DNA of 64,000 nucleotides from Candidatus Spongiisociaceae bacterium (GTDB taxonomy: Bacteria > Actinomycetota > Acidimicrobiia > Spongiisociales > Spongiisociaceae). This document shows, piece after piece, positions 1 through 64,000 of the stretch; the first letter of the stretch is position 1, and each line of letters begins with the position of its first letter. The position numbers were made by a program, and so were the translations under genes. Under the pieces are notes generated by a model that ran no database searches, was not told where the DNA came from, and saw only the letters and a list, made by a program, of their open reading frames with translations. The stretch is taken from the NCBI GenBank assembly GCA_965262915.1, contig OZ253564.1, positions 3,936,001 through 4,000,000 of the forward strand, in the 5' to 3' direction.

Positions 1-278
1 CCGATTCCGTTCGCCAAGGCGTCGCTCGGCGACCTGAAGACCACAGGTTGCCCGTCGACGGTGATCTCACCCGAGTCGGGCCGGTAAAGACCGGCGAGAA
101 CCGAGCACAAGGTGGACTTGCCCGCCCCGTTCTCGCCCAGCAACGCGTGAACCTCGCCCCAGCGAAGGTCGAGGTCTATGCGGTCGTTGGCCTGGACTCC
201 GTAGAAGGCCTTGGAGATCGATTCCAAGCGGACAGCGGCACCCGATGCTCCATGCGCACTCTTCGGTTCGTCAGCCAC
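1..278 (-). CDS. ABC transporter ATP-binding protein, CUT2/nucleoside type (partial, runs off window)
   Basis: Manual minus-strand translation gives ...[30 protein letters not shown]..., a Walker A motif. It lies downstream of the BMP gene. The start is approximate. Confidence 0.85.
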
Positions 279-327
279 AGGGACTCTGCATAGTCGCCGA
301 CCGGGAAGCCCTCTTGCCGAGGACTGG

Positions 328-1482
328 TCAGGACTCAGCTATCTCGCCTTCGATATTCTGGTTCAGCCACGTACAACAAAGGACTCGCTCGTTCATCGGG
401 ATGGTCTCGCCTGCGGCGATCTGCGTGTTTCCTTCATTGTCGACGACGGGCCCGGCGAAGATGTCGAACGTGCCGTCAATGATCTGTTGACGCCGCTCCA
501 GCGCCCTATCGAGGACGTCTTGAGGAACGTCCTCGTGGAACTTGGAGAGCCCCATGACGCCGTCAGCCAGTCCCCCGTAGAAAAAGTGCGGCTCAAAGGT
601 GCCATCACGGACCGACTCTGCCACCGAGACGTAGTAGGGACCCCACTCGTAGGTGAAGGAGGTGACCCAATGGTCGGGCGCCAGACCCGACTCGTCTTCG
701 CCGTAACCGAGATACCACTTGTCCTCCCCAGTTGCCACCTGCGCCATGGCCGGCGAGTTCAGGTTGGAGACCAGCACGTCGGCGCCTGCCGCCACGAAAG
801 CCTCCCCTGCCTGCTGCTCCTTTGGCGGGTCGAACCACGAGTTCGTGAATATGGCAATGACCCTGGCATCAGGGTTCACCTCCTGAACACCTAACGCGAA
901 GCCGTTCAAATGCTTCACGACGCCCTCGAGCGGGAAACCAAGCACAGCACCTATGATGTTGGACTCTGTCATGGCACCGGCGATCATGCCGTCCACGTAC
1001 CTTCCCTCCTCGGAGGCGATATCAAAGGCCGCCGAGTTCTCCGTATTCTGGTACCCGCCCCAATGGAGGAACACGGTGTCGGGGTACTGGGGGGCCACCT
1101 CGAGGATGTCGGGCTGGAAGAAGCTCGTAAGAATGACAATGTCATAGCCATCCTCCGCAAGCTCCGCCATCGCAGCCTGGCCGGGCTGCCCGGGCAGGAT
1201 CTGCTCGACGTTGACAGTTTCGATCCCGGGAAGGTGCTGCTCCACGTATTGACGGGCGCGGTCGTGACCCTGGCCCCAGCCACCAACGATACCGCCGTCG
1301 TAGATCCACGCCATCCGGAGACCCTCACCAGGCATACTTGCCTCAGTGGTTGCCGGGGCTTGCGTAGTCGGCGCCTGAGTCGTCGGCGCCTGAGTCGTAG
1401 CAACCTCATCGTCACCGCAAGCTACCGCGACGAGCATCAAGACCGCAGCTACAACAACCGCCTTGGTCATCCGATGGATCAT
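328..1482 (-). CDS. BMP family (PnrA/TmpC-like) nucleoside/nucleobase ABC substrate-binding lipoprotein
   Basis: Lipobox VAC-G, Thr/Pro linker and BMP motifs ([24 protein letters not shown]). GGAGGA RBS upstream. Confidence 0.9.
1354..1398 (-). repeat. 3 x 15-bp coding tandem repeat (TTQAP linker)
   Basis: CGGCGCCTGAGTCGT twice plus one diverged copy. Confidence 0.85.
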
Positions 1483-1803
1483 CTTGACTCCTCCCTATTC
1501 GAACCTGCCGTACACACTGCCTTGCGGTTACGCCGACGGGTCCTCCGAAAATCCGACACTAGCAACGATAGGTCGACAGTGACCTCCGTTGTCCGGCTTA
1601 TCGAGTTTCGGGGAGCTCCTAGGAGGATGCTGAATTACCCCCGGTTGGCCCGGCCGTCGATAACAAACTACCTGTTCAGGGAATGCCGGGCCAAGCGCTG
1701 CCATCGTTTTTCGGCACCCTCCAATGCCAAGTTGGGGGCAGGCGCACACCGAAAGCACAACTCGCTCGGTCCCCGCGCTGCGGTCGATCGAGTCGGGGCG
1801 GTC

Positions 1804-2556
1804 TCATTGAAACATCAGACCTCCGTTGACGATGAGCGACTGCCCGGTGATGAAGTCGGATTCGGGCCCTGCGAAGAACAGGGCCGCCCCCACCATATCG
1901 TCCGGAACCTGGGTGCGCTTGAGGGACCGGTTGGCCACGATCCTCTCGTTCACCTCATGGCCCTGTTTGGTCAGGATCTCGTCGTCCGGGATCAGGTCCG
2001 GGGCCAGGGTGTTGACCCGGATTCCATCGTCACCCACTTCCCGGGCCAGCGACCTCGTGAAGCCCACGAGCGCTGACTTCGAGGCAACGTAGTGCAGGAA
2101 GCCGGGTATGCCTTCCCAGGCCACGGTGGAACTGATGTTGATGATCTTCCCGTAGCCCGCTTCCTTCATGTATGGATGGACGGCCCGGCAGCAGAGGAAC
2201 ACGCCCCGAACGTTGACCGCCATCGCCAGATCCCATTCCTCGTCGGTGAGGTCGATCCAGGGACCTACGGTCGCTTTCTTGAAGAAGGCGGCATTGTTGA
2301 TGAGGATGTCGATCCTTCCGAACCGATCGTGAACGGTCTTGGCCATCTTCTCCGTGGAACGCCGGTCGGCCACATCTACTTCGACTCCGAGCGCGGTACC
2401 GCCGAACTCCGATATCTCCGCCACCGTCGAAGAGGGGTCTGATATATCGGCAACCGCCACGGCGGCGCCCTCCCGAGCCAGCCCGAGACAGTACGCGCGC
2501 CCTAGTCCCTGTGCGCCTCCGGTCACGATCGCCACACGCTCGCGAAGCAGACTCAT
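1804..2556 (-). CDS. SDR family oxidoreductase
   Basis: TGGAQGLG, NNAA and YVASK motifs. Confidence 0.92.
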   Translation of the reverse strand: MSLLRERVAIVTGGAQGLGRAYCLGLAREGAAVAVADISDPSSTVAEISEFGGTALGVEVDVADRRSTEKMAKTVHDRFGRIDILINNAAFFKKATVGPWIDLTDEEWDLAMAVNVRGVFLCCRAVHPYMKEAGYGKIINISSTVAWEGIPGFLHYVASKSALVGFTRSLAREVGDDGIRVNTLAPDLIPDDEILTKQGHEVNERIVANRSLKRTQVPDDMVGAALFFAGPESDFITGQSLIVNGGLMFQ

Positions 2557-2923
2557 CCATTGAACCTCAAGGTCGAGACCAGAACCGCGGATTGTCGGTC
2601 CCGACTCGGCCTGTACTCCCGACTCGCCAGGGTAACACCTCGTTCCTCAGGCTCCCTGCCGGTTAGTATGAGCAAGCGGACAGTTCGACTGGACCCGAAT
2701 GCTGATCGGGCTACGGTGACGGCGCCTCCAATCGGCGTGATGAGGGTGACGACGACATCTCCTCAACGAACGGTATCCGAATTCGAATTCAAGAAGGTAA
2801 GCTCGCCGGCTCTTGAGCAACAGAGTCCGGAAATGCTGTCCCCAGGCTGTCTTGTTTCCCTGCAGACCCACCGCCGGGGTCATCCGGCTCCAGCGGGCTG
2901 CTAAACGGAGGGGGTTAGCTGCA

Positions 2924-3979
2924 ATGACGAACTACGTTGATTTACCGGAGAGCTCGATCCACAACGAATTGGACGCCGCCACCGAAATGCGCCTCTACGC
3001 AGCGATGCGGAACTTCTGGCATCCGGTCATGTACGCGGGCGACCTTGAGGACGATCCCGAACCCGCCGTCCTACTCGGCGAACAGCTGGTGCTTGCGCGT
3101 ATGGAAGGTGCGGTACGGAGTTTCCGCGATCTGTGTTGCCACCGAGGGGCCGCCTTGTCGCTCGGCTGGAACGAAGGAACCCAACTGCGTTGTTTGTATC
3201 ACGGCTGGACCTACGGAGTAGACGGTGTTTGCACCTCGATCCCCGCTCGTTTCGGTATGAGGATCCCGACTCGTGCGAGGTTGAAGGCTTTTCATGCGCG
3301 CGAGGCGGCGGGTTTGATCTGGGTTTGCCTGGCGGACCAGCCGGTATTCGATATTCCCGAGTTCCCGGAGTTCGAGAATCCGACGTTCAAGGTTCTCCAA
3401 GGGCCGTTCTATGACTGGAGAACGAGCGCCCATCGGCGACTCGAGAACTTCATGGACTTTGCCCACTTCGCCTACGTGCACGACGGTGTGCTCGGGAGCA
3501 GGGACGATCCCGAAGTTCCCGATCATGACGTATGGAAGGAAACCGATTCGGAACTCGCGTTCTACCGAACTGTGAAGGAACCGATCGAGGGCCTCACCGG
3601 CTACGAATCGGATGAAACACTCGTCGACGTCGACTACACCTACCGGCTGACAATGCCCATCAGCATCCATTTCGACCGTCACTACCTTCCCGGCGAGTCG
3701 CGCTACGTCTTGTTTCTGGCTTGTTCACCGGTCGGCCCCAAACATACTCGGTCGTTCTGGTTCCTGGCCAGGAACTATGCCCTCGACGCGAACGATCAGG
3801 AGTTCCTGGACTTCGAGCGGTTCGTCCAGGAACAGGACCGTCCGGTCGTCGAGAGCCAACGACCCGAGATGCTCCCCTATGATCTCACCGCCGAGTTACA
3901 CGTGAGAGCAGCGGACAAAGTCTCCGTTGCCTACCGGCGATGGCTAGTCAAGTTGACCAGCGAACTCAATCCAGCCTGA
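2924..3979 (+). CDS. Rieske non-heme iron oxygenase alpha subunit, methylxanthine N-demethylase NdmA/NdmB-like
   Basis: Rieske CCH...CLYH and mononuclear Fe motif ENFMDFAHFAYVH. FWHPV, EQDRPVVESQ and ADKVSVAYRRWL resemble NdmA as recalled. ATG at 2924 has a GGAGG RBS. Confidence 0.85.
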   Translation: MTNYVDLPESSIHNELDAATEMRLYAAMRNFWHPVMYAGDLEDDPEPAVLLGEQLVLARMEGAVRSFRDLCCHRGAALSLGWNEGTQLRCLYHGWTYGVDGVCTSIPARFGMRIPTRARLKAFHAREAAGLIWVCLADQPVFDIPEFPEFENPTFKVLQGPFYDWRTSAHRRLENFMDFAHFAYVHDGVLGSRDDPEVPDHDVWKETDSELAFYRTVKEPIEGLTGYESDETLVDVDYTYRLTMPISIHFDRHYLPGESRYVLFLACSPVGPKHTRSFWFLARNYALDANDQEFLDFERFVQEQDRPVVESQRPEMLPYDLTAELHVRAADKVSVAYRRWLVKLTSELNPA

Positions 3980-4087
3980 GCCTCCGACGCTCAAGCCCTA
4001 TTCCGCGGCAACGGCAACGCCGGCCCCTTACCATGGCACCACAGTAGGAGGCTGGCTCGAGGCATGTTTACCGGGTCGTATATTCCT

Positions 4088-4957
4088 CTATCGGCCATTG
4101 AGAAAGAGGCGCTCCGCGTTTCCGAAGAGTACAGCCTCAATGTCTGGCGCTTCGCTACCGTATTGTTTTAGGATCCGAACTGTTTCACTGTACAGTTCCA
4201 TGAACTTGTCCGGACTCCACGGGCTCGAGTCAGAACCAAACATAAGCCGCCGAGCGCCGAACCCTGGGAGGCAGTGCCGGAAAGTCTCCTCATAGAGTGC
4301 TATCGGTAGCTGTGACCAGGTGAGATCGATCCACACGTTCGGAAGATTGGCAAGGCACAGTGTCTCCTGCCACAGCGGTCGCCCGGCGTGCCCGACTATG
4401 ACCTGCAGGTTGGGGAAGGTCCGAGCCACCGCATCCAGATCAATCGGTCGGCAATAGGTTACAAGGTTGCCAGTCGGCCGATCCGAATCCGACGATCTCG
4501 TATAGATTGCACCTGTATGAAACATGATCGGAATACCTGCACCTTGGCAGTAGTCATAGAAATCGAACGCTCGTCGATCATCAAAGTGGTATGGCCGTCC
4601 GTCACTCGACCAGGCAGGAACCGGTGCTAGTTTCACACCTACGAATAAACCGGATCCGAAACACGACTCCAGCGTCCTTATGGCGTCACCAGTCTGGCGT
4701 GGATCGACAACAGCCATCCCACGAAAGCGATCTCCGAACCATGTACAGAATTTCGTGGTACGCGCCCAATCCCAATCGAATACGAAGGCATGAGTAATCC
4801 CGATCCTGTCTTGCTTCTCGATCCACTCCTGGCCAAGTACACGAAGCCGATCGTCGGCTATGGGAGTAGTTCTCGGCCCGGTTGGGCCACTGTGTGGACT
4901 ATCTTTGTAGAGATTGACTATGGAACTCAAGTGATTGTGTATGTCGATGACAGCCAT
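4088..4957 (-). CDS. Amidohydrolase family (Amidohydro_2)
   Basis: IDIHNH, FHTG, GHAG and FGSD motifs. Confidence 0.88.
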   Translation of the reverse strand: MAVIDIHNHLSSIVNLYKDSPHSGPTGPRTTPIADDRLRVLGQEWIEKQDRIGITHAFVFDWDWARTTKFCTWFGDRFRGMAVVDPRQTGDAIRTLESCFGSGLFVGVKLAPVPAWSSDGRPYHFDDRRAFDFYDYCQGAGIPIMFHTGAIYTRSSDSDRPTGNLVTYCRPIDLDAVARTFPNLQVIVGHAGRPLWQETLCLANLPNVWIDLTWSQLPIALYEETFRHCLPGFGARRLMFGSDSSPWSPDKFMELYSETVRILKQYGSEAPDIEAVLFGNAERLFLNGR

Positions 4958-5110
4958 GTAAGTATGGCCTCCCCTCTATCGTGACCCAGAACCTCTCCCG
5001 AACTAGATGTTGATGGTATCAGAACGGTATCGTCGTTCTGGATATAGCTCCTAGGCTGTAGCAATTACACCGAGGGAGAGATCGGTAGGCAGGAGAGCCA
5101 CCAGAAAGCC

Positions 5111-5988
5111 TCATTTCGGTCCCTTCAAGAACAACCTCTCAGCATTCTTGTACATAACCCGAGCGATATCCGACTCACTGCACCCTCTCTGTCGAAGAAG
5201 GTCGACGGTCGCCGCATGGAGTGTTTCACACTTGTCGCTCGACGAGGGAGTGGAATCAGATCCGAACATGACACGATCCAGACCGAATCCGAGCAAGGAG
5301 TACCGGATACTTTCCTCGTAGAGTGCTGTCGGCAACTGTGACCAAGTGAGGTCAATCCAGACATTCGGGAGATTCGCGAGGCATAGTGTCTCCTGCCACA
5401 GAGGTCGCCCTGCATGTCCCACAATGACCTGAAGATCGGGGAAGGTACGAGCAATCACATCTAGATCGAGAGGATGGCAGAACTTGACTAGATTACCGGT
5501 CGGATGGCGCGAGTTGGCCGACTTGGTATAAATCGCTCCCGTGTGGAATAGGATCGGCAGCTTCTTACTCTGGCAATAACTGTAGAAGTCGAAAGCAGCC
5601 GGATCATTGAGACGATAGGGTCGACCGTCAATCGACATGTTCGGAGTCGGTGCCAACTTGATTCCCAGAGAAATACCTGTTGCCGTGCTCTGTTCTACTT
5701 TCTTGATCGAGATTGCGGACGACCGGGGATCTACCACAACCAATCCGTAGAATCGGTCAGGGAACCAGCGACAGAAGCGCTCTACCCATGCAGAATCCCA
5801 ATCGAAGACAAGCGCTCGTCGTATGCCGACCCGGTCCTGGCTTCCATCCACGCCACACCCATCCGTTTCAGGTCACCATCCGCCACAGGGTAAGATCGTC
5901 GCGAGGAAGGACCGGGATACTCATAGCTCTCGTCATCGTACATGTTGAGGGAGAACGTCAAATGGTTGTGAATGTCGAAGGCTCTCAA
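5111..5988 (-). pseudogene. Amidohydro_2 paralog of 4088-4957, frameshifted near 5839
   Basis: The N-terminus (AFDIHNH...) is in ORF 5782-6027 and the rest is in ORF 5111-5851. Adding one C to GAAGCCAGGAC restores WMEAQDRVG. Confidence 0.8.
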
Positions 5989-6082
5989 TTGGCACCCCAA
6001 TCGCCGTGACCGACCATCACACAGCAACGGTGTGACTTATCCTCATGATTGACTATACACTCAGGCGTTTCCCGAGGTGCCG

Positions 6083-6118
6083 GGGTTCGGGTTCGGGTTC
6101 GGGTTCAGGTTCGGGTTC
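6083..6118. repeat. Hexamer tandem repeat (G/A)GGTTC x6
   Basis: Directly visible; reads EPEPEPEPEPEP on the minus strand. Confidence 0.9.
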
Positions 6119-6349
6119 TCTTCCTAGCAAGCCAGCGTGTGAGAAGATTCCGGGGCGTTCACTCGAAAGACGCAAGACGGTCCGGGGCAGATCCACAACG
6201 CAAAGATTCTCCGGGAGCCCGCCGGCTCAGAAAGAAGTTGCCCGGACCGGCATACTCTCTTGCCGTTTGGGCACGACCGCTACTTCAGCGAGTGACGGGC
6301 CAGGAGCAATCGTCTTCGTTCAGAATTCGGCTAGGGAGGGGATCCGAAG

Positions 6350-7456
6350 TTGACCGTCCATGAGATTCGAATCGACTACGGTGTTCCCCTCTCACGGGAA
6401 CCGCACAAGGGTCACAACCGGTGGCACCCGGCGGTGGACCCGGTGCTCCGGTGTCGCGCCGGTGACGAGGTTGTCATCGAAGCTCGCGACGGAACGGATC
6501 TTCAGTTCAACTGCGATTCGACCTCCGCGGACATCGAATCGATGAACCCGAGCCGTGTCCATCCCCTGACCGGTCCCATCTACGTGGACGGTGCCGAACC
6601 CGGTGACCTACTTGCGGTCGAGATCCTGGATGTCGCTACCGGCTCGTTCGGGTTCACGGCCCAGATTCCGGGCTTCGGGTTTCTTAGGGACAAGTTTCCA
6701 GAGGCGCATCTGACGCGTTGGGAGATCGCCGGCGGTTGGGCAACGTCTCCCGACCTGGCCGGAGTGAGAGTGCCCGGCGCTCCTTTCATGGGGATCATGG
6801 GCGTCGCCCCCTCCACCGAGATGCTGCTCCGCGTCACGGCCCGCGAGGACGAAATGTTACGACGGGGAGAGCTCGCGTTGCCGCCTGAACCGATGGGCGC
6901 TGTTCCCGCGGGGGGTGACATCGCCGAGACGGGTTTGCGGACCATCCCGCCGCGCGAGAACGGTGGCAACGTCGACATCAAGCAACTGACAGCGGGGACA
7001 ACAGTATTGCTACCGGTATTCGTGGAAGGCGCCCTGTTCTCGGCCGGGGACGGCCACTTCGCCCAAGGAGACGGAGAGGTCTGCGGGACGGCAATCGAAA
7101 CCAACGCAACCCTCCGAGCCCGTTTCGGTCTCCGCAAGGGGCAGGCGACGGGCCCCGGCGCGGGGATACGGTTCGAACAGTCCGACAGGAGCAGGCCCAT
7201 CGGCGGTCCGACCTACGCGACCACCGGTCTACCGATCGACTCGGAAGGAGTCGGTCACGCCGAGAACCTCACATTGGCCGCGCGGAACGCCACGCTGAGC
7301 ATGATCGACTACCTTGAGGCTCCGCACGGGTACACCCGACAGGAGGCTTACACGATCTGCAGCGTGGCCGTAGACCTTCAGGTCAGCGAGGTGGTAGACG
7401 TCCCGAACTTCGTGGTTACGGCCTTCCTCCCCCTCGCGGTGCTCGGCGGCGCGTAG
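6350..7456 (+). CDS. Acetamidase/formamidase family protein
   Basis: HNRWHP, HPLTGP, GGNVD and GDGHFAQGDGEVCGTAIE motifs. Confidence 0.92.
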   Translation: MTVHEIRIDYGVPLSREPHKGHNRWHPAVDPVLRCRAGDEVVIEARDGTDLQFNCDSTSADIESMNPSRVHPLTGPIYVDGAEPGDLLAVEILDVATGSFGFTAQIPGFGFLRDKFPEAHLTRWEIAGGWATSPDLAGVRVPGAPFMGIMGVAPSTEMLLRVTAREDEMLRRGELALPPEPMGAVPAGGDIAETGLRTIPPRENGGNVDIKQLTAGTTVLLPVFVEGALFSAGDGHFAQGDGEVCGTAIETNATLRARFGLRKGQATGPGAGIRFEQSDRSRPIGGPTYATTGLPIDSEGVGHAENLTLAARNATLSMIDYLEAPHGYTRQEAYTICSVAVDLQVSEVVDVPNFVVTAFLPLAVLGGA

Positions 7457-7490
7457 CAGTGCCGCGGCCGGATCATGCCGATGCACCGAA

Positions 7491-7565
7491 CCCGGCTACA
7501 ACGCCGCGAACGTGATCGCCGAGGATTTGAGGCTACAACGCTGGTGGCCCAGGCCGGGCTTCTAG
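7491..7565 (+). pseudogene. C-terminal relic of a phytoene-desaturase-like FAD oxidoreductase
   Basis: Translates PGYNAANVIAEDLRLQRWW, typical of the family C-terminus; no upstream gene body. Confidence 0.45.
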
Positions 7566-7730
7566 GAGGGATACGGATTCTTCGAGGACTGGTAGCGGGT
7601 CAGGCATCACCGGTTGCCAATAGTTCGTTCTCACTATCCGAGAAGCAGCTTTCGTTCCACGACAGTAGAGACGTAGACTGCCTGGCAGCGTAAGCAGGCC
7701 CGTAACGACTATCGAGGAACAGAGGAACAT

Positions 7731-9179
7731 ATGACGCTCTCATCGCTTCTTTCCACGACCGCACTCCCCTTTCAACCCGACCTGTTCTCAGCCGGAGAGA
7801 AACTCTCAGGTGATCCCCTCGAAGTGCGCTCCCCCTGGGACGGCTCCGTCGTGGGGACAGTCCCGACAGGTGGAAGAGCCGATACAGCGGATGCGATAGA
7901 GGCTGCCCACCGAGCCACGCTCAACCCTCTTCCGGCCTACCGCCGGGCCGAGATACTCGACGGGGCTGCCGCCCGGATCGAAGCCAACCGGGACGCGTTC
8001 GCCCGCATCCTGGCACTTGAAATCGGAAAGCCGGTCAGCCAGGCGCTGGTTGAAGTCGACCGGTGCGTCCAGACCTTCCGGTTCTCGGCAGCGGAAGCGC
8101 GCACCCTGACCGGGACCGGCGTTGCGTTCGACGCCCATCCGGCCGGCGTGGGCCACCGTGGTTTCACCATCCGGGTTCCGATCGGGGTGATCGCAGCCAT
8201 CACACCGTTCAACTTCCCGCTGAACCTGGCAGCACACAAGATCGGGCCTGCGATCGCGACCGGATGCGGTGTGGTGCTGAAGCCATCGAGGGAGGCACCG
8301 CTGGCAGCCGCCGGCCTCGCCTACGTTCTGTACGACGCCGGGTTACCTCGGGAAGCCCTGTCTGTCGTGGTGGGCTCCTCCTCCGACATCGGTGATGTGC
8401 TCATCGCCGATAACCGGGTAGGCATGATCACCTTCACCGGTTCCAGTGAAGTCGGGTGGCACCTGGCGGCCAGAGCACCGCAGAAGCGGGTCAGTCTCGA
8501 GTTGGGCAACTCGACACCGGTCATCGTGTGCGCCGACGCGGACATCGCCGCGGCAGCCGGGGCGGCAGCAGCGAGTGGGTTCGCCTTCGCCGGCCAGTCC
8601 TGCATCTCCGTACAACGGGTCATCGTCGAGGAGTCCGTACACACCCGGTTCGTCGAGGAACTGGTGGACGCCACCGTCGGCAAGATCCTCGGAGACCCCT
8701 TGGACCCTGCCACTTTCGTCGGTCCATTGATCAACCACAGCGCCCGCGAACGGGTAGCCGCCTGGATCGATGAAGCACAACACACGGGAGCCACCTCACT
8801 CGTCTACTCAGGGAGCAGCGGACCACACCTCGGGCCGACCGTGCTGGACGATGTCGACCCGACGAATCGGCTCTGGTGCGACGAGGTGTTCGGACCCGTG
8901 GTCGGCATCCGGACCTTTGCCGACTTCTCCGAGGCGATCGAGGCGGCTAACGCCACCGAGTACGGACTCCAGGCGGGCATCTTCACCAACGACATCCGCA
9001 AGGCCCTCGACGCTGCCGAGCAACTCGACTTCGGCGGTGTGACCATCAACGAAACACCGACTTTCCGCGTCGATCAGATGCCTTACGGAGGGACGAAGAT
9101 CTCCGGCAACACGAGGGAGGGCCCCAGATACACGGTCCGGGAGATGACCGAAGAACGCGTCGTCGTGATCGGAGGTTGA
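7731..9179 (+). CDS. Aldehyde dehydrogenase
   Basis: ITPFNFP, FTGS, LELG, catalytic GQSC and EVFGP motifs. Confidence 0.93.
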   Translation: MTLSSLLSTTALPFQPDLFSAGEKLSGDPLEVRSPWDGSVVGTVPTGGRADTADAIEAAHRATLNPLPAYRRAEILDGAAARIEANRDAFARILALEIGKPVSQALVEVDRCVQTFRFSAAEARTLTGTGVAFDAHPAGVGHRGFTIRVPIGVIAAITPFNFPLNLAAHKIGPAIATGCGVVLKPSREAPLAAAGLAYVLYDAGLPREALSVVVGSSSDIGDVLIADNRVGMITFTGSSEVGWHLAARAPQKRVSLELGNSTPVIVCADADIAAAAGAAAASGFAFAGQSCISVQRVIVEESVHTRFVEELVDATVGKILGDPLDPATFVGPLINHSARERVAAWIDEAQHTGATSLVYSGSSGPHLGPTVLDDVDPTNRLWCDEVFGPVVGIRTFADFSEAIEAANATEYGLQAGIFTNDIRKALDAAEQLDFGGVTINETPTFRVDQMPYGGTKISGNTREGPRYTVREMTEERVVVIGG

Positions 9180-9180
9180 T

Positions 9181-10059
9181 CTGACCGCGTCCACTGCGTC
9201 CCGTAACCTTGAGGCCGCCGACCCCTTCTACCCGCGGGTCGAGACCACCGGTTCGGGTCCGCGGGTTCTCGACCGGACGTTCGCGATCTTGCGGTTGTTC
9301 ACGCCCGACGCGCCTGATTGGACCGTCACCGAGGCAGCCGAAGCACTCGACCTACCCGTTCCGACCGTGCACCGGCTCCTGGCCGCCCTCCAGCGGCACG
9401 GGTTCGTCTCTCGGGACGATGCGTCCAAGCGGTACCGGCTCGGCGTCGCAGCCTTTGAACTCGGAAGGCGGGCAACGGCGTCCACCGACCTGCAAACAAC
9501 CAGCCTCAAAGTTCTGGAGTCGATGGCCGCGGCGAGCGGTGAGACCGTTCTGCTGACAGTGATCGGCCCTGATCGGCGCACCTCGGTTTGTCTCGAACGC
9601 GTCGAGAGCCGAAACCCTCTACGGCTGTCGGTCGTTCCCGGTCTACGGGTTCCGCTCCACGCGGGGGCCTCCCAGAAGGCGCTGCTCGCCTACATGAGCG
9701 ACTCCGACCTGCAAGCGTTCATCGACGGTGGCCTACCGGCCTTGTGTGATGCGACGATCACGGATCCGAGCGTACTCACGAAGGAGTTGCGGTCCATTCG
9801 CACACGGGGTTGGGCTACCTCCTATCAGGAGACAAACCTAGGCCTATGGGGGATTGCGATCACTCTGCTCGACTCCGACACGAACGCTGTTGCGGCGGTC
9901 GGTCTTGCCGGACCACGGGACCGTCTACCGAAGTCACGGATACCCGAAGTTCTCCATGTGCTGGACGAGGGTGCTCGCGCCATAGCAGCAACCAGGGCAC
10001 TGAAGACCTCGACACAACTGAGCGGCGAATGGTCCGAGAACAGTCTCAAAGAGAGTTAG
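9181..10059 (+). CDS. IclR family transcriptional regulator (probable CTG start)
   Basis: HTH (VLDRTFAIL...LPVPTVHRLL) and effector domain (PLHAGASQKALLA). The frame is open to 9169 with no ATG/GTG/TTG before 9289. Confidence 0.88.
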   Translation: MTASTASRNLEAADPFYPRVETTGSGPRVLDRTFAILRLFTPDAPDWTVTEAAEALDLPVPTVHRLLAALQRHGFVSRDDASKRYRLGVAAFELGRRATASTDLQTTSLKVLESMAAASGETVLLTVIGPDRRTSVCLERVESRNPLRLSVVPGLRVPLHAGASQKALLAYMSDSDLQAFIDGGLPALCDATITDPSVLTKELRSIRTRGWATSYQETNLGLWGIAITLLDSDTNAVAAVGLAGPRDRLPKSRIPEVLHVLDEGARAIAATRALKTSTQLSGEWSENSLKES

Positions 10060-10090
10060 ATCCACAACCCACGGCAAAGGAGAAGGCCCG

Positions 10091-10921
10091 TTGACGACAT
10101 CAATTCAGACACTTCTAGAGTCATCGACACCGACGTCGGCACTCTCCGGGAAGGTGGCGTTGGTCACGGGAGCCGCGAAGGGACTGGGTGCGGCCATCAC
10201 CATGGACCTGGCCCGCCAGGGTGCAGACATCGTTCTCAGCGCCCGGGACGAAGATGCCCTCCGCCAACACGCCGACCACCTGGATGCCGAGTTCGATCAC
10301 CGTTCGTCTCTCGTAGTCCGCGCGGATGTTCTCTCCGAAGATGACGTGCAGCAGATCGTCAACCAAACGGTGGACCGATTCGGGGGCATCGATATCCTGG
10401 TCAACACCGCAGGTGGCACCGGACCGATCGAAACGCCCGCTCAGAACGTCGAAGTACAGGCTTTCAGGGAGATACTCGAACTGAACGTGCTCGGTACCTT
10501 CATCGTCTGCAAGTACGCCATCCCCAGCATGATCGAGCGGCGCGACGGCCGCATCGTCAACATATCCGGCACCAGCGGTCTGCGCGGGTATATCAACCGG
10601 GCCGGATACTCCTCGTCGAAATGGGCGGTTCGGGGCCTGACCAGGACGCTGGCGCTCGAACTCGGCCCGTACGGCATAACCGTCAACGCGGTCTGCCCGA
10701 ACGTCACCCACGGCGACCGGATGACGAAGATCGTGAACACGAAGGCCGCCACTCTGGGAGTGACTCCCGAGGAGGTCTACGCCGACTTCGCATCGCAGAC
10801 CGCCCTGGGCAGGTTCATCGACAGCGTTGACATTGCTGCCGCGGTTTCGTTCCTGGTGTCGAACGGCGCCCGCAACATCACCGGGCACGACATCGTGGTG
10901 GATGCCGGTTGGGACGTGTGA
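10091..10921 (+). CDS. SDR family oxidoreductase
   Basis: TGAAKGLG and YSSSK motifs. Confidence 0.92.
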   Translation: MTTSIQTLLESSTPTSALSGKVALVTGAAKGLGAAITMDLARQGADIVLSARDEDALRQHADHLDAEFDHRSSLVVRADVLSEDDVQQIVNQTVDRFGGIDILVNTAGGTGPIETPAQNVEVQAFREILELNVLGTFIVCKYAIPSMIERRDGRIVNISGTSGLRGYINRAGYSSSKWAVRGLTRTLALELGPYGITVNAVCPNVTHGDRMTKIVNTKAATLGVTPEEVYADFASQTALGRFIDSVDIAAAVSFLVSNGARNITGHDIVVDAGWDV

Positions 10922-10955
10922 GACGATTCATCGCGGATAGCAGGAGTGAGTCCGG

Positions 10956-11822
10956 ATGCGAGTAGCCGGCGTCCAGAACGGTCCGGTCGGCGACCGGCCG
11001 TCCTCGGCGGTACGCCTGGCGTTCCGCCAACTCGGTGACGAAACACCCGACCTAGTCGTTTTCGCCGAGCTGTTCAGCTTGCCCTTCTGGTGCGTCGGCC
11101 ATACCCGCCAGGACTATTTCGCCTGGGCTGAGAATCTCGAGGGAGAGACGCTGACCACCGCCCGAGAAGAGGTGCAGAAACGGGGATGCCATGCGGTCGT
11201 ACCGTTCTTCGAACGGGGCCCGATCGCAGGCGAGTACTTCAACAGCGCAGCCGTGCTGGGACCTGACGGATCGGTCATCCCGGGGGTTCTCCCCACCGGG
11301 GAGGAGACCCCCGTCTACAGGAAGAACGCCATCTCGTCATATAACTGGGGAGGATCCGTCAACGACGAGAAGTACTACTTCCGCCCCGGGCCTGGATACC
11401 CGATCTTCACGACGAGCATCGGACAGATTGGGGTGCTTATCTGTTACGACAGGTGGTTCTCCGAGGCTTGGAGACTCCTCGCCCTCGCAGGCGCCGAAGT
11501 CATCTGCGTTCCGAACGCTTCGAGCGGGACTGTCTCCGAATTGTTCGTGCCGTCTATCAGGACCTGGTCGGCCCAGAACATCGTCTTCACGGTCGGCGTG
11601 AACCGTGCCGGCCACGAAACCGTGAACGGAGTGTCCACTTACTTCTACGGTCTCAGCTGCGTGGCATCCCCCCGCGGTAAGTTGCTGGCGGTCGCACCGG
11701 AAGGGGAACCCGGTGTCGCAACGGCAGTTATAGACCCCGAGGAAGTCGCCGCAGCTCGAATGGATCAGACCATGTATCGCGATCGGAGACCGGAGCTGTA
11801 CTCTCCGTTGACCCGATCATGA
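10956..11822 (+). CDS. Carbon-nitrogen hydrolase (N-carbamoyl amidohydrolase / beta-ureidopropionase-like)
   Basis: E-K-C triad (FAELF, YRK, ICYDR) and C-terminal YRDRRPELY. Confidence 0.88.
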   Translation: MRVAGVQNGPVGDRPSSAVRLAFRQLGDETPDLVVFAELFSLPFWCVGHTRQDYFAWAENLEGETLTTAREEVQKRGCHAVVPFFERGPIAGEYFNSAAVLGPDGSVIPGVLPTGEETPVYRKNAISSYNWGGSVNDEKYYFRPGPGYPIFTTSIGQIGVLICYDRWFSEAWRLLALAGAEVICVPNASSGTVSELFVPSIRTWSAQNIVFTVGVNRAGHETVNGVSTYFYGLSCVASPRGKLLAVAPEGEPGVATAVIDPEEVAAARMDQTMYRDRRPELYSPLTRS

Positions 11823-13228
11823 GCATCCCGACCAGTCTGCGAGCCGGGATCGATCTGCTCGACCGGAAAGGCGGCCTGGTCCGCATCAAGCGGCCCGTGG
11901 ATCCGGTCGGCGAGCTCACTGCGGTCATGGGGGCGCTCGAGGAGCGGGGCGATTGGTCGGCCGTTCTCTTCGAGTCGGTAAAGGGATACGAAGGCTGGCG
12001 CATCGCGGGTTCGCTCTTCTCCGACCGGTCCAACGTCGCAACGATGCTGGGAGTCGACCAGGTCCGGCTGGTCGCCGAGTTGAGTGACAGGTTCAGCCAT
12101 CCTCTACCGACCACGAACGCACGGTCGGCGCCGGTCCAGGAGGTCGTTGTGACCGGTGACGATGCCTCGCTGGACGATATCCCCCTCGTATGGCACCACG
12201 AGAGGGACGCCGGCCGCTACATATCCATGGGGCTGACCTTCGTCAAGGATCCGGACACCGGCATGCCCAACGCCGGGATCTACCGGTTCATGCAACGCGA
12301 TGCCAGGACTCTCGTTCCTTCCCTGACATCCATTTCGAACATCGCCGACATCTTCCGCCGCCAGGAAGCGCGCGGTAAGCCTCTCGACATAGCCATCGTG
12401 CCGTCGGCTTCCGCGGCACTCACCTTGGCGGCGAGCTACCGGGCGGCGCTGGGCACTGATGAGTGCACCCTGGCGGGCGGCCTGCAGAAGGCCCCGGTGG
12501 AGTTGGTACCGGCACGAACCGTGGATGTGGATGTTCCGGCTGATGCGGAGTTGGTCATCGAGGCCCGCATCCAACCGGGTGAACGGCATCCGGAGGCCCC
12601 CTTCGCCGACATGTCCGGGTCCTACAGCCGCGTCAAGTATGGCCCTCTGGTCTCGGTGAGTGCCATCACCCGGCGGCGGGACCCGATCCTACAACTCGCA
12701 TTCTCGGGTCACGCCGACTCCACCAATATGGCCGCGATCGGACATGAGGTAGCGATATGGAGGGCCGTCCAAGCGTCCTCATCGAACGTCGTAGCGGTTC
12801 ATGTCCCGGCCAGCGGATACGGGTTCCATTGCTATCTGGCTATCCGCAAGGCACCTACCGTCGAAGGGGGTGAGCGTGGTGAGCAGCGCAACGCCATGCT
12901 GGCCGCATTGGGGGCCGTACCGCAGATCAAGCTGATCGTCGCCTTCGACCATGACGTGGACATCTTCAACGAACACCGGGTGCTCGGTGCACTGGCGCGC
13001 AGGTTCCAGGCCGTCGATCCCCGCACCGGTCGGAGCCACCTCACCGTCATCGGAGACGCCAAGGGCGCCACCTACGATCCGAGTAGCTTCCATCGGGAGT
13101 ACCCGAATTCGAAACTGATGATCGACGCCACCATCCCGACCGATCTGGACCCTGCGGTTCGGGCCGCATTCGAGGAAGCGAAACCGGGATGGCATGAAGA
13201 CATCAACCTGGCCCGGTACCTGGAATAG
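11819..13228 (+). CDS. UbiD family prFMN-dependent (de)carboxylase
   Basis: HHERDAGRYI, KDPDTG, NAGIYR, EAPFAD, DHDVD and KLMIDAT motifs; ATGA overlap with the upstream gene. Confidence 0.9.
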   Translation: MSIPTSLRAGIDLLDRKGGLVRIKRPVDPVGELTAVMGALEERGDWSAVLFESVKGYEGWRIAGSLFSDRSNVATMLGVDQVRLVAELSDRFSHPLPTTNARSAPVQEVVVTGDDASLDDIPLVWHHERDAGRYISMGLTFVKDPDTGMPNAGIYRFMQRDARTLVPSLTSISNIADIFRRQEARGKPLDIAIVPSASAALTLAASYRAALGTDECTLAGGLQKAPVELVPARTVDVDVPADAELVIEARIQPGERHPEAPFADMSGSYSRVKYGPLVSVSAITRRRDPILQLAFSGHADSTNMAAIGHEVAIWRAVQASSSNVVAVHVPASGYGFHCYLAIRKAPTVEGGERGEQRNAMLAALGAVPQIKLIVAFDHDVDIFNEHRVLGALARRFQAVDPRTGRSHLTVIGDAKGATYDPSSFHREYPNSKLMIDATIPTDLDPAVRAAFEEAKPGWHEDINLARYLE

Positions 13229-13658
13229 TCCGGCCATTGGATATCGTTGCAATGCACCCGTCGGACCTCGATGTTGCCGATGACCGAGCGTTTGTGATGT
13301 CGCCTGGTCTTCCTCTCGGTCAGATCCCCGGAGATTGTCGAGGCTCTCCTGCCGTCACTACCAGTAGCCGGGACATCCTCGGTGTGCCGGCCGCGAGCGG
13401 CTTCCCGACTTGCACACCATGGGTCCCGGACAGCAGACCGGTGCCCTGGCGAGGCGATCCTGAAATCCAGCCCCACCAACCGGACCCGCTTCGCCACCCT
13501 CGCCACCGACACCCTGCCTGACCTACACGCCGTCGACCCCACCGACCGGGCAGTCTCTAGGCACACGCCGGCTGCTGCCCTCCAGACAACCCACACTATT
13601 CTTGTATAGTATTATCAGGAGCAATCTTGAGCCCATCAGCCTATTGGACGAGGTGGTC

Positions 13659-13958
13659 ATGGACCGAGTACCCGGCTTAACCCCTGAAGAGGATGCGCTC
13701 ATCACGGAGCTAGCCGGCGACCCGAGCAAATGGGTACCCGCCGGACCCGAAGCGTGGGAACAAGGACGGCGCATGGCACAGGCCATAGCCGATACCTATA
13801 CCGACGAAGACTGGCGTCGGGTGCTTAATCGGTTAGCCCCGCCCAGAGCAGCTAGGCAGATCGCACGCCGCCCCGCGGCAGATCGCGCACACCTGCTGAG
13901 CCTATTGGGCCCCGAGCAACGGACTGAGGTCGAGCATCTGTTAGCCGTGACCGCATAA
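13659..13958 (+). CDS. Small hypothetical protein, putative antitoxin with MgtE_N-like helical C-terminus
   Basis: ATG with GAGGTGG RBS; ends 7 bp before a toxin-like gene. Confidence 0.55.
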   Translation: MDRVPGLTPEEDALITELAGDPSKWVPAGPEAWEQGRRMAQAIADTYTDEDWRRVLNRLAPPRAARQIARRPAADRAHLLSLLGPEQRTEVEHLLAVTA

Positions 13959-13965
13959 CACTGGT

Positions 13966-14232
13966 TTGACCAAGCCACCCTACATCGCCCGGTCCGCATG
14001 TAGACACGGCATCACTTCGGATGATGTCCGCTTGACACTGGACGAGCCGGAATGGGTGACGCCACTACCGGTCCTGGTAACGGGAGAAGATGATCAAGCC
14101 GATCGCTCCAACGTCAACGTGTACGGTGGGTATGACACGTTCGGGCGATCCCTGGTCGTTTTTGTAGACAGATTCGAGAACATCGCCTTCCACTCCGAAC
14201 GCGGCGATCGGCGCTTCGGCTGGTTGTTCTGA
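13966..14232 (+). CDS. Putative type II toxin (BrnT/RelE-fold-like)
   Basis: IARSACRHGITSDDV...GYDTFGRSLVV...AFHS resembles actinobacterial SARKHGI-type toxins. Confidence 0.5.
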   Translation: MTKPPYIARSACRHGITSDDVRLTLDEPEWVTPLPVLVTGEDDQADRSNVNVYGGYDTFGRSLVVFVDRFENIAFHSERGDRRFGWLF

Positions 14233-14378
14233 AGCCTCATGCGGGGCATATCCTGATCGTCTCGTCAAGTCAATACAATTCCCAATGATCAGCGGATTGC
14301 ACGCCGTTTGGTCTTCGGTGTGCGAAGTTGTTTGATTGTCCTTGAACGCTGGACCCGCAGCGAGAAGGAAGGAATAAG

Positions 14379-15806
14379 ATGAGTGAGCCCTCGCGTGGCA
14401 GGATCTCCCGGTTCGTATTACCGCCCGGCGGCTCGTACATCCTGGAACCCGAGATCGTTCTGACTCCGGATGGACCACAACGCGGTTGCGCAGCCGCCAT
14501 CGAAGACGAGGCCTTCACGGCTGTGGACACCGTGAGCCGCGTTGCCGACTCCCGTCCGGGTCTCTTGTCGACTTCGCTGCCCGGAGTCGCGATGATTCCT
14601 GGCTTCGTGGACTCTCACCAGCACCCGACCCAGACCTTCGGGAAGGCGATCATCGGGGGCCAGCCCGCCCAGATCTGGAAGCGAATCTGGTTACCGCTCG
14701 GTGAAGAAATGAGTGCTGAGGCAATCTACGTCGCCGCAAAATGGGCCGGCATCGAAGCCCTCCGGGGAGGCTTCACGACCATGGTCGCGTCAGGCGAGCT
14801 CGACGAGGAGAAGAGCCGTGCCGTTGAGAGAGCTATAGACGAAGTCGGGATCCGGTGCGTGCTCAGTCGGAGGTTCAGTGACGCCGCGCATTACGAGAGT
14901 CCTGCGAAGGATACGGTCACCGGTAGATCGGCAAGAGAATGCCTCTCGGTCGCGGAGGAGGTTGGTCGCGCCCCGACAGTAAGCCCGCGCATCACCACCT
15001 CGCTTGCTTGCGACTCGGTCCAGGCTGCTTCACCCGAGCTCCTCCATGGGATCGCAGCGCTGTGTGGAGAGCTGGGTCTCGTGTTCCAGATTCACGCCAA
15101 CGAACACACTCCCGAAGTCGAGGGGTCAATGGAGCGCTACGGCCTGCGTCCGATCGAGCTGCTCGGGTCTCTTGATGCGTTAGGCCCGCAGACACTCATC
15201 GCGCATGCAACGCTGGTGACGCCCCATGAGATCGGTCTCCTAGCGGAGCGCGGCGCCATCGTGAGCTACAACCCCGTGGCCAGCGCGTGGAAGGGGAACG
15301 CAGTGGCTCCGGCACTCGAGTTTGCCAGTGCCGGGGTTCGTTTCGGGTTGGGCACGGACGGTACGCGAAGTGACGGATTCCGGCTCATGGACGCCGCGGA
15401 AACGGCTCAGCGCCTCACCACCGGCATCAGAGTCGATGACTGGTTGGCGGGCAGCGGGCGCCTGTGGCTCGAGGCGGCAACCGTCGGTGGCGGAGCAGCA
15501 GCTGGACTCGGTGACCAGATCGGGGCGATCGCTCCAGGAAGGAGAGCCGACTACCTGCTGCTCGACGTGACGGCACCCGAGTGCCTCCCGAGCTGGGACT
15601 TCGTTTGGGAACTGGTGCGCTACTACGACCGAACGCACCTGTTGGCGGTCTATGTCGACGGGGAGAAGCTCGTAGAGGGAGGCCAACCCGTCGGGTGGAA
15701 CCTTGCTGCCTTCATCGCCGAGCATGCGGCCATGGCACGAGACATCGTCCGGCGAGCCGATCTGATCCTCGTAGGAGATCGACCGGACCCTCGTCAAACC
15801 GCTTGA
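14379..15806 (+). CDS. Amidohydrolase (MTA/SAH-guanine deaminase / AtzA-like)
   Basis: PGFVDSHQH, HANEH, AHAT, LGTDG and GRRAD motifs. Confidence 0.9.
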   Translation: MSEPSRGRISRFVLPPGGSYILEPEIVLTPDGPQRGCAAAIEDEAFTAVDTVSRVADSRPGLLSTSLPGVAMIPGFVDSHQHPTQTFGKAIIGGQPAQIWKRIWLPLGEEMSAEAIYVAAKWAGIEALRGGFTTMVASGELDEEKSRAVERAIDEVGIRCVLSRRFSDAAHYESPAKDTVTGRSARECLSVAEEVGRAPTVSPRITTSLACDSVQAASPELLHGIAALCGELGLVFQIHANEHTPEVEGSMERYGLRPIELLGSLDALGPQTLIAHATLVTPHEIGLLAERGAIVSYNPVASAWKGNAVAPALEFASAGVRFGLGTDGTRSDGFRLMDAAETAQRLTTGIRVDDWLAGSGRLWLEAATVGGGAAAGLGDQIGAIAPGRRADYLLLDVTAPECLPSWDFVWELVRYYDRTHLLAVYVDGEKLVEGGQPVGWNLAAFIAEHAAMARDIVRRADLILVGDRPDPRQTA

Positions 15807-15907
15807 AGCCGCATCGGGCGACGGGTCGCGGACGGCCAGAGGCCTCCTGCGCCTGATCCCCCGGGCCGGCTCGGCAATGGTCTATGGTGACGTTCCATGA
15901 GGGATTC

Positions 15908-17332
15908 ATGGTCCCGGTAACCAGCGGCATCTTCGCCAGAGACCCCTACGCGCTCCAGCCCGATGCGATGGTTCTTCCTGGTGGCGTCATGACCGATTCC
16001 CCCGTCCTCGTCGTCGATGCCGGGGGAGTTGGCTTCGCCGGACATCGGCAAGGTGCCTTGGGGCGTTACCCAGGCATAGAGATCGAGCGAATCAAGGGCA
16101 AGGTGATCGTTCCGGGTTTCGTGGATACGCATCACCACGTCACACCATCGTTTGTCAAGGCTATCTCGTTCGGTGAGCCGGCCCAGATGTGGACCCGGAT
16201 ATGGATGCCGTACGAGGCCGCTCTCGATCCGGAGATGAGTTACTACGGGGCAAAATGGACCTTTGTGGAGGCTCTGCGCGGCGGTTTCACGACGCTCGTG
16301 GACAGTGCGATCCGCCCCGCTGAACACACGGCCGCTGTGCTCAAAGCTGCCGATGAGTGCGGCATCCGGCTGGTCCTTTCCACCGGTGTGTTCGACCTTA
16401 GTGACTTCGGGACCGAAGCTCCCACGCCAGATCTCGGGGGTTCGATCCACGGTGTTGTGGAGCTGGCCGAAGAGCACCTCGACATGTGCGCCGGCTACGC
16501 CAATGTAGAGCCGTCGATGGCCTGTGGGACGGTGCAGTCGAACTCCGGCCGACTGATCACAGCCCTGGCACGGTGGTGCCAGGAACACGATGTGTTGTTC
16601 CAGATCCATGCCAACGAACATACGGGAGAGGTTCACCGTTCGGTGGAGCGCCATGGTCTGAGACCGATCCAATACCTGGACGCACTGGATGCGCTGGGTC
16701 CGATGACGCTGCTGGCGCACACCACGCTGGTCACACCTGCCGAGGCTCGACGCCTGCGCGACACCGACACGGCCGTGAGTTACAACCCGGTTGCTAGCCA
16801 GTGGAAGGGCAATGCGGTTGCACCGGCACTCTGGTTTCACGAGTTGGGCATCCGTTTTGGAATCGGAACGGACAACACCCGCAACGACGCCTTCCGGCTG
16901 CTCGACGCCGCGGAGGCGACCCAGCGCATCGCGTACGGCGTACCACTCGACGACTTCTCGACGGGCGGTGGTCTTTTGTGGCTGACCGCGGCTACAGCCG
17001 GCGGAGCAGATGCCGCAGGTCTGGGTGGCAAGGTAGGCGCGCTCGCCGATGGTCAGCAGGCCGACTTCTTGATTCTGGATGCGACCGGTCCCGAGCGGCA
17101 GCCATCCTGGGATCTGGCGTGGGAACTCGTCCGCTTCTACGATCGATCAACCATCGCGGCCGCGGTGGTGGCCGGCGTTCCCAGAGTCATTGGGGGATCT
17201 CCCGTCGGTTGGGACCTGCAAGCCTTCCTGACCGATGCGCTTCCCAAAGGCATCGACCTGGTCCGGAAGGCGGGAATGGTGCAGCTCCACAAACCCTCGT
17301 CCTTGGGACTGAGCAGTTCGATGGACCGGTAG
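15908..17332 (+). CDS. Amidohydrolase (deaminase-like), tandem paralog of the upstream gene
   Basis: PGFVDTHHH, HANEH and IGTDN motifs. The ORF is open from 15884 and the ATG at 15908 has an RBS. Confidence 0.9.
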   Translation: MVPVTSGIFARDPYALQPDAMVLPGGVMTDSPVLVVDAGGVGFAGHRQGALGRYPGIEIERIKGKVIVPGFVDTHHHVTPSFVKAISFGEPAQMWTRIWMPYEAALDPEMSYYGAKWTFVEALRGGFTTLVDSAIRPAEHTAAVLKAADECGIRLVLSTGVFDLSDFGTEAPTPDLGGSIHGVVELAEEHLDMCAGYANVEPSMACGTVQSNSGRLITALARWCQEHDVLFQIHANEHTGEVHRSVERHGLRPIQYLDALDALGPMTLLAHTTLVTPAEARRLRDTDTAVSYNPVASQWKGNAVAPALWFHELGIRFGIGTDNTRNDAFRLLDAAEATQRIAYGVPLDDFSTGGGLLWLTAATAGGADAAGLGGKVGALADGQQADFLILDATGPERQPSWDLAWELVRFYDRSTIAAAVVAGVPRVIGGSPVGWDLQAFLTDALPKGIDLVRKAGMVQLHKPSSLGLSSSMDR

Positions 17333-18040
17333 GTGGACGAGCTCCTCCTTGCGTCGGCCGTGGTTGTCGTCGCCGCCGCAATCCAAGGCTCGGTCGGATT
17401 CGGAATGAACGCGCTCTCGTTCCCAATCCTCCTAGTGATCGACGACTCACTAGTGCCGGGCCCGCTGCTCATCGCTCACCTTTCCCTCGTTCTCATGATG
17501 AGCGCCTCTGAGATGTCCCAGAGGGACTCCCGGGCCCTTGCCTGGGCTGTGGGTGGTTCAATTCCGGGGGTTGCCGCGGGTGCATGGCTGATTTCCCTGG
17601 CCAGCAAGGCACAACTCGTAGCCCTGGCCATCGCCGCGCTGGTTCTCGTGATAGTCGTGGTCCTGCGCGGAGTCGAGCTGGGCCGCGGTAGAGGCACCCT
17701 TGCCGGTGTCGGTGTCCTGTCCGGCCTCCTGGGAACCACCGTGTCGGTGAACGGTCCTCCGCTGGCCCTCGCGCTGATCAGTGGACCAGGCGCCGTCCGG
17801 CGGGGAACGATGGCGGTTTTCCTAACGATCGGCACCGCTTTCTCGATCGTGGCCCTGATCGGCGTCGGGAGGTTCGGCTCATCCGAACTGGTCTCGGGTT
17901 TGGCACTTGTCCCGGCCGCCGGCATCGGCATGCTCATAGCAGTTTCGGTCCGCAGCATCGTCGATCGGATCGACGCGCGGCTCGTCGTGATACCTCTGGC
18001 CGTGGTTTCCGCGGTAATCGGAGTGGCCGGTATCTCCTAG
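17333..18040 (+). CDS. TauE/SafE (TSUP) family membrane exporter
   Basis: Multiple TM helices; QGSVGFG and GPP motifs. Confidence 0.85.
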   Translation: MDELLLASAVVVVAAAIQGSVGFGMNALSFPILLVIDDSLVPGPLLIAHLSLVLMMSASEMSQRDSRALAWAVGGSIPGVAAGAWLISLASKAQLVALAIAALVLVIVVVLRGVELGRGRGTLAGVGVLSGLLGTTVSVNGPPLALALISGPGAVRRGTMAVFLTIGTAFSIVALIGVGRFGSSELVSGLALVPAAGIGMLIAVSVRSIVDRIDARLVVIPLAVVSAVIGVAGIS

Positions 18041-18150
18041 CTGATGTCTCCAGTCGCCCTCGCGGCATCTGGTGGCATTGCGGGCGTGGCACAGCGGTCA
18101 AGGAGTCTGGCCCGCTTCCAGCGGTGCGGCGGACTGGACATGTGGCTCAG

Positions 18151-19413
18151 CTAGAGCCTTCGGAGTTGCAGGAAGGGCAGTTCAGCGACTGTTGCTGCGA
18201 TCCCGGCGGTCTCGCCCGTGCCCGCTATGTCCCACTCGACCGCGACCCGTACTCCGACCTCGGCGACTTCTCGATTCAGGTGGCCGAACCCGATGAGCTT
18301 GCCGATGGTCGGGGCCCATGTGATGCTCGAGGCGCGACCAACAACCGCGTGATCCGCTCGTACCGGTTTGGCTACCCACTCGACCCGGGGGGAGACGTTG
18401 GGCGCAATACCCCGGTCGACGTGCTCGGTCACTACCTGGCGCCAGTCGATATCGAGACCGACGAGCGTCCGTGGCGGTCCACCGGCCTCCTGCTCGTTCA
18501 GCAGCGCTTCCTTGCCGATGAAGTCTCCCTTGTCGAAGTCGACGAACCGGCCGATCCCCAGCTCGAACGGTGACGACATGTACTCTGGTTCAGAGGCCGA
18601 GACGGTGTGTGAACCGACCGGATCGGGCCCGGCGTTGGCGTAGTCGGGACCCGCTATCAACAGCCCGGCCTCGACTCGGGCCACGTCGATGGCCCATTCT
18701 CCACATGGGCGCATGAACAAGCCCTCGCCGGCAGCGGCCACGGCGTCCCACACCGCCGGCGCTCCGCTGAGAGGGGTGAAGAGCTCGTACCCGAGTTCTC
18801 CCGTAAACCCTTGCCGGGCCACCTCGACCTCGACACCGGCGATATCGGCGGGTTCGAGCCGCGAGAAGTCGAGGTGCGACCAATCCCGGCCGGTTGCCCG
18901 CTCGAGCACCTCGAGGGAGTTGGGCCCCTGCACCGTCAGGATGCCGGAGTCGTCGGTCACATCCACAACCGAGACGTCGTACCCCTCGGCCTGCCGGGTG
19001 AACCACGCCAAGCTCCGGTCCCCGGTGAGCCGATAAGCCGACTCCCCCCTCCTGAACACCAGGCCCGCGACGATGACTTTGCCGTCGTCGTTGCACCAGG
19101 GTGTGTAGTAGATCGAGCCCACCGCCAGCGCATAGGCGTCACGGGTGATAACGCAGTCGACGGCGGCCGTGGCATCCGGCCCCGAGATCTCGCACTTGGA
19201 CAGGGGCGACATGTCGCCCATGGCGACCGTCTCCCGGATGGCGCGTAGCTCGGCATGGAAGTCGTCGTACACGTCGACCACGTGGTGCAGATCCCAATTG
19301 AAGTACCAGGGCGTTGCACTGTCCCGCGCCGTCCGTGTATGGAACGGCGTCCCGATCCGCCCGTCGGGACGGTACCGGCTGGCAGCAGCATGCGACCACT
19401 CTTGTTCCGCCAT
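18151..19413 (-). CDS. GcvT-like aminomethyltransferase / THF-dependent demethylase family
   Basis: TPFH, DMSPL, VQGPNS, GFTGELGYE and RVEAG motifs. Confidence 0.9.
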   Translation of the reverse strand: MAEQEWSHAAASRYRPDGRIGTPFHTRTARDSATPWYFNWDLHHVVDVYDDFHAELRAIRETVAMGDMSPLSKCEISGPDATAAVDCVITRDAYALAVGSIYYTPWCNDDGKVIVAGLVFRRGESAYRLTGDRSLAWFTRQAEGYDVSVVDVTDDSGILTVQGPNSLEVLERATGRDWSHLDFSRLEPADIAGVEVEVARQGFTGELGYELFTPLSGAPAVWDAVAAAGEGLFMRPCGEWAIDVARVEAGLLIAGPDYANAGPDPVGSHTVSASEPEYMSSPFELGIGRFVDFDKGDFIGKEALLNEQEAGGPPRTLVGLDIDWRQVVTEHVDRGIAPNVSPRVEWVAKPVRADHAVVGRASSITWAPTIGKLIGFGHLNREVAEVGVRVAVEWDIAGTGETAGIAATVAELPFLQLRRL

Positions 19414-19580
19414 TCTCTTCCTCCTTTCGATGCTCCGAATCGGGCCCGGCGCATTCGGATGCTGGGATCCGGCTACGACACGGGACCCGCTTGGGAGACG
19501 TGAATCGTCGGCATCGCACGGTCTCGCGCGGGGGGCTCACCCCATTCAAGAACCTGAGAAGACATCCCCGGTCATCACAA

Positions 19581-20768
19581 CTAGTCGGAGAGGGTCGGCT
19601 CAGCCGTCATGATGGGGTATGACATAGGGGATGATTCGTCGGCTGTCTTGCTGAGTGGGTCCCAGTGGTGGGCGGTGTCCCAATAGTGCTGGGCGGCAAC
19701 TTGCAAGTCGTCTAGCAACTCCGGGAGGTCGAGGTCGGGGATTACCCGGTTGCTCATGACGATCTTTCCGTCGACGAGCACGGTTTCCACGTCGTCTCCT
19801 ATACCGCAGTCCACCAGGGCGCTGATCGGGTCTCGGATGACGCCATAGCGGAGACTGTCGGGCGCCCGCAGCCCGATGACCACGATATCGGCTTTGGCGC
19901 CGGGAGCGATACGGCCCAGGTCGTCACGGCCCAAGGCTCGAGCACCGCCCAGGGTTGCCGCTTCGAACACTTCTCCTGCGGTGGCAGCGGCGAAGTCTCG
20001 CTCCATGATCTTTCCAACATACGAGGCCATCCTCATCTGCATGATCAGGTCGCGGGGATAGGTGTCGGCGCCGAGGGCGATGTTGACCCCGGCTTTCTTG
20101 TATTTGGTGAACGAGTCGAGGAACCGTCCCCTCCTGAACAGGTTGACCGGGGAGTGGGAAACGGAGGTTCCGGTGCCCCCCAGGATCTCGAGGTCCCTAC
20201 CACCGGCCCAGTTGGTCAACGGGTTCTCTGCAACCAGTTGGCCGTGACCGATGATCACTTCAGGCCCGAGCAGCCCGACTCGTTCGAGCAGTTCGATGGG
20301 GGTACACCCGTGGCGTTCCACGATGTATTGCCATTCCAGGGGACTGTATGCGGCGTGGGTCTGCACCGGTACACCGAGCTCCTCCTTGAGCGCTACCGTC
20401 TTCTCGAGCAGCGGCACCGAGCAGTACTCCAGTTCCTCAGGAACGAGGATTCCCCGGATGCGGCCGTCGGCGGCGCCGTCGTACTCCTTGATGAACTCCA
20501 CCGCCTCGCGCAGTTCACCCTCACCGTCGTCCTTGGTCGGTACCCGCCGCCAGCGGCCATCCTCGGTACCCTCGAATACCTCGGATTCGTAACCGGGGCT
20601 CAGATACGCCCGGGATCCCATCTCCTCGACCACAGCCGCAGTCGGAGTCACGCGTTCCTTAGCACTGCCGACATCGACGAACGTCGTCACCCCATTCCGA
20701 AGCAACTCGGTCACGACGAACCGCGCCGTCAGCAGATCAGCCTCGCGGTCACGATCCTTCCGATCATG
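19581..20768 (-). pseudogene. 5'-truncated amidohydrolase (chlorohydrolase/deaminase-like)
   Basis: ELLRNGVTT, LGADT and GAKAD are present but the N-terminal HxH region is missing. In-frame TAG at 20769-20771, with unrelated sequence beyond it. Confidence 0.75.
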
Positions 20769-21253
20769 CTACGCGAGCACCCGTCGGAGTAGCCGCAGAC
20801 GCTGTTCAATCGCTGAAACGTTCGGCTCCTCGTCAGGAACGCCGCGTATACGCGTATATAGGTGCGAAAGGTCTGGAGTTCTCCCGAGAACCCGACACTT
20901 GGTCTGTGCGACTCGGTGATGATGAATAGTCGTCCTCCCACTCCTCCAATGGCTGGTGTCCGATGGTGGAGCGAATCCGGTCCGGGGGTTGAGGGTGATC
21001 GAAAACCACGAGCCAACCCCCCATCTCTCGACTGACCACGCGTCCTCAACATCCTTCCGACACCGGCATTCCATCATGTGGAGATGATTCTTGAACAGAA
21101 CCCCTTTCTGCTACCTTCACGCGCCATGTATGTCGACGGATCGGGCCCCTCGGATCAAGCTGGGCATATAGGGCTGCGAGTACCCGCGGGTGCGTCACGT
21201 TCTCTTCCAGAGCCGCCGATCCCTCCGCCGTTCAGGAGTTCTAAGGGGGAACA

Positions 21254-23662
21254 GTGACCACCACGAGTACCCTTCGTCATGTCGGTAAGCCATACCTGGG
21301 TCTCACCAACCGAGAGCTAGCCGCCGGGAAAGGCCTGTTCGTCTCCGACATCGTCCTCCCTGGCATGGCCCACCTGGCGATCCTGAGAAGCCCTCACGCG
21401 GCCGCACGCATCGTTTCGATCGACACTTCCGCAGCCGAGGAACTCGACGGCGTGGTGTACGTGATGACCGGGGATGAGGCGAAAGCCCAGATGCGCCCGA
21501 TCCCCGAAGCGTGGAACACCAAGGAGATCGGCGCCAAGGGCGTCGACTGGTACGCGCTAGCGCCGGACCGGGTCCGTTACGTGGGCGAAGCAGTAGCTGC
21601 GGTTGTCGCCGAGTCGAAGAACACCGCTTTCGAAGCGGTCGAACTGATCGATGTCACGTACGAGGTGCTGCCCGCCGTGACCGACCCGCGAGCAGCCCTC
21701 GCAGAGGATTCGGTGCTGGTCGAGCCCGAGTGGGGCGACAACCTCCTGATCACGAGGGACTGGCGCACCGGCGACATGGAAGGTGCTTTCGAGCGCGCCG
21801 AGCGAATCATCGAAGGCGAAGTCCGGTCTGAACGGATAACCGGTGTTTCGATAGAACCGAGAGGCTCGGTTGCCCAGTACGACATCTACCAAGACAAGCT
21901 GACGCTCTGGGAATCGACCCAGAACCCCCACCCGCTGAGAACCTTCCTCGCCGAGACGCTAGGCATCCCCGAGAGGACCATACACGTGATCCAGCCCAAC
22001 GTCGGGGGCGCGTTCGGGCTCAAGCAGCCGCCCTTCCAAGAGCAACCCCTCATCGCATATCTGGCGCGAAAGCTCGGTCGGCCCATCAAATGGATCGAGG
22101 GACGGGACGAGAACTTCGCAACCACCGGCCATTCCCGCGACGTGGGGTTCCACTACCGGGCGGCGTTCGACAGTGAAGGCATCGTCAGCGGCCTCGACAT
22201 CGAGGTGGTGGCGGATGTAGGCGCGCCGACCGCCCTCCTGGGCTGGGGCCAGTCGTTCGTCACCGCCTACTGCTTGCCCACGGTGTACCGCGTCCCCAAC
22301 AACCGCATCCAACTGTCGGTCGTGGTCACCAACAAGACACCGTGGAATGCCTACCGGGGATTCGGAAAGGACTCCGCCACCTTCCTCATGGAGCGGATCA
22401 TCGATCGCGTGGCCCGCGAAACCGGTCTCGATCGCGCAACCGTCCGCTATCGCAACTTCATCCAGCCGGACGAGTTCCCGTACTCGCAACCATCCGGAGC
22501 CATGCTCGACAGCGGCAACTATCCGGGAACCCTGGACAAGGTTCTCGCGATGGTCGGCTGGGACGACTTCCCGGACATGCAGCGCCGGGCGCGCGAGGAG
22601 GGTCGCTACATCGGAATCGGTCTCAGCCACGAACTGACCCCCGAGGGTTGCGCGATGCCCGGGGCGGTGCTGATCTCGGCCTATGAAGGAGCCACCGTGC
22701 GAGTCGCCCCGTCGGGCGACGTCACGGTCCTCACCGGCATCACCTCACCCGGTTGCGGCAACGAGACTGCAATGGCCCAGATCGCCGCCGAATTCCTGGG
22801 CTGCGAGATCGAGCACATCAAGGTAATCCAAGGCGACACGGAATCCTGTCCCTACGGTCTGGGTAACTTCAGCTCCAGAGCCACCATGTACGGCGGCTCG
22901 GCCGTGCAAGCCGCCGCCACGGAATTGCGCGAGAAGATGTTCCGCATCGCCGGCAAGATGCTGGAGGCCGCGCCCGAGGACCTCGATGCCGCGCACGGCA
23001 AGATCTTCGTGCTGGGGGCGGAGAGCCGCAATGTCGGTTTCGCGGACGTCGCCAACCAGGTCTACCGCCACACCTTCGGACAGTACGCCGACGAGGAGGA
23101 ACCCGGACTCGAATCGACTCGCTATTTCAGGATGGGGAACGTCTACCACCAACCCGAGAAGCAGGGCCGTTTCAGCAACTACCCGGCTTGGCCCAGCGGG
23201 AGCGCAGCGTGCATCATCGAGGTTGACCCGGATACCGGAGCGGTAAAGGTCCTGCGATTCTGCCTGGTGGACGATGCGGGCACGGTTATCAACCCCCTAC
23301 TCGTAACGGCGAACCTGCACGGATCCCTGGCCCAGGGCATCGGCGGGTCCATGTACGAACAACTGGCCTACGACTCCAACGGGCAGTTGCTGACAGCGAC
23401 ATTGATGGACTACACCATTCCGACCGCGGTCGAGATGCCCAGGTTCGAGATCGAGCACCAGGAAACCCCCTCACCCTTCACCCCGCTAGGAATGAAGGGT
23501 GTGGGTGAATCCGGTATCGGCGTGTGCCTGAACGCATTGTGCAGCGCCATCGAGAACGCCTTTCCCGAACTCGACCTGGAGATCAACGAGTTGATCCTGA
23601 CACCGGGCCGGGTCTGGCACGCCATCAACGAATCACGACGACGCCTGGGGGTCACGCTTTGA
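21254..23662 (+). CDS. Xanthine dehydrogenase family molybdopterin-binding large subunit (CoxL-like)
   Basis: RSPHAAA, VGGAFGLK, AYRGFG and KGVGE motifs. Confidence 0.93.
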   Translation: MTTTSTLRHVGKPYLGLTNRELAAGKGLFVSDIVLPGMAHLAILRSPHAAARIVSIDTSAAEELDGVVYVMTGDEAKAQMRPIPEAWNTKEIGAKGVDWYALAPDRVRYVGEAVAAVVAESKNTAFEAVELIDVTYEVLPAVTDPRAALAEDSVLVEPEWGDNLLITRDWRTGDMEGAFERAERIIEGEVRSERITGVSIEPRGSVAQYDIYQDKLTLWESTQNPHPLRTFLAETLGIPERTIHVIQPNVGGAFGLKQPPFQEQPLIAYLARKLGRPIKWIEGRDENFATTGHSRDVGFHYRAAFDSEGIVSGLDIEVVADVGAPTALLGWGQSFVTAYCLPTVYRVPNNRIQLSVVVTNKTPWNAYRGFGKDSATFLMERIIDRVARETGLDRATVRYRNFIQPDEFPYSQPSGAMLDSGNYPGTLDKVLAMVGWDDFPDMQRRAREEGRYIGIGLSHELTPEGCAMPGAVLISAYEGATVRVAPSGDVTVLTGITSPGCGNETAMAQIAAEFLGCEIEHIKVIQGDTESCPYGLGNFSSRATMYGGSAVQAAATELREKMFRIAGKMLEAAPEDLDAAHGKIFVLGAESRNVGFADVANQVYRHTFGQYADEEEPGLESTRYFRMGNVYHQPEKQGRFSNYPAWPSGSAACIIEVDPDTGAVKVLRFCLVDDAGTVINPLLVTANLHGSLAQGIGGSMYEQLAYDSNGQLLTATLMDYTIPTAVEMPRFEIEHQETPSPFTPLGMKGVGESGIGVCLNALCSAIENAFPELDLEINELILTPGRVWHAINESRRRLGVTL

Positions 23663-24504
23663 TCACGCGGGAACTGGAACTGCTGAGACCGAAGACCAGC
23701 GCAGAGGCGGTGGCGCTGCTCGCCGAACGGGGCGAGGACATCACCGTCCTGGCAGGAGGCATGAGCCTCGTTCCGATGATGAACCTGGGAATCGTGCAGC
23801 CTGACGTCGTCATGTCGCTCAACCACATCACCGACCTCGTCGGCGTAACCTACGAGGGCGAGCTCCGGATCGGCGCCATGGTCCGTCACCGGGAGGTGAA
23901 GGAAAACGAGCTCATCAGAACCCACGCTCCGATGATGTCCGCGGCTGCCGGCCTGGTCGGGGACGTGCAGGTAAGGAATCGCGGGACCATCGCGGGGAGC
24001 CTCTGCCATGCCGATCCTGCCGGCGAGTACTCGCCGGTGGCTGTGGTCTCGGGCGCCGATATCGAGTTGGCCAGCAGCGCCGGGACCCGCCGGATGCCCG
24101 CGGACGAGTTTCTTATCGATCTCATGTTCACCGCCCGCGAGTTGGACGAACTCGTCACCGCCGTCATAGTGCCCAGCCAGCCCGCCGGCGCGGGTTCCGG
24201 ATACGTACGTTTTGCCCGGGTAGAGGGCAGCTTCGCTATCGTCAACGCAGCCGCTCTGATCGCGCCCGGCTTCCGGTCGACGAAGGTAGCCATCGGCGGA
24301 GTGGGAGCCACGCCGGTAGTGGTCGATGCCTCGGACACCTTCGCCAACGGTCCCGAACCCGCCGCCTTCGAAGAACTGGCCACGAGAGCATACGAGGCCG
24401 CTGAGTATGCCTCATCGGACATCCACTCCGATGCCGAGTACCGGCGGCACATGGCGGGCGTGTTCGCCAACCGAGCGGTCCAGCAAGCCATCACGAGCAT
24501 GTGA
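23659..24504 (+). CDS. Molybdenum hydroxylase FAD-binding medium subunit (CoxM-like)
   Basis: LAGGMSL and RNRGTIAGSLCHADP motifs; TTGA overlap with the upstream gene. Confidence 0.9.
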   Translation: MITRELELLRPKTSAEAVALLAERGEDITVLAGGMSLVPMMNLGIVQPDVVMSLNHITDLVGVTYEGELRIGAMVRHREVKENELIRTHAPMMSAAAGLVGDVQVRNRGTIAGSLCHADPAGEYSPVAVVSGADIELASSAGTRRMPADEFLIDLMFTARELDELVTAVIVPSQPAGAGSGYVRFARVEGSFAIVNAAALIAPGFRSTKVAIGGVGATPVVVDASDTFANGPEPAAFEELATRAYEAAEYASSDIHSDAEYRRHMAGVFANRAVQQAITSM

Positions 24505-24520
24505 TCGAGGTGAATGAGTC

Positions 24521-25009
24521 ATGAACACCCGGATCAGCCTGAAGGTAAACGGTAAGCACGCAACCGTCGACATCGACACTCGGACGATCCTGGTCGACAT
24601 GATTCGGGACGAGTTGCGACTTACCGGTTCCCACGTCGGTTGCGCGACCGGCAACTGCGGGGCATGCACGGTGCTCCTCAACGGCAAGACCGTCAAGTCG
24701 TGCTGCGTGCTGGCCGCCGACGCCCACGGCCAAGAGGTGCAAACCATCGAGTCCTTGAGTTCCGGTCCCAATGATCTGCATCCCATCCAGGAGGCGTACA
24801 TCGATAATCAGGGGTTGCAGTGCGGCTTCTGCACCCCGGGAATGATCCTGTCAACCCTCGTCCTCCTGCAGGAGAATCCCGATCCGAGCGAGTCCGAGAT
24901 ACGTCACGGAATAGCAGGTAATCTCTGCCGCTGTACGGGGTACCACTTCATCGTCGACTCGATCGAGGACGCCGCGGCCCGCCTACGTTCGGGGGCGGAG
25001 GCTCCGTGA
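24521..25009 (+). CDS. Molybdenum hydroxylase [2Fe-2S] small subunit (CoxS-like)
   Basis: [15 protein letters not shown] and NLCRCTGY motifs. Confidence 0.95.
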
Positions 25010-25093
25010 TCGGGCAACGCCACCGGGTAGGACAGGGAGTCCTGCCCCACCCGGGATGATGGCGCCCTCAAGAACCAAGCACAACGATCCGGA

Positions 25094-26350
25094 GTGAAAG
25101 TGACAAAGTACTGGCATCCGTTCGCAGATATGCGAGCCATCACCCGAGGTTCGGAACTCGTCCTCGACCGGACCGAGGGCTATTACGTCTACGACACCGA
25201 CGGCCGCCGCTACCTCGACGCCACAGCGAGCCTCTGGTATTGCAACGTCGGCCACGGTCGCACCGAGATTGCACGGGCCGCGTTCGAGCAGATGCAGCAG
25301 CTCGAGGCCTACTCGACCTTCGGCGACCTGACCAACCGGCCCGTGATGGCGCTGACGGACCGGCTCGCCCAGATCGCTCCGGTCCCGGACAGCGTGTCCT
25401 TCCTGACCAGCGGGGGCTCGGATTCGATCGACACCGCCGTCAAGCTGGCCCGCCTTTACCACAAGGTCATGGGCGAACCGCAGCGAACCTATGTGCTGAG
25501 CAGGTTCAGGGCGTACCACGGCATGCACACGGCCGGGACCAGCGTGGCCGGCATTGCGGCCAACCTGGACGGGTACGGACCGCTCCTGTCCAAGACCCGG
25601 GTGGTCGGCTGGGATTCGCACGACGACCTCGTCGAAGCTCTTGACGAGTTGGGTCCGGAGAACGTTGCCGCCTTCGTGTGCGAACCCGTGATCGGGGCAG
25701 GCGGCGTCCTCGCCCCTCCCCCCGGCTACCTCGAGAAGGTCCGCGGTATCTGCCGCGACTCAGGGGTGCTCTTCATAGCCGATGAGGTGATAACAGGCTT
25801 CGGTAGGACCGGAGCATGGTTCGCGAGTGAGCGATGGAACCTGACCCCGGACCTCATCACCTGCGCCAAGGGAATAACGTCCGGCTACCTGCCGCTCGGT
25901 GCGGTGATCGTCTCCCCGTGGATCGCCGAACCGTGGTTCGAAGGAAGTGCCGGCATGTGGCGGCACGGCTACACGTACTCGGGACATGCCACGGTTGCCG
26001 CAGCGGCAAACGCCAACCTCGACATCATGGAACGCGAGGGTCTGGTACGGGCGGCGGTGCGACTGGAGGCCAGTCTGGCGACCGGGCTCACCCCCCTATC
26101 GAACCACCATCTCGTCAGCGAGGTACGCGCCGGTGTGGGAGCGTTGGCCGCCGTACAGTTGTCCTCGGAAGCGGTGGATGAGGATCCCGGGCTGCCCAAC
26201 AGGCTCGTTGGTGCGTTGCGCGAGCACGGAATCCTAACCCGGATGCTGTTCGGCGATGCCGTACAGGTGTCACCACCGCTCACCCTTGACGACGCCGGTG
26301 TCAAGGAACTCGCCGACGGAATCCGCGGCGCCTTGGACGCTGTGGGCTGA
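25094..26350 (+). CDS. Class III PLP aminotransferase (omega-amine transaminase)
   Basis: YHG, DEVITGFGR, AKG and HGYTYSGH motifs. Confidence 0.92.
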   Translation: MKVTKYWHPFADMRAITRGSELVLDRTEGYYVYDTDGRRYLDATASLWYCNVGHGRTEIARAAFEQMQQLEAYSTFGDLTNRPVMALTDRLAQIAPVPDSVSFLTSGGSDSIDTAVKLARLYHKVMGEPQRTYVLSRFRAYHGMHTAGTSVAGIAANLDGYGPLLSKTRVVGWDSHDDLVEALDELGPENVAAFVCEPVIGAGGVLAPPPGYLEKVRGICRDSGVLFIADEVITGFGRTGAWFASERWNLTPDLITCAKGITSGYLPLGAVIVSPWIAEPWFEGSAGMWRHGYTYSGHATVAAAANANLDIMEREGLVRAAVRLEASLATGLTPLSNHHLVSEVRAGVGALAAVQLSSEAVDEDPGLPNRLVGALREHGILTRMLFGDAVQVSPPLTLDDAGVKELADGIRGALDAVG

Positions 26351-26464
26351 AAGATGTGCCCGACCGGGGGCACGACCCCGAGGCCGTCCCATAAGTGTCC
26401 GATCGGTCAAGCGATCAAGTTTGCCGTAACCAGATAGACAAGCAGAACAGGAGATCAAGATTCA

Positions 26465-27871
26465 ATGAGCAAGTTCGATCTGGTAATCCACGGGGGAACC
26501 CTGGTTTTCACCGATGAGGCTGTTCCCGGCGATATCGGGGTCAGAGACGGGAAGATCGCCGCAATCGCCGCGCCCGGGATGCTCGGCAACGGTACCCGGA
26601 CCATCGATGCCACCGACCTGCATATCTTTCCGGGTGCCGTAGATCCTCACGTCCACCTCCAGACCTTCCAGAGCCCGTTCGATGTGAACGTGAAGACCGA
26701 AACCCGGAATGCCGCCATCGGTGGATGCACGACCATGGTCCCGACTCTCCTCAACCGGGAGGATGCCTCGGTTTCGTTCCTCGACTACTACCCCTGGGCG
26801 CTGGAAGCCGTCCAGCGTGATTCCATCATCGATGCCGGTTTCAGTGCCGTGATAGGAACTGATCAGCAGATCGAAGAGCTACCGGCGATGGCTTACGACT
26901 GCGGCATAACGTCCTACAAGTTCTACATGGCCTACACCCAGGACGAGGCGTCGGTGTTCGGCATCCTGGCGGTCGACGATGCACAGTTCCTGGCCGGCCT
27001 CCGGCAGGTGGCGGCCATCGGCAAGCCCGCGATCGCCATGGTGCATGCGGAGAACATGTCCATCATCCACAACCTGAAGGCCAAGTACATAGCCGCCGGA
27101 CGCGACGACCTCAAGGCATGGACCGACGCCCGCCCCGACATCGCCGAGGAGGAAGCCACCCGCCGGGCGATCTGGTACACCAAGGAAACCGGCTCCCAGC
27201 TCTACATCGTCCACATGACGATCGGCCGCGGAGTCGACTGGGTCCGCCAGGCAAAGGCCGAAGGCGTTGACGTGATCGCCGAAACCTGCCCGCACTACCT
27301 GGTACTGACCAAGTACGACAACGACAAGGTGGGAAGCCTGGCCAAGGTGAACCCGCCGCTGCGCGACGCCGAGAGCCAGGAGAAACTCTGGGAGGGTCTC
27401 CGCGACGGCACCGTAACGTGTGTCGGTTCCGACCATTCGACGGTGGTCGCCAAGCCGGACAAGGTCAACACCAGCATATGGGACGCCGTGCCGGGTTTCC
27501 CCGGGATGGGGATGCTGCTGCCCGTCATGCTCAGCGAGGGCTACCACAAGGGCCGTATCTCGTTGCCGGACGTCTCCCGGATCCTGGGCCTGCAGAACGC
27601 CGAGGTATGGGGTCTCTACCCCAAGAAGGGTGTCCTCCGGGTCGGCTCCGACGCCGACTTCGCCATCGTCGACCTCGATCAGGAGCGGGTGGTAACGCCC
27701 GAGTACATGCAGTCGGCGGCCAACTGGGGCCTGTACGACGGTTGGAACCTGAAGGGGTGGCCGACCCAGACCATCGTGAGAGGCACCGTCGTCATGGACT
27801 CCGGCGAGATTGTCGGCGACCCATCGTACGGTCAGTACATCCCGAGGTATCCGTACGACAAGACAAGCTAG
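26465..27871 (+). CDS. Cyclic amidohydrolase, dihydropyrimidinase/hydantoinase/allantoinase family
   Basis: DPHVH, carboxylated-Lys motif YKFYMAY, HAEN, ETCPHYL, NPPLR and SDH. Confidence 0.9.
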   Translation: MSKFDLVIHGGTLVFTDEAVPGDIGVRDGKIAAIAAPGMLGNGTRTIDATDLHIFPGAVDPHVHLQTFQSPFDVNVKTETRNAAIGGCTTMVPTLLNREDASVSFLDYYPWALEAVQRDSIIDAGFSAVIGTDQQIEELPAMAYDCGITSYKFYMAYTQDEASVFGILAVDDAQFLAGLRQVAAIGKPAIAMVHAENMSIIHNLKAKYIAAGRDDLKAWTDARPDIAEEEATRRAIWYTKETGSQLYIVHMTIGRGVDWVRQAKAEGVDVIAETCPHYLVLTKYDNDKVGSLAKVNPPLRDAESQEKLWEGLRDGTVTCVGSDHSTVVAKPDKVNTSIWDAVPGFPGMGMLLPVMLSEGYHKGRISLPDVSRILGLQNAEVWGLYPKKGVLRVGSDADFAIVDLDQERVVTPEYMQSAANWGLYDGWNLKGWPTQTIVRGTVVMDSGEIVGDPSYGQYIPRYPYDKTS

Positions 27872-27943
27872 TGGTCTGAGGTAACCACCTGAGACTGCTC
27901 GGTGTGCCTCACCCATCCGGAAACGCCTACTGAAGATCGAGCG

Positions 27944-28855
27944 ATGAACCCAGAAACCTATCCCGGGGCTGGTTCCTGGCCGGTACGCCGCTGGTTCGCG
28001 GACGTTGTTGACGTGGAGCGGCAATTGGCCGCCCACGACTACCTGGCCGATCGAGGGTTGGCGACCGCGGTATTCCTCGCCACGTCCCTGAACCTACCCC
28101 TGCTGCTCGAAGGGGAGGTAGGGGTGGGCAAGACCGAGGTGGCTAAGGCGGTCGCCCAAGCCCTGGACCGCCGGGTCGTGCGCCTCCAGTGTTATGAAGG
28201 TATCGACTCGAGCCAGGCGCTGTACGAATGGGACTACCCCCGCCAGCTTCTGTATCTCCGAGCGGTGGGAGACACCAGATCCGATAAGGAGAATGTTGTC
28301 GAAGATCTGTACGGGCCCCGCTTCCTGAACGAGCGTCCGCTGCTCGAGGCCATACGAACCGGTTCGGGAGCGGTGCTGCTCATCGACGAGATCGACCGAG
28401 CCGATGACGAGTTCGAGGCGTTCCTGCTCGAGGTTCTGGCCGACTTCCAGATCTCGATCCCTGAGATCGGCGCCATCCGAGCCGAGCAACCTCCCATCGT
28501 GGTGCTGACCACCAACCGGACACGTGAGCTCCACGATGCTCTCAAGCGACGCTGCCTGTATCACTGGATCGATTACCCGGATCTGGATCGCGAGATGGCG
28601 ATCGTGCGCGCCCGGGTTCCAGAACTCCCAGAGGATCTGGCCCGGCGGATCGTCGAAGCGGTCCACCGTTTCCGGCGGCTCGACCTGATCAAGCTGCCGG
28701 GTATCGCCGAGACCATCAACTGGGCCCTAACGCTCGACCTTCTAGGGGTCGACCAGCTCGAGCCCGATCCGGTGGCACCGACCCTCGGCGCCCTGCTCAA
28801 GGAGAGAGAGGACATCGACCGGGTGAAGCCTCTCCTCGAAGAGATACTCGATTGA
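27944..28855 (+). CDS. MoxR-family AAA+ ATPase, CoxD-like
   Basis: LLEGEVGVGKT, LQCYEG, LIDEID and DALKRRC motifs. Confidence 0.92.
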   Translation: MNPETYPGAGSWPVRRWFADVVDVERQLAAHDYLADRGLATAVFLATSLNLPLLLEGEVGVGKTEVAKAVAQALDRRVVRLQCYEGIDSSQALYEWDYPRQLLYLRAVGDTRSDKENVVEDLYGPRFLNERPLLEAIRTGSGAVLLIDEIDRADDEFEAFLLEVLADFQISIPEIGAIRAEQPPIVVLTTNRTRELHDALKRRCLYHWIDYPDLDREMAIVRARVPELPEDLARRIVEAVHRFRRLDLIKLPGIAETINWALTLDLLGVDQLEPDPVAPTLGALLKEREDIDRVKPLLEEILD

Positions 28856-30033
28856 TCCCACCTGCCGCTGATCCGGCTCAGGTGCTGGTTTCCTTCGGTC
28901 ACGCGCTTCGTGATCAGGGCATAAGCGTGAGCCCTGCCGAGATCGTGACGTTCTGCAGGGCTGTATCCGTGCTCGGCGCCGATCACCTGGATGATGTCTA
29001 CTGGTCCGGGAGAACGTGCCTGGTTTCCGAGCACGCCGACATCCCAGCTTACGACGTCGCCTTCGCCTCGTTCTTCCTCGGCTCGGAACCGGAGTTATCG
29101 TCCGAGAGCGGGGAGGAGCCGGACTCCCCACCCGGTGAGGTAGCCACCTCGGATCCGAGCGGGGAGCGGTCTTCGTTCGTCGACTCCGCAGATGTCCACA
29201 CTGGTAGCGGGGAATCAGAGCACGAGGAAGAGCCGGACCCGGGTGCCGTGGCCTCACTCTACGAAACGCTCCGGCACCGATCGTTCTCGGAATGGACCGA
29301 GGAGGAGAAGTCCGCCCTCGCCATGCTCATCGCCCGGATCGAGGTCCGGGTACCGCGCCGATGCACCAGGCGACTACGTCCGGCCCCGACCGGAACCCGG
29401 CTAGATCTGCGCAGAACCGTCCGCAGCGCTCTGCAGAGCGACGGCGAAGTCCTTCGCAGATCGTGGAGGCGGCGCGTCGTCAAATCGAGGCGCATCCTGC
29501 TGTTGGTGGATGTCTCAGGGTCCATGTCCACCCAGTCGAGAGCCATGCTGCACCTCGCCTACGGACTGGTGACAAGTACCTTGAATACCGAAATCTTCTG
29601 CTTCGGCACGAGGCTCACGCGGACCACCGAATTGCTCAGGGGACGCGACCCCGACCGCGCCGTCGATCGGGCTTGCGCCGGGGTGGTCGACTGGGCGGGC
29701 GGTACCAGGATCGGTGACTCGCTCGTGTCGCTCCTCCGGGATCCCATCGCCCTCAGGCAGGTGCGGGGATCAGTGGTTCTGGTCGCATCGGACGGTCTCG
29801 AGACGGGGGATCCCGAGTTGATGGCGAGTCAGGTCGCTCGCCTGTCCCGGCTGGCCTACTCGGTCGTATGGATGAGCCCCCTCAAGGCAGATCCTTCCTA
29901 CCGTCCCCTGACCCGGGGCATGCGGCGCGCCTTCCCCCATCTCGATCATCTGGTAGCTGCGGATTCGTTGAACGATCTCGAGAAAGTCGCCCATCTCCTC
30001 CCGATGCTCGTCTCCGGCATCCGCTCCCCATAG
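28852..30033 (+). CDS. VWA domain protein, CoxE-like
   Basis: MIDAS DVSGSM, FGTRLT, GGTRIG and SDG; coupled to coxD. Confidence 0.9.
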   Translation: MIPPAADPAQVLVSFGHALRDQGISVSPAEIVTFCRAVSVLGADHLDDVYWSGRTCLVSEHADIPAYDVAFASFFLGSEPELSSESGEEPDSPPGEVATSDPSGERSSFVDSADVHTGSGESEHEEEPDPGAVASLYETLRHRSFSEWTEEEKSALAMLIARIEVRVPRRCTRRLRPAPTGTRLDLRRTVRSALQSDGEVLRRSWRRRVVKSRRILLLVDVSGSMSTQSRAMLHLAYGLVTSTLNTEIFCFGTRLTRTTELLRGRDPDRAVDRACAGVVDWAGGTRIGDSLVSLLRDPIALRQVRGSVVLVASDGLETGDPELMASQVARLSRLAYSVVWMSPLKADPSYRPLTRGMRRAFPHLDHLVAADSLNDLEKVAHLLPMLVSGIRSP

Positions 30034-30264
30034 CGGCAAGCAGAAGCCGACTACCGGCAACAGGCTGCGCGCGAGCGCGACCCCTCCGCCGGGTTTCCCT
30101 TAGTTCACGGCATCGGAGGCCCTATCAGCAACGACGAGCCGATCACAGCCGTACGTCCGTGGCTCCGAGGCTGGACGTGGTTTGCAAACGCATTCCTGTG
30201 TCTTCACGAGGCTATCCCCATTGGTTATCACCCGTTGTCGTGCTCCTGACCGACGACGGACCGG

Positions 30265-30930
30265 TCAGTTGTTCGGGTTGGGCGGTTCCGCTGCGCTTCT
30301 GATGATCCCGTCGAGGTCACATGCGACCGTGATGCTGTTTCCGATGGTTCCGGGTCGGCGGGTTACCAGAAACCTACGGTCGGCACCGATCATGTCTGCT
30401 GTCTTGTTGAGCCGGGTCATGATCGCGCGGCTCGGGTTGGTCGTGAGCTTGATCTCGATTGCCCAGATCTCGCGTCCGACCCGTACGACCAGATCGATCT
30501 CACGACCTGACGTCGTGCGGAGATGCCAGGCGTCGAAGTCGCGCCCTGTCTGTGTCAGAGCGGTGAGGATCTGGTCGATGACATGGCCTTCCCAACTTGC
30601 ACCCGCCGTCGGTAGTGAGGCGATGTCGTCGTCGGCGCTCATCCCGAGGAGGCTGTGTAGTAGTCCGCTGTCCCGCCAAAATACCTTGGGTCTTTTGATG
30701 AACTGCTTGGCGGGGTTCGTGCTGTAGGCAGGCAGGCGGCGAATGAGGAAGGCCCCTTCAAGATAGTCAAGATAGTCGTTGACAGTGTGATACGAGAGTC
30801 CGAGCGCTCGACCGATGTCGCTGGCGTTCCACTGTTGCCCGTGACGGGCGGCGAGAAGTCCGAAGAGTCGTCGGGTGGTTTGGGCGCTTGCGGGCAGGCC
30901 CCACGAGGGCAGGTCGCGTTGGGCCAGCAA
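30265..30930 (-). pseudogene. C-terminal half of an AAA_14/DUF4143 ATPase
   Basis: KRPKVFWRDSGL, WEG, EIDLV and AIEIK present; the N-terminal P-loop is absent. Confidence 0.75.
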
Positions 30931-31225
30931 CCTGAGGGGGTCGCGTTGCAGTCGGTTTCTGTTTCCACAGCCCCTGACTTCTACTTACCGGCCCTCAGAT
31001 TTCTATTCTCAAGCCCTGTCGCCTCTATATCCGGTGTCGATTACCGGCTCTTGACCGTGACACCGAACACTCTTCAACAGAGCGGGACTGTTCGGGCTGC
31101 CTGGCAGGTTCGAGCCTTCTTCGAGGGGTCTGTAGCGATCCGATCTATGGTGGTGGAGGTATCCTCCAGTTGCTGACGGTTGCGAGACGTAGAACAGCAT
31201 GTAGTCGAGCGGAAGGTAGGCAAGG

Positions 31226-31954
31226 GTGGCTAAACCAACCTCGACAGGCACATGTACGTTGTGCGAGCAGACCTACAGCCGGGCCGGGATGGGCCGACAT
31301 CTCAAGGCATGCCGCAGGAAAGTGGGTCTTCAAAGGGTCGTGAGTGGCCAAGAACCCGTAAGGATCGAGCACGGTCGGAGAGCGGCACGGAGCTACCACA
31401 TCGCTGTCGAGGACCGCTACGACCCTCGCTACTGGATGCATCTCGATCTGCCGATGAATCTGGACCTGCGTGGCTTGGACCAGTTCCTTCGCAACATCTG
31501 GTTGGAGTGCTGCGAGCATCTGAGCGCTTTCTACATCTCAGGAGTGATGTACCGATCAGGCAGCATCCATTGGCTCGAGCCGTTTGGCGGCCGCCGCCCC
31601 GAGACCATGCGATGCGCCGCTCACCGGGTTCTTCATCCGGGACAGAGGTTCAGGTACGAGTACGACCTCGGTACGACCACGGAACTGGCGCTCAGGGTGC
31701 TGTCGGAGCAGGAGGCCAAGCTAGGGAAGGGCATCCGGCTGCTGGCGATCAATGACCCTCCCAGAGTGGTCTGCCACTCATGCGGGACTGCACCGGCGGC
31801 CGTGATCTGCACCGAATGCAGCATGGAAAGCTTTCCGTATCCGGACCGAGGCTACCTCTGTAGCGATTGCAGCACCCGACATGGCTGTGACGACATGGTG
31901 TACCTACCGGTGGTCAACTCCCCGAGAGTCGGAATGTGCGGATACGACGGATAG
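31226..31954 (+). CDS. pRiA4b ORF-3-like protein with N- and C-terminal Cys zinc-finger motifs
   Basis: LDQFLRNIWLECCEHLSAF, YEYDLGTTT, CxxC motifs and VNSPRVGMCGY. Confidence 0.75.
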   Translation: MAKPTSTGTCTLCEQTYSRAGMGRHLKACRRKVGLQRVVSGQEPVRIEHGRRAARSYHIAVEDRYDPRYWMHLDLPMNLDLRGLDQFLRNIWLECCEHLSAFYISGVMYRSGSIHWLEPFGGRRPETMRCAAHRVLHPGQRFRYEYDLGTTTELALRVLSEQEAKLGKGIRLLAINDPPRVVCHSCGTAPAAVICTECSMESFPYPDRGYLCSDCSTRHGCDDMVYLPVVNSPRVGMCGYDG

Positions 31955-32137
31955 GCGCCGCGCGGCTTGACGGGTAGTCGCAGACGGCGACAATGGCATG
32001 AAAGACTCGGAGAGGCGCCACCAGAGAATGGCCGGCCGGCGGCCGGAGTTCGATCGCTATCCCGAGCGCTTGGCGCCGAACACCGGACGCCCGACTTGAT
32101 CTGCTCCGTGCTGGAGGATCTCGGGGTGCCGACACGG

Positions 32138-32625
32138 TGTAGTCGCCGAGATCCTGGGACGCCGTGTTATCCGGCTGAACTGATCAATCTATGGGGCGGA
32201 AGCGTTGGGTCCGGTAACGATGCGGAACATCCGCCCAAGGCTATAACGCATCTACGAGATGCTCGATACCGATCAGAGCCCCCTTAATCGTGGCCCGAGC
32301 CTGGTATCTCGCTACGACGCAGACTTCCTCCTGAAGCCCCCGATCCCGGAGCCGTGACTTCGCTCTTCGAGACACTCCGGCACCGGTCTTTCTCGGATTG
32401 GACCGAGGAAGAGAGTGGATGAGCCCGCTCAGATCCGATCCTTCCCGCCGTCCGTTGACCCGCGGTATCCGGCTGGCTTTCCCCCATATCGATCATCTGG
32501 TAGCTGCGGATTCGCTCGGTGATGTGGAAAGAGTGGCCATCCTCCTACCCAGGCTCGTCTCCGGGATCCGCTCCCCATAGCGGCAAGTGGAAGCCGACTA
32601 CCGGTAACGGGAGCGCGGACCCTCC
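32138..32625 (+). pseudogene. Heavily deleted second coxD-coxE copy
   Basis: Blocks similar to about 28150 (VAEILGRRVIRL), 29230-29310 and 29869-30085, including the stop codon and 3' flank. Confidence 0.8.
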
Positions 32626-32724
32626 TCCCTTGTCTCGGATAGGCTCGACACAGCGTCCCTACCCGTTCCCGCGTACAGAGCGAAACGGCAACGCGGCGCC
32701 GGCGGCGATCACAGGAGTTAACAG

Positions 32725-33411
32725 ATGGCAACCACGAGGAACGACCGGACGACAATCGAGGAGTTCATCATCCCGCGGGGAACCGGCAAGGCCTTCCATC
32801 TGGGCGCGAGCCAGATCCTGCGGATCACCGCCCATGAGGGCAAACAGGTCGCCGACGTCAAGTTCATCAACGCGCATGATCACAGGGAACAGTTCTGTGC
32901 GTGGTGGTCATCGTGCCTGAACTCCGAGCGGCCTAGCAGTCTGATCACCGGCGGTACCAAGAGGATCACGGAACTCTTTTCCAAGCCTCCATGGGAACGG
33001 GTCCTGCTCCGTGTCATCGACGACAAGGTCGGAGACCATCTCTTCAACGGCGCCTGCTCCCCCCGGATCCGCGAACTGATGCCCGAATTCAAGTACCTCG
33101 GCAGCAAGACCTGTGTAGACCTCTTCCGGGAGGTCCTCGCCCCTCATGACATCGGTCTCGAAGACCTGGAAGCCTCCGGCACATTCAACGTCTTCATGCC
33201 GGTCCGCTTCAAGGATGACGAAGCCGGCACCTGGGAGTTCCTTCCACCATCCTGCGAAAAGGGTGACTTCATCGAGTTCCAAGCTGAAATGGACATCCTG
33301 GTTGCCGCAACCTCCTGCCCCCAAGTCGCCATCATCAACGACTACGACCCGAAGGCCATGATGTACCAGATCTTCGAACAACCCCACGAACCGCTACATT
33401 CTGCCCTGTAG
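32725..33411 (+). CDS. DUF1989 / urea carboxylase-associated family protein
   Basis: EGKQVAD, FNVFM, GDFIEFQAEMD and SCPQ motifs. Confidence 0.85.
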   Translation: MATTRNDRTTIEEFIIPRGTGKAFHLGASQILRITAHEGKQVADVKFINAHDHREQFCAWWSSCLNSERPSSLITGGTKRITELFSKPPWERVLLRVIDDKVGDHLFNGACSPRIRELMPEFKYLGSKTCVDLFREVLAPHDIGLEDLEASGTFNVFMPVRFKDDEAGTWEFLPPSCEKGDFIEFQAEMDILVAATSCPQVAIINDYDPKAMMYQIFEQPHEPLHSAL

Positions 33412-33879
33412 CACGACGCCATGAGGCCGTTTACCTCTCTGCCTTCTCCAGGGTGGAAGGTGATCCAGGCACTTGCGGCGAGCACTCTGCTGGGACCTGG
33501 CCTCGATCAAGGGGTCTCAGCAGACCCGTGCCCTCCCCGTCGTCGATAAGTCCCCTCCTCAAGGCGATCATCGTCACCTCCACCAACAACCGGGCCGTCT
33601 TCGGAGTACTCGCCACCAACCGGTTTGCGGTTCTCTGCGCAGTCGCGACGAACCAGCCGTCACGAGTCATCCCGAGGCGATAGCGACGGCCGGGTTGTGG
33701 AACCTGGCGGTGGAGTCCTGGTCACGAAGCCGTGTGATCGCCATCACCCTGCTCCCCGACCTCCATACGATAGGCCCGGGCTAACAACCGGGGGGATACC
33801 GCGTCACGAAGCGCGACCCATCCCGAGGCGACAGTGTCAAGAACCGGGCCAACGCGGGCATACCGGGCGTGTTGGTTGC

Positions 33880-34128
33880 AACCGGACAACTGACTGATCT
33901 GAACGGTCTTGGCCCAGGCCTTGGGGGGAGACGAATTGAGGCTTCGCTGTTTCCGCTTGGAGCCATAAACCCCGCCCCCAGACCGGGGGAGGCCGATACA
34001 GCCCCATAAAGGCGCTCCACACACCAAGTTTCGATTGGGTCAGACCCGCCCCCGGCCCAACGGGCCAACCCCGTCATCGCAGTGGCCCCAAAGAACCGGG
34101 CACCATCCACTATGAGTGAATCTCAGTG
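33880..34128 (-). mobile_element. Transposase-less IS110 left-end relic with a bridge-RNA-like sequence
   Basis: GGGCGGGTCTGACCCAA (34035-34051, reverse complement) is identical to 59444-59460. The junction CACTGAGATTCACTCATAGT resembles CACTGAAATCCACTCATACT. Confidence 0.7.
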
Positions 34129-34134
34129 ATTGCC

Positions 34135-34632
34135 ATCAAGGGGATGACTGAGACCTACAACCGTTTCCACGATCCCCACGAGAACAGGGCCGAGCACCTA
34201 CGTCTACTTCGACGGACCCCAAGCCTTCGCTCAACTCGTTCGACGAATGGACAACGTACCGGGATTGCGAGTCACTCTCCTGCTGAACATCCAGCGGGCC
34301 AGGGGGGACACGACCGCCGCGGACCGGCTTGTCCGGCGGTTCACACCGACCGGTTCTGGGGAACGGACTGGCCGGGCTCGTCCCAGCCCGCCGTCTATTA
34401 CGACCCCCGCTCGCTGGATCCGTCCAGTCCCTCCGGTGTACTGCACGCCAAGGCAGTGGTGGTGGACGACGAGGCCGTCTTCATCACCTCCGCCAACCTC
34501 ACCGGAGCCGCTCTCGACCGCAACATCGAGCTTGGCGTATTGATCCGCCACCGGGCACTAGCCGCCGGCGTCGCCAACCACTTCCAAGGCCTCATCGACG
34601 CCCGACTGTTGAGCCCGCTCCCAACCGCCTAG
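34135..34632 (+). pseudogene. DISARM remnant: methyltransferase C-terminal scrap fused to a frameshifted DrmC-like phospholipase D nuclease
   Basis: GMTETYNRFHDP, then STYVYFDG..., a frameshift near 34345, and LHAKAVVVD...SANLT...NIELG (HKD motif). Confidence 0.65.
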
Positions 34633-34791
34633 ACGACTAGTCCCGAGGTGTGTGGGCCGGCAACCCGAAGGCCATCATGCACCGAATCTTCGAACAGGGG
34701 GACTAGCGACGAGAGGTCCGGGGAATCCGAACAGTCAACCTCAGACCGTGAGGAGGAACGTCGCGGTCGCCGCTGGGCGTCCCTGTGGATT

Positions 34792-36963
34792 TCAATTGGG
34801 CCCGTAGAAGGGGGCTTCCTGGGACAGAACAGTTAGGGTTACCCGCTCTATGAACCTTGCGAGCTCCGGCCATCGGAAATCAACGCCTTGGTAGCAGGTA
34901 GACGATCGACTCTTGGTCAGGATCGCGGCTGTGTTCCCGACGGTCGTGATGGATGCCTCGTATGGTCCTTCAACTGTCCTGGTCAACTCGATGTGAGTAT
35001 CTCCCGTGTCGAGCTTCCAGGCTCCCGCCATGGCACCGGCCGCTTGTCGCTCGGTCGTCTTGTTCATCGCGCCCGGGAGTCCTTCGAGAAAGGCTGCTAC
35101 GTGTGCTGTCGGTTCGGGCACTCCGGGATCGGTCATACGCGACCGAGCGTCCTGAGCAATCAATTCCGATGAGAGGTTGCCTACCCAAACCGATGCTTCG
35201 TAGTGGCCTTCTGCTGTTCGGTCCAGACCAACGTGTATGTCCCCCTTGGAAAGGTCCCATCGGCGCGGGCGCAGTGTGTAATGGGTACCGCGTCTGGATC
35301 CGCGGCGTTCCAGGTGACCGCCGTCGACGAGGCGGTTGAGTATCTTGACCGCAGCGGTCCGGTCCAGGCCTGTGGCGGCTCTCACAGTGGTGTTGGTGAT
35401 GGGACCCGTCACCGCGAGCCCGAGTACCTCGGTGTGGAAGTCTCTACTCTCGATGCGGGTACCGTCGGGTCTTGCGATGTCGGGGCTCAATGCGTAGGCC
35501 GCCCCCGCCCCCCTCCCCTGCTGCTGTAGGAACCCCCCATCCCTGAGGCGCGCCAGCGTCCTGCTCGCTCTAGAGGCGTCCACGTCCAGAAGGTTCCTGA
35601 CCACCGTGTTGGTAAGGGTCTCACCGCGGGAGGCTCGGACAAGCAGACCTAGATCGGACGGTTCAAGACCGGCAGCCAACTCGTCGTCGCCCACCGAGTA
35701 CGGCCGGTGCGCGGCGGCGGTGGCTGATGTGAGGGTCCGCGCGAGCCAGGCACGCTCGCGTGGCGACGCCGCCGAGCCCAACCTGAGCGTGACCGTTACC
35801 GACGAACCATCCGCCTCGAACTCGGGCGGCGCCATCAGGTTCAGCGCCATGTGACGGTGCATCAGATCGACACCACGCCCGGCGTCCTCAGCCACACCGT
35901 AGTAGCGAAGCGTCCTGATGACCAGCACATTGCGAGGGATGGACTGCTGGGAAAGAGTAGCCAAAGAAACACCGCGGGGCAGCCCGCCCGGTGAGCGCAC
36001 CACGACCCGGTCCGGCCGTATCTCCACACGTACCGCTTCGCCCCGCGCTGCGTACGAACGGTGCGCGACGGCGTTGGCGATAGCCTCGCGGACTACTGCT
36101 TGGGGTAGACGATGTAACTCGTGACGCCAGACACCGATCGTGGCCATATCCACACCCAGTTCCTCCAACACAAAGGCTGCGGTGTCGGCCACCTGGTTCT
36201 GGACGGGCCCGTTGAACTCCTCACGGCGGTCGTAGTCGATGCCGTCGTCGCGGTAGCGGAACAACTCCACATGCGCCTTGCCCAAAGCTGCGCCGGGGTT
36301 CGGGAGCAGGAACAGCGCACCGGCAACGCTGAGCCGGTCCCGGTCACCGTTAAGCACCAGAAAACCGTTGTCGCGAAGCCGGGCCGACAATTCCGGCGAG
36401 GTGCCGTTCTGTACCCTCCAGTGCCACGCCTCGGCCAACCGTTGTCCCAGATCAGGATCGATGTCGTCAGAGGTCAGCCCGGTAGGGGAGGACTCCACCG
36501 ACCGTACGAACCGCCTGGCAATGAAGTCGGCGAGGTCCGCGCCCAGCAGCGTATGGTTGGACGCGCCCCTACGCTGCTTGACCTGACCGTTGGGCAACTG
36601 CGCGAACGAGTCCTTGCGCGGAGCCACCGATATAGCGACCACTACGCGGCCGTCAACCCGAAGACGGTGGATCCGATAGCGACCGAGGTCCCGAACCTGA
36701 TCCAGCGCCTGGCGCAAGCGCGTCTCGCTGCCGACACTCAGGTCGGCGCCCTTGACCAACCCTCGGTCGGTCACTCCCACTAGGATCACCCCACCGTCCG
36801 CGTTCGAGAACGCCATCGCCGCTTCGGCGATACGGCCGCGGGAGGCACCCTCCTTGAACTCGACGTACTCGCCCTCAGCAGGGAACTCCGCCGCGAGCTG
36901 CGCGGCGGTGAGTTCTCCTGCCGGTTGAGCCCGGCAACCCGGATGGAACATAGGATATGACAT
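34792..36963 (-). CDS. Schlafen/AlbA_2 + HATPase_c_4 (RecG-C-like) + wHTH protein with a duplicated C-terminal module
   Basis: EGEYVEFKE, AFSNADGGVILVGV, REAIANAVAHRSY, SPGGLP, RN and GRGV motifs; the start is uncertain (36987/36963). Confidence 0.85.
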   Translation of the reverse strand: MSYPMFHPGCRAQPAGELTAAQLAAEFPAEGEYVEFKEGASRGRIAEAAMAFSNADGGVILVGVTDRGLVKGADLSVGSETRLRQALDQVRDLGRYRIHRLRVDGRVVVAISVAPRKDSFAQLPNGQVKQRRGASNHTLLGADLADFIARRFVRSVESSPTGLTSDDIDPDLGQRLAEAWHWRVQNGTSPELSARLRDNGFLVLNGDRDRLSVAGALFLLPNPGAALGKAHVELFRYRDDGIDYDRREEFNGPVQNQVADTAAFVLEELGVDMATIGVWRHELHRLPQAVVREAIANAVAHRSYAARGEAVRVEIRPDRVVVRSPGGLPRGVSLATLSQQSIPRNVLVIRTLRYYGVAEDAGRGVDLMHRHMALNLMAPPEFEADGSSVTVTLRLGSAASPRERAWLARTLTSATAAAHRPYSVGDDELAAGLEPSDLGLLVRASRGETLTNTVVRNLLDVDASRASRTLARLRDGGFLQQQGRGAGAAYALSPDIARPDGTRIESRDFHTEVLGLAVTGPITNTTVRAATGLDRTAAVKILNRLVDGGHLERRGSRRGTHYTLRPRRWDLSKGDIHVGLDRTAEGHYEASVWVGNLSSELIAQDARSRMTDPGVPEPTAHVAAFLEGLPGAMNKTTERQAAGAMAGAWKLDTGDTHIELTRTVEGPYEASITTVGNTAAILTKSRSSTCYQGVDFRWPELARFIERVTLTVLSQEAPFYGPN

Positions 36964-36993
36964 TATCACAAGCCTAATTGAAGGCACTGCATG

Positions 36994-37002
36994 ATTATAT
37001 CA
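36994..37002 (-). promoter_or_regulatory. Extended -10 promoter (TGnTATAAT) for the Schlafen-ATPase gene
   Basis: TGATATAAT on the minus strand in an AT-rich patch just upstream of the CDS. Confidence 0.55.
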
Positions 37003-37010
37003 TAATTGGG

Positions 37011-37115
37011 GATGACCCCCCTATGGATCAACAAGGTGACTGTGGCGGCGGTAACCATTGCTGGTATCGGGTAGCGAGTCGGTGGTTGTGGCGGAGGGCC
37101 GCTCGATTCGTGACG
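37011..37115 (-). mobile_element. IS110 right-end relic (recombinase C-terminus plus RE)
   Basis: HNHRLATRYQQWL vs HNHHLATRYQNWL of the intact recombinase; TTGATCCATAGG...CATC vs TTGACAACCATAGGAGCATC. Confidence 0.75.
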
Positions 37116-37413
37116 TGAGGATGGGAGGGGTAGCCGTACCTGGCTAAAGCGGTTCGAGGAGATCGGTGACCTCGTCCGCTCTCGCCCGTCCCAGACCGGC
37201 GTTGCCCTTCCAAGTGACCATCTTCATGCTCGACAGGGGTCGAGGCGCCTGATCTCACCCGATGGAACCGGTCCTCCATCGAGGGTGTCCGGTTCTGACC
37301 TCACCGGAGCGACCCGGTGGTCGCACTGTGGACAGCGCGTGACGGCATCGGCCGTCCAAGCGGAGTCGAGTGATAAACTCGAATATGGCTGATAATCGAG
37401 AGGTGACCAGCGA

Positions 37414-38289
37414 ATGACGATGAGGCAGTTCGACTACGTTGCACCTACGAGCATTGAGGAAGTGACCGAACTCCTATCGAGCCACGGGAGCGACGCAAAG
37501 ATCCTCGCCGGTGGTCAGTCCCTTGTAATCCTGCTCCGGCAGCGGCTTCTCGCACCCACCGTTGTCATCAGCCTGAGCCGGGTCGAGGCGTTGAGGGGCA
37601 TCACCGATAGCGGCAACGGCCTCGAGATCGGGGCTATGACCACGTATTCGGATGTCTCCCGCAACGCAATCGTCGATCAGGCCGCGCCGACGCTGGCGAA
37701 GGCAGCCGGCTCCGTGGGATCCCGTCACATCCGGAACCGGGGCACAGTCGGCGGGAGTCTGGCCCATGCGGACCCTGCCGGGGATGTGCCCGTAGCTCTG
37801 CTCGCCCTGGATGCATCGATCACCCTCGCCGGACAGGGAACGGTTCGCACCTGTTCATCCAATGACTGGTTCACCGGGTTGTTCGAAGTTGCGATGTCGG
37901 ATGATGAAGTGCTCACCGGGGTAACCATCCCGAGGCCACCGGAGATAGTCAGTCACGGATACCACCGGTTCAGCTACCGGGAAGGTGAATACCCGATGAT
38001 CGTAGCCGCTGCCGTCCTCGGTTGGGATGAGGGAGTGTGCACGTCGGCGCGGGTAGCCATGGGGGGTGTAGGCGCCCATCCACAACGACTCCCCGCAGTC
38101 GAAGACCGGCTGCTGGGCTCCCGAGCGGATGCTCGTGACATCGACGCGGCAGCCGTGATCGCCAGCGAACTCATACATCCACCGTCGGATGTACGCGGCT
38201 CCACAGGGTGGAAAAGAAAGGTAGCGGTGGAATACATGAAGCGTGCGCTTGCGGAAGCGGGCCGGGGTCCGGAGAACGGTCATGGCTGA
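37414..38289 (+). CDS. Molybdenum hydroxylase FAD-binding subunit (CoxM-like)
   Basis: LAGGQSL and RNRGTVGGSLAHADP motifs. Confidence 0.92.
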   Translation: MTMRQFDYVAPTSIEEVTELLSSHGSDAKILAGGQSLVILLRQRLLAPTVVISLSRVEALRGITDSGNGLEIGAMTTYSDVSRNAIVDQAAPTLAKAAGSVGSRHIRNRGTVGGSLAHADPAGDVPVALLALDASITLAGQGTVRTCSSNDWFTGLFEVAMSDDEVLTGVTIPRPPEIVSHGYHRFSYREGEYPMIVAAAVLGWDEGVCTSARVAMGGVGAHPQRLPAVEDRLLGSRADARDIDAAAVIASELIHPPSDVRGSTGWKRKVAVEYMKRALAEAGRGPENGHG

Positions 38290-38755
38290 GCAGGACATCA
38301 CCGTCGTAATCAACAACGAGTCGATTTCGACGAGGGTCGCCGGTAACCGACTACTCCGTGAGTTCATCAGGGAAGATCTCGGACTCACCGGAACCAAGTC
38401 TGCCTGCGAGGACGGGATGTGCGGCGCATGTTCCGTCCATCTGGACGGTGACGTGGTCAAGTCGTGCCTCATACTCGCCTCGGAGGCCGATGGACGCACC
38501 CTGACCACGATCGAGGGACTCGGGTCGCCCGACGACCTTCACCCGGTACAGCAGGCCATGATCGACAACTTCGGGTTCCAGTGCGGGTTCTGCACCCCGG
38601 GTTTCATCATGACGATCGTCGACATCCTGGACAAGGACGTTGTGCACGATCCGGATTCGCTGCGTGAGGATCTTGTGGGCAACATCTGCCGCTGTACGGG
38701 GTACACCAGGATCGTGGCCGCGGTCATGGATGCCGCCGCTAGGAGGACCCAATGA
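38282..38755 (+). CDS. Molybdenum hydroxylase [2Fe-2S] subunit (CoxS-like)
   Basis: CEDGMCGAC, QCGFC and NICRCTGY motifs. Confidence 0.94.
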   Translation: MAEQDITVVINNESISTRVAGNRLLREFIREDLGLTGTKSACEDGMCGACSVHLDGDVVKSCLILASEADGRTLTTIEGLGSPDDLHPVQQAMIDNFGFQCGFCTPGFIMTIVDILDKDVVHDPDSLREDLVGNICRCTGYTRIVAAVMDAAARRTQ

Positions 38756-41094
38756 AGAAGCCCGGTAACTCGAACGGTCTCATCGGAACCTCCCTCCCCA
38801 ACGTCGACGGGCGGGCATTGGTCACCGGCCGGGCGAAGTACACGGTCGACCTGAGCTTCCCCCGCATGGCCCACGGGAAGACCGTCCGGAGCACCTTCGC
38901 CCATGCCCTCATCAAGTCCGTGGATGTGGAGCGGGCGCGCGAAGTGGATGGTGTGCTACTGGTCATAACAGGGGAGGACATCTCCGAACTCGGCCCCGTG
39001 GCGAACGGCCCGATTCTCGACATGCTGCTCCTTGCCACCGGAAAGGTCCGATATGTCGGTGAGCCGGTGGCCGTCGTGATCGGCGTTACCGAAGAAGCCG
39101 CCCAGGAAGGCGCGGACCTGGTCGAAGTCAGCTACGAACCGCTCCGTCATCTGCTGGACCCGGAAGTTGCTATGCGAAGCGACGCCCCCCTGATCCACGA
39201 GGGTCTCGACGGAGTGGAGGGCAATGTCTGCTGGAGGCAAGCGACCAGGGCAGGCGATATCGAAACCGCACTCGCCGAAGCCGACTTAGTCATCAGTAGG
39301 CGTTTGGTCACCAGCAAGGCCCACGCCATGCCTATGGAAACCCATGCCGCCGTCGCCCGATACGACGACCTGTCCCGCACCATCACGCTATGGACCGGCA
39401 CCCAGCAACCGCATCTCCTACGCAATGAGATAGCGCGGGTTTTCGGCCTCCCCCAGAGCAAGGTCCGCGTCATAAAGCCGTACATGGGGGGAGCGTTCGG
39501 CCACAAGGAAGGTCTCCATACCAACGAGGCCATGGCAATCTGGGCCGCCCGTGCGCTACGAAGACCGGTCCGCATCGAGCTCAGCCGGACCGAGGAGTTC
39601 GCGGCGACGGTCAGCCGCAACCCTCACATCCGGGACGCCACGATCGCAGTACGCAGCGACGGGAAGATACTCGGCTGGAAGGAGACGATCACCCAGGACG
39701 TCGGCGCCTATACCAATATCAGCCCAGCGGTGCTCGCGCTGTCCGAGTGGGTCACGGTCGGTCCCTACAAGACTCCCGCCCTCGATATCGAAGGTGCGGT
39801 CGTCTACACCAACAAGCCTCCGTCCGGCGCTTTCCGAGGCTTCGGCAACCCGCAGGCAACCTTCGCGCGCGAGGTCATGATCGACATCGCCGCTCGCGAA
39901 CTGGGGATGGACCCACTGGAGTTCCGCTACAGGAACCTCTTCCGGTCCGAGGACCTACCGACTTCCACTGCCAACGGCCTGAAGCTCGTCACGCTACCGA
40001 TCGAGGAGGCGACCGATGCTGTAGCCGAGGCAATCGGATACGAAGCGATGCGGTCTTCGAAACCGCCCTGGAGGGGCGTGGGCATAGCGAACATGCTCGA
40101 ATGGGGCGGTGGGTGCCGCTGGCATGTGAACTACGACGTGGACATGTCATCGGTAACGGTCGCTATGAACGCCGATGGCAGCGTGGTGATTGCCACCGAT
40201 GCCGCCGACTCCGGACAGGGCCACGCAACCATTTTCACCCAGATCGTCTCTGATCGCCTGGGTGTGGACCCCGAGACCGTGACGGTGCTGCAGTCCGATA
40301 CCGAGACTTCACCATTCGGGTTGGGTACGTTCGCCAGCCGTACCGCGGTCGTACATGGTTCGGCGCTCACGAGGGCTTGTGACACCCTGGCCGAGAAGCT
40401 GATGCGGGTTGCCGGGTCAAACCTCGAGGCCGATCCCGATGACCTCGAGATCGCCGACGGTCAGGTGCGCATCCGGGGCACCAATCGCGGAATCCCTGTC
40501 ACGACGGTGGCCACCCTCGCACACTACGTGCGTGCGGCGCTTCCGGACGGCATGGAGACTACGGCACTGGTAGCAAGCGCGAGTTTCGACACACCCTCGG
40601 ACGTACCCGACGAGAACGGCAACGGCAACTTCGCAGCCAACTACACCACGTCGTCGACCATGGTGGTGGTAGAGGTGGACCCGAGCACCGGCAAGGTGAC
40701 CATATTGGACTGGGCGAGCGCGGAGGATGTCGGACGGGCGATCAACCCGGACCTGCTCAAGGGACAGCTCCAAGGTGGCGTCGCCCAAGGGATCGGTTTC
40801 GCGCTCGGCGAAGACCTTATCTTCGACGAGTCGGGGACTGTTCTCAATCCGTCGATGGCGGACTATCAGGTTCCGACCGCGCCCCAAGTGCCTTTGATCG
40901 AGGACAAACTCATGGCTATAGAGAGCCTCGACCCCACCTATCCGCTCCAGCACAAAGGGATCGGTGAGAGCGGGATCACGCCGGCCGCCGCCGCAATAGC
41001 GAACGCGGTGTTCGACGCGATCGGTGTACCCATCACAACGCTGCCAATCACACCGGAAAAGGTACTGGCAGCAATCGAGAGCCGAGCCGACTAG
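38752..41094 (+). CDS. Xanthine dehydrogenase family molybdopterin-binding subunit
   Basis: GGAFGHK, AFRGFGNPQ, GQGHAT and KGIGE motifs. Confidence 0.93.
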   Translation: MKKPGNSNGLIGTSLPNVDGRALVTGRAKYTVDLSFPRMAHGKTVRSTFAHALIKSVDVERAREVDGVLLVITGEDISELGPVANGPILDMLLLATGKVRYVGEPVAVVIGVTEEAAQEGADLVEVSYEPLRHLLDPEVAMRSDAPLIHEGLDGVEGNVCWRQATRAGDIETALAEADLVISRRLVTSKAHAMPMETHAAVARYDDLSRTITLWTGTQQPHLLRNEIARVFGLPQSKVRVIKPYMGGAFGHKEGLHTNEAMAIWAARALRRPVRIELSRTEEFAATVSRNPHIRDATIAVRSDGKILGWKETITQDVGAYTNISPAVLALSEWVTVGPYKTPALDIEGAVVYTNKPPSGAFRGFGNPQATFAREVMIDIAARELGMDPLEFRYRNLFRSEDLPTSTANGLKLVTLPIEEATDAVAEAIGYEAMRSSKPPWRGVGIANMLEWGGGCRWHVNYDVDMSSVTVAMNADGSVVIATDAADSGQGHATIFTQIVSDRLGVDPETVTVLQSDTETSPFGLGTFASRTAVVHGSALTRACDTLAEKLMRVAGSNLEADPDDLEIADGQVRIRGTNRGIPVTTVATLAHYVRAALPDGMETTALVASASFDTPSDVPDENGNGNFAANYTTSSTMVVVEVDPSTGKVTILDWASAEDVGRAINPDLLKGQLQGGVAQGIGFALGEDLIFDESGTVLNPSMADYQVPTAPQVPLIEDKLMAIESLDPTYPLQHKGIGESGITPAAAAIANAVFDAIGVPITTLPITPEKVLAAIESRAD

Positions 41095-41180
41095 GGGTCT
41101 TCGGGCGGCGCGGTTGTGTGCGTTGGTGAAGCCGTAGGCCACGCGGCGTAGGACTGGGGTGAAGGCTGTTGTGCCTTCGA
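41095..41180 (-). pseudogene. ISL3 transposase C-terminal relic
   Basis: EGT...VLRRVAYGFTNAHN resembles the ISL3 C-terminal E..NN..K..KR.AYGF.N motif. Confidence 0.55.
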
Positions 41181-41235
41181 TGGCGGGCTTCGCGATCAGC
41201 CACGGGACGCGGCTGGGCTATACCCTTACGCCTCG

Positions 41236-41859
41236 TCAGGCATCGGTGTCGTGCTCGTGCGGCATGTTGCAGGCGCTGTTCTGATGACGCCATATCCTGG
41301 CTCGCCACTTCCACCCGGCTGCTTCCACAATACGCTCCGCAACTCCGTCATTCCATTGCCACTCCTTCTCTCTATCTACGAGTACATGGAGACTGGTAGG
41401 GGGGTACTCCGACGAGAACAAGTAGACCGGATCTGGGTCTAGCAACACGGCGGCACGCTCACCTACGTACTCTGCTCCTCCCCACCACGCAGCGAAAGGG
41501 CCGCCCAGACCCTCAGCAGCCTCCCTCAGTGAAGGCTCATCTGGCTGGGCAAGCCTGTACACCAACTCGATCCTGTCATCACCCATACCGGTCGACCTGA
41601 CCATGTCGTTGATAATCTCGCGGGCGCTACGGAAAGCATCGGAGAAGGCCGGCTCAGAGCCGCGGCTCTCATCGACCGACCAGACATGGACGTGGGGGGA
41701 CTCTAAGGGCGCGGGCTCGTCTTGGGGCAAATAGCGGAGCTTGTCACCCTTCCTCTCGTAGACAGTCGTCCATCCGTAGCGGACAATCTCGTACACGAAC
41801 TCACCATCGCCATGCTCACACAGCTCATCAGACATCTTCGAACATGCCCGTTGAATCAC
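41236..41859 (-). CDS. Hypothetical protein
   Basis: 207-aa ORF with protein-like composition; no motif recognised. Confidence 0.55.
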   Translation of the reverse strand: MIQRACSKMSDELCEHGDGEFVYEIVRYGWTTVYERKGDKLRYLPQDEPAPLESPHVHVWSVDESRGSEPAFSDAFRSAREIINDMVRSTGMGDDRIELVYRLAQPDEPSLREAAEGLGGPFAAWWGGAEYVGERAAVLLDPDPVYLFSSEYPPTSLHVLVDREKEWQWNDGVAERIVEAAGWKWRARIWRHQNSACNMPHEHDTDA

Positions 41860-42184
41860 ATTCTCCCCTGCCCATTTTCACCGACCCGGCCTGGCTCCTC
41901 CCCCGGCCTGAAGAATCGGGGCCAGAGTTCCGTGTATGCGAAGCCCTACCTTCCGAGATGGGCGTGCATGAGGAGCAGGTCGCGGAGTAGGGCAGGATGC
42001 TCGCCGCCGAACCTTCCATCTCGAACCGAGTGGCTCTAACCACGAGACGGCATACGGGATTCCGGCCGCCTGTCCCTCCGGGTGGGAATCGACCCTTTGG
42101 TCAGGGCTCTGTCCGATGCACCGGATAGAGCAGACACATGCTGTGTAGACTCCGATAACCTACAAAGCGGGAAGGATACGTAAT

Positions 42185-42439
42185 ATGGAACTAACCGCCA
42201 TCGTATACCGTGATGAGGGTGGTGAGGGCTGGGTTGTGGAATGCCCCGAGGTTCCGGGCTGTGTCAGCCAGGGCGACACACGGGAAGAAGCACTGGAGAG
42301 CATTCGCGAAGCAGCCGAGCTGCTACTTGAGGGATATGCCGAATACGGATGGCCCTCAACCAACCCGCAGACAGACGACATACCCAAGACAGATCTCACC
42401 GCCCATCGGATAAGCGTCGCCGTTCCTGCCGTAGCTTGA
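42185..42439 (+). CDS. hicB: HicB-family antitoxin (short, no DNA-binding domain evident)
   Basis: WVVECPEVPGCVSQGDTREEALESIREA. Confidence 0.9.
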   Translation: MELTAIVYRDEGGEGWVVECPEVPGCVSQGDTREEALESIREAAELLLEGYAEYGWPSTNPQTDDIPKTDLTAHRISVAVPAVA

Positions 42440-42448
42440 TCGTATCCT

Positions 42449-42667
42449 ATGCCGCCGGTGCCATTGGTGTCCGCCGCACAGGCGGTACGCGTGTTCGAGC
42501 ACTTCGGCTGGGAGATTGACCGCCAGCGGGGTAGTCACATCATCATGCAGAAGCGTGGGGCGCCGTCGCTCTCAGTGCCGAACAAATCAACTATCCGGCA
42601 AGGCACGCTGCGTTCCCTCATCCGACGAGCGGGCTTGACTGTAGAGGAGTTCTGCGACGCATTCTGA
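42449..42667 (+). CDS. hicA: HicA-family mRNA interferase toxin
   Basis: GWEIDRQRGSH, VP and GTLRSLIRRAGL motifs. Confidence 0.9.
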   Translation: MPPVPLVSAAQAVRVFEHFGWEIDRQRGSHIIMQKRGAPSLSVPNKSTIRQGTLRSLIRRAGLTVEEFCDAF

Positions 42668-42736
42668 TGTGCTGTCACGCCGGATGCCTTGTGGAATGCG
42701 AGATCCTCGCTCTCCGAGGGAGGAGAGATCCCCCGG

Positions 42737-43675
42737 CTACCTCTCCTCCCGTACGTAGGGAATACCCAGTGCGGCGGGGGCGCCGATGCGCCTGCGCAGG
42801 TCGCCTCGGGCCAGGATGAACAGGGCGGCGATCGTGAGAATGAAGGGCATCATCTTCAGGACCTCGGCGGGGATCTCATCAAAGCCGAGAGCCTGCAGGG
42901 TGAAGTTGGTGCGTACGGCGAGACCGAAGACATACGCACCCAGCAGCAACCGGAAGGGTCGCCAAGCCGCGAACACCACCAACCCGATGGCTATCCAGCC
43001 CAAACCCGCGACCGTCGCCTCGGCGTTCCATGACGTAACGATCACCGTGATCATGTTCGCCCCGCCAAGGCCAGCCAGCGCGCCTCCGACTATGGCGTAG
43101 GCGTAGCGGGTTCGGAGCACGTTGATCCCGACCGTGTCGGCGGTCGAGGGTTCCTCGCCGACCGCGCGCAGCGACAGCCCGAGCCGCGTCCTCGAAATGT
43201 GGAAAGCCGTGAACGCGACCAGCACCCACGAGATGTAGACGAATATCGTCTGCCGGAACAGGATCGGTCCCAGCACCGGCACCTGGCTCAACACCGGAAT
43301 CTCGATCGCGGTAACTGTCTTGTTAATGACAGTAAAGCCATGCGGCTCCCCGATGAAACGCGCCACTCCCGAAGCGAAAACGAACAGGGCAAGGCCGGAC
43401 AGTATCTGGTTGGCGCGGAAGGACACGGAGAGCACGGCGTGGAGACTGCCTATGAGGGCGCCCCAGAGTATGCCGACCGCAACGCCTACGATCACGTTGT
43501 CGGTCGCCTGGATCGCGGTGAATGTTCCGATGGCGCCGAGGAGCATGGTCCCCTCGACTGACAGGTTCAGAATCCCGGCCCGCTCGCTGAGCAACTCCCC
43601 CAGTCCTGCCAAGACGATCGGCGTACCGGCTGTGATAGCACCGGCCAGGGTAAGCACCAGCACGCTGTCATTCAT
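42737..43675 (-). CDS. Nucleoside ABC transporter permease (NupC-like)
   Basis: SERAGILNLSVEG, GLSLRAVGE and APAALGIPY motifs. Confidence 0.92.
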   Translation of the reverse strand: MNDSVLVLTLAGAITAGTPIVLAGLGELLSERAGILNLSVEGTMLLGAIGTFTAIQATDNVIVGVAVGILWGALIGSLHAVLSVSFRANQILSGLALFVFASGVARFIGEPHGFTVINKTVTAIEIPVLSQVPVLGPILFRQTIFVYISWVLVAFTAFHISRTRLGLSLRAVGEEPSTADTVGINVLRTRYAYAIVGGALAGLGGANMITVIVTSWNAEATVAGLGWIAIGLVVFAAWRPFRLLLGAYVFGLAVRTNFTLQALGFDEIPAEVLKMMPFILTIAALFILARGDLRRRIGAPAALGIPYVREER

Positions 43676-44853
43676 GTACTCGACTCCTCCAGTGGAATGG
43701 TCTCCGCTCCCGGCGGTGCCGCCATGGCGGCGGGTGCATCATCCGGCCCGGCGCGGCGCGGTATCCAACGCCATCGATAGGACAGCAGGGTCGCACCCCC
43801 CACCACGAAGAGGATCAACGTTCCCTGCACGATTATCGAAACCGATATCGGTATCGGGTTGCTCATCGACTGCAGGGTCAGGGCTGCGTTCTCGACCGCG
43901 CCCAGGATCACGGCAGATATGACTATGCCCAACGGAGCCAGCCTGCCGAGTGCGGCGACGACGATACCGGTGTAGCCAAGCCCGGCGGCGAAACCCTCGG
44001 GGCTGAAACGTCCACCTCTTCCCAGTAGCTCGATGGCGCCGGCCAAACCGGCCAGCGAACCGGAGATCAGCAGCACCCGCATCGTCAGGGCACCAATCCT
44101 TATGCCCGAATAGTGGGCGGCCTTGGCGGAACTGTTCATTACGCGCATCGTGAATCCGAGCCGTGTGTAACGCAAGATGAAATGCACCGCGACCGCCGCG
44201 AGGATGGCGACGAAAAAGCCCCAATGCATCCTGGTGGTCCCGATCCGGGGAAGCTCCAGAAAGGAAGCCACCTCACGACCTACCGGATGGCCGATCAGGG
44301 TCGTATCCCGCCATGGGCTGGTCGTGCCATCGACCAGGTAATAGGAGAATATGACCGCTACGAAGTTGAGCATCAGGCTGGTGAGTATCTCGTTCACACC
44401 GTACTTGGCCTTGCCATAGGCCACCAGAGCAACCCAGAACACGCCGCCTAACATGCCTGCGAGCAGGGTCATCGGGATACCAATCGGGGGCGACATGATG
44501 TCGCCTATCCACACGCCGAACCCTGTAGCGGCAATGGCGCCGAAAATGAGTTGACCTTCGGCGCCGATGTTCCAAAGTCGGACCCGGAAGGCAAATGCCA
44601 CGGCGAGACCGGTGAGGATGAGCGGAGTCGCGCTCGTTAGCGTATCGGCGAAACCGAACCACGACCCGAAGGCCGTCCTGACAATCTCGAAATACACCTC
44701 GAGCGGATTGAACGATCGAAACGCGAGAAAAGCTGCCACGACCAGTAGTGCGAGGCCTATCGAGGCGATGGGAAGCATGACCTTGAGCCACAGCGGTGCT
44801 GTCGGTCGGGGCTCGACCACTACGGGCCACCGGAAGGCGCGACCGCTAATCAC
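43672..44853 (-). CDS. Nucleoside ABC transporter permease (NupB-like)
   Basis: WNIGAEGQ, VNEILTSLMLN and GYTGIVVA motifs. Confidence 0.92.
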   Translation of the reverse strand: MISGRAFRWPVVVEPRPTAPLWLKVMLPIASIGLALLVVAAFLAFRSFNPLEVYFEIVRTAFGSWFGFADTLTSATPLILTGLAVAFAFRVRLWNIGAEGQLIFGAIAATGFGVWIGDIMSPPIGIPMTLLAGMLGGVFWVALVAYGKAKYGVNEILTSLMLNFVAVIFSYYLVDGTTSPWRDTTLIGHPVGREVASFLELPRIGTTRMHWGFFVAILAAVAVHFILRYTRLGFTMRVMNSSAKAAHYSGIRIGALTMRVLLISGSLAGLAGAIELLGRGGRFSPEGFAAGLGYTGIVVAALGRLAPLGIVISAVILGAVENAALTLQSMSNPIPISVSIIVQGTLILFVVGGATLLSYRWRWIPRRAGPDDAPAAMAAPPGAETIPLEESST

Positions 44854-46343
44854 GTGCTGCTTCCGGTCATCGCCAACCCGACCGTGTCCCGATCCAGGTC
44901 CTCGATCGCCGTCTCGTAGGCGACCCTACCTTCGTACAGGACCATCACGGTGTCGGCGAGGGCGAACACCTCATCCAGATCCTCCGAAATGAGGACGATC
45001 GCACACCCTTCCTCGCGCAGGCGACCGATCTCCTCATGTACGAACTGTGCCGACGCCACGTCCAGACCTTGGGTCGGCGAAGACACCACGAGGACGTCCG
45101 GCGACCCGGAAAGCTCTCGCGCCAGGATCACTCGCTGGAGGTTCCCACCCGATAGGGTGCCCGTCTTGACGTCAGGCCCGGCAACAACGATCCCATAGTC
45201 CTCGATATGCTTGAGCGCCCGCCGGTGAGCGCGCGAAGCGTTGAATCCGCTCCTGACCGCGTCGGTCAACATCAGGTTCTCGGCAACGGACAGGTCTGGG
45301 GCCAGACCAGTGTGCAGGCGATCGCTGGGTATATACCCGAGGCCTTGGTTGCGGGCAGCCCGCGGACCTCCACCCGTGATGTCCATCCCAGCGATTTCCA
45401 CCGAGCCCGAGTCGGGCACGACGAGACCGGCCAGTACATCGGCCAGCAAATCCTGGCCATTACCCGCTACCCCCGCGATGCCGACGATCTCCCCCGAACG
45501 CGCTGCGAGCGTGATCCCGTGCAGTCCTTCCCGGTCGTTCGTGCGGGAGACCTCGAGATCTGTGGCCGCCAAGACCGGTTCTCCGACCTCGCCGGTACCC
45601 TCCTGGCGTGAGAATTCGTGTTCGACCGGACGACCGATCATGGCGGTGGCGAGGGCGGCCGCCGTGGTCTCCTCCGTGGGGATCACCAGTTCGACACGAC
45701 CATCCCGCATCACCGTCACCGTGTCCGAGACGGCCATGACCTCCCGCAGCTTGTGTGTGATGATCATGACGGCTACCCCATCGGCCGCGAATGAGCGAAT
45801 CGTCTCGAAGAGGCGTTCCACTTCCGCCGGTACCAGCACGGCGGTGGGCTCGTCGAGCAGGAGCACATCGACTCCTCTGAACAGAGTTTTTAGCAGGTCG
45901 ACCCGCTGCCGCTCGCCGGCCGATAGTTCTCCGGCTGCGGCCCCGACGCGTACCGACAGGCCGTATCGGTCCATGAGCGAACGGACTCTGGCACGAATCT
46001 TCCCGTATTCCAAGTAGTAGGGGAGATCGGGATCACCGAGCACGATGTTCTCCTCGACGGTCAACCGATCCACCAATCGAGCATGCTGGTGAACCATGCC
46101 GACACCACGAGCGAGGGCATCCGGTGGGTTACGGAACTCGACAATCTCCCCGTCGAGTTTCAGGGCTCCGCTATCAGGCCTGTAGAGACCCGACAGCATA
46201 TTGGCCAGTGTCGTCTTCCCGGCCCCGTTCTGACCGAGGACGGCATGAACCGAATGGCGCGCCAGAAACAGGTCCACGGAGTCATTGGCCACAACCGGCC
46301 CGAAACGCTTGCTGAGTCCGTGAGCCTCAAACATGACTTTCAC
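44850..46343 (-). CDS. Nucleoside ABC transporter ATP-binding protein (two NBDs)
   Basis: GQNGAGKT, LDEPT and LSGGNLQ motifs. Confidence 0.93.
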   Translation of the reverse strand: MKVMFEAHGLSKRFGPVVANDSVDLFLARHSVHAVLGQNGAGKTTLANMLSGLYRPDSGALKLDGEIVEFRNPPDALARGVGMVHQHARLVDRLTVEENIVLGDPDLPYYLEYGKIRARVRSLMDRYGLSVRVGAAAGELSAGERQRVDLLKTLFRGVDVLLLDEPTAVLVPAEVERLFETIRSFAADGVAVMIITHKLREVMAVSDTVTVMRDGRVELVIPTEETTAAALATAMIGRPVEHEFSRQEGTGEVGEPVLAATDLEVSRTNDREGLHGITLAARSGEIVGIAGVAGNGQDLLADVLAGLVVPDSGSVEIAGMDITGGGPRAARNQGLGYIPSDRLHTGLAPDLSVAENLMLTDAVRSGFNASRAHRRALKHIEDYGIVVAGPDVKTGTLSGGNLQRVILARELSGSPDVLVVSSPTQGLDVASAQFVHEEIGRLREEGCAIVLISEDLDEVFALADTVMVLYEGRVAYETAIEDLDRDTVGLAMTGSST

Positions 46344-46471
46344 CGATCCGGACCAACGCAGCGAAGCTGCGCGCGATAAGACGGTTCTCAGCCATCACCC
46401 ACAATCTACTTCCGCCTCGGTAATGCCGATGGTGATTCAACGCACAAAGGGTGTGACGCCTCGGTCGGATC

Positions 46472-46499
46472 GAGGTCCCCGCCATGGAGCGGGGACCTC
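46472..46499. terminator. GC-rich hairpin between the BMP gene and the ATPase gene
   Basis: GAGGTCCCCGC-N6-GCGGGGACCTC, a perfect 11-bp stem. Confidence 0.6.
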
Positions 46500-46557
46500 T
46501 ACCAAGCTAGCGGTCACCGATGGTTCTGATCGGGCGAACCGCAATCCACCTTTCTAG

Positions 46558-47709
46558 TTACGATGGAAAGCCCCCGATCACTCCTTCGAGAAGGAAGTCC
46601 ATTCCCAGGAGAAAGCCGAGGTCGGCGACCTCTCCGTCTGCGAGGACTTGATTGCCGTCCTGGTCGTTGAGGGGACCGGTGAACACGTTCAGTTCCCCAC
46701 TAGTCATACCTTCGACGGCCGCATCGAGTAGGGCAACGGTCTCGTCAGACAGGAAATCTGCGTATGGGCCAGGGGATAGTGTCTCCGCCCCCAGGGTCAG
46801 ATAGGTGTTACCGGCTTCGTACGTTCCGTCGATCATCTGTTGAGCCACTTCGGCGAAGTAGCCGCCCAACTCCAGGAGGGCGCCGGTGAGATAGGCCTCC
46901 GGAGCGAACCGCTGTCCGTTGTCATAAATCTCGATCCAGTAGCCACCTCGAGCTTGTGCCACCTCTCCCGCGGTGGTCAACTCGGTTACCTGGGCCACGG
47001 CTCTGACACCTGTGTCGAAGAGCGATTCCGCAGCTTGGCCTTCGATCAGCGGGTCGAACCACGTCCCTGTCCAAACGACCTGAACCGTCGCGTCGGGGTT
47101 GACCGACCTAGCCCCCAGCAGCAATCCGTTGATGTCGCGCAGAACCTCTGGGATCGGATACGAGGCGAGGATGCCGATCTCGTCGGCTTCCACCAGGCTG
47201 GCGGCCGCTACACCGCCCAGATACATACCCTGCTCGAAACCACCGTCGTACGATCCGACGTTCTCGGACAGCAGGAAGAAGCCGGGGCCGAGGAACTGGG
47301 CTTCGGGGTACTTCTCCGCCACTGCCACGACCTGGTCCTGGTAGTCGAACGAAGTCGTGACCAGCAACCTAACCCCTCGCCTGATGAGATCTTCGAACAC
47401 CCGCTCAGCTTCGGCGGTCGCCGGTACGGACTCGAGGAAGAGCGTCTCGACCGCGTCACCCATCGCATCCTCCAGCGCGAGCCGTCCCATGTTGTGCCGG
47501 AAGTTCCAACCGTGCTCACCCACCGGACCCTGATGTACGAAAGCCACCTTCAATGGCTCGGCAGTCGGGGCCTCGGTGGTGGTGGGTGCCGCCGTCGTCG
47601 TTACTGCGGCAGCTGCCGTCGTGGTTGTCTCGGCTTCTTCACCGCCGCAGGCCGCTGCCACTAGGAGCAACGCAACCAGACCGACAACCCATTTCCTCGA
47701 TGTCCCCAT
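46558..47709 (-). CDS. BMP family ABC substrate-binding lipoprotein
   Basis: Lipobox AAC-G, Thr/Ala linker, GPVGEHGWN and TWFDP motifs. Confidence 0.92.
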   Translation of the reverse strand: MGTSRKWVVGLVALLLVAAACGGEEAETTTTAAAAVTTTAAPTTTEAPTAEPLKVAFVHQGPVGEHGWNFRHNMGRLALEDAMGDAVETLFLESVPATAEAERVFEDLIRRGVRLLVTTSFDYQDQVVAVAEKYPEAQFLGPGFFLLSENVGSYDGGFEQGMYLGGVAAASLVEADEIGILASYPIPEVLRDINGLLLGARSVNPDATVQVVWTGTWFDPLIEGQAAESLFDTGVRAVAQVTELTTAGEVAQARGGYWIEIYDNGQRFAPEAYLTGALLELGGYFAEVAQQMIDGTYEAGNTYLTLGAETLSPGPYADFLSDETVALLDAAVEGMTSGELNVFTGPLNDQDGNQVLADGEVADLGFLLGMDFLLEGVIGGFPS

Positions 47710-47909
47710 ACGAACCTCCGCAAAGCTTGGGATTTGCTGATGTCATGACCGACCAGCGCTTCCCGTCGATGCTAAACAGTCCGTTCGTAACCTGGAAATG
47801 CACTCTCGGGGTATGAAAGCAAGGCGGATCAGCTAGACCCACCACCACGGGGTGGTGACCATTCTCCTCCGGGTGGCGACCGGGTGATTACGGACGATCG
47901 ACATCGAGC

Positions 47910-48227
47910 TCATGAACCCCGAGGTTCGAAACTTCGCTCCACGGCTTCAGACGCCAACTCCCTCGCCAGGTCCGTAAGCCACGTCCGGTAGCCATCCTTG
48001 TCGAGCATCATCCGCGCCTTGTTCTGCTCGATGGAGTCCCGCTTGGCCCGCAGAAAGTCGTCCAAGTCCAGACCGGCGATCCCTTCCGCCGCTTCGATGA
48101 GACGGCCGGCACCTTCGATGAGCCGGAACGAACCATAGATCGCCTTCTCATCGAGGCTGAGACGGGCGGACGTGACCAGGTAGAGGATGAACTCGAAGAG
48201 CGGATCGTCGTGCTTGGTCTCGCTCAC
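47910..48227 (-). CDS. DUF6092-like small protein
   Basis: YLVTSARLSLDEKAIYGSFRLI; its GTG overlaps the nitroreductase TGA. Confidence 0.65.
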   Translation of the reverse strand: MSETKHDDPLFEFILYLVTSARLSLDEKAIYGSFRLIEGAGRLIEAAEGIAGLDLDDFLRAKRDSIEQNKARMMLDKDGYRTWLTDLARELASEAVERSFEPRGS

Positions 48228-48796
48228 GGCGGGTCGGTCCAATCCTTTCCGTAGAGGTTGTGGTGGACGGTGGGATGGAAACCCTTGACCGGCTTGGGGT
48301 GATTCACCACGGGAATCCCGACAGCCATCAGGACTTCCGGCCTGATGTGTTCCGGCAGGCTGAATATCGCCTGGACCACCTCCTCGGTCCAACTCGTCAC
48401 CTTGCAGACACCGATCCCGAGCACCGGGGCGGCGATGGTGAGGTAGCCGGCCGCAGCGCCGGCGTCGAGCCGGGTGACGACCTCGACCCCGCGCGGTCCC
48501 ATCACCTCCTCGGCTTTCTCGAGGTCGCTGCAGATCACGATGATGGCGGGGGCGTTGTTCACAAAGCCGGGACAGGCCTGCCGTACGGTCCGGACCAGCC
48601 GCGGATCGGTTACGACGATGAGATGCCGGATCCCCGGCCGAGCCACCTGGGCACGGCCCGCGGCGTATACGAGACGCTCCAGGATCTCCTCGTCGACCGG
48701 GTCGGGAGCGAACACGCGGTGCATCCGCCGCCGGCGCATCGCCTCGAACACGGCTCGCGCCATACTGCTTCCGGTCTCGGATCCACCCTGGGCCAC
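48224..48796 (-). CDS. Nitroreductase family protein
   Basis: RRRMHRVF, NAPAIIVIC and DAGAAA...LGIGVC motifs. Confidence 0.85.
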   Translation of the reverse strand: MAQGGSETGSSMARAVFEAMRRRRMHRVFAPDPVDEEILERLVYAAGRAQVARPGIRHLIVVTDPRLVRTVRQACPGFVNNAPAIIVICSDLEKAEEVMGPRGVEVVTRLDAGAAAGYLTIAAPVLGIGVCKVTSWTEEVVQAIFSLPEHIRPEVLMAVGIPVVNHPKPVKGFHPTVHHNLYGKDWTDPP

Positions 48797-49034
48797 CGGG
48801 TGACTGTACTACAGCAACAGCACGCACCACCGAGCTGATCTGATGCTGGTGTACGAGCAGCGGCAGGACATCATTTCGAAGCGCGAAAAGAGATCAGCAA
48901 TTGCGCCGACGTACGGCTTCTTCACGAGCAGGCAGGTGGGTGTGAAGACCTCGAAGTGATATCATTCGGCTGATGAAGGAGTTCGCACAGAAGAAGTCGA
49001 GAGAGAGACTTCTCGAGATGTTTTCGCCGGGTCC

Positions 49035-49556
49035 ATGAGCAGTCAAATCGATCGGGGCCCGGTTAGCCCCCTTCCTGGGCTAGATGCGATCGACCAAGGG
49101 ATCATCGCGACGCTGCAAGAAGACGGAAGGAAGTCTTTTCGCAGCATAGCCGCCCAGATCGGTGTATCGGAGGGGACCGTCCGAACCCGATACGCCAAGC
49201 TCCACAATGACAATGTGCTCCGCGTGACCGGAATCACTAACCCGCTGAGCCTTGGTTTCGATGCAATGGCCATGATCGGTGTCAAAACCAGTGGCCCGCC
49301 CGGCACCGTTGCCGATACACTAGCCACTTGGAAGGAGAGCAGCTACGTCGTGATAGCTGCAGGCCAATTCGACCTCCTCGTCGAGTTGGTTTGTTTCGAT
49401 CGAGGCCATCTCTTGGAGGTTATCAACCGTATCCGGGAGCTTTCGGGTGTAGTCTCCACCGAGAGCTTCGTCTACCTAGACCTCTATAAGCAGCTCTACA
49501 ACTGGGGAGTGCCCGTGCCGGAGAGATCGAAGCCCGGCATTGGCAATGGCTCGTAA
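49035..49556 (+). CDS. Lrp/AsnC family transcriptional regulator
   Basis: LDAIDQGIIATLQEDGR HTH and AGQFDLLVE. Confidence 0.93.
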   Translation: MSSQIDRGPVSPLPGLDAIDQGIIATLQEDGRKSFRSIAAQIGVSEGTVRTRYAKLHNDNVLRVTGITNPLSLGFDAMAMIGVKTSGPPGTVADTLATWKESSYVVIAAGQFDLLVELVCFDRGHLLEVINRIRELSGVVSTESFVYLDLYKQLYNWGVPVPERSKPGIGNGS

Positions 49557-49621
49557 GTACGACATGAGCCCCAGTTCAATGGTCCACCTTCAGTGGGGGT
49601 ACGACCTATGAGGACACCAAC

Positions 49622-51082
49622 CTAGGCGAACCTCGCCATCACATGCTTCAACTCCGTGTAGTCGTCCAGTGCAAACTTTGACATATCCCGCCCGTAACCG
49701 GACTGCTTGAATCCCCCATGTGGCATCTCAGCAACGAGTGGCAGGTGATCGTTGATCCACACGGTACCGAAACGAAGCAGACGAGAAACGTGCAAGGCCC
49801 TTGAAACGTTCGTTGTCCATATCGATGATGCCAAACCGAATTCGACGTCGTTGGCTAGCCGTATTGCTTCCTCATCGCTCTTGAACCGCTGCAATGTAAC
49901 GACCGGGCCGAAAACCTCTTGTTGGACGATGGCATCTTGCTGTTCGACGGCCGTGACGACTGTCGGCTCGTAGAAAAAGCCCGGTCGATCCAGAGTAGAC
50001 CCACCTGTCACAACCTCCGCGCCTCCATCGCGTGCCTCGTCCACATAGCCGGCAACTCGAGAGAGCTGCTCCGCGGATGCGACTGGACCCATGTCGACAT
50101 CCGAACCTTCCTCGCTCAGCGGATCGCCAACACGAACTGCCTCAGCCACGTCGACAACGATCTCAAGCACCTTGTCGTATATAGTGTCAGGTACAAGCAG
50201 GCGCGTCGCTGCCGTACAATCTTGGCCGGCGTTATAGAACGAGCCGGCTGGAAGCACTTCCTTCAACCGAGCGAGATCGGCATCGTCGAAGATGAGGACC
50301 GGAGCCTTACCGCCTAGTTCAAGATGAACTCGTTTGAGATTCGATGCTGCCGCGGCAGCTACGATCTTGCCCGTCTCCACATCCCCTGTGAGCGAGATCA
50401 TATCGACCTTCGGGTGTCGCACCAAGGCTTCCCCGACCGGAACGCCGTGGCCGGTTACCACGTTGAAGACGCCCGGTGGGAACAGATCTTTGGCGATGTC
50501 GGCCATCAGAAGGGCGGACATCGGCGTCCCCTCCGACGGCTTGAGCACGATGGTATTGCCTGCAGCCAAGGCCGGACCAAGTTTCCATGCGGCGAGCTCA
50601 GCCGGATAGTTCCAAGGTACGATCCCGCCAACGACGCCTACCGGCTCCCGGCGTATGAAGCTCGTCACTCCCGCCATGTATTCACCTGCAGCGACACCTT
50701 CCAGGTTCCGAGCCATCCCAGCGAAGAACTTCAACGAATCGATAGCGAAGTCATGAATCTCCCACGCGGCTCCTTCTAGCGGTTTGCCGCAATTGAGTGC
50801 TTCGATCCGTATCAGTTCGTCGGCGCGCGCCTCGAGCCGCGACGCGAACTCCCAGAGTGCGGCGCTGCGTTCTCTGGGCGTGGAATCTCGCCACGGACCC
50901 TCAAAAGCACGCTGCGCTGCGGCTACAGCCCGATTGACGTCCTCGACGTCACCATGTGCTGCTCTAAAAACCTCGGCTTCGGTTACCGGGCTGATGATCG
51001 AATCCAGCTCAGGCGAGGCCGATCCCACCCATTCACCATCGATAAAGATTCGACCGGACTTGTCGTCCAGCATCGTTACCAC
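49622..51082 (-). CDS. Gamma-aminobutyraldehyde dehydrogenase-like ALDH
   Basis: AAGEY, PWNYP, LELGGKAP, NAGQDC and EMPHGGFKQSGYG (PatD/YdcW-like). Confidence 0.88.
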   Translation of the reverse strand: MVTMLDDKSGRIFIDGEWVGSASPELDSIISPVTEAEVFRAAHGDVEDVNRAVAAAQRAFEGPWRDSTPRERSAALWEFASRLEARADELIRIEALNCGKPLEGAAWEIHDFAIDSLKFFAGMARNLEGVAAGEYMAGVTSFIRREPVGVVGGIVPWNYPAELAAWKLGPALAAGNTIVLKPSEGTPMSALLMADIAKDLFPPGVFNVVTGHGVPVGEALVRHPKVDMISLTGDVETGKIVAAAAASNLKRVHLELGGKAPVLIFDDADLARLKEVLPAGSFYNAGQDCTAATRLLVPDTIYDKVLEIVVDVAEAVRVGDPLSEEGSDVDMGPVASAEQLSRVAGYVDEARDGGAEVVTGGSTLDRPGFFYEPTVVTAVEQQDAIVQQEVFGPVVTLQRFKSDEEAIRLANDVEFGLASSIWTTNVSRALHVSRLLRFGTVWINDHLPLVAEMPHGGFKQSGYGRDMSKFALDDYTELKHVMARFA

Positions 51083-51158
51083 TCCCCTCTCCTTGTTATC
51101 AGCCGCTAATCTACTCTAATACGCGGACTACTCACATTTTATAAGAAGTCGTGCTCGC

Positions 51159-52172
51159 TTACTCGTACGATATCCGCAACCGTGCCCGGACTCGATCGAC
51201 GATCAATGCGACGATGAGTAGGGAGCCCAAGACGATGCCCTGGGCATGCCCTGGGATCCGAGTGAGGTCCATTCCATTGCTCAGCATGACGATGAACAAC
51301 GAGCCGAAGACTGCGCCTGAGACCCTTCCCTCACCCCCATAGATAGAAACCCCTCCTAGTACTGCGGCAACAATCGACAGCAGCGGATACTGCAGACCTA
51401 TGTTCGACTCCCCTGACGCGATACGAGCTGTAAGTAGAACACCAACAAGTGCGGCAAGCATCGATCCAGTGACAAAGAGAAAGATCACGTCCCGTCGAAC
51501 TGGGATACCTGAAACACGCGCAGCAAGGGCATTTCCCCCGATGATGTAACCATGGCGACCCAAGACCGTACGGTTAAGAAGGAAGTATATCGCCATCACC
51601 ATTACGGCACCGATGAGAACCGGTACAGGAATACCAACGAGCCTTCCCGTACCGAAATACCGCGGGAACTCTGGTGGTAGGCCTATGACGGGCGCCGCCC
51701 CAGATAATAGCAAAGCTACGCTCAATGCAATAGATGCCATCCCGAGCGTCACAATGAAAGACGATATCTGAAAGTACATAACGACGATCCCGTTGACTAA
51801 CCCGACGATCAAGCCGACGGCAAGTCCCGCAAGAGTACCAACCACGATTTTCGTCATGGCCGACCCGCCGCCAACATCCGAAGACATGACCATAGCCACC
51901 ACAATACTTGTCAGAGAAACAACGGAGCCGTTTGACAGATCGTAATTCCTGGTGATCAAGTAAAGCGTTGCGCCGAGGGTAATTATAAGGAGATAAGTAT
52001 GCTGTCTGAGTATATTTGTGAGGTTGTTGATTGAAGCGAACCGCGGTTCGACGATAGTGAACCCGATGAACAGTGCTATTAGAAGCGGAGGAAGAATCCC
52101 CCACCTAACAAAGGCTTGCCTCGGGCTGAGGGCATTCCTCATATTTCTTATCCAACCTTCTTGTGTGCTCAT
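51159..52172 (-). CDS. Ribose-type ABC transporter permease
   Basis: DLSNGS, SFIVTLG, GGNALAARVSGI and AAVLGGVS motifs. Confidence 0.92.
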   Translation of the reverse strand: MSTQEGWIRNMRNALSPRQAFVRWGILPPLLIALFIGFTIVEPRFASINNLTNILRQHTYLLIITLGATLYLITRNYDLSNGSVVSLTSIVVAMVMSSDVGGGSAMTKIVVGTLAGLAVGLIVGLVNGIVVMYFQISSFIVTLGMASIALSVALLLSGAAPVIGLPPEFPRYFGTGRLVGIPVPVLIGAVMVMAIYFLLNRTVLGRHGYIIGGNALAARVSGIPVRRDVIFLFVTGSMLAALVGVLLTARIASGESNIGLQYPLLSIVAAVLGGVSIYGGEGRVSGAVFGSLFIVMLSNGMDLTRIPGHAQGIVLGSLLIVALIVDRVRARLRISYE

Positions 52173-53704
52173 TCTGAACCTATACGGAAAAAGGCGTCAA
52201 GTACGTTTTCCTCCGTGATCTCCTCGGCGACGAGTTCTCTGCGGATACGCCCTGCTGACATCACATATACGCGGTGAGAAAGGTTGACAACCTCGGGCAA
52301 GTCAGATGATATCAGAACGATAGCAGCTCCATCTTCACACAACTGCTGGATAAACCGATATATCTCGACTCGAGCTCCGACGTCGACACCTGCGGTCGGT
52401 TCATCGAAGATATGTAACTCCGCCTCGCGTGTAAGGGCTCGCGCAAAAAGAATCTTCTGCTGGTTTCCGCCCGAGAAGACCTCCACAGGGCGTTCTGGCT
52501 GATTCGGTTGTACGTTGAGCCGACCCATGATGCGATGTACATCGCTGACCTCCTTAGCACCTTTGAGGAACGGGCCGCGTGAGTAGGTTTGCGTAGCAAG
52601 GGCCGACATAGTGATGTTGGCCCTTGCGGGAAGAACACCGGCAAGGCCTTGTCGGCGGCGATCGGCCGGGTAGTAGAGGAGTCCGCGGGCGAGCCGTACC
52701 CGCGGGCCATCCTTCGGCCGAATCGGCTCACTGCCTAACACTATTTCACCACCAGTATGTCTCTGCAGACCGAGGCAAAGCGGTCCCAACCTCTCCTTGC
52801 CAGATCCGACAAGTCCTGCGATGCCTACTACCTCGCCACCTGAGGCATGGATTGATATATCCTCCAATAGCTCACCATGAACGCCGTCCAAACGTAACTT
52901 GACGGGGCCATCGGTCTTCTTGATCTTTGGGAACAGGGCATCCACCTGCCGTCCTGTCATGAGGCGTATGAGCTCATCATCTTCGGCCTTATCGACCCTG
53001 AGTGTCTCTACACGCCTACCATCGCGTAACACCGTGATCCGGTCCCCGATCAGCGAAATCTCCTGCATCCTATGGGTGATGTAGATAATCCCGATGCCCT
53101 CGCTCCGTAGTCGATCAACCAGCTCGAAGAGGCGATTGGTTTCCTTTTCTGTGAGGGTGGTCGTCGGTTCGTCCAAGATCAGAATTTTTGGCTTCGTGTG
53201 CAGCGCTTTGGCGATCTCGACCAGCTGCTGGTCAGCCCTTGACAAGTTGCCTACGATAACGCCAAGAGGAAGGTCTATGCCGAGCGTGGCAATGGCATTG
53301 GCAACGCGTTGTCGGGCAGTTCCTCGATCCAGAACTCCCAGACGGCGCGGCTCGTCACCCATGAGAAGATTCGCTTCCACGGTCATGTTCGGTGCCAAGC
53401 TTTGCTCCTGAAATACAGTGAAGATCCCGAGGCGATGAACTGTAGCTGGTGTGAGCGGCGGCAGCTTCTCACCCTGAATGTAGATCTCTCCCTCCTCAGG
53501 GTGGTACGTGCCCGCGATCACATTGATCAGGGTGGATTTACCAGCGCCGTTTTCTCCAAAGACTACGTGAACCTCGCCCTCACGGAGATTGAAGTCCACC
53601 GTCTTCAGAGCCGTGACCCCAGGGAACCGCTTCGTGACTCCGCGGACCTCTAGCAGAGACGAGGGAGCAGTGGTCAATCTGGGCTCGCTAACTGCCGGTG
53701 CCAT
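52169..53704 (-). CDS. Sugar-type ABC transporter ATP-binding protein
   Basis: [17 protein letters not shown] and DEPT motifs. Confidence 0.93.
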   Translation of the reverse strand: MAPAVSEPRLTTAPSSLLEVRGVTKRFPGVTALKTVDFNLREGEVHVVFGENGAGKSTLINVIAGTYHPEEGEIYIQGEKLPPLTPATVHRLGIFTVFQEQSLAPNMTVEANLLMGDEPRRLGVLDRGTARQRVANAIATLGIDLPLGVIVGNLSRADQQLVEIAKALHTKPKILILDEPTTTLTEKETNRLFELVDRLRSEGIGIIYITHRMQEISLIGDRITVLRDGRRVETLRVDKAEDDELIRLMTGRQVDALFPKIKKTDGPVKLRLDGVHGELLEDISIHASGGEVVGIAGLVGSGKERLGPLCLGLQRHTGGEIVLGSEPIRPKDGPRVRLARGLLYYPADRRRQGLAGVLPARANITMSALATQTYSRGPFLKGAKEVSDVHRIMGRLNVQPNQPERPVEVFSGGNQQKILFARALTREAELHIFDEPTAGVDVGARVEIYRFIQQLCEDGAAIVLISSDLPEVVNLSHRVYVMSAGRIRRELVAEEITEENVLDAFFRIGSE

Positions 53705-53816
53705 ATCGGAACGAGTTCGTGTGAACCGCGGTAACGTCGAGGTGCCAACGGCAGAAAGGGCATCATTGCGTATGACGCCCTTTCTGCCATCCAGTAGAGC
53801 GAGCCACTCCTAGCGG

Positions 53817-55127
53817 CTACGGCTGATAGCTGAAGACCGGCCGGAAACCGTCCGGTGGTAGGGTCGTGGCCTCCACGAACGTGTCGAGGTTGTTGGCAGC
53901 CTCCCCTGCACCCGGCCCGCAGACAACCAACGGATCGGGTCCAATGTGCTTATAGCCACCAATGAAGGGAACCCCTTCCAGCTTGCGTATGGCAAGGTCC
54001 ACAGCGATCCTCGCCATGATGATGTCGTGTCCAGTGCTGGCGCAGGATGCATCTCCGCTCTTGATCAGTTCATACACCCCCGGCGTGAAGTAGTAGGAAG
54101 CCGATCGGATCTCCTCGCTCAACCCTCGTTCCTCCAATGGTCCGATCGCTGCCTCGACGGTCACGGCACTGCCCACGATGTAGTCCATATCGGGATACGC
54201 GCCAAACGAGTTCTCGACCAATCGGAGTTGGTCATCTTTGTTCGTGTCTCCGTAGAGCACACCCAAGAGCTTGACGTTGCTGCCCTCCGCCTGCTCCCTG
54301 AAGCACGACATCAGTTGCTCGAGTGCTCCGACACCGACGGGGCCGGGGAACCACACTGCGTTGACCGACTCACCCGTGCTCGCCAGGTACCCTCCCAGGT
54401 TGCCTCCCATCAGGCAGTAGTTGAACAGCGCGCGGCCGGCGACACGATCAGTGTTCACCCCGTTGATGAGATCGATAACAACAACGCCGGCGTCCACCAC
54501 CTCTTCGATCTTCGCGTTCAGAGCTTCGTTGCTCACGGCGCCGAGTAGAATCGCATCCGCTCCGCTGGCCACACAGTTATCAATCTGGTCCACCTGGGTG
54601 CCGATCTCGGTGTATCCACCCGCTTCCAACACGGTCAACGAAACACCTGCTCGCTTAGCTTCAGCAATCAGCGCGTAGTCCGTCCCAACCCAATAAGGGT
54701 CTGCAACGTGGGGCAGTGCAGCACAGAGATTCCACACCTGGGTGATCTGATCCTTCGGAATCGGCGTATAGACACCCGAGACCGCTTCTCCCTGGCAACC
54801 CGGGGCATCGCAGTCGATGAAACGGACAGGGAAGGCCCAATCGTCACGAGCGATGGCTTCCTCTATGGCCTCTCGCGTATTGCCCGTTGGATCAGCAACA
54901 ATGCCACCGGCCTCGGTCTGGACCGGTTCAGGTTCAGGTTCGGGTTCGGGTGCGGCGGTCGTAGCAACCGCGGCGGTCTCCGAAGTGGCTGCAGTGTCCG
55001 ATGTATCTCCACCATCAGCGCAGGCCGAAGCGATTAGCGCGAGAACGGCAACCCCAAGGGCAAGACGTAGTCTCCCAGTGAAGAAGCCAGATCTGGCCCG
55101 AGTAAAGAGTCTTACCCGTCTATCCAT
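53817..55127 (-). CDS. TorT-like solute-binding lipoprotein
   Basis: WNLCAALPHVADPYW...LEAGGY...ADAILLGAVS resembles TorT; lipobox SAC; PE-repeat linker. Confidence 0.8.
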   Translation of the reverse strand: MDRRVRLFTRARSGFFTGRLRLALGVAVLALIASACADGGDTSDTAATSETAAVATTAAPEPEPEPEPVQTEAGGIVADPTGNTREAIEEAIARDDWAFPVRFIDCDAPGCQGEAVSGVYTPIPKDQITQVWNLCAALPHVADPYWVGTDYALIAEAKRAGVSLTVLEAGGYTEIGTQVDQIDNCVASGADAILLGAVSNEALNAKIEEVVDAGVVVIDLINGVNTDRVAGRALFNYCLMGGNLGGYLASTGESVNAVWFPGPVGVGALEQLMSCFREQAEGSNVKLLGVLYGDTNKDDQLRLVENSFGAYPDMDYIVGSAVTVEAAIGPLEERGLSEEIRSASYYFTPGVYELIKSGDASCASTGHDIIMARIAVDLAIRKLEGVPFIGGYKHIGPDPLVVCGPGAGEAANNLDTFVEATTLPPDGFRPVFSYQP

Positions 55128-55181
55128 GATTCCATCTCTCCTTTGTTGTTCTTTCGCGCATACCGCGAGTGATGTTCACGT

Positions 55182-56444
55182 CTACCACCAACGCATCCGA
55201 GGAGTACTCCAGATTTCGAAGCCATCTGAAGTGACGAGACCATTGTCTTCGTGGAAGACACCGCCGACTCCCTCAGCGCCAAGAAATCCCTCAAGTGCCA
55301 GGTACATACCTGGCACCAGCACAACATCCTCGTTCGGCCGCAGCCACGGGCTTTCCCATGACAGCCCGACGCTGTGTCCGAGTGCCGGATACTCGTCCGC
55401 ACTGAGCGCAAGCGGAGTGTCAGCCGCTGCTTCGGAAAGCCACTGCATCCCCTGTCGGTGGACCTCTCCGGCTGTCATGCCAGGTTTGGTTATCGCCGCG
55501 AGATGTTCGACAAGACCGACGCTTGCCTCCAAGACCTTCAGTTGTTCGTCTGTGGGATCGCCACCCACAACCGTCGTCCGGCCGAAGTCCCACAGGTATC
55601 CCCCATACGCTCCATAGCAGTCGGCATGAAACCAGTCGCCCCGTTCCAGTGGTCGAAACGCATCGTAAGTCGGGAGCCGCGACCACAGGAAGTGATGTGC
55701 GAGTCGGCCGGATGTAGTAGGCATGTCATACATAACGGCACCGGAACCAACGATCACGTTTGCGGCGGCGCGCACTGCGTCAACTTCTCGATTTCCCTCC
55801 TGTACTGCGGCCATCATCGCGTCTACTGCCCGACTACCGATGAGCGCTCCACGACGAAGCACCTCCTGCTCGGCCGGACTCTTGATCCGTCGCAGTTCTT
55901 CGATAAGCATGTCTACAACTATCAGAGTGGTCTTCTGACCGATGTGTTGTTGCAGCCCTATGTAGGCTGCCGCGGACATGAAGCTTGTCCCGACTAGACC
56001 GATCGTGGTGTTATCCGAGAGGCCACTATCACGCAACGCTCTTCCGACTTCCGCATTGATGTCTATCGTCGATCGTACGTCATCAGCAACGACAAGATCT
56101 GGTCTCCACCACGGTCCGTCGACGATAAGTACGGTCGGCCCATTGACGGGAAGAACCAATACGGCATGGGAACGGGCTGATCCGAGTTCCTCGTGATCGG
56201 CGAAGTAGGGATGGGGCGAGTAGTGATTGGTGAGGTAGAAGACCTCAGGATGCATGTCTACGGCACTGCCGCCCCTTGAGTACACGACCAAGCCGTCGAG
56301 CGAGGCCTCTGCTGCCTTGTGACGAACGGCGTCCTGGCGTTGGAGAAACTCCTCCCTTGGGATGAGAGTCTCCGGTTTCGCCGATACGAGCGAATCTGTG
56401 TCGGCGAAACCGAGACCAATGTCGCTGACAGTCATAACCCTCAC
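55182..56444 (-). CDS. M24 family (Xaa-Pro/creatinase-fold) peptidase
   Basis: Creatinase-like N-domain; metal ligands D..D (ADCYG...WDFGRT), GHSVG, ALE and HED. Confidence 0.88.
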   Translation of the reverse strand: MRVMTVSDIGLGFADTDSLVSAKPETLIPREEFLQRQDAVRHKAAEASLDGLVVYSRGGSAVDMHPEVFYLTNHYSPHPYFADHEELGSARSHAVLVLPVNGPTVLIVDGPWWRPDLVVADDVRSTIDINAEVGRALRDSGLSDNTTIGLVGTSFMSAAAYIGLQQHIGQKTTLIVVDMLIEELRRIKSPAEQEVLRRGALIGSRAVDAMMAAVQEGNREVDAVRAAANVIVGSGAVMYDMPTTSGRLAHHFLWSRLPTYDAFRPLERGDWFHADCYGAYGGYLWDFGRTTVVGGDPTDEQLKVLEASVGLVEHLAAITKPGMTAGEVHRQGMQWLSEAAADTPLALSADEYPALGHSVGLSWESPWLRPNEDVVLVPGMYLALEGFLGAEGVGGVFHEDNGLVTSDGFEIWSTPRMRWW

Positions 56445-56628
56445 CAGGCAACTCTTGCGCTAGCCCGTTGCTACGCAATCTGCTCTTCGAGCCGTGCTAA
56501 GTTATGCTAACACGTAACAGAAACCCTGCCAAGTGTGTATTTCGTCACCGGGAGAGGACTCTCGGGCGGCGCTCGATTGGGCGATCTCGACGCACGCAGT
56601 GGTCCGCCACGACAAACCAGGAGGTGAA

Positions 56629-57987
56629 GTGAGAGTAGATTTCCAGCGGGTCGCCGAGCTTACCGACAAGATGGAGAAGGCACTGCGGGCCAAGGTGGAA
56701 CGGTCCGCCGGGTTCTTCGAGCGGGCGTTAAAGGTTCTCCCGGCCGGAGTCCCTTCTTCGTTCCAGGATCAACCTCCACACCCCATCTACATCACAGGCG
56801 GCGAGGGAACCCAGGTTTGGGACCTCGACGGTAACTCGTACACCGACTTCCACAACGGCTTCGGAGTGATGGTGATGGGCCATGCCCATCCCATCATCGT
56901 GGATGCCATACGGAAGGCGGCTGGGAAGGGCACGCACTTCGCCATGCCAACCGAGTCAGCGGTCCGGGTGGCCGAGGAATTGTCCCGGCGGTTCCGGCTG
57001 CCGAAGGTTCGCTTCACGAACTCCGGAACGGAGGCCACGCTCGAGGCCATCCACCTGGCCCGTGCCTTCACCGGTCGAGACACCATCGTCAAGTCGGAGG
57101 GGAGTTACCACGGCCATCACGATTCGGTCATGGTGTCGGTGCACCCCGACCCTGCCCAGATCGGGCCACGGGAGGCGCCCGTTTCCGTTCCCTTCACAGC
57201 GGGTATCCCTCAGGCCTTGGTCGACCTTACTTTGTTGGTCCCCTTCAACGATCCCGACGCTCTGGCGGAGCTGCTTTCCTCCCGCGACGACGTAGCCGGA
57301 GTAATCGTCGAGCCGATCATGCTCAACATCGGAGTGATCACGCCGAATGAGGGCTATCTGGAGGCGCTGCGGGAAATCACCGAGCGCCACGGAGTGGTGT
57401 TGATCTTCGACGAGGTCAAGACGGGGGCCACGATCGCTGCGGGCGGTGTCGGAGAACGCTACGGGGTACTGCCTGATTTGGTCTGTCTGGCCAAAGCAAT
57501 CGGAGGTGGCACCCCAATCGGAGCCATCCTCGGGACCGAGGAGATCATGGGACAGATCAGCGACGGCACCGTCAAGCAGCTAGGCACCTTCAATGGAAAC
57601 CCTCTCACAATGGCGGCCGCCGAAGCGACCCTCACGCGGGTATTGGACGACAAGGCCTACCGCCGGCTTGAGGAGGCTGGGAAGCAGATGGTGGAGGGGT
57701 GCCAAGCTATCTGTGACAAATACGATCTGCCCGCCTACGCGGTGGGCGTCTCCGCCAAGGGCTGCGTGATGTTCGCTGAGAAGGCCGTCACCGACTACCG
57801 CTCCTACGCAGACAACTTTCTCGAACCGCTCAACTACCTTGCCTGGCTGTACCACATGAACAACGGGCTGTTGATGACCCCAGGAGCGGACGAGCAGTGG
57901 ACGCTCTCCATCGCTCACACCGATGAGGAGTTAGACCGCTACGTAAGCGTCTTCGAAGAGTTCGCTCGGGACGTCACTCTCGGATAA
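56629..57987 (+). CDS. Class III aminotransferase, glutamate-1-semialdehyde aminomutase-like
   Basis: NSGTEAT, YHGHHD, FDEVKTG, AKAIGGG and GTFNGNP motifs; GTG with GGAGG RBS. Confidence 0.88.
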   Translation: MRVDFQRVAELTDKMEKALRAKVERSAGFFERALKVLPAGVPSSFQDQPPHPIYITGGEGTQVWDLDGNSYTDFHNGFGVMVMGHAHPIIVDAIRKAAGKGTHFAMPTESAVRVAEELSRRFRLPKVRFTNSGTEATLEAIHLARAFTGRDTIVKSEGSYHGHHDSVMVSVHPDPAQIGPREAPVSVPFTAGIPQALVDLTLLVPFNDPDALAELLSSRDDVAGVIVEPIMLNIGVITPNEGYLEALREITERHGVVLIFDEVKTGATIAAGGVGERYGVLPDLVCLAKAIGGGTPIGAILGTEEIMGQISDGTVKQLGTFNGNPLTMAAAEATLTRVLDDKAYRRLEEAGKQMVEGCQAICDKYDLPAYAVGVSAKGCVMFAEKAVTDYRSYADNFLEPLNYLAWLYHMNNGLLMTPGADEQWTLSIAHTDEELDRYVSVFEEFARDVTLG

Positions 57988-58111
57988 GAGGCTCTTCGGA
58001 AATGAGTGGGGAGTCGGGGATCTGCCAGGGGGAGTGGTAATCCACCAGAAGTGAGGGGGGGTCCTCCATAATCGGGTGCTGGAAAACGACATCCGAGGCA
58101 GGAGGACCCCT

Positions 58112-59411
58112 GTGGAAGCTGATCCCTGCGCGCATGTGCGAGTTGTTGGTAGGCCTGGGCGACGTTGATCTGGTGGGGATCAACGACTCGGGCGAGGGTG
58201 CACCTCTTGAGGTGGTGATCGGGTCCCGCAAGGCCCGCCCGTTGTGTGTGGCGTGTGGCGGCCCGGTGTGGTCCAAGGGTGAGCGGACGGTTGTGTTGGT
58301 GGATTTACCGGCGTTCGGTCGGCCTGTGCGGCTGCGGTGGCGGAAACGCCGTTGGACGTGCCCGAACCCCGACTGTGAGATCAGATCGTTCATCGAACAA
58401 GACCCCACGATTGGTCCCCAACGGGCGTTGTTGACATCCCGAGCGGCGCGGTGGGTGACCATCCAGGTCGGTCGGCGGGGCCGTCCGATCCAAGAGGTCG
58501 CCGCAGAGTTGGGTTGTGATTGGCATACGGTGAACAAAGAGGTTGGCCGCTGGGGCGAAGCGCTGCTGGAAGCCGACACCGATCGGGTCGGGACCGTCGA
58601 AGCTGTGGGAGTGGACGAGACGTTGTTCTGGCGTCGGGGCCGTTGGCGTACCAAAGTCTGGTGCACCTCTGTCGTCGACGTTGGCGGCCACCAGCTGATC
58701 GACATAGTCCCTGGTAGAACAGCAGAAAGCGCCGCAGCCTGGTTCCGGGCGCAGCCCACCGAATGGTGTGAGGCTATCCGCTGGGCGGTGTTGGACATGT
58801 CCGGTTCGTATCGGAAGGCGTATGACAGGGTGTTACCGCACGCTCTGCAGGTAGCGGACCCGTTCCACGTCATACGCCTCGCCAACCAGCGTCTCGACGA
58901 GGTACGACGCCGCACCCAGAACGAAACCCTCGGGCATCGAGGCCGCAAGGATGACCCGCTGTATCGGATACGGCGGCTCCTAACCGCTGCGCATGAGAGG
59001 ATCAGCGACCGGGGTCAAACACGGCTGCGTGGCCTCCTCGACGCTGGTGACCCCCACGGCGAAGTGCGCACAGCCTGGCACGCGAAAGAGACGGTACGAG
59101 GCATCTACGGGATCGAAAGTCCGGTCCTTGCTCTCCGATACACCCTCGGGCTCGCAGACGACCTCCAAGACGAATCCTGCCCACCCGAGATCAACAAGCT
59201 CGGACGTACCATCGCCCGCTGGACCCCCAGATCACCAACTGGCACATCTCGAAGGTAACCAACAGATGCCACCGAAGCCCTCAACAACCTAATCAAACGC
59301 ATCAAACGAGCAGCGTTCGGGTTACCCAACTTCGCGAACTACCGAATCCGCGCCCTTCTCTACGCCGGGAAACCCAACTGGGACCTACTCGCCACCGTCA
59401 CTCCCCACTGA
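58112..59411 (+). pseudogene. ISL3 transposase (frameshifted)
   Basis: Zinc ribbon, GVDE, LDM, DPFHV and TEALNNLIKRIKRAAFG motifs; single-base shifts near 58125, 59227 and 59267. Confidence 0.88.
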
Positions 59412-59430
59412 AATCCACTCATACTTAGAA

Positions 59431-59610
59431 GGTTCCTGGGCTAGGGCGGGTCTGACCCAACTGAAATCTGGCCTTGTGCCTTTTCATCGATCTGTCGGCC
59501 CGTTCCCGGCCTAGGGCGTAACCCCCTGACCCGGGGCGGATGTGACCTAATAGGAGCCTTCAACTTCTCCACCGTGAGTGGCCTGTCCAACCGCACACGG
59601 GTCCGGGATC
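59431..59610 (+). ncRNA. Predicted IS110 bridge RNA (target-binding and donor-binding loops)
   Basis: Stem 59444-59456/59494-59505 encloses ACTGAAATC and TCATCGAT, which match the target. Stem 59528-59533/59598-59603 encloses ATAGGAGC and TGAGTGG, which match the donor. Ends are approximate. Confidence 0.8.
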
Positions 59611-59645
59611 ATAAGTGAGTCTATCCCCTAGAGGAGAAGAGCATC

Positions 59646-60875
59646 ATGGGAGAAGCAGACCAGATTATCTACGGTGGGGTTGACACCCATCGGGACGTCC
59701 ACGTAGCAGCGGTGGTGGATGGCGTCGGGCGGGTACTGGGATCGGAGTCTTTCGCGGTGGAGGAATCCGGTTATCGGCGAATGGTCACCTGGTTCGAGTC
59801 GCGGGGACAGTTGGTTCGGGTTGGGGTGGAAGGAACGGGTAGTTACGGCGCCGGCCTGGCCCGTTACCTGACCGAGATGAACATCGAGGTGGTGGAGGTC
59901 AACCGCCCCAACCGCCAACTACGCCGCCAGAAGGGCGGCAAGACCGACAGCGTCGACGCCGAGGCGGCAGCTCGGGCAGCTGCCTCGGGCGAAGCAACCG
60001 CGGTTCCCAAGTCCGGTGTGGGCCCGGTCGAGTGCATACGGATGCTGTGGGTGGTGCGCCGCTCCGCGGTCAAGGCCCGCACCCAGGCCGCTAACCAGAT
60101 ACATGCGCTGGTCGTAACAGCTCCCGAGCCGCTAAAACACCAGCTAAAGGGCATGAATCTCAAAGCACGGGTCAAAACCTGTGCCCGGTTCCGACCCGGC
60201 ACAGACCACACCACCACCGCGTATGCGAAGCGTGCCCTACAGCATTTGGCCCGCCGGTATCAGGCCCTCGACGTAGAGATCGCCCAACTCGAAGCCGAGA
60301 TCCGGCGTCTCTGCGCCCAGGCCAACCCGGCCCTGCTGGCCACAGAAGGTGTCGGTCCTGACACAGCCGCCGCGTTGTTGGTCGCCGCCGGCGACAACCC
60401 CAAGCGAATGAAATCGGAACGGTCTTTCGCGGCGCTGTGCGGCGCCAGCCCCGTCCAGGCGTCATCAGGACGAACCCTTCGGCATCGTCTCAACCGGGGC
60501 GGCAACCGCCAAGCCAACAACGCGCTATGGCGGATCGCTACCACCCGGATGCGCACCGACGCCGCCACCAAAGCCTACGTGGCACGACGCAAGGCCGAGG
60601 GCAAGAAGAAAAAGGAGATCATCCGCTGCCTCAAGCGGCACATCGCCCGAGAAATCTACCGGCTCCTCACCAACCCGCACCCAACCCCGAACTGCGCCCG
60701 CCTACGCACCCGACGCCAACAACGCGGCATCACCCTCACCCAGACCGCCCAAGCCGTCGGAACCCACCCCAATCGCATCTCAGCACTCGAACACGGCCGA
60801 GACCACAACCACCACCTCGCCACCCGATACCAGAACTGGCTGCACACCCACCAAACCGCCCCATCATCGATTTGA
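59646..60875 (+). CDS. IS110 family recombinase/transposase with a C-terminal XRE-type HTH
   Basis: GVDTH, GVEGTG, KTDSVDA (DEDD), ASSG catalytic Ser and HRLNRGGNR; extra RLRTRRQQRGITLTQTAQAVG...ISALEHG. Confidence 0.93.
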   Translation: MGEADQIIYGGVDTHRDVHVAAVVDGVGRVLGSESFAVEESGYRRMVTWFESRGQLVRVGVEGTGSYGAGLARYLTEMNIEVVEVNRPNRQLRRQKGGKTDSVDAEAAARAAASGEATAVPKSGVGPVECIRMLWVVRRSAVKARTQAANQIHALVVTAPEPLKHQLKGMNLKARVKTCARFRPGTDHTTTAYAKRALQHLARRYQALDVEIAQLEAEIRRLCAQANPALLATEGVGPDTAAALLVAAGDNPKRMKSERSFAALCGASPVQASSGRTLRHRLNRGGNRQANNALWRIATTRMRTDAATKAYVARRKAEGKKKKEIIRCLKRHIAREIYRLLTNPHPTPNCARLRTRRQQRGITLTQTAQAVGTHPNRISALEHGRDHNHHLATRYQNWLHTHQTAPSSI

Positions 60876-61109
60876 CAACCATAGGAGCATCGATGAGCCG
60901 GATAAGAGCGGCGGAAGGCTGCAGTCCGTTCAGTTTGCGGGTTCGGTGCGGGAGAAATTGGGAGCGCAGCGTGGTGTCCTCCGGCACACCCCTGGCGAGA
61001 AGGTTACGAACGGCAGGTGCATCTCCGAGGCGCTCGGTTGCAACACAATCTCGTTCGCCACGCGCGATGGAGGCCGTGTCTGGCCACAAACCGGATACCT
61101 CGCAGAAGC

Positions 61110-61138
61110 CGAAAACCCTTGCACTGCAAGGGTTTTCG
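61110..61138. terminator. Perfect inverted repeat downstream of the tRNA
   Basis: CGAAAACCCTTGCA-C-TGCAAGGGTTTTCG. Confidence 0.7.
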
Positions 61139-61142
61139 TTCG

Positions 61143-61217
<75 letters not shown>

Positions 61218-61530
61218 TCGATTGGATTCATGATTGTAGCGCATTTCTCCGGGTTTGGCTACGGCACCGGGCCCCCGGTTGTCGGCTACAGACCGGCCGC
61301 GAAGTTGAGTGCCTCGTCGAAGGTGGCGTCCTGAAGTAACAGCCGGCGTATCTTGATCAACGGCCGATCATGTCGATGGATAGAGCGACAGCATCCTCGG
61401 CGACAGCAATCAACCGCGCATGCCTGCTGCCTCGGCGTGAGCCTCCCGTCGGCGCGCCTGGAGGCCGATCGTAGAGCCGCAACACAACTGCTACGCTATC
61501 CGCACATCCGTACGTAAAAGGACCATACGC

Positions 61531-62385
61531 ATGATTATCGACTTTCGCGTCAGGCCTCCGTTCAAGAGCTTCTGCAACCTGAACATCTACGGGCCTCGCG
61601 AATCGAACCCCGACCCGGTGACCGCCCCTGGCGTCTGGCTTGACCTGGCCCCGTGTCGATCCTTCGACGACAGGTCGATCGAGAGGTTCGTCGAGGAGAT
61701 GGACGAAGCCGGCATCGACGTCGCCGTCGCTATGGGCCGCAACTCGCCGGCGCCGTGGGGGTCGGTTGCCAACTCCGACGTCGCCGAGTTGGTCGATACG
61801 TACCCGGGGCGATTCGTCGGGTTCGGTTCGGTCGATGGTTCATCCGAGGACAGCGTCCGCCAGGTTGACGAGTGCGCGGGACTCGGGTTCAAGGGCGTTG
61901 CAATGGACAACCCGTGGTGCAGCCCCGCCCTGTACGACGACGACGAATCCCTCTTTCCGGTGTACGAGCGGGTCGCGGAGCACGGCCTGATCCTGTCACT
62001 TACGAGCAGCATCTACCTGGGCCCCGACATGTCGTATTGCATGCCGATGCACATCCAACGAGTGGCGATGATGTTCCCACAGGTGCCGATCGTCGTTCCC
62101 CACGCCTTCTGGCCGTGGACCACCCAGGGGTGCGGAGTCGCATTCCAGAACTCGAACCTTTACCTGGCGCCTGACTTCTACGGCCATATTCCGAACAGCC
62201 CTGGGGCCGAGGAATACGTCAAGGCGGCTAACTACTACCTGGGTTACAGGTTGCTGTTCGCGAGCAGCTACCCGATCCGGCCGCTTGGACAGAGCGTCGA
62301 GCAGTTTGCCGCCCTCCCGTTCAAGGATGACGACCTGAGGCAACGGTGTCTGGGCGGGAACGCAAGGCGCCTGCTGGGCATCTGA
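61531..62385 (+). CDS. Amidohydrolase family (Amidohydro_2)
   Basis: IIDFRVRPP, EMDEAGID, HAFWPW and LLFASSYP motifs. Confidence 0.85.
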   Translation: MIIDFRVRPPFKSFCNLNIYGPRESNPDPVTAPGVWLDLAPCRSFDDRSIERFVEEMDEAGIDVAVAMGRNSPAPWGSVANSDVAELVDTYPGRFVGFGSVDGSSEDSVRQVDECAGLGFKGVAMDNPWCSPALYDDDESLFPVYERVAEHGLILSLTSSIYLGPDMSYCMPMHIQRVAMMFPQVPIVVPHAFWPWTTQGCGVAFQNSNLYLAPDFYGHIPNSPGAEEYVKAANYYLGYRLLFASSYPIRPLGQSVEQFAALPFKDDDLRQRCLGGNARRLLGI

Positions 62386-62550
62386 GTCCGGAAATCTCTC
62401 CGGCTGGTTCCCCGACGCGCCCCGGCCACCTACCTGCGAGCCGGCATATTCCGGTCGCTGCTGACCACATCGCCTCAGGAGCCCCGAACCATTCGAGATC
62501 CGGAGCCACGCGTACCGGTCGAGCCGTGGCCAGTCGACGGCGAGCCATGG

Positions 62551-63351
62551 TCATCTGCTCTGGAGCACCACCGATATCTCGTCCGCGGTGGTCAGCAGCT
62601 GCGGGACGATCTCCCTGATGACCTTCTGCTTCGTCGACCGGGCCACTGTGGTGAAAACGTTGATCGCGGCGATCACCCGTCCCCTCTCGTCCCGGATCGG
62701 GGCGGCAACCGACCGGATCCCGAGTTCGAGCTCCTCGTCAAGCAGATACCAACCCTGATCACGGGCCTTCTTCAGCTCGGCCTTGATCCCATCCGGGTCG
62801 TAGACAGTATTCGGGGTGTGCGGTCTGAGATCCGACTCCGCCAGAATCGCATCAACCTCCAGATCAGTCAGACCGGCGAGCAACACCCGACCCATCGATG
62901 TCACGAATGCCGGCAGACGCGACCCGATACCCAAGGTCAGAGAGAAGATACGCTTGGTCGGCGCACGGGCCACATACGTGACATCCGTTCCGTCGAGCAC
63001 GGTCATCGAGCACGACTCGTTCACCTGCTCCGCCAATGTCTCCAAGTACGGCTGAGCAACGGCTCGCACCCCGACCGCCGAGAAATACGCATAACCCAAC
63101 TGGAGGACTGCAGGCGACAGTGTGAATAACCTGTCGCTCAGCTTTACGTAACCCAAATCGGCAAGCGTCAACAAGAGGCGACGGACCGTCGCTCGGTTCA
63201 AACCCGTCCGGCGAGCAACCTCGGACAATGTCTGCTGCCGGTGATCTGCATCAAAGCTGCGGATCACAACCAAGCCCCGTGCCAGCGACTGGACGAAATC
63301 AGCTTCCTTGAGAACGCTGGGTTTCGTCATGTCCTTCGTCGTCACAGCCAC
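62551..63351 (-). CDS. IclR family regulator, PcaR/PobR-like
   Basis: FVQSLARGLVVI, GSRLPAFVTSMGRVLLA and ELELGIRSVA motifs. Confidence 0.92.
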   Translation of the reverse strand: MAVTTKDMTKPSVLKEADFVQSLARGLVVIRSFDADHRQQTLSEVARRTGLNRATVRRLLLTLADLGYVKLSDRLFTLSPAVLQLGYAYFSAVGVRAVAQPYLETLAEQVNESCSMTVLDGTDVTYVARAPTKRIFSLTLGIGSRLPAFVTSMGRVLLAGLTDLEVDAILAESDLRPHTPNTVYDPDGIKAELKKARDQGWYLLDEELELGIRSVAAPIRDERGRVIAAINVFTTVARSTKQKVIREIVPQLLTTADEISVVLQSR

Positions 63352-63823
63352 TCCATGTCCTCCTTTGCCCTTGGACCTACTGGTGCCGACCGGCGGCGAA
63401 TGAGCCTACTAAGAGGGTGCTCAATAACGGGTAGATGGTCGGCCCGTCGTCCGCTGACCAGGTATTTTGTTGTCGACCGCCGGGCCAACCGGGGGTTCTT
63501 GACCACCCTCCTAGGCAAGACATCGCACACATGCGCGATTCGAAGAACTACGATCACGCCGTTCGGCTATCCCGCTACGTTCGCGGATGATGCCGCCTGG
63601 CCGCCGACGAACCTCCTGTCACCGACAGTTCCTATTCACCCGAACAGGTCCTCGTACATGGCGCAACGCCTGAACCATACCGGCCTGCCCTCCTGCCACC
63701 AGGGAACGCCGAACGCCGACCAGCCGCCTCGCACCAAGATGCCGTCATCAACTCGCGCATGTAAGCGATTCGCGCGGATGGGAACCCCCATCCTGTTGAC
63801 TCTTCCGCAGGTTAGCAGCGTAT

Positions 63824-63857
63824 GTGCGCTATACGCACAGTCGTACGTTATACGCAC
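63824..63857. promoter_or_regulatory. Two tandem PcaR/PobR-type operator boxes
   Basis: GTGCG-CTATA-CGCAC and GTACG-TTATA-CGCAC fit GTNCG-N5-CGNAC; upstream of the PcaR-like gene and near TTGACT (63796). Confidence 0.6.
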
Positions 63858-64000
63858 GCCATTCTTATGGGCACAAGTGTTTACCCGCTACATCGACCCA
63901 TCGATACGGAGTCGCCGATCCGGTCCCGGAGGCCGAAGACGAGGGGCCGGCGCAGTCATCATCGGCTGTTGCTCGGACCCGGTATTCAAGGATGCTCGGC

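Follow-up and report, generated by a model that had tools for sequence, protein, structure and literature searches.

A probable decayed solo left end of an IS110-family element lacking its recombinase

Introduction

The window analysed here, a stretch of 64,000 nucleotides of the Candidatus Spongiisociaceae bacterium genome (contig OZ253564.1, positions 3,936,001 to 4,000,000), carries an intact IS110 element and, elsewhere on the minus strand, a short sequence (hereafter the orphan) that resembles the RNA-coding left end of such an element and is followed by no recombinase. The initial annotation had described it as bridge-RNA-like, with a conserved scaffold and guides of its own, and had proposed either a non-autonomous element or trans-acting guide, or a decayed relative, raising the question of what this sequence is and whether it could still act. 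Coordinates without a prefix are window positions, those preceded by "genome" are genome positions, and the features discussed are collected in Table 1. The evidence points very probably to a decayed solo left-end fragment of an IS110-family element.

Table 1. Features of the orphan, its surroundings and the intact reference element
Feature	Position	Strand	Basis or remark
Left flank, copy of the subfamily's target repeat (TGATGGCAATCACTGAGATT)	34119..34138	minus	
Left terminus CACTCATAGT	34109..34118	minus	core C and right-donor half-site; includes the -10-like hexamer CATAGT
5' leader with subfamily hairpins	34064..34108	minus	alignment to B-type left ends
Target-binding loop (outer stem, two guide strands, inner hairpin)	33962..34063	minus	covariance model R1
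Left target guide ATCGAAACT (predicted)	34027..34035	minus	5' strand of internal loop; register from guide/flank match, 36 copies
Right target guide TATGGG (predicted)	34003..34008	minus	3' loop strand; would specify CCCATA after core C
Damaged invariant junction	33991..34002	minus	GCTGT-ATCGGCC, family GATCT-GTCGGCC
Linker and first donor-loop stem bases (..AAGCGGA)	33951..33961	minus	homology end; nhmmer and alignments
Unique DNA downstream of the break, without IS110 similarity or recognisable gene	33380..33950		
Separate solo IS110 right-end fragment	37018..37131	minus	nhmmer profile positions 1349-1474, E 1.3e-9
Intact reference IS110 (A-type)	59416..60891	plus	left end with both loops 59416-59645
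Intact recombinase	59646-60875	plus	409 aa; DEDD and Transposase_20
Intact right end ...CATAGGAGCAT	ends 60890; core C 60891	plus	

Identity and boundaries of the orphan

The IS110 origin of the orphan is shown by nhmmer (E 8e-12, with a profile of about 1485 positions made from 11 full IS110 elements spanning subfamilies) and by a covariance model (E ~1e-8). The nhmmer alignment pairs 34118-33951 with profile positions 1-128, starting at the element terminus, and nothing more aligns downstream. The left-end-like junction that had been reported upstream is this terminus, which is common to the 36 left ends listed. Searches with blastn matched the orphan to genome 642006-642191 (82.9% identity over 187 nt) and genome 4462305-4462490 (81.8%), two left ends of an IS110 subfamily other than that of the intact element at 59416. 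Judged by sequence similarity, the orphan is classed as "B-type", and its kin lie at genome 642006, 4462305, 2009321 and 2806517 (82-83% identity, second IS110 subfamily), while the intact 59416-60891 copy is placed in a different subfamily. The comparison with the 59416 element had thus been drawn with the wrong relative.

The minus-strand strings that had been quoted are all present as written, namely the 16-mer GGGCGGGTCTGACCCA (34051-34036), ATCGAAACT (34035-34027), the hairpin GGTGTGTGGAGCGCC (34025-34011), TT-TATGGG-GCTGT (34010-33998) and ATCGGCC (33997-33991). The 16-mer is also shared with the intact element, at 59444-59459 of the plus strand; with up to 2 mismatches it has 2 matches against 0.06 expected, and two or more were seen in none of 100 shuffles. 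The 11-bp direct repeat said to flank the orphan does exist, with copies of AAGAACCGGGC at 33839 and 34091, but it is not flanking: the copy at 34091-34101, which reads GCCCGGTTCTT on the minus strand, lies 17 bases into the left end, within a 5' leader hairpin that the subfamily conserves. When the 401-base region was shuffled 2000 times, a direct repeat of at least 11 bases arose in 49 cases.

Fold and scaffold of the target-binding loop

The genome-wide covariance-model search for further orphans that had been suggested returned, with model R1, 36 loops, including solo ones at genome 341564, 293142 and 4427016. At 53.4 bits (E 1.1e-8 genome-wide, 3.1e-10 in another search) the orphan loop is the second lowest, against 71.2-98.5 bits for 34 others; the sole loop scoring below it (30.4 bits) is a 5'-truncated copy, leaving the orphan with the lowest full-length score. 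Its stem, internal loop and inner hairpin are all recognisable, with 22 of the 25 model pairs retained. Over the loop family 92.9% of cells are paired versus 80.5% in shuffles and 13 pairs are changed on both sides, neither value being reached in any of 500 shuffles, for an alignment that was fitted to the model. Folding the sequences singly gave no useful signal, with z at -0.79 (orphan) and -1.38 (intact copy), and RNAalifold over both loops recovered the first loop and no convincing second one. Rfam returned only a tRNA in the whole window at gathering thresholds, and chance-level matches for the orphan and the intact left end (mir-326, E 0.76; CRISPR-DR8, E 0.12).

The scaffold beside the right guide is damaged. 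The motif GATCTGTCG[GA]C is retained in 35 of the 36 genome copies, the orphan being the only copy without it: in place of GATCT-GTC it has GCTGT-ATC, through A>C at column 88, C>G at column 90 and G>A at column 92. Overall, five private changes fall on the 31 columns with conservation of 95% or more, whereas the other 33 distinct loops, from 6 genomes, carry 0-3 such changes each (0 in 25 of them). Two of the five lie in the invariant GATCT beside the right guide, one preserves a G.U pair (C>T) and one turns the loop's closing pair into C.A, the only broken closing pair among 37 sequences. In IS621 the handshake guide (A81/U82; PMC11208158) lies where the orphan has the altered "AT". The view that stems and linkers are kept consequently holds for the 22 of 25 pairs but fails for 5 of the 31 near-invariant scaffold columns. 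Scans of species-representative genomes, which had no canonical-junction positive control, gave 0 matches to the variant junction and 0 to the guide context of the orphan.

When the orphan is compared with its closest scaffold, the B2-type loop L023, the differences concentrate in the guides (9 of 17 guide columns versus 10 of 73 others, Fisher p 0.001); this is the pattern expected of guide reprogramming rather than of random decay, and it counts against decay. The comparison with the B-type loop L019 gives no such excess (4/17 versus 21/74).

Guides and target sites

Throughout the genome, the 5' strand of the internal loop equals the left flank of the element and the 3' strand is complementary to the right flank. 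None of 5000 guide/flank permutations reached either observed fit, the left one being tested as a mean over 19 distinct guide/flank pairs. The register of the right guide was set from 24 elements having both ends, the orphan having no right end for testing. The assignment of scaffold and guides that had been made from the orphan was right and is independently supported by it, although these fits in the 36 genome copies support it far more strongly.

The left guide of the orphan does not equal its own left flank: the two agree at 5 of 9 positions, while the genome copies reach 9/9 in 24 of 36 cases and 8/9 in 4. The guide differs by one base from ATCGAAATT, found at a 5'-truncated copy near genome 1499849, and the flank ATCGAAATT of a stump at genome 1432928 fits the orphan guide at 8/9 and the stump's own guide at 6/9. 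The target repeat, TGTTGACGATCAyyGAAATT/CCCCAC, is both occupied and unoccupied at other sites of the genome, GATCATCGAAACT is present at genome 4414733, and the orphan guide ATCGAAACT reads as a sensible variant of this repeat. The predicted target of the orphan would be ATCGAAACT-C-CCCATA, that of the B-type loop of genome 642077 being ACTGAAATT-C-CCCACA. The exact orphan target is absent from the genome, where the best candidates are two 1-mismatch sites outside the repeat family, and none of the IS110 left junctions there bears ATCGAAACT.

The left-guide loop strands of this genome are of twelve distinct kinds, and its IS110 lineages target each other. An A2-type full copy at genome 3665110 sits in a site that fits C-type guides (left 8/9, right 4/6) versus its own guides at 5/9 on the left and 1/6 on the right, which suggests guidance in trans between copies in this genome.

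Missing parts and genomic surroundings

Neither a left-donor nor a right-donor motif of a donor-binding loop follows the orphan loop, the profile alignment ending at 33951. The orphan is thus half a bridge RNA, the first of two loops, and the description of a whole bridge-RNA-like sequence has to be reduced accordingly. The statement that no recombinase follows was borne out within 6 kb downstream; tblastn over 30000-38000 (E up to 10) gave a best E of 0.002 for one match at 37053-37091, upstream, in the separate right-end fragment. A gene with the DEDD (RuvC-like) and Transposase_20 domains is found at 59646-60875 in the intact element and is lacking in the orphan. No right-end motif was detected within 3 kb downstream in searches with a 21-mer allowing 4 mismatches and a 12-mer allowing one, and hence no right end (…CATAGGAGCAT) closes the element. 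By comparison, roughly 30 IS110 copies reside in the genome, nine of them copies of the intact A-type element with recombinases 99-100% identical. The crossover core in these elements is a single C. The termini CACTCATA / CATAGGAGCAT are common to the subfamilies, so that any donor loop would fit any circle. The other fragments comprise the three solo loops mentioned above, all better preserved than the orphan, and stumps at genome 1432928 and 1499770.

The DNA past the break (33380-33950) has no other copy in the genome and no profile match, and its part 33682-33951, used as a query, found no match in the 30 relatives searched. None of the 7 ORFs in 33421-34022 matched a Pfam family, even at E up to 1, and a DUF1989 gene starts on the opposite strand about 540 bases past the break. 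Two minus-strand ORFs over the orphan (33781-34110 and 33722-34027) were rejected as coding, having no Pfam family. Compared with two sister species, the whole of 33380-34660 is inserted DNA, and a 33-bp imperfect repeat (29/33) of the DUF1989 gene's 3' end marks its bounds. Within it are a methyltransferase fragment, whose homology to relatives starts only at 34139, next to the orphan, and a PLD fragment, these two being about 8 kb apart in two other species. The orphan sits in a mosaic of gene fragments.

Two other accounts of the break were considered and rejected. The solo right-end fragment, which terminates in CCATAGGGGGGTCATC/CCCAAT, lies on the same strand 2.9 kb upstream as a separate piece; it does not form one element with the orphan, since there is a gap between the profile positions (128 versus 1349), and since the AlbA_2-type gene region lying between the two pieces shows synteny with a sister species from 34661 onward. 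Nor is the break the footprint of a 1.47-kb IS110-type element that interrupts other copies, its insertion point being 17 bases further on (..GATAG/GAGC).

Promoter, RNA and population data

At the junction of right and left ends in the circle, a promoter TTGACA-17-CATACT is formed, and PMC11208160 reports a right-end location of the -35 box for IS621 as well. The integrated context of the orphan offers ATGGCA-16-CATAGT (8/12); one promoter scan found none in the orphan region, and a promoter/terminator scan was negative for the orphan and the intact copy alike.

In an RNA library, a 152-nt contig matches 33903-34033 with no mismatch at low depth (3.9), so that some nucleic acid from the locus was in the RNA preparation. 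Such contigs reveal neither strand nor ends, and DNA carry-over is possible. The match to the locus stops within the left guide, at 34033, beyond which the contig runs into the terminus-like repeat of another element; it is therefore not an intact loop transcript. The RNA run X20 gave no contig on 34034-34138 or on the rest of 33300-34800, which at the contig level and at low depth is uninformative on absence. Three DNA runs from other studies had no variant in 33951-34138, an observation of little weight because overall divergence there is tiny (4 differences in 1009 bases).

Origin of the orphan and its possible activity

The initial annotation had listed a decayed relative among its options, and this is the one favoured by the truncation at 33951, the missing parts, the lowest full-length score, the loss of the motif and the mismatch of guide and flank. 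We propose that a deletion with an edge at 33951 may have removed the donor-binding loop, the DEDD recombinase gene and the right end, leaving the left terminus, the 5' leader and the target-binding loop. The loss, we infer, came from deletion or rearrangement within a region that is rich in IS elements and itself decaying. The right-end -35 box would have gone too; at the circle junction, its union with the left-end -10 would give the family its strong promoter. The remaining loop appears to be decaying at positions that every other copy keeps. We further infer that these lesions abolish the function of the orphan, which cannot move because it has neither right end nor donor guide and most likely does nothing now.

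Solo IS fragments are known in IS-expanded genomes, where one end is left by deletion or rearrangement. The orphan is of the same kind, its genome containing dozens of copies alongside other fragments, and its sole particular is that the surviving piece holds one whole guide loop. As here, the bridge RNA of the IS110 group described for IS621 (Durrant et al. 2024, PMC11208160; Hiraizumi et al. 2024, PMC11208158) is specified by the left end, ahead of the gene for a DEDD and Transposase_20 recombinase; the 5' strand of its internal loop is sense to the left target and the 3' strand complementary to the right target, an invariant dinucleotide follows the right guide at the handshake-guide place, and a promoter arises at the right-end/left-end junction. 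The core of IS621 is given as a CT dinucleotide, whereas that of the present family is a single C, and the orphan retains the first loop of such an RNA without donor-binding loop, recombinase or right end.

The only way in which the orphan could still act, by analogy with an engineered system, would be the split mode, in which the target-binding loop sits on a molecule of its own (Perry et al., bioRxiv 10.1101/2025.05.14.653916). A loop-only transcript would then be a natural split bridge RNA, an idea we consider improbable for this copy; it is equally improbable that a dimer of a resident recombinase pairs the orphan loop with the donor loop of an intact copy, or, as the outcome, that IS110 circles are sent to ATCGAAACT-C-CCCATA sites. 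The loops of the IS621 synaptic complex appear, in the account of PMC11208158, to come from two different RNA molecules, and separately expressed loops are described as active in human cells (bioRxiv 10.1101/2025.05.14.653916), so the missing second loop alone does not exclude activity. The termini shared across subfamilies, the A2-type copy at genome 3665110, the plausibility of the orphan guide as a target-repeat variant and the RNA-library contig over 33903-34033 also speak for such a role. The engineered loops, as described, have an intact scaffold and a strong promoter, however; in the orphan, 5 conserved positions carry lesions, and both a right-end -35 box and a promoter-like site are absent. 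It alone among the 36 copies has an altered GATCT-GTC junction, including the handshake-guide position, and an altered closing pair, and it has the lowest full-length score; the genome lacks both its exact predicted target and a left junction bearing its guide, and the RNA contig leaves the locus within that guide. A trans-acting guide, as initially offered, is possible in principle (PMC11208158; bioRxiv 10.1101/2025.05.14.653916), but nothing here supports it for this copy. For a non-autonomous element, ISPpu9 of Pseudomonas putida offers a parallel within the family: its orphan ssr9 modules, which like the present orphan are IS110 RNA-gene modules unlinked to a recombinase gene, are reported to form circles of their own (PMC12288879), and the left terminus and right-donor half-site of the orphan are intact. 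The ssr9 modules, as described there, have both end boxes and excise as circles, whereas the orphan has one end and is single-copy past the break; a MITE-like cassette, with short left and right ends and moved by the recombinases of intact copies, would have both ends and several copies with different flanks. Here no right-end motif lies within 3 kb downstream, the donor-binding loop is lacking, nothing beyond 33951 matches elsewhere in the genome, and one copy of the supposed flanking repeat is inside the left end. The non-autonomous element of the initial annotation is thus unsupported, and we give this reading hardly any credence. Just as hard to credit is an element still complete yet so divergent that the searches failed to recognise its second loop and recombinase: a MAFFT pairwise alignment has scattered identities beyond the break, but nhmmer at full sensitivity with the 11-element profile ends at 33951, no downstream piece of a recombinase comes up in tblastn at E up to 10, the 7 ORFs carry no Pfam family and the DUF1989 gene on the other strand leaves only some 540 bases.

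A decayed solo left end is by itself an ordinary relic, showing that a guide loop can outlive its enzyme as an RNA-guided IS decays. Its practical value is that of one more data point for the scaffold/guide map, which is now firm from 36 copies. A broader conjecture, to which we attach little probability, is that solo left ends holding only a target loop are natural split bridge RNAs forming a heritable "guide library" that outlives the parent elements. At least four such solo left ends are present in this genome (the orphan and those at genome 341564, 293142 and 4427016). It is similarly doubtful that, transcribed on their own, they give the roughly 30 resident copies, with their recombinases and donor loops, new target specificities in trans, and that the A2-type copy in its C-type site (genome 3665110) is a footprint of such guidance. 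If trans guidance were true, for the orphan or for better-preserved solo loops, natural bridge systems would use split guides and dead elements could go on steering live ones, a point relevant to the acquisition of new targets by IS110 elements. With its twelve left-guide strands, mutual IS110 targeting and one apparent cross-guided insertion, this genome is a good natural test bed.

The orphan carries the first loop of an IS110 bridge RNA

The 409-aa ORF at 59646-60875 matches DEDD_Tnp_IS110 (E 1.2e-23) and Transposase_20 (E 1.7e-19), which identifies the intact element of the initial annotation (59416-60891, plus strand; A-type subfamily here) as an IS110-family insertion sequence. An extra helix-turn-helix match follows Transposase_20 at the C-terminus of this recombinase (residues 351-386; HTH_31, E 3.6e-6; HTH_3, E 1.7e-5). 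The genome, a single contig of 5.06 Mb, is crowded with IS110 copies: nine of the window's element, with recombinases 99-100% identical, and more than 20 others at 69-81% protein identity. The right inverted repeat of an ISL3 element harbours the window copy. Ten ISL3 ends that remain unoccupied resemble CCCCACTGAAATC|CGATGAGCC, with variants in two, and comparison with the occupied ends (...GAAATC-C-ACTCATA ... GGAGCAT-C-GATGAG) gives a crossover core of one base (C). Read directly from the sequences, its second, donor-binding loop holds ATAGGAGC, in the same sense as the right end ...CATAGGAGCAT, and GTGAGTG, which complements the left terminus with one G.T. The adjoining ISL3 transposase gene (58134-59411) is frameshifted near 59258, and its last 47 residues (..NWDLLATVTPH*) are read in a different frame as far as the stop codon at 59409-59411.

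All strings that the initial annotation had quoted for the orphan are present on the minus strand exactly as given. The 16-mer GGGCGGGTCTGACCCA occurs again at 59444-59459 (plus strand), upstream of the recombinase ORF; at up to two mismatches it has two matches for 0.06 expected, a number reached in 0/100 shuffles.

Parts of the orphan and pieces of the surrounding extra DNA
Feature	Position	Strand	Basis
Left terminus CACTCATAGT	34118-34109	minus	read in sequence
16-mer GGGCGGGTCTGACCCA	34051-34036	minus	read in sequence
Left guide ATCGAAACT	34035-34027	minus	read in sequence
Small hairpin GGTGTGTGGAGCGCC	34025-34011	minus	read in sequence
TT-TATGGG-GCTGT	34010-33998	minus	read in sequence
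ATCGGCC	33997-33991	minus	read in sequence
Orphan	in extra DNA 33380-34660		
Target repeat, 20 bases	in extra DNA 33380-34660		
47-base piece, interior of a large gene, ...GMTKTYNRFHDP...	34139-34185		
PLD-domain fragment, frameshifted	34192-34630		

In a search with a profile built from 11 full elements across the subfamilies, the orphan aligned from its terminus at 34118 to 33951, corresponding to positions 1-128 of about 1485 (E 8e-12), and no further alignment to this profile was obtained downstream of 33951. Where its relatives run on ...AAGCGGA-TGTGACCTTGTAGGAGC... into the second loop, the orphan instead runs into unrelated single-copy DNA, and both donor-loop motifs are absent from it. 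The earlier remark that no recombinase follows was borne out, as none was matched within 6 kb downstream and tblastn (E <= 10) over 30000-38000 returned nothing but 13 residues at 37053-37091; right-end motifs are absent within 3 kb, and the ORFs over and beside the orphan match no Pfam family. Given the missing second loop, recombinase and right end, the orphan consists of a left terminus, a leader and the first internal loop only.

In sequence, the orphan and the intact copy of the window are not close relatives: blastn with the intact left end (word 9, E <= 1e-3) did not return the orphan. The orphan as query returned 15 other loci, the best being 642006-642191 (82.9% over 187 nt) and 4462305-4462490 (81.8%) in genome coordinates, which are left ends of a second subfamily (B-type) with a longer 5' leader.

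Scaffold and guides of the target-binding loop

An alignment of ten loops from different subfamilies gives a common fold of outer stem, large internal loop and inner hairpin of 3 bp, with compensatory changes in 9 of 25 pairs; the orphan shares this architecture and keeps 22 of the 25 model pairs. Over 39 distinct sequences from eight genomes, an alignment that had been fitted to the model and so favours the structure, 92.9% of paired cells can pair, against 80.5% in shuffles (reached in 0/500), and 13 pairs changed on both sides; shifting the partners by 1-3 columns lowered pairing to 36-56%. In 24 of 36 left ends, all nine bases of the 5' loop strand are identical to the left flank (9/9), and four more left ends reach 8/9 (mean 7.42/9 over 19 distinct pairs, reached by 0/5000 permutations). 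The 3' strand contributes six bases that are reverse-complementary to the right flank beyond the core C, with at least 4/6 matches in 23 of the 24 elements having both ends (mean 4.44 over nine distinct pairs, again 0/5000). The portions of PMC11208160 and PMC11208158 dealing with IS621 describe the same layout, in which the first loop carries both target guides, left and right. The first loop here is the target-binding loop, and the scaffold/guide assignment first made on the orphan holds on all these grounds.

The initial annotation had also stated that stems and linkers are kept while the guides differ. Counted by column against three single loops, this stood for the closest scaffold (B2-type, L023), with differences at 9/17 guide and 10/73 scaffold columns (Fisher p 0.001), and failed for the B-type locus L019 (4/17 guide and 21/74 scaffold columns, no excess); against the window's A-type copy the counts were 8/17 for guides, 16/50 for stems and 12/23 for other columns. 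The orphan moreover has changes at conserved scaffold positions. Between lineages, guides do evolve faster than the scaffold, to a degree that depends on the comparison chosen; this characterizes the family as a whole and is no sign that the orphan itself is in use.

The orphan as a probable decayed fragment

The covariance model of the target-binding loop (R1), from whose construction the orphan was left out, has 36 hits in the genome: 34 at 71.2-98.5 bits, the orphan at 53.4 and a copy truncated on its 5' side at 30.4. A leave-one-out count over 34 distinct full-length loops of six genomes, at 31 columns conserved to at least 95%, gave five changes in the orphan and 0-3 in the other 33, of which 25 have none. 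These changes are a C>T in the inner hairpin that keeps a G.U, an A>C and a C>G in the invariant GATCT beside the right guide, a G>A in the closing pair giving a C.A (the sole broken instance among 37 sequences), and the loss of one base from the outer stem. At their 3' edge, 35 of 36 loops have GATCTGTCG[GA]C, and the orphan alone has GCTGTATCGGC. By analogy, the AT of GATCT, just 3' of the right guide, would take the place of the IS621 handshake guide, given as A81/U82 in the relevant section of PMC11208158. In a scan of species-representative genomes run without a positive control, the orphan's variant junction had no match. The orphan is the most damaged loop in the genome, and we regard it as very probably a decayed fragment, the solo left end of a B-lineage IS110: half a bridge RNA, deprived of enzyme, donor loop, right end and junction promoter, as the "decayed relative" reading had supposed. 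It is as such an ordinary finding; the map of scaffold and guides to which it pointed is correct.

The other proposal, a guide acting in trans, draws on published systems: in the sections concerned, PMC11208158 indicates that the two loops of one complex can derive from different RNA molecules, and bioRxiv 10.1101/2025.05.14.653916 that split guides work. It also draws on a full A2-type copy in this genome (3663632-3665110, minus strand), whose own guides misfit its site (left 5/9, right 1/6) while C-type guides fit it (8/9 and 4/6), possibly the trace of one subfamily having guided another in trans. None of our results supports such a role for the orphan itself, for which we hold it very improbable. 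Of the nine positions in the orphan's left guide ATCGAAACT, five agree with its own flank ACTGAGATT; the B-type guide ACTGAAATT would match that flank at 8/9. The flank is a copy of the subfamily target repeat TGTTGACGATCAyyGAAATT|CCCCAC, elsewhere both occupied and empty, and the orphan guide is a variant found in that repeat (GATCATCGAAACT at genome 4414733), one base off the guide of a truncated copy at 1499770 (ATCGAAATT). For the full target predicted from the guides, ATCGAAACT-C-CCCAT, the genome has no exact match; the best sites are two with one mismatch, neither of them in the repeat, and the copy of the repeat at 4414733 differs at two positions. A poor guide/flank fit (at most 6/9) was found for six of 36 left ends, five of them solo pieces or stumps, consistent with their having arisen through rearrangement or been guided by another copy.

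Promoter and transcript evidence bears on the same question. The right end joined to the left, as in the transposition circle, creates TTGACA-17-CATACT, an arrangement that parallels the IS621 junction promoter; for the window copy this joins 60860-60891 to 59416-59430, and in the integrated state its -35 has only 3/6 matches. Most integrated copies have 1-3/6, and four solo or stump copies, including the orphan (ATGGCA-16-CATAGT), have 4 or 5. A promoter scan gave no promoter-like site at either the orphan or the intact-copy locus. For IS621, the pertinent part of PMC11208160 also places a -35 box in the right end, and that of PMC13626964 describes weak expression of such RNA from integrated copies. 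A solo left end can never regain the right-end/left-end junction. A metatranscriptome contig (run X20; 152 nt, depth 3.9) matches 33903-34033 without mismatch, which shows that nucleic acid from the orphan locus was in an RNA preparation; the contig gives neither strand nor ends. It leaves the locus at 34033/34034, inside the left guide, for 21 bases resembling a terminus-like repeat, GAGGCTGCGCGAAAACGTGGG, which occurs at several genome sites and matches the E-type target, suggesting that the orphan loop may be interrupted in the X20 population. Three DNA runs of other studies, which differ from the window at only about 2-4 places per kilobase, also contain the locus, and no difference is listed for them in 33951-34138.

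Other solo loops and interrupting elements

Donor-loop motifs are missing from seven of the 36 loops. Three of these are interrupted by another, 1.47-kb IS110-type element, with the recombinase 1.6-1.7 kb on; the remaining four have no recombinase within 6 kb. Besides the orphan, these are the solo loops that the genome-wide covariance search proposed by the initial annotation brought to light, at 341564, 293142 and 4427016 (75-95 bits with R1). A right end within 3 kb was found for no solo loop of this genome. Among 21 loci of relatives with at least 1459 nt of downstream sequence, seven lack donor-loop motifs and recombinase; six were rejected as true solos, being interrupted in the same manner by an IS110-type element.

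The 1.47-kb element, which encodes its own 406-aa DEDD_Tnp_IS110 and Transposase_20 protein, interrupts donor-binding-loop DNA of IS110 copies at a fixed point (..TGATAG | GAGCC..), in opposite orientation. In this genome the interrupted IS110 copies number three, from two subfamilies, at 287177, 3638426 and 4421953 (L014, L025, L030, L062), and five sister genomes have six such loci (L034-L038, L061). By eye, the arms of its left end, AGGCTCCT-hairpin-TGCTGATAG, fit the two sides of that point, and from sequence it looks like an IS110 lineage that targets another lineage's bridge-RNA gene. Guides of the D-type (left ..ACTAGACAC; CCCAG specified by the right one) likewise fit, by eye, the junction made by the interruption, GATAGACA-C-CCCAGG, exactly where a further left end is inserted in a sister genome (L050, G007:C75); at genome 288909-290128 (L015, L016) a D-type right end abuts an IS-Y-like terminus. 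These matches, also made by eye, point to possibly nested, mutually targeting IS110 insertions.

Genomic surroundings

The extra DNA at 33380-34660 is absent from two sister species; it is a remnant of an insertion within the 3' end of a DUF1989 gene, and a 33-bp repeat (33347-33379 and 34663-34695; 29/33 identical) bounds it. The motif GMTKTYNRFHDP of the 47-base piece is presumably a methyltransferase motif. That piece and the PLD-domain fragment lie about 8 kb apart in two other species, which places the orphan in a mosaic of broken pieces. The 11-mer AAGAACCGGGC, found at 33839 and 34091 and taken earlier for a direct repeat flanking the element, has its second copy inside the left-end leader, 17 bases from the terminus; a repeat of this length arose in 49/2000 shuffles of the region, and we give it no meaning. 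A separate solo IS110 right end (37018-37131, minus strand; profile positions 1349-1474), ending CCATAGGGGGGTCATC|CCCAAT, lies just upstream of a 731-aa AlbA_2/HATPase_c_4/MarR-type gene (34792-36987).

Follow-up and report, generated by a model that had tools for sequence, protein, structure and literature searches.

The closest described counterpart of the locus analysed here is IS621 of E. coli (PMC11208160, PMC11208158). The IS621 recombinase combines a DEDD RuvC-like domain with a Tnp domain that carries a catalytic Ser, and the long left end of the element specifies an RNA in which a target loop and a donor loop are present. Both loops have a 5′ guide that equals the left top strand and a 3′ guide that is complementary to the right top strand, and the bases 3′ of the right guides, the handshake positions, fit the strand that comes in after exchange. 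A −35 motif is located in the right end and a −10 motif in the left end. For CazIS110-1 and IS621, two preprints (bioRxiv 10.1101/2025.10.25.684509 and 10.64898/2026.08.31.748434) describe copy-out excision and mainly top-strand insertion. A precedent for targeting the terminal repeat of a transposon is provided by IS4321/IS5075, which have a DEDD transposase and insert into the terminal inverted repeat of a different transposable element, always at one position and in one orientation.

Counterparts to all of these IS621 features are seen or predicted in the window, i.e., the whole stretch of 64,000 nucleotides that was analysed. It very probably holds an IS110-group element of 1474 bp with a DEDD/Ser recombinase and a left-end, two-loop bridge RNA that targets the right repeat of an ISL3 element (Table 1). 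As such, it is a natural example of the known bridge RNA mechanism, and the mechanism is not new. Membership of the IS110 family, proposed earlier in a sequence-only reading of this DNA, is borne out by the recombinase: the DEDD RuvC-like N-terminal domain matches Pfam PF01548 (DEDD_Tnp_IS110; E 1.2e-23, residues 11–156), the C-terminal Tnp domain matches PF02371 (Transposase_20; E 1.7e-19, residues 230–312), and the NCBIfam model NF033542, “IS110 family RNA-guided transposase”, scores 210.3 bits against a cut-off of 140. The catalytic residues of IS621 are named in PMC11208158. In an alignment with the IS621 chain 8wt6, the residues Asp13, Glu62, Asp101, Asp104, and Ser274 are each matched by the same amino acid, and Ser274-Gly275 is aligned with SG of the chain; equating these residues with the catalytic ones of IS621 (Asp11, Glu60, Asp102, and Asp105 for the first four) presupposes a shift of 2 in the numbering of the chain. 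The two proteins are distant (E 9.5e-12), and the solved IS621 chain has 328 residues compared with 409 here, where an HTH-like tail is present.

Table 1. Coordinates of the ISL3 host, the IS110-group element, and its predicted bridge RNA, in positions of the window.
Feature	Position	Strand	Remarks
ISL3 target duplication, left copy, GGATAAGA	57982–57989	+	8 bp; holds TAA stop of upstream ORF 56533–57987
ISL3 element up to insertion point	57990–59416	+	Left inverted repeat from 57990 (GGCTCTTCGGAAATGAGTGGGG)
ISL3 transposase ORF, shortened	58134–59258	+	405-aa stop-to-stop frame; 445 aa in intact copies
Inner part of ISL3 right repeat, CCCCACTGAAATCC	59403–59416	+	
Left copy of single common C	59416	+	Second core base; with 59415, target-type core CC
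IS110-family element proper, ACTCAT...GGAGCAT	59417–60890	+	1474 bp; flanking C on either side
−10-like hexamer CATACT	59420–59425	+	CATAAT in most sister copies; would act only after end joining
Bridge RNA region, predicted	59429–59631	+	Covariance model R1 match, 161 bits
Target-binding loop and closing stem	59443–59507	+	59443–59456 pairs with 59494–59507
Left target guide, ACTGAAATC	59460–59468	+	Plus U 59469
Target-loop inner hairpin GGC/GCC	59470–59480	+	GGC 59470–72, GCC 59478–80
Right target guide, TCATC	59484–59488	+	59484–59491 = TCATCGAT
GA	59489–59490	+	Complementary to donor core TC
U	59491	+	Complementary to donor position 7
Donor-binding loop	59528–59603	+	Three-part closing stem GACCCG/CGGGTC, GCGG/CCGC, GAC/GTC
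Left donor guide, ATAGGAGCCTT	59550–59560	+	59550–59557 = ATAGGAGC
Right donor guide, TGAGT	59575–59579	+	Plus GG 59580–59581, complementary to target-type core CC
IS110-family recombinase, 409 aa	59646–60875	+	Pfam, NCBIfam, IS621-chain alignment; C-terminal HTH match 351–386
−35-like hexamer TTGACA	60872–60877	+	In right end; overlaps stop codon
Right end ATAGGAGCAT and right copy of common C	60881–60891	+	Donor-type core TC at 60890–60891
Tip of ISL3 right inverted repeat, GATGAGCC	60892–60899	+	Cut off from the rest by the IS110 element
ISL3 target duplication, right copy, GGATAAGA	60900–60907	+	

The architecture of the element is that of the IS110 group, with a long non-coding left end (229 nt, 59417–59645), a short right end (15 nt, 60876–60890), and no long terminal inverted repeats; judged by eye, inverted repeats are absent from the ends ACTCATAC and ATAGGAGCAT. 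There is no multi-base target duplication at the element, and a single C is the only base in common. Nine copies have DNA identities of at least 99%, eight of them with a full open frame for an identical protein, and the same element is present at the same site in another genome (L061). The element is likely active, the recombination itself being a prediction from sequence. The host belongs to the ISL3 family, as seen from its transposase (PF01610, DDE_Tnp_ISL3, E 2.4e-36; NF033550, 228 bits for a cut-off of 180), and has imperfect terminal inverted repeats of 22 bp. Target duplications of 8 bp, which are typical of ISL3, flank this and other copies, and the one in the window is intact, as had been read. 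The right repeat of ISL3 is interrupted 9 bp from its tip, directly after the stop codon of the ISL3 transposase, and the split repeat would cripple this ISL3 copy.

In the target loop, the RNA segments ACUGAAAUC on the 5′ side and UCAUC-GA on the 3′ side match the right inverted repeat of ISL3 (...ACTGAAATC-C-GATGA) at 9 + 5 positions, with the core G in addition. In the donor loop, the segments AUAGGAGCCUU and UGAGU-GG match the element's own ends (...ATAGGAGCA-TC and ACTCA...), on the left with 8 of 11 Watson–Crick pairs plus U·A and U·G, and on the right with 7; the left donor guide reaches the core only with a mismatch at donor position 7 and a U·G pair. Direct reading finds all strings quoted in the sequence-only reading where it had placed them, including TGAGTGG at 59575–59581. 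Among 44 distinct sequences, 89.4% of the cells in the stems are paired, and 19 of 31 pairs have changed on both sides, as counted in an alignment fitted to the model structure and with the donor-loop stems set by eye from anchored comparisons. None of 500 shuffles equals the observed value, and slid controls pair at 36–50%. The donor-loop stems were set by hand because RNAalifold, run with 9 and 35 sequences, recovers the target loop alone of the two loops. For the nine sequences, RNAalifold pairs the right donor guide with the outermost bases of the left end; this was rejected, as those bases are probably not transcribed. Folding with homologs and a covariance model, as had been suggested, yields covarying stems. 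The single-sequence fold of the left end is no better than shuffles (z −1.08) and pairs the donor-loop guide elsewhere in the RNA. An Rfam scan of 57900–61300 at E up to 1 detected no bridge RNA, the only matches being a tRNA-Met and a sub-threshold radC; Rfam 15 itself may hold none.

The position of the core deserves closer consideration. The junctions read as first quoted, ACTGAAATCCACTC at 59407–59420 and AGGAGCATCGATGA at 60883–60896, and the sequence-only reading took TC to be a core common to donor and target, with the 14-mer ACTGAAA-TC-GATGA as target and ...GGAGCA-TC-CACTC as circle, i.e., a junction ...GCATC|CACTCATA. Guides read in the IS621 manner (7+2, 2+5) spell exactly this 14-mer, and one ISL3 copy (G000:306078–307506) has it as its right end. 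Nevertheless, this model is very improbable, since 22 of 23 empty ISL3 right ends have an extra C (...AAATC-C-GA[T/A]GAGCC), and exact sites in the genome are found 12 times as ACTGAAATCCGATGA compared with once as ACTGAAATCGATGA. It further predicts ...GCATC-CGATGA to the right of insertions at the common site, which is observed in none of 15 complete ISL3 insertions. Removal of the element by the TC parse therefore rebuilds a right repeat, ACTGAAATCGATGA, known from a single one of the 23 empty copies, whereas removal that leaves the extra C rebuilds the common form; the caveat of a 1-nt core that accompanied the earlier reading agrees with these same empty ends. Because 22 of 23 empty ends read AAATC-C-GATGA, we assign the target core as CC (AC in sister families) and the donor core as TC, with the second base alone in common. 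A core dinucleotide common to donor and target, a feature of IS621-type bridge RNAs, is thus absent. The first core base of IS621 is likewise less conserved and can vary (PMC11208158). The ISL3 copy at 306078 that lacks one C was considered as an excision footprint and set aside; exchange after the common C restores a two-C site, so this copy needs another explanation.

With only the second core base, C, in common, and by analogy with IS621, the top strands would be cut after the core C and exchanged, and the bases 3′ of the right guides (GA-U for the target, GG for the donor) would then pair with the incoming strand. Insertion would be favoured, because there would be 5 Watson–Crick pairs after exchange compared with 2 before. 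In all 19 complete elements open to this check, the left junction retains the first core base of the target and the right junction the donor T. In fixed insertions, this is what a product of top-strand exchange would look like; the place where the bottom strand is cut, or a bias in repair, may also account for it.

Joining of the ends with one C gives a predicted circle junction GGAGCATC-ACTCAT, i.e., ...ATAGGAGCATC|ACTCATA..., which would create a TTGACA-17-CATACT promoter for both the RNA and the recombinase, again by analogy with IS621. When the ends are joined in silico in this way, TTG[AC][CA][AC]-17 nt-CATA[ACG]T is found in 25 of 25 complete elements. The motif of the junction promoter proposed earlier therefore stands, but with a spacing of 17 and not the 18 that goes with a TC core. 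In four public runs, no circle junction (~60890 to ~59417) is listed among the contigs; these data consist of contigs, and uncovered parts in the RNA runs carry no evidential weight. A joint that goes back from 60892 to 59301 (one contig, depth 3.3) looks like a nested ISL3, as at G000:1144240–1145771, and not like a circle. A 262-nt contig from an RNA library covers 59358–59560 with 9 differences; it represents the copy of a relative and does not demonstrate transcription. From the same RNA-library run, a contig of 97 nt presents an empty ISL3 end (...AAATCC|GAAGAGCC).

The guides of the window are found in 17 elements, nine ~99% and eight ~81% identical to the window copy, and 16 of these are inserted in the right inverted repeat of an ISL3 copy, always at the same position. 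This amounts to 16 of 39 ISL3 right ends, at a single position and in a single orientation, in agreement with the earlier view that IS110 parasitises ISL3 ends. The remaining element sits at a non-matching site (6 of 14 positions), so that the proposed search for other copies supports the targeting in all cases except this one. For this misplaced B-type copy, none of the guide sets of the genome gives a perfect match, the best being family H with 12 of 14 positions in a shifted register. Could a single ancient IS110 insertion instead have been spread as a composite by ISL3, without repeated targeting? ISL3 ends do flank every composite, and two pairs of occupied hosts are mutual nearest relatives (97.0% and 94.2%). 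However, IS110 copies that are 99% identical reside in ISL3 hosts with identities down to 86%; the 13 full-length occupied hosts, with mutual identities of 86.2–98.8%, are dispersed over the ISL3 tree, where occupied and empty copies are interspersed, and one of these hosts has an identity of 100% with empty copies. In addition, two IS110 subfamilies (81% identical) share the position, and sister families with other loops occupy other sites that match those loops. We therefore regard co-transposition as very improbable. Two further arrangements were observed in the genome: an ISL3 subfamily with a changed repeat is occupied by IS110 in 0 of 6 cases, and in one reverse case an ISL3 element splits an IS110 element.

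Repeated, RNA-guided targeting of the ISL3 right repeat also accords with the sister families. On one scaffold, seven guide pairs are present in this genome and two more in relatives, giving nine sets that each fit their own flanks; the six sets other than that of the window are found at six other sites matching their own loops. Of 19 distinct sites, 18 match their own guides at 11–14 of 14 positions, compared with a mean of 5.9 of 14 for 171 non-cognate combinations, five of which reach 11 or more. The match between guides and sites is far beyond chance and, together with the covariation of the stems, upholds the two-loop bridge RNA proposed for the long left end. Exact empty sites were found for five families. 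The donor module is common to all families, and a change in the left donor guide is accompanied by one in the right end (A to G in families F and G). As for the register, it counts against the proposed reading that the left guide of the window family is shifted by one base with respect to the cut site when compared with four sister families; an extra base separates the left- and right-guide pairings in the targets of three guide families and of none of four others. Recognition of the site by the protein alone, with the left-end complementarity incidental or used for end recognition only, has in its favour an extra C-terminal helix-turn-helix match in the recombinase and a bridge RNA known here from sequence alone, but is most unlikely given that recombinases 68–81% identical to that of the window have different sites, that sites in every case track two short variable segments within a conserved scaffold, that the stems are kept by compensatory changes, and that RNA guiding has been demonstrated experimentally for the IS110 family (PMC11208160, PMC11208158).

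Compared with IS621, the differences concern mainly the core and the target. In the core, NC, the second base is an invariant C, as opposed to CT with an invariant T in IS621; the first core base is not the same in donor and target, sister families use two left-guide registers, and the target is an ISL3 end and not a REP sequence. IS4321/IS5075 belong to the IS1111 group, whose inverted repeats are subterminal and whose guide RNA is located in the right end, unlike the left-end RNA of the present IS110-group element, and their hosts are Tn3-family transposons of Proteobacteria, as opposed to ISL3 in an Acidimicrobiia-like genome. The 19 junctions described above match the top-strand product of the single-strand pathways of CazIS110-1 and IS621, but that work is experimental, whereas ours concerns sequences of fixed insertions. 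In a literature search, targeting of ISL3 ends was undescribed; related elements, with their targets, may already be included in the covariation tables of PMC11208160 and PMC11208158.

A single closed genome is sufficient to read the guides, the target, the empty sites, and a large number of independent insertions, which makes this a clean natural validation of the bridge-RNA rules beyond Proteobacteria. The ISL3 terminal repeat is added as a target class for the IS110 group. For the design of bridge recombinases, it offers natural data on tolerance of a mismatch at the first core base, on guide bases that fit after exchange, and on a one-base shift in the register of the left guide. Only tentatively do we propose that, in four respects taken jointly, bridge recombination has been put to a natural experiment in this closed genome. 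If true, the core mismatch together with the uniform top-strand products would be natural evidence for top-strand-only integration, and the three families with an extra base, set against the four without it, would imply a flexible guide register. Given the common donor module, the RNA of one family could place the element of another, and the misplaced B-type copy would be a case of such cross-family guiding. Finally, IS110 would be a hyperparasite that disables ISL3, from which the ISL3 subfamily with the changed repeat escapes. For the biology of this genome, the finding means that an IS110 family repeatedly splits the ends of ISL3 elements.

The window carries an ISL3 element whose right repeat is broken after ...CCCCACTGAAATCC (ending at 59416) and continues as GATGAGCC (60892-60899), the interruption being a 1.47-kb element with a single ORF. 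All strings quoted in the sequence-only reading were found in place by direct reading of the window, and its assignment of the insertion to IS110 is borne out: the ORF has Pfam matches to DEDD_Tnp_IS110 and Transposase_20, and an NCBIfam match to 'IS110 family RNA-guided transposase' (210 bits; cut-off 140). The recombinase aligns with the IS621 transposase structure 8wt6 (E 9.5e-12), with D13, E62, D101, D104, and S274 each matched by the identical residue. Given an inferred 2-residue offset in chain numbering, these would be the catalytic residues of the IS621 transposase named in PMC11208158. An HTH match at the C-terminus (residues 351-386, window 60696-60803; HTH_31, HTH_3) lies outside the IS621-aligned part. 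The non-coding ends measure 229 nt on the left and 15 nt on the right, the same long left and short right layout that is described for the IS110 group in PMC11208160. The host element codes for an ISL3 transposase (Pfam and NCBIfam matches), shortened in the window to a 405-aa frame compared with 445 aa in intact copies; the 445-aa frame occurs in 11 identical copies. In this region, DNA contigs from two public runs differ from the window by +1 at 59223 and -1 at 59267/8. The ISL3 insertion point is the stop codon of an upstream aminotransferase-like ORF, the TAA lying inside the 8-bp duplication.

Features of the window around the insertion, and a related remnant
Feature	Position	Strand	Remarks
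Decayed IS110 left-end remnant, F-like target loop	33887-34070	-	R1 56 bits; flank ...atcactgagatt/CACTCAT
Aminotransferase-like ORF	56533-57987
ISL3 8-bp target duplication GGATAAGA	57982-57989 and 60900-60907	+	direct reading
ISL3 element start	57990		direct reading
ISL3 transposase	58134-59258
IS110 ORF	59646-60875
tRNA-Met (cat)	61142-61217	-	235 bp downstream of ISL3 duplication

The window belongs to one 5.06-Mb contig of the source genome (G000), in which BLAST finds nine IS110 copies at least 99% identical, eight of full length and one with its 3' end cut by an ISL3 insertion, eight further copies of about 81% identity with the same loops (subfamilies A and B, respectively), and more distant families. 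An identical recombinase protein is coded at nine places, with all 409 residues at eight. Among 39 ISL3 right ends, 16 are occupied, 22 are empty (...C-GA[T/A]GAGC), and one is empty and lacks one C, in agreement with the earlier claim that the element parasitises ISL3 ends. Based on the 37 full-length ISL3 copies, shorter fragments being excluded, pairwise identity among the 13 full-length occupied hosts is 86.2-98.8% (median 90.0%); they are interspersed with empty copies in the tree, one being 100% identical to empty copies. Such diverse and scattered hosts show repeated hits rather than the spread of a single composite by copying. A second public genome, L061, which bears the label Acidimicrobiia, has the same element, with identical protein, at the same site.

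An alignment of left ends from 25 complete elements, defined through their common termini, shows that the scaffold is conserved around two short segments that vary, GGGTCTGAC[CT]C[ACG]-N9-T-GGC...GCC-TT[TA]-N5-GATCTGTCG. Seven guide pairs are carried on this scaffold in G000 and two more in relatives, and each agrees with its own flanks. Over 14 positions, and with the 16 ISL3 sites merged into three rows, own guides match at 14 positions in 7 of 19 distinct sites, 13 in 6, 12 in 4, 11 in 1, and 6 in 1, compared with a mean of 5.9 for 171 non-cognate combinations (at least 11 in five). Exact empty sites exist in G000 for five families. In families F and G, the left guide of the donor loop, [A/G]TAGGAGC, covaries with the right end. 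The family C and G targets lie 8 nt apart in one repeat, CGCGAAAACGTGGG-ttgggtgg-GGTGAAATCCTTGG (G000:67882-67917, 543398-543433, and 3670465-3670500), and that of family D is the end of a different repeat with nine empty copies.

Elements with the ACTGAAATC/TCATC loop at unrelated sites had been named as evidence against guiding; 16 of 17 occupy one position, in one orientation, in the ISL3 right repeat, and one does not. This B-type element (G000:3663632-3665110, minus strand) carries ISL3 guides at a non-matching site in another repeat family of at least 10 copies. Its site is nearest to the family H guides (12/14 in shifted register), and it may have been placed in trans by another family's RNA. 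A half-match insertion, as reported in bioRxiv 10.64898/2026.08.31.748434, may also explain it, as may exchange of the left end after insertion. Empty paralogs of this repeat agree with the rule that holds for all families, in which the occupied site reads X + C + ACTCAT...GGAGCAT + C + Y and the empty site X + C + Y, where X and Y are the left and right flanks.

The TC core proposed as shared by donor and target is contradicted by an extra C: AAATC-C-GATGA stands at 22 of the 23 empty ISL3 ends (12 exact 15-mers vs one 14-mer). The sole copy with a right end short of one C (ACTGAAATCGATGAGCC; G000:306078-307506, minus strand) has the exact 14-mer spelled by the guides in the other register. 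Two registers are found. In families C, E, and G the 9-nt left guide abuts the shared C: exact empty sites number 3, 2, and 6 in this form and zero with one base more. Family H, for which no exact empty site was found in G000, is placed with them by its flanks alone. In families A/B and D an extra C is present at 12 and 9 sites, vs 1 and 0 without it, and family F joins them by flanks alone. In the extra-C group, the conserved U that follows the left guide could form a U.G pair with the core.

PMC11208158 places the IS621 top-strand cut after core position 9. Read in this frame, the donor is AGGAGCA-TC/ACTCA and the ISL3 target CTGAAAT-CC/GATGA. In all 19 complete elements with a target core known from empty sites and differing from T (15 ISL3, two family C, one D, and one E), the first core base of the target is on the left junction and the donor T on the right. 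This pattern is, as far as sequence can tell, that of a top-strand product. It agrees with the top-strand or single-strand transfer described in bioRxiv 10.1101/2025.10.25.684509 and 10.64898/2026.08.31.748434, without proving such transfer. In the target loop, the right guide is followed by an invariant GA, which complements the donor core TC, and then by a U complementary to donor position 7. In the donor loop, the right guide is followed by GG or GU; in five of seven G000 families these two bases complement the target core, CC or AC, and in a relative's D family they switch along with the target. By this complementarity, the post-guide bases behave like the IS621 handshake guides, whose pairing takes place after exchange and promotes insertion (PMC11208158 and PMC13626964). 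They would pair with the incoming strand, favouring insertion, an effect that would here reach the first core base.

RNAalifold recovers the closing stem of the target loop and the GGC/GCC hairpin, and the stems that close the donor loop (GAC/GTC, GCGG/CCGC, and an outer helix that varies) were assigned through anchored comparisons. The covariance model built on the target-loop and hand-assigned donor-loop structure (R1; 212 positions, 31 pairs) matches 39 places in G000, including the remnant in the table, which has no ORF of at least 100 aa downstream in the expected orientation. In the order, 22 of 141 sampled genomes are matched, counting G000 and one unpublished genome (G032), which enters this tally alone. 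For 44 distinct matches, 89.4% of cells are paired and 19 of 31 pairs have changed on both sides, figures biased towards the structure since the alignment was fitted to R1; none of 500 shuffles was as good, and slid controls paired at 36-50%. Modelling with homologs thus favours the two-loop bridge RNA of the sequence-only reading. Its junction promoter stands as a motif, TTG[AC][CA][AC]-17 nt-CATA[ACG]T, in 25/25 complete elements joined in silico with one shared C; the junction first drawn would give an 18-nt spacer. Contigs of four public runs contain no circle junction, nor do they prove transcription.

A-type IS110 is also found inside an ISL3 end with an ISL3 copy in its own 3' end (G000:4175386-4178303), so that both IS families hit each other. 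No copy is occupied in the ISL3 subfamily whose right end is ...ACTGAAACG-CGATGAGCC and whose left repeat is changed to match (six G000 copies, e.g., 1601861-1603289 and 3227229-3228657). For this ...AAACG repeat occupancy is 0/6, vs 16/32 for ...AAATC (Fisher p = 0.03; small numbers, related copies); these copies may represent an escape variant or just a separate subfamily. IS4321/IS5075 of the IS1111 group reportedly target the terminal repeat of another transposon. Among the papers that our literature search covered, none deals with an IS110 element targeting ISL3 ends, though supplementary tables may contain such targets. Judged on its sequence-testable features, all present except a fully shared core dinucleotide, the mechanism is IS621-type bridge recombination. 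With RNA, circle, and activity predicted, the natural evidence is good for a new element that uses a known mechanism.
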